Below are positions 1-12,619 of a DNA stretch of 12,619 nt, one piece after another. The first letter of the stretch is position 1. Each line of letters starts with the position of its first letter. The stretch is taken from the NCBI GenBank assembly GCA_018650165.1, contig JABIGM010000011.1, positions 1 to 12,619 on the forward strand, written 5' to 3'. The position numbers and the translations under genes were made by a program. Source of the stretch: Methanobacteriota archaeon. Its GTDB lineage: Archaea > Thermoplasmatota > Poseidoniia > Poseidoniales > Poseidoniaceae. Below the pieces are notes generated by a model that worked only from the letters and a program-made list of their open reading frames with translations, was not told where the DNA came from and did not search any database.

Positions 1-789
1 CAACAATTTTTAGCAAATGGTATCACATTCTTTGTATTCTCTTTGGATGGTCCGATTACAGGAGTAGATAGTCGAGAATTTGTCAGTGATATTCGCGATG
101 AAAGAAGTTCACTAACCGATGATTTGGTGATTGGTAGCGAAGGTTCACTCCAAGTTGCTGGGTTTGCCGCTTACAGCCTAGATACACTAGATGCCATCGC
201 GGAGAATTTACCTATGGCTTTGGCATTCATTTTTATCTCTACAATAATTCTAATTTTCATTCAAGTTCGTAGTGTAATAATTCCAATTAAGGCGATTGTA
301 ATGAACATATTATCGATTTCAGCATCCTTTGGAATGCTGGTTTTCGTATTCCAATGGGGATATGGTGCCGAATTATTGAACTTCACTCCGCAACCAATAG
401 AGGCAACAAATCCGGTGATTATGTTCTGTATCGTATTCGGACTCTCTATGGATTATGAAGTACTAATGCTATCGAGAATTCATGAAGAATGGGAACGAAC
501 AGGAGACAACACTTTGGCTGTAGCTAATGGTTTGCAACGCACTGGTCGCTTGATTACCGGTGCAGCGGCAATCATGGTTGTCGTATTCAGTGCATTTGGT
601 CTCTCATCAGTCATCATTCTCAAGCAGATTGGTCTCGGACTTGCGCTGGCTATCCTAATCGATGCAACTGTCGTTAGGGCACTAGTTGTTCCAGCAACGA
701 TGCGTTTGATGGGCAAGTGGAACTGGTGGAGCCCAAAATGGTTGGGCGGTTCAAAGGATACTGAAAAGGTACAGGAATCCGAGGAATGA
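1..789 (+). CDS. MMPL/RND-family transporter (MmpL/YdfJ-like), C-terminal part; 5' end lies outside the window
   Basis: The frame is open from base 1 (QQFLANGITFFVFSLDGP...). It has multiple TM helices and the MmpL motifs SVIIPIKAIVMNILS, FGLSMDYEV, GLQRTGRLITGAAAIM, IDATVVRALVVPATMRLMGKWNWW. Confidence 0.92.
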   Translation, partial: QQFLANGITFFVFSLDGPITGVDSREFVSDIRDERSSLTDDLVIGSEGSLQVAGFAAYSLDTLDAIAENLPMALAFIFISTIILIFIQVRSVIIPIKAIVMNILSISASFGMLVFVFQWGYGAELLNFTPQPIEATNPVIMFCIVFGLSMDYEVLMLSRIHEEWERTGDNTLAVANGLQRTGRLITGAAAIMVVVFSAFGLSSVIILKQIGLGLALAILIDATVVRALVVPATMRLMGKWNWWSPKWLGGSKDTEKVQESEE

Positions 790-1173
790 ATGGAAGAACA
801 TCAAGGCGATTAGAAGGTCAGCAGCCCTTCCATGCTTGGTTCGATCAACTCTGTCCTTACGAGAATTTCTGCCCCAGCGAGCAGTTATCCACAACAGGGT
901 AATTCCCAATGGTCCAGTGAATCCATGTAAACTACCCGGAATCAATCCAAGACCAGTGTACCACCTTGCTCCAAATGCGATTAGAACCGATAGAATTGCG
1001 GCCTGCAGAATTCTTTCACCTATTTTTTGGTGGCTCTCCAACTCCTCTCGGCGGCTCTCGCCTTTCAACTCCTGACTTTTCCGCTTCCAGCCATATTGCC
1101 ACCACATCCAACTGAGAATTGCTACCGCTGTGATGGGGTGCAGCAATAGGATAACGGCCCTGAGTACCTCCAT
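751..1173 (-). CDS. 4-TM His-rich membrane protein, DUF4079 / cytochrome b561-like
   Basis: 140 aa with four hydrophobic segments and His at H12 (LHP), H48 (SHQKIG), H83 (LHG), H114 (KHG) and H128. The pattern resembles DUF4079/b561-like proteins. Overlaps the MmpL 3' end by 39 bp. Confidence 0.7.
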   Translation of the reverse strand: MEVLRAVILLLHPITAVAILSWMWWQYGWKRKSQELKGESRREELESHQKIGERILQAAILSVLIAFGARWYTGLGLIPGSLHGFTGPLGITLLWITARWGRNSRKDRVDRTKHGRAADLLIALMFFHSFLGFLYLFSIL

Positions 1174-1180
1174 TATTTGC

Positions 1181-1186
1181 CTTGAA
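1181..1186 (+). promoter_or_regulatory. Candidate TATA-like box CTTGAA
   Basis: Same hexamer class and spacing (26 nt to ATG 1213) as the elements before ftsZ, radA and the Reeler-like gene. Confidence 0.35.
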
Positions 1187-1212
1187 GAAGTCCCACATGA
1201 TGGTTGTTTGGA

Positions 1213-1278
1213 ATGAATAGCACAGCCGGTGGCACTAAAGAGGTACGACTAAGCGCCTCACCCCGAAGGGGTGATTGA
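1213..1278 (+). other. Possible 21-aa upstream ORF (MNSTAGGTKEVRLSASPRRGD) whose stop overlaps the PIN gene ATG (TGATG)
   Basis: ATG 1213 lies 26 nt after CTTGAA. TGA 1276-1278 shares its A with ATG 1278. No homology evidence. Confidence 0.25.
1258..1274 (+). promoter_or_regulatory. Perfect inverted repeat TCACCCC-GAA-GGGGTGA whose right arm is the Shine-Dalgarno of the PIN gene
   Basis: 7-bp perfect arms. GGGGTGA lies 3 nt before ATG 1278 and 6 nt before ATG 1281. Confidence 0.65.
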
Positions 1279-4200
1279 TGATGCAAGAGAACAACCTTGC
1301 GGCCTGTCTAAAATCAGGCATGAAGGAGAACCTACCTCCTGCAACTAGGCAACGTCTAGTTGCGAAAACCCCCGAATGGAGAATGCTTGAGAAACCATGG
1401 AAATCTCTTCTTCTCATCGCATTAAACGAATTACAGGTTCCAAACGATGACGACGAGGATTCCCCTTCTACTCCATCCATGATGAGAAACCGAAGAGTAT
1501 CTGGCGGTCGTAGAGGAACACGCAGTTCCAGTGGACCAATGCAGTGGCTTCCCGAAGTTACTGAAGTATTACTTGATGATGGTTCACCGGTCGCTTTCAG
1601 ACTTTCAGTACTGTTAATTCGCAAGACTTTGTTTTCCGATGACTGGGAAGATTCTTGGGACGAAACAGTTGATGATTTACGGAAAACCGCATCTTCGAAA
1701 GGAGTCCATCCTGTCTGGAGTAAAATGGCAGAATCTACTCCTATTCTTGCGCAATTTGCAGCATTCCCTCAAAACGAGCCACAAGAAGAAGAAGCATCTT
1801 CGTTTGATATGGGAGCTGGCCACATCGACCCTTCCAATGTGAAATCATTGGCCAATGCACTTTCAAAATTAGAATCTAATGTTACTAACGCCACCGTAAA
1901 GATGGCAATGCAGAAAGCAAAAGCCCAACTAAATGGAAAAAGGGGATTGCGTGACATCAAGGGCCTCGAAAGTCTTGAAGGAGAAGCCAGTATTGTTAGC
2001 GTTCTTTTGAAAATGCACCTTGGACTAGATGCTACAGATTCATTAAAAGAACTTGCAAAAACAGATTCGGATTTGCAAAAGGCATTTGCAGACTTAATCC
2101 AATTACGAAATGGCGATGCAACAGATTGGGATGCATCCCGTACCTTGAAAGGCGATGATGAGTTGTCACAAGCTAGGATAAAATCCGCTTGGGATCTGAT
2201 GCCAGATAGTGCTGCTGAACTCTCAAGTGACGATTTGAGTAAAGGATTAGCACTCGCGACATCTCCTCAGCAGAAAGAGACCCTTACTTGGTGGCGATTG
2301 GCGGCACTAGTCAAAGAAGGCGCTTCAGACAATGCTCTTGGATTGCTTACCTCACTAACTGTCGAATCGGATGCAGACATGAATGTCTTGGTCCCGCTAG
2401 TCAAAAGATTAGGAGATGGTGCATCTTCTTGGCTTGCTTCTCAAATCGAGAATCTCGCGCAGGATTCACTTTCGGATTTAGTATCCGATGAAGACATAGC
2501 AATTTCTTTACGCGCTGCTGCAGCACGCCGACTTCATGATATGGGTGCCTCTATCGGTATTGACGCATCGATTAATCTCTTTACTCGTGGATTGGATCTC
2601 ACTCGATTAGCTGAGGTCTTACTGGTCGATGAACAAAGGTGTGCAGATAACCCATATTCCACATTACTAGTTGTGCATCTGCTTCCGGCGCGAACAAAGG
2701 GGTGGGATTTCGAAACTATCAGAGGTGCTCGTAGAAACGCCCTTTCAACAGTTGAGCAAGCCGAAGTTCCTAGCGCGTTTTCTCCGGCAAGTAGGGGCCT
2801 AATTTTGATGCTAGATGGAGCTGCTCAATCCGATGACGATTGGGTTGTAAATACTTTAGATAAAAATGGAATAAAGGCATTCAATAACTGTCGCCAAGCA
2901 CTACGCGATGGCGGCGATGGCATTGCAGATTCCAAGGTCCTTGATAACTTAGCAAAGAGTGTTAATGACGCTAAATTGAGTGATGTCGAGTTACGTTTAT
3001 TCAACGCAGTCATCGATACTCTGCGCCTTAATCGTGCATCGCGATTACTTCAATCAGGCAATCCAGGCGGGGTAATCGAATTACTAGATGGCCTTCTTTC
3101 GGGAGAAATTACTGCTATGCCAATGATGCAAGCGGTCAAACATCTTGTTTTGGAATATGACATTGGACTTGCAAATCTAGTTACTTGGTACCAAGAAAAC
3201 GACCCTCAATCTCCATGGCATACCCTTGCACGCGCTGCAGTAAATGTCAACAACGGTGACGAATTAAATGCCGCAAGAGATTATCGTAGAGCCGGTGACC
3301 ACGAAGATTTCGATTATGAGCATCGTATTCTACTTCACCGCAAAGCGATTATCCATCTCGCTCATGCTGAGCAGTGGTCTGAAGCAGTTACCCTTCTAGA
3401 ACAAGAGCCAGCCTTGAAATCTGCTCTAACTAAGCGTTTCCAACTTTATCTAAACGTATCTAATAGTGCTTCGAATAAAAGAAATACAGATGAAGCAACA
3501 CGTATTTTGAAGAATTTCGTAAAGAGAACCGAAATGGTCCAGCAAGAAGATCAGCAAGGAATCAGACAAATGGTTGAGAGGACAATTCATTCCGAAGAAG
3601 AACTTGATGTTCTCCGAAACTATCCTAACTCGCACCCAAGGCCTCTTCCAAGCGAACCATTTGCTGGAAGAGTAAAGGCCACATACAACACACTCCAGAG
3701 AGAAAGGCGCCGTAACCGCCACACCTATGAGAACCGATACGCTCAGGCAATGATTCACGAGCCGTCTGGTGAGGAAATTTACGAAATAGCTCTCGAAGCC
3801 TCGGCTGAAAAGCCACTAGAAGGATTGATGTTGCTGGAAAGAGCCCAGAATTCAGGACGGTTTACAGTACTCGATATCAAGAGACTTGCAGATGCTGAGC
3901 GTAGATTATTCGCAACCCACCGCCATAATTTACCTGTTAAGCACCGTTCATACTTGCGAAACTTAGCTCTAAGTCCACTAGTAATTGTCGATACAAATAT
4001 TCTAATTGATGAATTACAACACAGAATCTCAGATAAATTAGGAATTAATGCTGAAGCAGCCTTAGATATTGGAGGGCGCGGAAGATTCCATAGGATACTA
4101 AAGTCACGCTCACAAGAAGGTAAGATACACATGTGGCTTCCTAAGATTGTTAAAAACGAGTTGAAAGGAATTGCTAGTGACATGAGTAGAATCCGTGCCC

Positions 4201-4661
4201 TATTCGACGACACACTTGTTGGCTCAGATAAATTAGATGAAGTAATGACTTCAGATATTCTTCTTGAAACAGCAGATGAAATAATTACTGATTTCTCAAC
4301 ATGGAAACCAATGAACCTTCATCTTGAAGATGAAGCAGAAGATGAAGACATCAAGAGCAAACTCGAGATGTTTTTGATTGAACACACTGAAATTTACGAC
4401 GAAATAACTGCAATGAAAAGAATGCACGGCCGTGAACCATTACGTACTATTATCGATTCGAAAGACATCTATCCCGAAACCGCAGATCGGGAATTAATGT
4501 GTCTTGCAACCGCTATGTCTAACCAACCATTAGGTGAGATTGGCAGTATCTTAATCGCAACTAGAGATTCTGACTTTGCACTCGTTGCACGAGCAATAGA
4601 AGAGCGATTTGGATTTGGTGTAATTGCAAATAGCCGTAACCTGAATACTTGGTTACGCTGA
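1278..4661 (+). CDS. Large alpha-helical (TPR/solenoid-like) protein with a C-terminal PIN ribonuclease domain
   Basis: Long ORF; start is TTG 1275, ATG 1278 or ATG 1281. The C-terminus has the PIN signature VIVDTNILID (D906), LPKIVKNEL (E962), TADRELM (D1071), ILIATRDSDF (D1098, D1100), numbered on the 1128-aa track ORF. The N-terminal ~900 aa are A/L/D/E-rich with TPR-like stretches (WHTLARAAVNVNNGDELNAARDYRRAG; RKAIIHLAHAEQWSEAVTLLE). Confidence 0.88.
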   Translation: MMQENNLAACLKSGMKENLPPATRQRLVAKTPEWRMLEKPWKSLLLIALNELQVPNDDDEDSPSTPSMMRNRRVSGGRRGTRSSSGPMQWLPEVTEVLLDDGSPVAFRLSVLLIRKTLFSDDWEDSWDETVDDLRKTASSKGVHPVWSKMAESTPILAQFAAFPQNEPQEEEASSFDMGAGHIDPSNVKSLANALSKLESNVTNATVKMAMQKAKAQLNGKRGLRDIKGLESLEGEASIVSVLLKMHLGLDATDSLKELAKTDSDLQKAFADLIQLRNGDATDWDASRTLKGDDELSQARIKSAWDLMPDSAAELSSDDLSKGLALATSPQQKETLTWWRLAALVKEGASDNALGLLTSLTVESDADMNVLVPLVKRLGDGASSWLASQIENLAQDSLSDLVSDEDIAISLRAAAARRLHDMGASIGIDASINLFTRGLDLTRLAEVLLVDEQRCADNPYSTLLVVHLLPARTKGWDFETIRGARRNALSTVEQAEVPSAFSPASRGLILMLDGAAQSDDDWVVNTLDKNGIKAFNNCRQALRDGGDGIADSKVLDNLAKSVNDAKLSDVELRLFNAVIDTLRLNRASRLLQSGNPGGVIELLDGLLSGEITAMPMMQAVKHLVLEYDIGLANLVTWYQENDPQSPWHTLARAAVNVNNGDELNAARDYRRAGDHEDFDYEHRILLHRKAIIHLAHAEQWSEAVTLLEQEPALKSALTKRFQLYLNVSNSASNKRNTDEATRILKNFVKRTEMVQQEDQQGIRQMVERTIHSEEELDVLRNYPNSHPRPLPSEPFAGRVKATYNTLQRERRRNRHTYENRYAQAMIHEPSGEEIYEIALEASAEKPLEGLMLLERAQNSGRFTVLDIKRLADAERRLFATHRHNLPVKHRSYLRNLALSPLVIVDTNILIDELQHRISDKLGINAEAALDIGGRGRFHRILKSRSQEGKIHMWLPKIVKNELKGIASDMSRIRALFDDTLVGSDKLDEVMTSDILLETADEIITDFSTWKPMNLHLEDEAEDEDIKSKLEMFLIEHTEIYDEITAMKRMHGREPLRTIIDSKDIYPETADRELMCLATAMSNQPLGEIGSILIATRDSDFALVARAIEERFGFGVIANSRNLNTWLR

Positions 4662-4669
4662 TCTCCAAA

Positions 4670-5905
4670 TCACATATGGGAAATAATTGCGTTTCCAAAG
4701 TCTGAACACGATAGTAATTCAGCATCATCCATTAATCTTTCAAAGTCATAAGTGACGGTTTTTGCAGAAATCGCACCTTCCATTCCAGATACAATTAGGT
4801 CAGCAGCCTCATTCCAGCCCATGTGGCGTAGCATCATTTCTGCTGAAAGAATTAGAGAGCCCGGATTCACCTTGTTTAGACCAGTATATTTTGGAGCAGT
4901 CCCGTGGGTCGCTTCAAAGATTGAGATACCAGTATCGTAGTTGATATTAGCGCCTGGTGCGATACCAATGCCGCCTACCTGGGCTGCTAAGGCATCTGAA
5001 ATGTAATCTCCATTCAGATTCATTGTTGCCAATACTCCATATTCAGCAGGCCTAGTAATAATTTGTTGTAGCATAGCATCAGCAATCACATCTTTGACAG
5101 TAATCGTATTACCTGTTATTGGATTACTAAAGGTACACCAAGGACCGCCATCAAGTTCTGTTGCCCCAAATTCATCCTTGGCTAATTGGTAGCCCCAATC
5201 ACGGAATCCACCTTCTGTGAACTTCATGATGTTCCCCTTGTGAACTAATGTGACACTATCTTTGTCATTATCGATAGCATACTTGAAGGCAGCTCGTACA
5301 ATACGTGCAGTCCCCTCTTGGCTAATTGGTTTGATTCCAATTCCAGATGTATTGGGGAATCGAATTTTATCGACGCCCATTTCATTGACTAGGAAATCTA
5401 TTACTTTGGCAACATCAGCAGAACCTGCTTCCCATTCAATTCCAGCATAGACATCTTCGCTGTTTTCTCTGAAGATAATCATATCAACATCCCCTGGAGA
5501 TTTTACTGGAGACGGTGTTCCTTCATACCAGCGAACAGGTCGAACGCAAGCGAACAGGTCTAATTTCTGACGTAACGCTACATTTAGTGAACGGATTCCA
5601 CCTCCAACAGGTGTTGTTAGTGGCCCTTTAATCGAAACCAATCCTGTGCGCATTGCATCGAGAGTTGCCTCGGGAAGCCATTCGCCAGTATTGTTGAATG
5701 CCTTCTCACCAGCAAGAGTTTCAGTCCATGTAATCGCCCTACTGCCCGAGTAAGCTTTGGATACAGAAGCATCTACGACAGCGATCATTACTGGTGTAAT
5801 ATCAATGCCAATACCGTCGCCTTCGATGTAATGTACAACTGGGTTATCTGGTACTACAAGTACTCCATTTTCCATTGTGATTGGTGTTCCTGACATGGTG
5901 CTCAT
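4670..5905 (-). CDS. icd: NADP-dependent isocitrate dehydrogenase (type I, E. coli-like)
   Basis: Motifs [62 protein letters not shown] and VTYDFERL. The APKY and TYDxxR motifs indicate NADP specificity. Start is 5905 or 5896. Confidence 0.98.
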
Positions 5906-5928
5906 ACCGGCCCAACTTGAGCCCCTTC

Positions 5929-5934
5929 ATCAAC
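5929..5934 (-). promoter_or_regulatory. Candidate TATA-like box (GTTGAT) for icd
   Basis: 23 nt upstream of ATG 5905; fits the recurring NTTSAW class. Confidence 0.35.
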
Positions 5935-5951
5935 ACAGCGGTTAACGGTGG

Positions 5952-5957
5952 TTTCAT
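5952..5957 (+). promoter_or_regulatory. Candidate TATA-like box (TTTCAT) for the OsmC gene
   Basis: 24 nt upstream of ATG 5982; fits the recurring NTTSAW class. Confidence 0.4.
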
Positions 5958-5981
5958 CTGATAGCACCTTTTGGGGTAATT

Positions 5982-6368
5982 ATGCATGGAACAGTTGAAT
6001 GGACTGGAGAAAAAAACATGGTTGGAATTAATTCCAATGGTCAGAAAATAGAGATGGAGTGGGATGATGGACCCAGTCCAATGCAAATCACCCTCCAAAT
6101 GGTTGGAGCTTGCTCACTTGTTGATGTAATATTGGGCCTCAAAGAGCGCAAATTCAGTAAAGCCTGGGTCGAAATGGAAGCAACACGTTCTGAAGAATCA
6201 ACTCGTCATTTCACATCTATGCATTTGATTTACCACGTTACTGGAAATGTTCCCAAGAAATTAGTAGAAAGAGTTGTAGAAAAATCTCACGAAAAGTATT
6301 GTGGTGTGTCGAATAGCATCCGCGAGGATTGTAAAATTACAACCGGTGTTGAAATTCACGAAGAATGA
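5982..6368 (+). CDS. OsmC/Ohr-family protein (YhfA-like)
   Basis: 128 aa with GPSPMQ...VGACSLVDV and SHEKYCGVSNSI, giving the two conserved Cys of the OsmC fold. Confidence 0.92.
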   Translation: MHGTVEWTGEKNMVGINSNGQKIEMEWDDGPSPMQITLQMVGACSLVDVILGLKERKFSKAWVEMEATRSEESTRHFTSMHLIYHVTGNVPKKLVERVVEKSHEKYCGVSNSIREDCKITTGVEIHEE

Positions 6369-6370
6369 AT

Positions 6371-7417
6371 TCAAACGATATCGTGAACAATCCATTCACC
6401 GTCGATCTCTGGCGCAGAAATGCTGACTTCAGCACCACTTGCTAACAGAAGTTGTCTTGGTAATGTTTCAAGTCCAGTAATCAGAAGGCCAGCCAATGCG
6501 TCATGGATCATGACCCAATTTTCAGAAATCCCGTCAGGGGCTGGAACAATACTCGGTACCCCCTCAACACTAACCGAGGCCCAAGGGCGAACAAGTCCAT
6601 CTCCGCCTAAGTCAACAATCATGGAAATCGTCATGGTATTACCATCGAGAACCATTTCGCTAGAAGACGGCATTAGCCTACAATTTTCCGGCAATCCAGT
6701 AAGGCCACCTTCGCCTCTATCTCTTCTTTTAGCGACTAATCTTCTAATCCATGCCAAGAGCACAGTGTGAGAGTACACCATTGAGCGGGATGGCATATCA
6801 GTATTGGTTTCCTTTTCATCTTCCCATCCCCAGTCGCAACCCTCGGATTTGATTGGAAGTAGATTTGGCATCCAAGCCAAATGGCTAGGGCTTGCATCAG
6901 GATGATTTACAGAAACAAATGCAGCCCCTTCACTAAACTTTGAGGCTTTTTTATGAACAATACCTGGAACTGAAATTACCAAGCCGAGAATAATTGCAAG
7001 CGGATCGAGTGCGCTAGGCCAGCTCTCTAGTGGCGCAGCCTCTTTTTCAAACCAAACACCTTCAGCCAAATCATTGCCTAGTCCCAGGCCTTCAGCGAAA
7101 AGTAACGCTTCAGTCCATCCAGTTTTTGAGATGCCGGCATTAACAGCCGCTCGTCCCATCGAACGAGCGGTAGGGGCCAGACTATCGCGGTCATTCAAAC
7201 TTTCAAGCCACTCACGTAAATTTTGGTCACCATCGCCAAAAGAACGCCTTCCGGTTTTGGAAATATCAGATAGCCAAACCTGTTCCTGACGTGCTCGCTC
7301 ACTATCGCTTAAGCCGAGTTGTTGTTGTAGAGTTTCAAGCATTATTGCACCATCTCGAGAAAGTGCACCATCTGACCAAGCCAGTGCTAGGCCGTGCTCG
7401 AACGGGGTAGGGGCCAT
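6371..7417 (-). CDS. Hypothetical protein with an N-terminal half-TerB-like helical module
   Basis: 348-aa ORF. GGAGG SD precedes the ATG, which lies 4 nt after the upstream gene's stop (operon). N-terminus is FEHGLALAWSDGALSRDGAIMLETLQQQLGLS; the remainder is unrecognised. Confidence 0.82.
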   Translation of the reverse strand: MAPTPFEHGLALAWSDGALSRDGAIMLETLQQQLGLSDSERARQEQVWLSDISKTGRRSFGDGDQNLREWLESLNDRDSLAPTARSMGRAAVNAGISKTGWTEALLFAEGLGLGNDLAEGVWFEKEAAPLESWPSALDPLAIILGLVISVPGIVHKKASKFSEGAAFVSVNHPDASPSHLAWMPNLLPIKSEGCDWGWEDEKETNTDMPSRSMVYSHTVLLAWIRRLVAKRRDRGEGGLTGLPENCRLMPSSSEMVLDGNTMTISMIVDLGGDGLVRPWASVSVEGVPSIVPAPDGISENWVMIHDALAGLLITGLETLPRQLLLASGAEVSISAPEIDGEWIVHDIV

Positions 7418-7421
7418 CGAA

Positions 7422-7859
7422 TCATCCTCCGATTATTTCTCGAACTAATTCGAGATGCCTTTCGAAAGATAATCCAAGTTCGCCTCTTTTTCGAGCCAAT
7501 AATTCAACCTCAGAGGGGTCTAAAATATCATCAACCCAAACGGTTTCTAGCAGAAGTTTGTAGGTTGCTTCAGCACGATTAGTTGGCTCAGAGGTTGAAC
7601 TTTCAAGGGCAGGAACATCATCATCATCAAACGATATAGCCATCTCTTGGAATGAGTCATCTTCATCATCAGTGAACGCTGAAAGCAGGTCATCATCATC
7701 TTCGAAAGCCGAAAGCGCATCACCGTCATCATCTTCGAAAGCGGCCAGTGCATCATCTGAACTACTTTCAGGCTTACTTGAGGTAACTTGTAACTCAGCA
7801 AATGGGTCGATGTCATCCTCGTCATCCTCTGATGGGGCAGTTGTATCAAACGGGAACAT
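7422..7859 (-). CDS. Highly acidic low-complexity protein with a C-terminal half-TerB-like helical module
   Basis: ATG 7859 is preceded by SD AGGTGA at 5 nt (in-frame GTG 7868 is an alternative start). The N-terminal two-thirds are D/E-rich; the C-terminus is YKLLLETVWVDDILDPSEVELLARKRGELGLSFERHLELV. Confidence 0.82.
   Translation of the reverse strand: MFPFDTTAPSEDDEDDIDPFAELQVTSSKPESSSDDALAAFEDDDGDALSAFEDDDDLLSAFTDDEDDSFQEMAISFDDDDVPALESSTSEPTNRAEATYKLLLETVWVDDILDPSEVELLARKRGELGLSFERHLELVREIIGG
7656..7757 (-). repeat. Three imperfect tandem coding repeats D-x-L-[AS]-A-F-[ET]-D-D-[DE]
   Basis: DDALAAFEDDD / GDALSAFEDDD / DLLSAFTDDEDD. The nucleotide core GCTTTCGAAGATGATGA is repeated on the minus strand. 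Confidence 0.8.
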
Positions 7860-7895
7860 TCTATTCACCTAAATACCCGAAAACAACTCAACTAA

Positions 7896-7901
7896 TTGAA
7901 A
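7896..7901 (-). promoter_or_regulatory. Candidate TATA-like box (TTTCAA) for the two-gene acidic/TerB-like operon
   Basis: 27 nt upstream of GTG 7868. The predicted transcription start would lie just before the AGGTGA SD. Confidence 0.4.
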
Positions 7902-7973
7902 CCATGTATTGATGCATCTATGGTCAAAGCCATTTACCATGAATCTCTAATGCCAGTTCAAGGTAGAAGTGCT

Positions 7974-8930
7974 ATGTTGGGGCGTGAGGTCTGGGGGTGG
8001 AGAGTACTTGCGGCGATGCTAGTCTTGCTGTTAGTGCCGACAATTGCCCAATTAGACACACTTGAAAACGGATGGCGTGAATCGATTAGCCCACCTGCCG
8101 AGGATGGAGAACCCCAAGTAGGTGATGATTCGAATTACTCATCGAATGATGAGGAGATAATTGCAGATGAACCTGAAGCAGATGAAGACGGGGATACTGC
8201 AGGCTCTCAAGAATCAGATGATGCACCATATTCTGAAAAATCATTAGTTGATTCGGAAGATTCTATGGAAGAAGGACTTGAAGGAAATACTAGTCCTGAT
8301 TGGATCTTACCTGCAACACAAGTAATTGTATTGAGTATGATGGCAATTATGGCAGTTGGACTCCTAACCTCAACAGCGGCTGCAATACTGACAAGTGAGG
8401 CTGCAAGATTCTCGATACTGTTAGCACTAGCAGGTCCATTGCTAGCAGTGACTCAGAGAGGGGAAGGGGGAATATTCACCCGTGGGCGAATCCTTGGCTT
8501 CGTTGAAGCGCACCCAGGTATACATTTTTCTGCATTAAGAGATGCTTTAAGTTTAGGTAACGGAGTCACTGCTCACCACATCAACATTTTAGAAAAAGAG
8601 GGACGAATCGTTACATGGAAGGATGGTAAAGTCCGACGTTTTGCTTCTTCGGGCATAGACCAAAAGCGCCTCAAGGAAATTAAAAGCCCAGTTATTGGGA
8701 TGCAAATTGCGATTCTCCAAGTCTTAGCAGATAGTGGTGAATTAGGAATAAAGTCGGGAGAGTTGAGAAGTATTCTCGCAACTAGTCGGCAATTATTATC
8801 ATACCACATGAAGCAATTATCAGAAAGAAAATATGTAACTTCAGTTGGAAAAGGAAGAGCCACCAAATGGTCGCTATTAGAAGAAGGTCAGAGCCAGTTA
8901 GAAAATTCAACACATCTGACGGATATCTAA
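7974..8930 (+). CDS. Membrane-anchored transcriptional regulator with tandem C-terminal winged HTH domains (COG3398-like); start uncertain (7950/7974/8016)
   Basis: N-terminal hydrophobic signal-like segment (VLAAMLVLLLVPTIA), acidic linker and hydrophobic segment(s) (VIVLSMMAIMAVGLLTSTAAAIL; FSILLALAGPLLAV). These are followed by RGRILGFVEAHPGIHFSALRDALSLGNGVTAHHINILEKEGRI and a second wHTH (QIAILQVL...SRQLLSYHMKQLSERKYV). Confidence 0.85.
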   Translation: MLGREVWGWRVLAAMLVLLLVPTIAQLDTLENGWRESISPPAEDGEPQVGDDSNYSSNDEEIIADEPEADEDGDTAGSQESDDAPYSEKSLVDSEDSMEEGLEGNTSPDWILPATQVIVLSMMAIMAVGLLTSTAAAILTSEAARFSILLALAGPLLAVTQRGEGGIFTRGRILGFVEAHPGIHFSALRDALSLGNGVTAHHINILEKEGRIVTWKDGKVRRFASSGIDQKRLKEIKSPVIGMQIAILQVLADSGELGIKSGELRSILATSRQLLSYHMKQLSERKYVTSVGKGRATKWSLLEEGQSQLENSTHLTDI

Positions 8931-8938
8931 GGATTAAC

Positions 8939-8944
8939 CTTGAA
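8939..8944 (+). promoter_or_regulatory. Candidate TATA-like box (CTTGAA) for the Reeler-like gene
   Basis: 24 nt before GTG 8969 in a 38-bp intergenic gap that has no SD. Confidence 0.5.
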
Positions 8945-8968
8945 GATGAGCGCCTTGTCGCATGAACC

Positions 8969-9556
8969 GTGAGGAGAATAATCGCGATACTATTCATGCT
9001 TTCATTGCTAGGCCAAATCGAGGCCTTGCCCTCTGGAATAGATAGTAGAGCAAATGATGGTTGTGTGTGTCACGGCGGTTCGGATGAAAGTACAGTAGTA
9101 ACACTATCGGGCTTGCCAACTCAATACAACGCTTCACAAGAATATAATGTGACCTTGACAATAAACTCTCCAGTTGAAACGAATGATGTTCAAGGTGGAT
9201 TTAGAATTATTATTTCACATGGTGAACTAGTTGGAGATGGATGGCAACAACTCGATAATGGGTACACTCACACTTCAGATATCAATGATAGAAGAGAGTG
9301 GAATGCAGTCTGGACCGCCCCTATTGCGGATGACGAGTTAGCAACCTTTGTCATTCATGGCAATGCAGTAAATGGTGATCAATCTCCAACCAATGATGAA
9401 TGGAATTCACAATCCCTCGCAGTACCTGGTCCAGAATATACTGGAGATACGTCTGCCCCTGAGATAAATCATTCATTGACAAATACTGAAATGACAATAG
9501 GCGGTCTTGCTGTTTTACTGATTGCTGGTTTAGCAATAGTAGCAGTAAGAGATTAG
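8969..9556 (+). CDS. Secreted, C-terminally anchored Reeler / choice-of-anchor-V-like protein with a CxCH motif
   Basis: Signal peptide MRRIIAILFMLSLLGQIEA, then GCVCHG, YNVTLTI, GGF, YTHT, WNAVWTAP and GNAVNGDQSPTND. C-terminal TM helix IGGLAVLLIAGLAIVAV. Confidence 0.78.
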   Translation: MRRIIAILFMLSLLGQIEALPSGIDSRANDGCVCHGGSDESTVVTLSGLPTQYNASQEYNVTLTINSPVETNDVQGGFRIIISHGELVGDGWQQLDNGYTHTSDINDRREWNAVWTAPIADDELATFVIHGNAVNGDQSPTNDEWNSQSLAVPGPEYTGDTSAPEINHSLTNTEMTIGGLAVLLIAGLAIVAVRD

Positions 9557-10686
9557 TTTACAAATTCGATGTTTCGTGATTTTAGAGCACGCAATTGGCG
9601 ATTCTCACTAGCGCCATGAATCTGTTCGGACCTAACTCCAGTCAGGACTAGCATAACGCGAATATCATCGCCAAGAGATTCATCTACAGCTGCACCCCAA
9701 ATGATACGAGCATTATCAGAAACTCTACTTTGGATAATCTTTGCACATTTCTCTGCTTCACCAAGGGTTAGACTCGACCCACCAACCACGTTGATTAGTG
9801 CGCCGCGAGCATCCGATACATCGATGTCGAGTAAAGGAGAATGTAGCGCTTCAAGTGTTGCAGCCTCTGCTCTTCCAGGCCCACTAGCAGCACCTAATCC
9901 AATCATTGCAACTCCGGAGCCTGAATTTATTACAGCCTTGAGGTCTTCAAAGTCGAGGTTAACCATTCCATCGGTTGTGAGTAGTTCTGTAACTCCAGTA
10001 ATAGCGCGAACCAATAATTCGTCACCCACGCGGAATGCACTAGCCAATGGTAAATCACGAACGCCCTCAATTTCCAATAATCTTTCATTTGGAATAACTA
10101 AGATTGTATCACAATGTTCTCGCAATCTCTCAAGTCCCCACTCGGCGTTTTGCTTTCGCAGAGTACCTTCTGAATCGAATGGGTAAGTGACTACAGCCAC
10201 AGTAAGAGCGCCTTGCTCTTTAGCAAGTCTAGCAATATGTCCAGCTGCTCCAGTTCCAGAACCGCCCCCCATTCCTGCAGTAATGATTGCAAGTTGAGTA
10301 TCCTCTGTAATTCTTCGAAGACTGTTTTCACTTTCGAGTGCAGCAGATTCTCCCTTGGTCGGGTCTCCTCCAGCTCCCCGTCCACGTGCAGTTCTTCCAA
10401 TCAGAACCTTGTTTTCGAGTGGACTCATTAGCAATGCTTGTGCGTCTGTATTGATCGCATGACCTGTGACATAGCGATTCTCAAAGAGTCCCTCTTCATG
10501 TAAACGACTGACTGCATTGCAACCAGCGCCTCCAGCACCATAGACTCTGATTCTTGGTTGAAGTGATTCTAACAAACTACGCAATTCCGCATCGTTAGCA
10601 TCCATATCTTCGACACTTGTTGGTCTAATTGAAGGTCCTTCTTCCTCTTCGGCTAGCTCAAGAACTCGCTCGATAAGATGTCGCAT
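9553..10686 (-). CDS. ftsZ: Cell division GTPase FtsZ (archaeal, FtsZ1-like by tail motifs)
   Basis: GAGGAGCNAV, INTDAQAL, GRGAGGDP, tubulin signature variant GMGGGSGTG, PFDSEG and T7 loop NLDFED. C-terminus is NIEFVN. Confidence 0.96.
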   Translation of the reverse strand: MRHLIERVLELAEEEEGPSIRPTSVEDMDANDAELRSLLESLQPRIRVYGAGGAGCNAVSRLHEEGLFENRYVTGHAINTDAQALLMSPLENKVLIGRTARGRGAGGDPTKGESAALESENSLRRITEDTQLAIITAGMGGGSGTGAAGHIARLAKEQGALTVAVVTYPFDSEGTLRKQNAEWGLERLREHCDTILVIPNERLLEIEGVRDLPLASAFRVGDELLVRAITGVTELLTTDGMVNLDFEDLKAVINSGSGVAMIGLGAASGPGRAEAATLEALHSPLLDIDVSDARGALINVVGGSSLTLGEAEKCAKIIQSRVSDNARIIWGAAVDESLGDDIRVMLVLTGVRSEQIHGASENRQLRALKSRNIEFVN

Positions 10687-10712
10687 GAGGAATCATCCTG
10701 TTTCCACCTACC

Positions 10713-10718
10713 TTGAAG
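10713..10718 (-). promoter_or_regulatory. Candidate TATA-like box (CTTCAA) for ftsZ
   Basis: 26 nt upstream of ATG 10686, embedded in the pseudo-palindrome ACCTT-G-AAGGT (10710-10720). Confidence 0.5.
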
Positions 10719-10725
10719 GTGCCGC

Positions 10726-10740
10726 CACCCCATAGGGGTG
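10726..10740. promoter_or_regulatory. Intergenic inverted repeat CACCCC-ATA-GGGGTG between the radA stop and the ftsZ promoter
   Basis: Perfect 6-bp arms, the same motif as at 1258-1274. Function (hairpin/terminator or operator) is unknown. Confidence 0.55.
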
Positions 10741-10764
10741 AGGAGACGATTGTCAAACCCTACC

Positions 10765-11787
10765 TCAGTCGCGGAGTCCTTCTTCACAGACCTGGTATAC
10801 ACATTCACCATCTGGAAGGTTCGGAGAGTCGACTAGGCGAGCGATTCTGCGTCCACCCTTTGCTTTGCGCAGATATAGTCTGAATGTTGATGCGTGGGCA
10901 AGAACGTGGCCACCAATTGGTTTGGTTGGGTCCCCCCACATTGCATCAGGCTTACTCATTACCTGATTTGTAACAAGGACGAGAGCATTGTTGACATCAG
11001 CTAATTGCTTGAGGTCTTTTAGGTGCCTGTTGAGTTTCTGTTGACGGTTAGCAAGCATACCACGGCCAACGAATTCAGCACGGAAGTGGCTTGTTAGAGA
11101 ATCAACGATAATCATCTTGACATTGATACCTCTGCTCATTCGCTTAATCTCTTCAGCCAGAAGCATTTGATGAGCGGAGTTGTATGCACGTGCAACGTGT
11201 ATTCTTTCAAGAACTGCTTCAGGGTCTAGGCCGTGACCGCGAGCCATTTGGGTGATCCTCTCTGGACGGAATGTATCTTCAGTATCGATGTAAAAGACAT
11301 CGCCATCAAATCCACCCTGGTCTACCGGCATGGTGCAGTTAACTGCTAATTGATGCCCAATTTGGGTCTTACCTGAACCGAATTCTCCGTATACTTCAAC
11401 TAGGGATTGTGTTTCAAATCCACCTGCTAGTAAATCATCAATCGATTGTACCATGCTGGATAGTTTCTGAACTTCACGCCTGCGCTCTAGTAGAGCAGAA
11501 CCTGACACGAAGCCACCAATGTTTGCCATTTTCTTTGCTGCTTGGATAATTTTTCCTGCTACTGCCTCACCAAGTTCGGCTTGTTCTGCAAGGTCACCAG
11601 GGCTCATTACTGCTAATGCGAGTAACTCATCAAAGCCAGCTTCGCGTAACTTCTCAGCGGTTGCTGGGCCTACGCCTGGAAGGTCTTCGATGGTCGCTTC
11701 CGGCTCGAGTTGTTCCTCCATTGTGATTACCTCTGTATCAGGGGCTTCTTCTTCTTTCTGTTTGTTCGACTTGGTTTTTGCTGCCAT
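10765..11787 (-). CDS. radA: DNA repair and recombination protein RadA (no intein)
   Basis: N-terminal HhH ([19 protein letters not shown]), Walker [23 protein letters not shown], Walker B IIVDS and [20 protein letters not shown] 11787 (MAAKTK) is preferred because the track's TTG 11817 lies inside the TATA box. Confidence 0.98.
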
Positions 11788-11809
11788 GAGACGAACTATC
11801 CAGCCTAGG

Positions 11810-11818
11810 TATATCAAG
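11810..11818 (-). promoter_or_regulatory. TATA box (CTTGATATA) of a probably leaderless radA transcript
   Basis: 22 nt upstream of ATG 11787, with no SD in between. Confidence 0.65.
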
Positions 11819-11843
11819 GCAAGAAGGGCTCCTTACCCTTACA

Positions 11844-11922
11844 TGAAAGTGGTATTTATTGAACCCATGCATTACAAATGATACACTGCAAGGTTGCAGT
11901 TCACTTTCACTTTACTTTCACT
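11844..11922. promoter_or_regulatory. Candidate DNA-damage-response cis-element cluster upstream of radA
   Basis: TGAAAGTG (11844-11851) and its inverse CACTTTCA (11902-11909). Tandem TTCACT-TTCACT-TTACT-TTCACT (11900-11922). Palindrome ACTGCAA-GG-TTGCAGT (11885-11900). Confidence 0.45.
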
Positions 11923-12619
11923 CTGGACGAGGGTTAGTTGGGTCTTCAGCGCCTTCTGCATATGCAATGGTAACATCATTGTCGACACTGACATCATCAC
12001 CGTTTTCTGCAACATCTACATTGAGTGTCCAAAATCCTTCAACGATATCTCTTGATGTATAATCCCAAGTTTCGTCTCCACCATCAGCGATAGTTCCCGT
12101 ATTAGAGCCGATTTCCTCATCTGAAGGATTATTTAATGACCAAGTAACATCAGAATTAGCACTACCTGTGAGAAAGTTGCCTTGTGGATTCTCTACCGTT
12201 GAAGAAATTGTAATTCTGTCAGGCATCGGCATACCATCTGAACAATCAGAGGTTACATCAAATGTTTGCGAGGCCGAAGCAGTGTTGGTATCGCTCCAAA
12301 CAATGTGCATGTCAATCTTTACTTTGACCATGATACTATGTGAATTTCCCCCACTATCTTCTGCGGTAAGTGTCACCTCAAATACCCCATGAGTTAACCA
12401 GGTGTAGGAAATTACCGCATCATCCGACGGGTCACCTTCAACCGGGTCTGAGCCGTCATCAGGTTCGATGATTACTTTGGTAATACTTCCATCATCAGAT
12501 GTGGTATCTGCAAAGTCGAATGAGAGTTCAACACCGGTCGTTGGACCTGTTTGGCCATTGTTTTCTGATGTTTCAACCATGCCAGATGTGGATTCATAGT
12601 AGACGATTAAATCGATTGG
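11918..12619 (-). CDS. Acidic PKD/Ig-like domain protein, probably extracellular; 5' end lies outside the window
   Basis: The frame is open to the window edge (PIDLIVYYESTSG precedes the track Met). PKD-like pattern FDFADTTSDDGSI...PDDGS...ISYTWLTHGVFEVTLTAEDSGGNSHS, followed by a further beta-rich domain. Confidence 0.8.
   Translation of the reverse strand, partial: PIDLIVYYESTSGMVETSENNGQTGPTTGVELSFDFADTTSDDGSITKVIIEPDDGSDPVEGDPSDDAVISYTWLTHGVFEVTLTAEDSGGNSHSIMVKVKIDMHIVWSDTNTASASQTFDVTSDCSDGMPMPDRITISSTVENPQGNFLTGSANSDVTWSLNNPSDEEIGSNTGTIADGGDETWDYTSRDIVEGFWTLNVDVAENGDDVSVDNDVTIAYAEGAEDPTNPRPE

Follow-up and report, generated by a model that had tools for sequence, protein, structure and literature searches.

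The window, a stretch of 12,619 nucleotides of Poseidoniales DNA, carries a long open reading frame on its plus strand that can begin at TTG 1275, ATG 1278 or ATG 1281 and runs to position 4661. The predicted protein has 1128 amino acids when counted from the TTG, the start on which the residue numbering of the initial annotation was based, and it is listed as a "hypothetical protein" in every database. ATG 1278 or 1281 is the likely start codon, because the orthologues begin at the position of M2/M3. The features of the locus are collected in Table 1.

Table 1. Features at the locus (positions in the window; residues counted from TTG 1275).
Feature	Residues	Position (nt)	Strand	Basis or remark
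Palindrome TCACCCC-GAA-GGGGTGA		1258-1274	+	3 nt before ATG 1278
Coding sequence	1127/1128 aa	1278-4661	+	Stop codon 4659-4661; full-length open orthologues in 181/201 genomes of the order
N-terminal helical segment	1-56	1275-1442	+	AF2 model, pLDDT 72-83
Disordered linker, acidic then basic	57-86	1443-1532	+	pLDDT below 50
Basic patch 1	R71-R83	1485-1523	+	Inside segment modelled as disordered
All-helical region	88-429	1536-2561	+	AF2 model; no assignable known domain
TPR-like helical superhelix	~430-830	2562-3764	+	
Beta-hairpin	750-772	3522-3590	+	Inside TPR-like superhelix
Basic patch 2	R809-H816	3699-3722	+	Inside TPR-like superhelix
Helical linker or cap, packed before PIN core	831-899	3765-3971	+	C-terminal model, pLDDT 89-95
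Predicted PIN nuclease domain	900-1128	3972-4658	+	Predicted structure, motif conservation, sub-threshold Pfam PIN-clan matches
PIN active-site residues	D906 (TN907-908), E962, E1068/D1071, T1096-x-D1098-x-D1100-F			
Helical insertion in PIN	~963-1066	4161-4472	+	In both models, helices ~957-1050 separate strands 2 and 3

Both flanking genes lie on the opposite strand, at distances of 101 nt and 8 nt. These gaps are too small for an adjacent antitoxin gene, in agreement with the initial annotation, which had seen none. The neighbours encode a DUF4079-like membrane protein (divergent), an isocitrate/isopropylmalate dehydrogenase (convergent), OsmC, FtsZ and RadA. The order c3, DUF4079-like gene (divergent), gene of interest, dehydrogenase or NMO gene (convergent) is common to both main families of the order. 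The downstream block with radA and ftsZ accompanies the gene only in the family to which the window belongs, and in the second main family other genes (NMO and others) are found downstream. In the window, radA and ftsZ are 5-7 kb away from the gene. Defence or mobile-element genes were not found in the neighbourhood, and the neighbouring genes offer no functional clue to the protein.

Database searches identified 325 homologues. Among 1.84 billion representatives there were 226 matches, and the 150 of these 226 that were listed were full-length orthologues or fragments. A full-length, single-copy, syntenic gene was present in 181 of the 201 sampled Poseidoniales genomes (98/99, 2/2 and 80/99 by family), indicating that the reading frame originally noted is a real gene. 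Of the 61 high-quality genomes of the order, 56 had it, and it is single-copy in the genome from which the window derives. No match came from about 240 Thermoplasmatota genomes outside the order, with the sister order (0/8) and all other sampled families of the phylum negative throughout, and searches of phage, plasmid and IMG/VR viral contigs did not reveal relatives. Two genera of Poseidoniales lack the gene (0/14 and 0/2 genomes) through clean excision at the syntenic site, in genomes that are otherwise 90-98% complete. The gene is therefore not essential, and this is compatible with an accessory function no less than with one in quality control. A 1218-aa reading frame near the syntenic site of a gene-lacking genome was considered and turned out to be an unrelated class II ribonucleotide reductase. 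As to the question whether the distribution is core and single-copy or patchy, the gene is near-core, specific for the Poseidoniales (Marine Group II), syntenic and vertically inherited.

The C-terminal region had been interpreted as a PIN nuclease retaining its acidic residues (D906, E962, D1071, D1098/D1100), and these residues are indeed kept across orthologues of the whole order. The predicted structure of the region (C-terminal model with pLDDT 91.1 and pTM 0.89) has the three-layer alpha/beta/alpha PIN fold. Its four acidic active-site residues stand in the canonical PIN order, and E1068, like D1100, is invariant. D906, D1071, D1098 and D1100 were invariant in 32 orthologues with identities down to ~30%, and E962 was conserved in at least 90-96% of orthologues with identities down to 27-30%. 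Order-wide, at identities down to 27%, 45 residues were conserved in at least 96% of the sequences. The PIN domain contributes 17 of these 45, including D906, T907, N908, E962, E1068, D1071, D1098 and D1100, and the acidic active-site positions form the most conserved cluster of the entire protein. From motif conservation and the model, the domain is apparently catalytically intact.

No Pfam model of the PIN clan scored above its gathering threshold, the best being PIN_12 with 14.1 bits against a cut-off of 32. Sub-threshold matches among the 32 orthologues were to PIN_12 (8), PIN (6), PIN_4 (2) and PIN_3 (1). Since membership at the sequence level is sub-threshold, the assignment rests on predicted structure and motif conservation. 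Foldseek placed SMG6 and VapC PIN domains in the top rows for the C-terminal model (probability 0.87-0.96), and the structural neighbours were overwhelmingly RNA-cleaving PINs of the VapC, Nob1, Nmd4 and SMG6 types. PDB sequence searches, made with profiles covering either the entire protein or the PIN region, gave nothing meaningful: the sole matches were antibody light chains and the neck repeat of a lectin. The predicted homodimer of two copies of the C-terminal 300 residues scored 0.00 against a mark of 0.42, a result that counts neither way.

The N-terminal ~900 residues are modelled as a large helical scaffold, and the best-conserved N-terminal blocks (~530-730 and 780-800) fall within its TPR-like superhelix. 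Both basic patches that had been noticed in the sequence were located. Three arginines of patch 1 (R73, R79 and R80) do not vary in the family-level alignment, and one of them, R79, is also kept order-wide (at least 96%). Residues 88-429 had no Pfam match and no detectable internal repeats; hhalign comparisons of segments with one another and of the N-terminus with itself gave no value above 3% probability. A language-model Atlas search with residues 90-830 found only weak matches (0.91-0.92) to TPR, DUF5717 and BDI_1685-like clusters, which are within the stated false-positive range. The full-length model had a pTM of 0.44, so that the arrangement of the domains relative to each other is uncertain. 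The His, Asp and Glu residues around 620-705 that are invariant at family level raised the idea of a second active site in the scaffold, which was rejected as they are not conserved order-wide. Taken together with the absence of above-threshold matches in Pfam, NCBIfam and PADLOC, these data support the original description of an undescribed protein that combines a large helical scaffold with an intact PIN domain.

The protein differs from known PIN systems in several respects. VapC-type PINs have ~130 aa, whereas the 1128-aa protein has a ~100-aa helical insertion after strand 2, a ~900-aa N-terminal scaffold, no antitoxin gene and no Pfam PIN model at threshold, and is encoded by a chromosomal near-core gene. 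A VapBC module, which consists of a toxin of ~130-150 aa and an adjacent co-transcribed antitoxin, was thus rejected on grounds of size, gaps and the opposite-strand neighbours, as the initial annotation had anticipated. DUF4935 (PIN_12, PF16289) is closer in that it provides the most frequent sub-threshold Pfam match (8/32 orthologues, best E 0.0078) and resembles the protein in being encoded monocistronically and in the long helical insert that follows strand S2 (PMC5499597). Moreover, a PIN_12/PIN_8 cluster of the ESM Atlas aligns structurally with the protein (TM 0.41 over 165 residues). However, DUF4935 proteins have ~350 aa and carry the PIN at the N-terminus, ahead of an alpha/beta region, whereas here it closes the protein after a giant scaffold. 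Most DUF4935 proteins are bacterial and their distribution is patchy, with occurrences in 9 of the 201 genomes of the phylum. With hhalign, three archaeal PIN_12 proteins aligned correctly in the D and E motifs, with a probability of 5% that is not significant. Membership in the family was rejected because of the score (14.1 bits versus 32) and the C-terminal position of the PIN.

SMG6, SMG5, EST1 and yeast Nmd4 have no detectable sequence homology to the protein, and VapC-type PINs match its PIN domain better than they do. Neither Pfam nor the N-terminal structural matches revealed the 14-3-3-like/EST1 domain of the SMG5/6/7-EST1 proteins, and no SMG or EST1 chain was among the N-terminal structural matches, which were obtained from N-terminal domains not folded separately. 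The resemblance to SMG6 appears to be architectural only, as originally proposed, and to reflect the generic PIN fold. Nob1 (PIN_6 plus zinc ribbon, ~160-240 aa) is encoded by a separate gene in Poseidoniales genomes; in comparison, the 1128-aa protein is seven times larger, lacks a PIN_6 or zinc-ribbon match and is found in one order only. PRORP, in which an alpha-solenoid places a PIN-like nuclease on structured RNA, offers a mechanistic analogy, but the 1128-aa protein has no PPR match and no central zinc module, and NYN appeared weakly in 1 of 32 orthologues.

Other RNA enzymes were present in the same genomes. Nob1 was carried by 12/12 high-quality relatives as well as by the genome of the window (C48:7274-7510), RNase P RNA was identified in the own genome with 223.7 bits, and an adjacent RNase PH gene pair (Rrp41/Rrp42-like) plus a third RNase PH gene occurred in all five genomes checked. 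With Nob1, RNase P RNA and the exosome core subunits all present, the 1128-aa protein replaces none of them, and we rejected replacement of Nob1, replacement of RNase P by a protein-only enzyme and compensation for an absent exosome. RNase R, found among the five genomes only in the two from the window's own family, does not track the gene. Classical VapC (PF01850) was essentially missing from the Poseidoniales genomes examined, and no PIN-type proteins other than Nob1 and the 1128-aa protein were found there. Therefore, the protein probably has a distinct nucleolytic task.

We favour, with moderate confidence, a lineage-specific, scaffold-guided, metal-dependent PIN endonuclease that probably acts in RNA processing or quality control. 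The nuclease domain would be permanently tethered to the helical, partly TPR-like scaffold and, like almost every PIN domain of the VapC group, would act on RNA. Selection or docking of the substrate, or of a partner complex, may fall to the scaffold together with the two conserved, disordered Arg-rich patches, and in this way the nuclease, which lacks an antitoxin, may be restrained. The protein would do non-essential housekeeping work, for instance in the processing, turnover or quality control of RNA, and would be neither a toxin nor a defence protein. A more specific version is tentative and rather doubtful. In it, the TPR-like body and Arg-rich linkers would bring the protein to ribosomes or mRNPs, where it would cleave transcripts that are aberrant or regulated, as an archaeal counterpart, arisen by convergence, of mRNA surveillance of the SMG6/Nmd4 type.

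Other readings have to be weighed against this proposal. The protein might instead be an endonuclease devoted to maturing a single stable RNA (rRNA or tRNA) peculiar to Poseidoniales. This would agree with the core-like distribution, and tRNA or rRNA is often cut by VapC-type PINs (PMC5499597). The presence of Nob1 and RNase P RNA speaks against it, as does the clean loss in two genera, which is hard to reconcile with an essential step, and we regard it as doubtful. We consider it unlikely that the scaffolded PIN is a DNA nuclease that works on structured or flapped substrates during repair, replication or the maintenance of chromosomes. FEN-type DNA nucleases do belong to the PIN-like superfamily (PMC5499597) and radA and ftsZ lie 5-7 kb from the gene in the window, but the structural neighbours are overwhelmingly RNases, H3TH or other FEN features were not detected, and the radA/ftsZ block is confined to one family. 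Loss of catalysis, with the PIN serving as a structural or adaptor module, has precedents in the scaffold-attached PINs of SMG5 and Utp23, both of which are among the weaker structural matches; the order-wide conservation of the four canonical acidic positions, E1068 and D1100 makes such a pseudo-nuclease very unlikely.

The initial annotation had offered RNA processing or quality control and a single-gene antiviral system as alternatives. In the latter, the TPR-like scaffold would sense a viral protein and free the PIN RNase, causing abortive infection. Defence systems commonly join a large repeat sensor to a nuclease effector, two genera do without the gene, a palindrome overlapping the ribosome-binding site in the window's genus could hold expression low, and PIN_12/DUF4935, the closest named family in Pfam, is encoded monocistronically and distributed patchily (PMC5499597). 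However, the gene is a near-universal single copy at a fixed chromosomal position between metabolic genes, is homologous over its full length down to 27% identity, matches 0 defence families in PADLOC-DB v2 and has no phage, plasmid or viral-contig copies. This pattern favours a housekeeping role in RNA processing or quality control and makes the antiviral alternative quite unlikely. A true SMG5/SMG6/EST1 homologue, and thus an archaeal precursor of the NMD endonuclease, is disfavoured and seems extremely unlikely. The layout of a helical scaffold followed by a C-terminal PIN agrees with it, and the SMG6 PIN heads the Foldseek list (2hwx, E 0.19, probability 0.87), but the E-values are not significant, SMG-type chains are missing from the N-terminal matches, the protein has no Pfam EST1 or PIN_4 match, and a family confined to one Thermoplasmatota order lacks phyletic continuity.

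Few planktonic archaea are as abundant as the Poseidoniales (Marine Group II), which, to our knowledge, are without a cultured representative. A large (1,100 codons), strongly conserved, order-specific gene is a marker of lineage-specific cell biology in this group. The protein would give the PIN superfamily a new architecture, a giant TPR-like scaffold plus PIN without antitoxin, and a prokaryotic case in which a potentially toxic nuclease is restrained by a covalent scaffold instead of an antitoxin. The convergence with SMG6/Nmd4, if true, would mean a new RNA quality-control pathway in very abundant surface-ocean archaea.

The palindrome upstream of the gene has a 7-bp stem (MFE -16 kcal/mol, z -2.49) and is kept, with a variable loop, in the same-genus loci L002-L007. 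It may be either an RNA hairpin that masks the ribosome-binding site or an operator site. Its right arm resembles a Shine-Dalgarno sequence.

The gene is predicted to start at ATG 1278 or ATG 1281, since the N-termini of orthologues align with the residues encoded from there. The initial annotation had listed two basic patches and a set of acidic active-site motifs, and every one of these sequence features was found in the protein. It had also reported that no antitoxin gene adjoins the PIN gene, which holds, as the flanking gaps of 101 nt and 8 nt are too small for one. Beyond the dehydrogenase, the window encodes OsmC, two unknown proteins, an HTH regulator, FtsZ and RadA.

Features of the PIN gene, its product (residues numbered from TTG 1275) and its surroundings in the window
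Feature	Position	Strand	Description
PIN gene	1275 (TTG)-4661	+	1128 codons; one long ORF
Neighbor of PIN gene	751-1173	-	DUF4079-like membrane protein, divergent
Neighbor of PIN gene			isocitrate/isopropylmalate dehydrogenase, convergent
Two adjoining genes	6371-7868	-	148 and 348 aa, no Pfam match
Basic patch 1	R71-R83		Arg-rich, preceded by acidic run
Basic patch 2	R809-H816		Arg-rich
VIVDTN	D906		C-terminal region
NEL	E962		C-terminal region
YPETAD	E1068, D1071		C-terminal region
ATRDSDF	D1098, D1100		C-terminal region
Upstream box	1215-1250		AGCCGGTGGC(T/A)CTAAAGAGGT
Palindrome	1258-1274		TCACCCC-N3/4-GGGGTGA
Second palindrome copy	10725-10741	-	CTCACCCC-TAT-GGGGTG

In the full-length AlphaFold2 model (mean pLDDT 79.6, pTM 0.44), an alpha/beta domain begins at residue 900. 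The C-terminal 300 residues, modeled separately from a 32-sequence alignment spanning Poseidoniales, reached a pLDDT of 91.1 and a pTM of 0.89. Exhaustive structural comparison matched residues 901-1121 to VapC toxins first, followed by Nmd4 (8.6), Nob1 (8.1), EST1A/SMG6 (7.0), and Utp23, Utp24 and Rrp44 (about 6.5). The top Foldseek ranks were taken by SMG6 and VapC PIN domains, with non-significant E-values. The modeled domain is therefore a PIN domain that belongs, by structure, to the VapC-like group; its strand 2 (E962) and strand 3 (D1071) are separated by a helical insertion of about 100 residues.

Conservation was mapped on 26 full-length sequences with identities down to 27%. Across the protein, 45 positions were shared by at least 96% of the sequences, and 17 of them lay in the PIN domain (D906, T907, N908, L910, E962, F1033, R1057, I1065, P1067, E1068, D1071, G1090, A1095, D1098, D1100, F1101 and G1113). 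Conserved N-terminal positions were mostly structural (L, W, G, P, A), with a few arginines, including R79 of basic patch 1. Selection has thus kept the catalytic centre above all else, a pattern that argues for an active nuclease over a pseudo-nuclease.

Sub-threshold Pfam matches among 32 orthologues were most often to PIN_12 (DUF4935, 8/32), followed by PIN, PIN_4 and PIN_3. DUF4935 has been assigned to the VapC-like group and combines a long helical insert after strand S2 with monocistronic genes (Matelska et al., PMC5499597). The PIN protein shares both traits. DUF4935 proteins, however, have about 350 aa, with the PIN domain N-terminal and an alpha/beta region C-terminal, and they are patchily distributed (9/201 genomes of the phylum). 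When profiles were compared with those of three archaeal PIN_12 proteins, the D and E motifs aligned but the probability was only 5%, and membership in DUF4935/PIN_12 is not established.

Residues 1-900 were modeled as about 45 helices and one long beta-hairpin (750-772); disordered segments of the protein were 57-86, 168-175, 812-816 and 927-935. No Pfam repeat family was detected in the scaffold, and profile self-comparison of the protein revealed no sequence repeats. Structural match values for the scaffold fell below the level that the tool itself deems reliable for helical repeats; "TPR-like solenoid" is therefore a reasonable description, not a demonstrated homology. The protein combines a confidently modeled PIN fold, whose active site is conserved, with a large and likewise conserved helical body. 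Literature and database searches found no name, Pfam model or publication for the family, and its architecture is new within a very well-known enzyme superfamily.

A word-indexed search returned 325 relatives; every named one was a "hypothetical protein" of Candidatus Poseidoniales/Poseidoniaceae. When 1.84 billion representatives were searched exhaustively with a HMMER profile, only 226 matches were obtained, and among the 150 listed all were full-length orthologues or fragments thereof. The gene is real and conserved. It was matched in 181 of 201 sampled Poseidoniales genomes (by family, 98/99, 2/2 and 80/99) and in 56 of 61 high-quality ones, nearly always as one unbroken ORF some 1100-1190 codons long. 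No match came from the sister order in that class (0/8) or from the other sampled families of the phylum, and phage, plasmid and IMG/VR viral collections contained no relatives.

Both main families share the gene order ~340-aa unknown (+), ~156-aa DUF4079-like (-), PIN gene (+), and dehydrogenase or nitronate monooxygenase-like (NMO; -), with NUDIX, cobalamin adenosyltransferase and SPOUT methyltransferase genes farther upstream. These surroundings are stable core chromosome and not an island. Most genomes without a match come from two genera, with 0/14 and 0/2 matched. One of these has the DUF4079-like and NMO genes only 47 bp apart, a clean deletion of the PIN gene; in the other, the region is rearranged and the gene likewise missing. 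The gene, inherited vertically and single-copy in the window's own genome, is therefore near-core yet dispensable. Across both main families, the gene of the DUF4079-like membrane protein (about 140-168 aa) forms a divergent pair with the PIN gene, and it is kept beside the deletion scar.

The phyletic pattern is best fitted by a non-essential housekeeping role, for example in the turnover, processing or quality control of RNA. We consider it moderately probable that the protein fills such a role as an RNA endonuclease governed by its scaffold. Characterised VapC-group PINs cut RNA, and for this reason RNA would be the most probable substrate of a metal-dependent endonuclease of this kind. In place of an antitoxin, the two flexible Arg-rich patches and the scaffold, which is attached covalently, would control access to the substrate. 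A dedicated enzyme of stable-RNA maturation is rather unlikely, and a nuclease directed at DNA is unlikely. That the protein is a single-gene defence effector seems quite improbable, as it matched no PADLOC model. An inactive adaptor is very improbable given that the catalytic centre is the best-preserved part of the order-wide map. True homology to SMG6 might be read from the Foldseek ranking of its PIN domains, but with those E-values, and with no SMG5/6/7 or EST1 chain among the scaffold matches, we regard it as extremely improbable.

Several known identities were rejected: a VapBC toxin by size, lack of an antitoxin and core distribution; a Nob1 replacement by Nob1 itself in 12/12 high-quality relatives and the own genome; an RNase P replacement by the RNase P RNA (223.7 bits); and an exosome replacement by genes for RNase PH subunits, two of which form an adjacent Rrp41/Rrp42-like pair. 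RNase R/II (RNB domain) was seen in two checked genomes of the window's family (G000:C60:10984-12048 and G003:C1:405328-406422) and not found in three of the second main family. A search of 31 Poseidoniales genomes found practically no classical VapC-type PIN genes (PF01850), the sole weak matches coinciding with the Nob1 locus; these genomes therefore seem to be without VapBC systems.

Directly before the start codon lies a palindrome that recurs in the same-genus loci L002-L007, with stems kept and loop variable. It is predicted to fold into a 7-bp hairpin (MFE -16 kcal/mol for 1245-1300). Its right arm is Shine-Dalgarno-like, and relatives that lack the palindrome show AGGGAGGGGTGA at that place; it may be an operator that overlaps the transcription start, or else a hairpin that sequesters the ribosome-binding site. 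The second copy, between radA and ftsZ, lies ~24 nt past the radA stop (10765) and ~40 nt ahead of the ftsZ start (10686), and may act as a hairpin for termination or processing, or else as a shared operator. The upstream box, ~25-50 nt before the PIN-gene start and conserved in the genus, is possibly a BRE/TATA region; the annotated protein of some relatives includes it as an in-frame N-terminal extension (SAGGSKEV).
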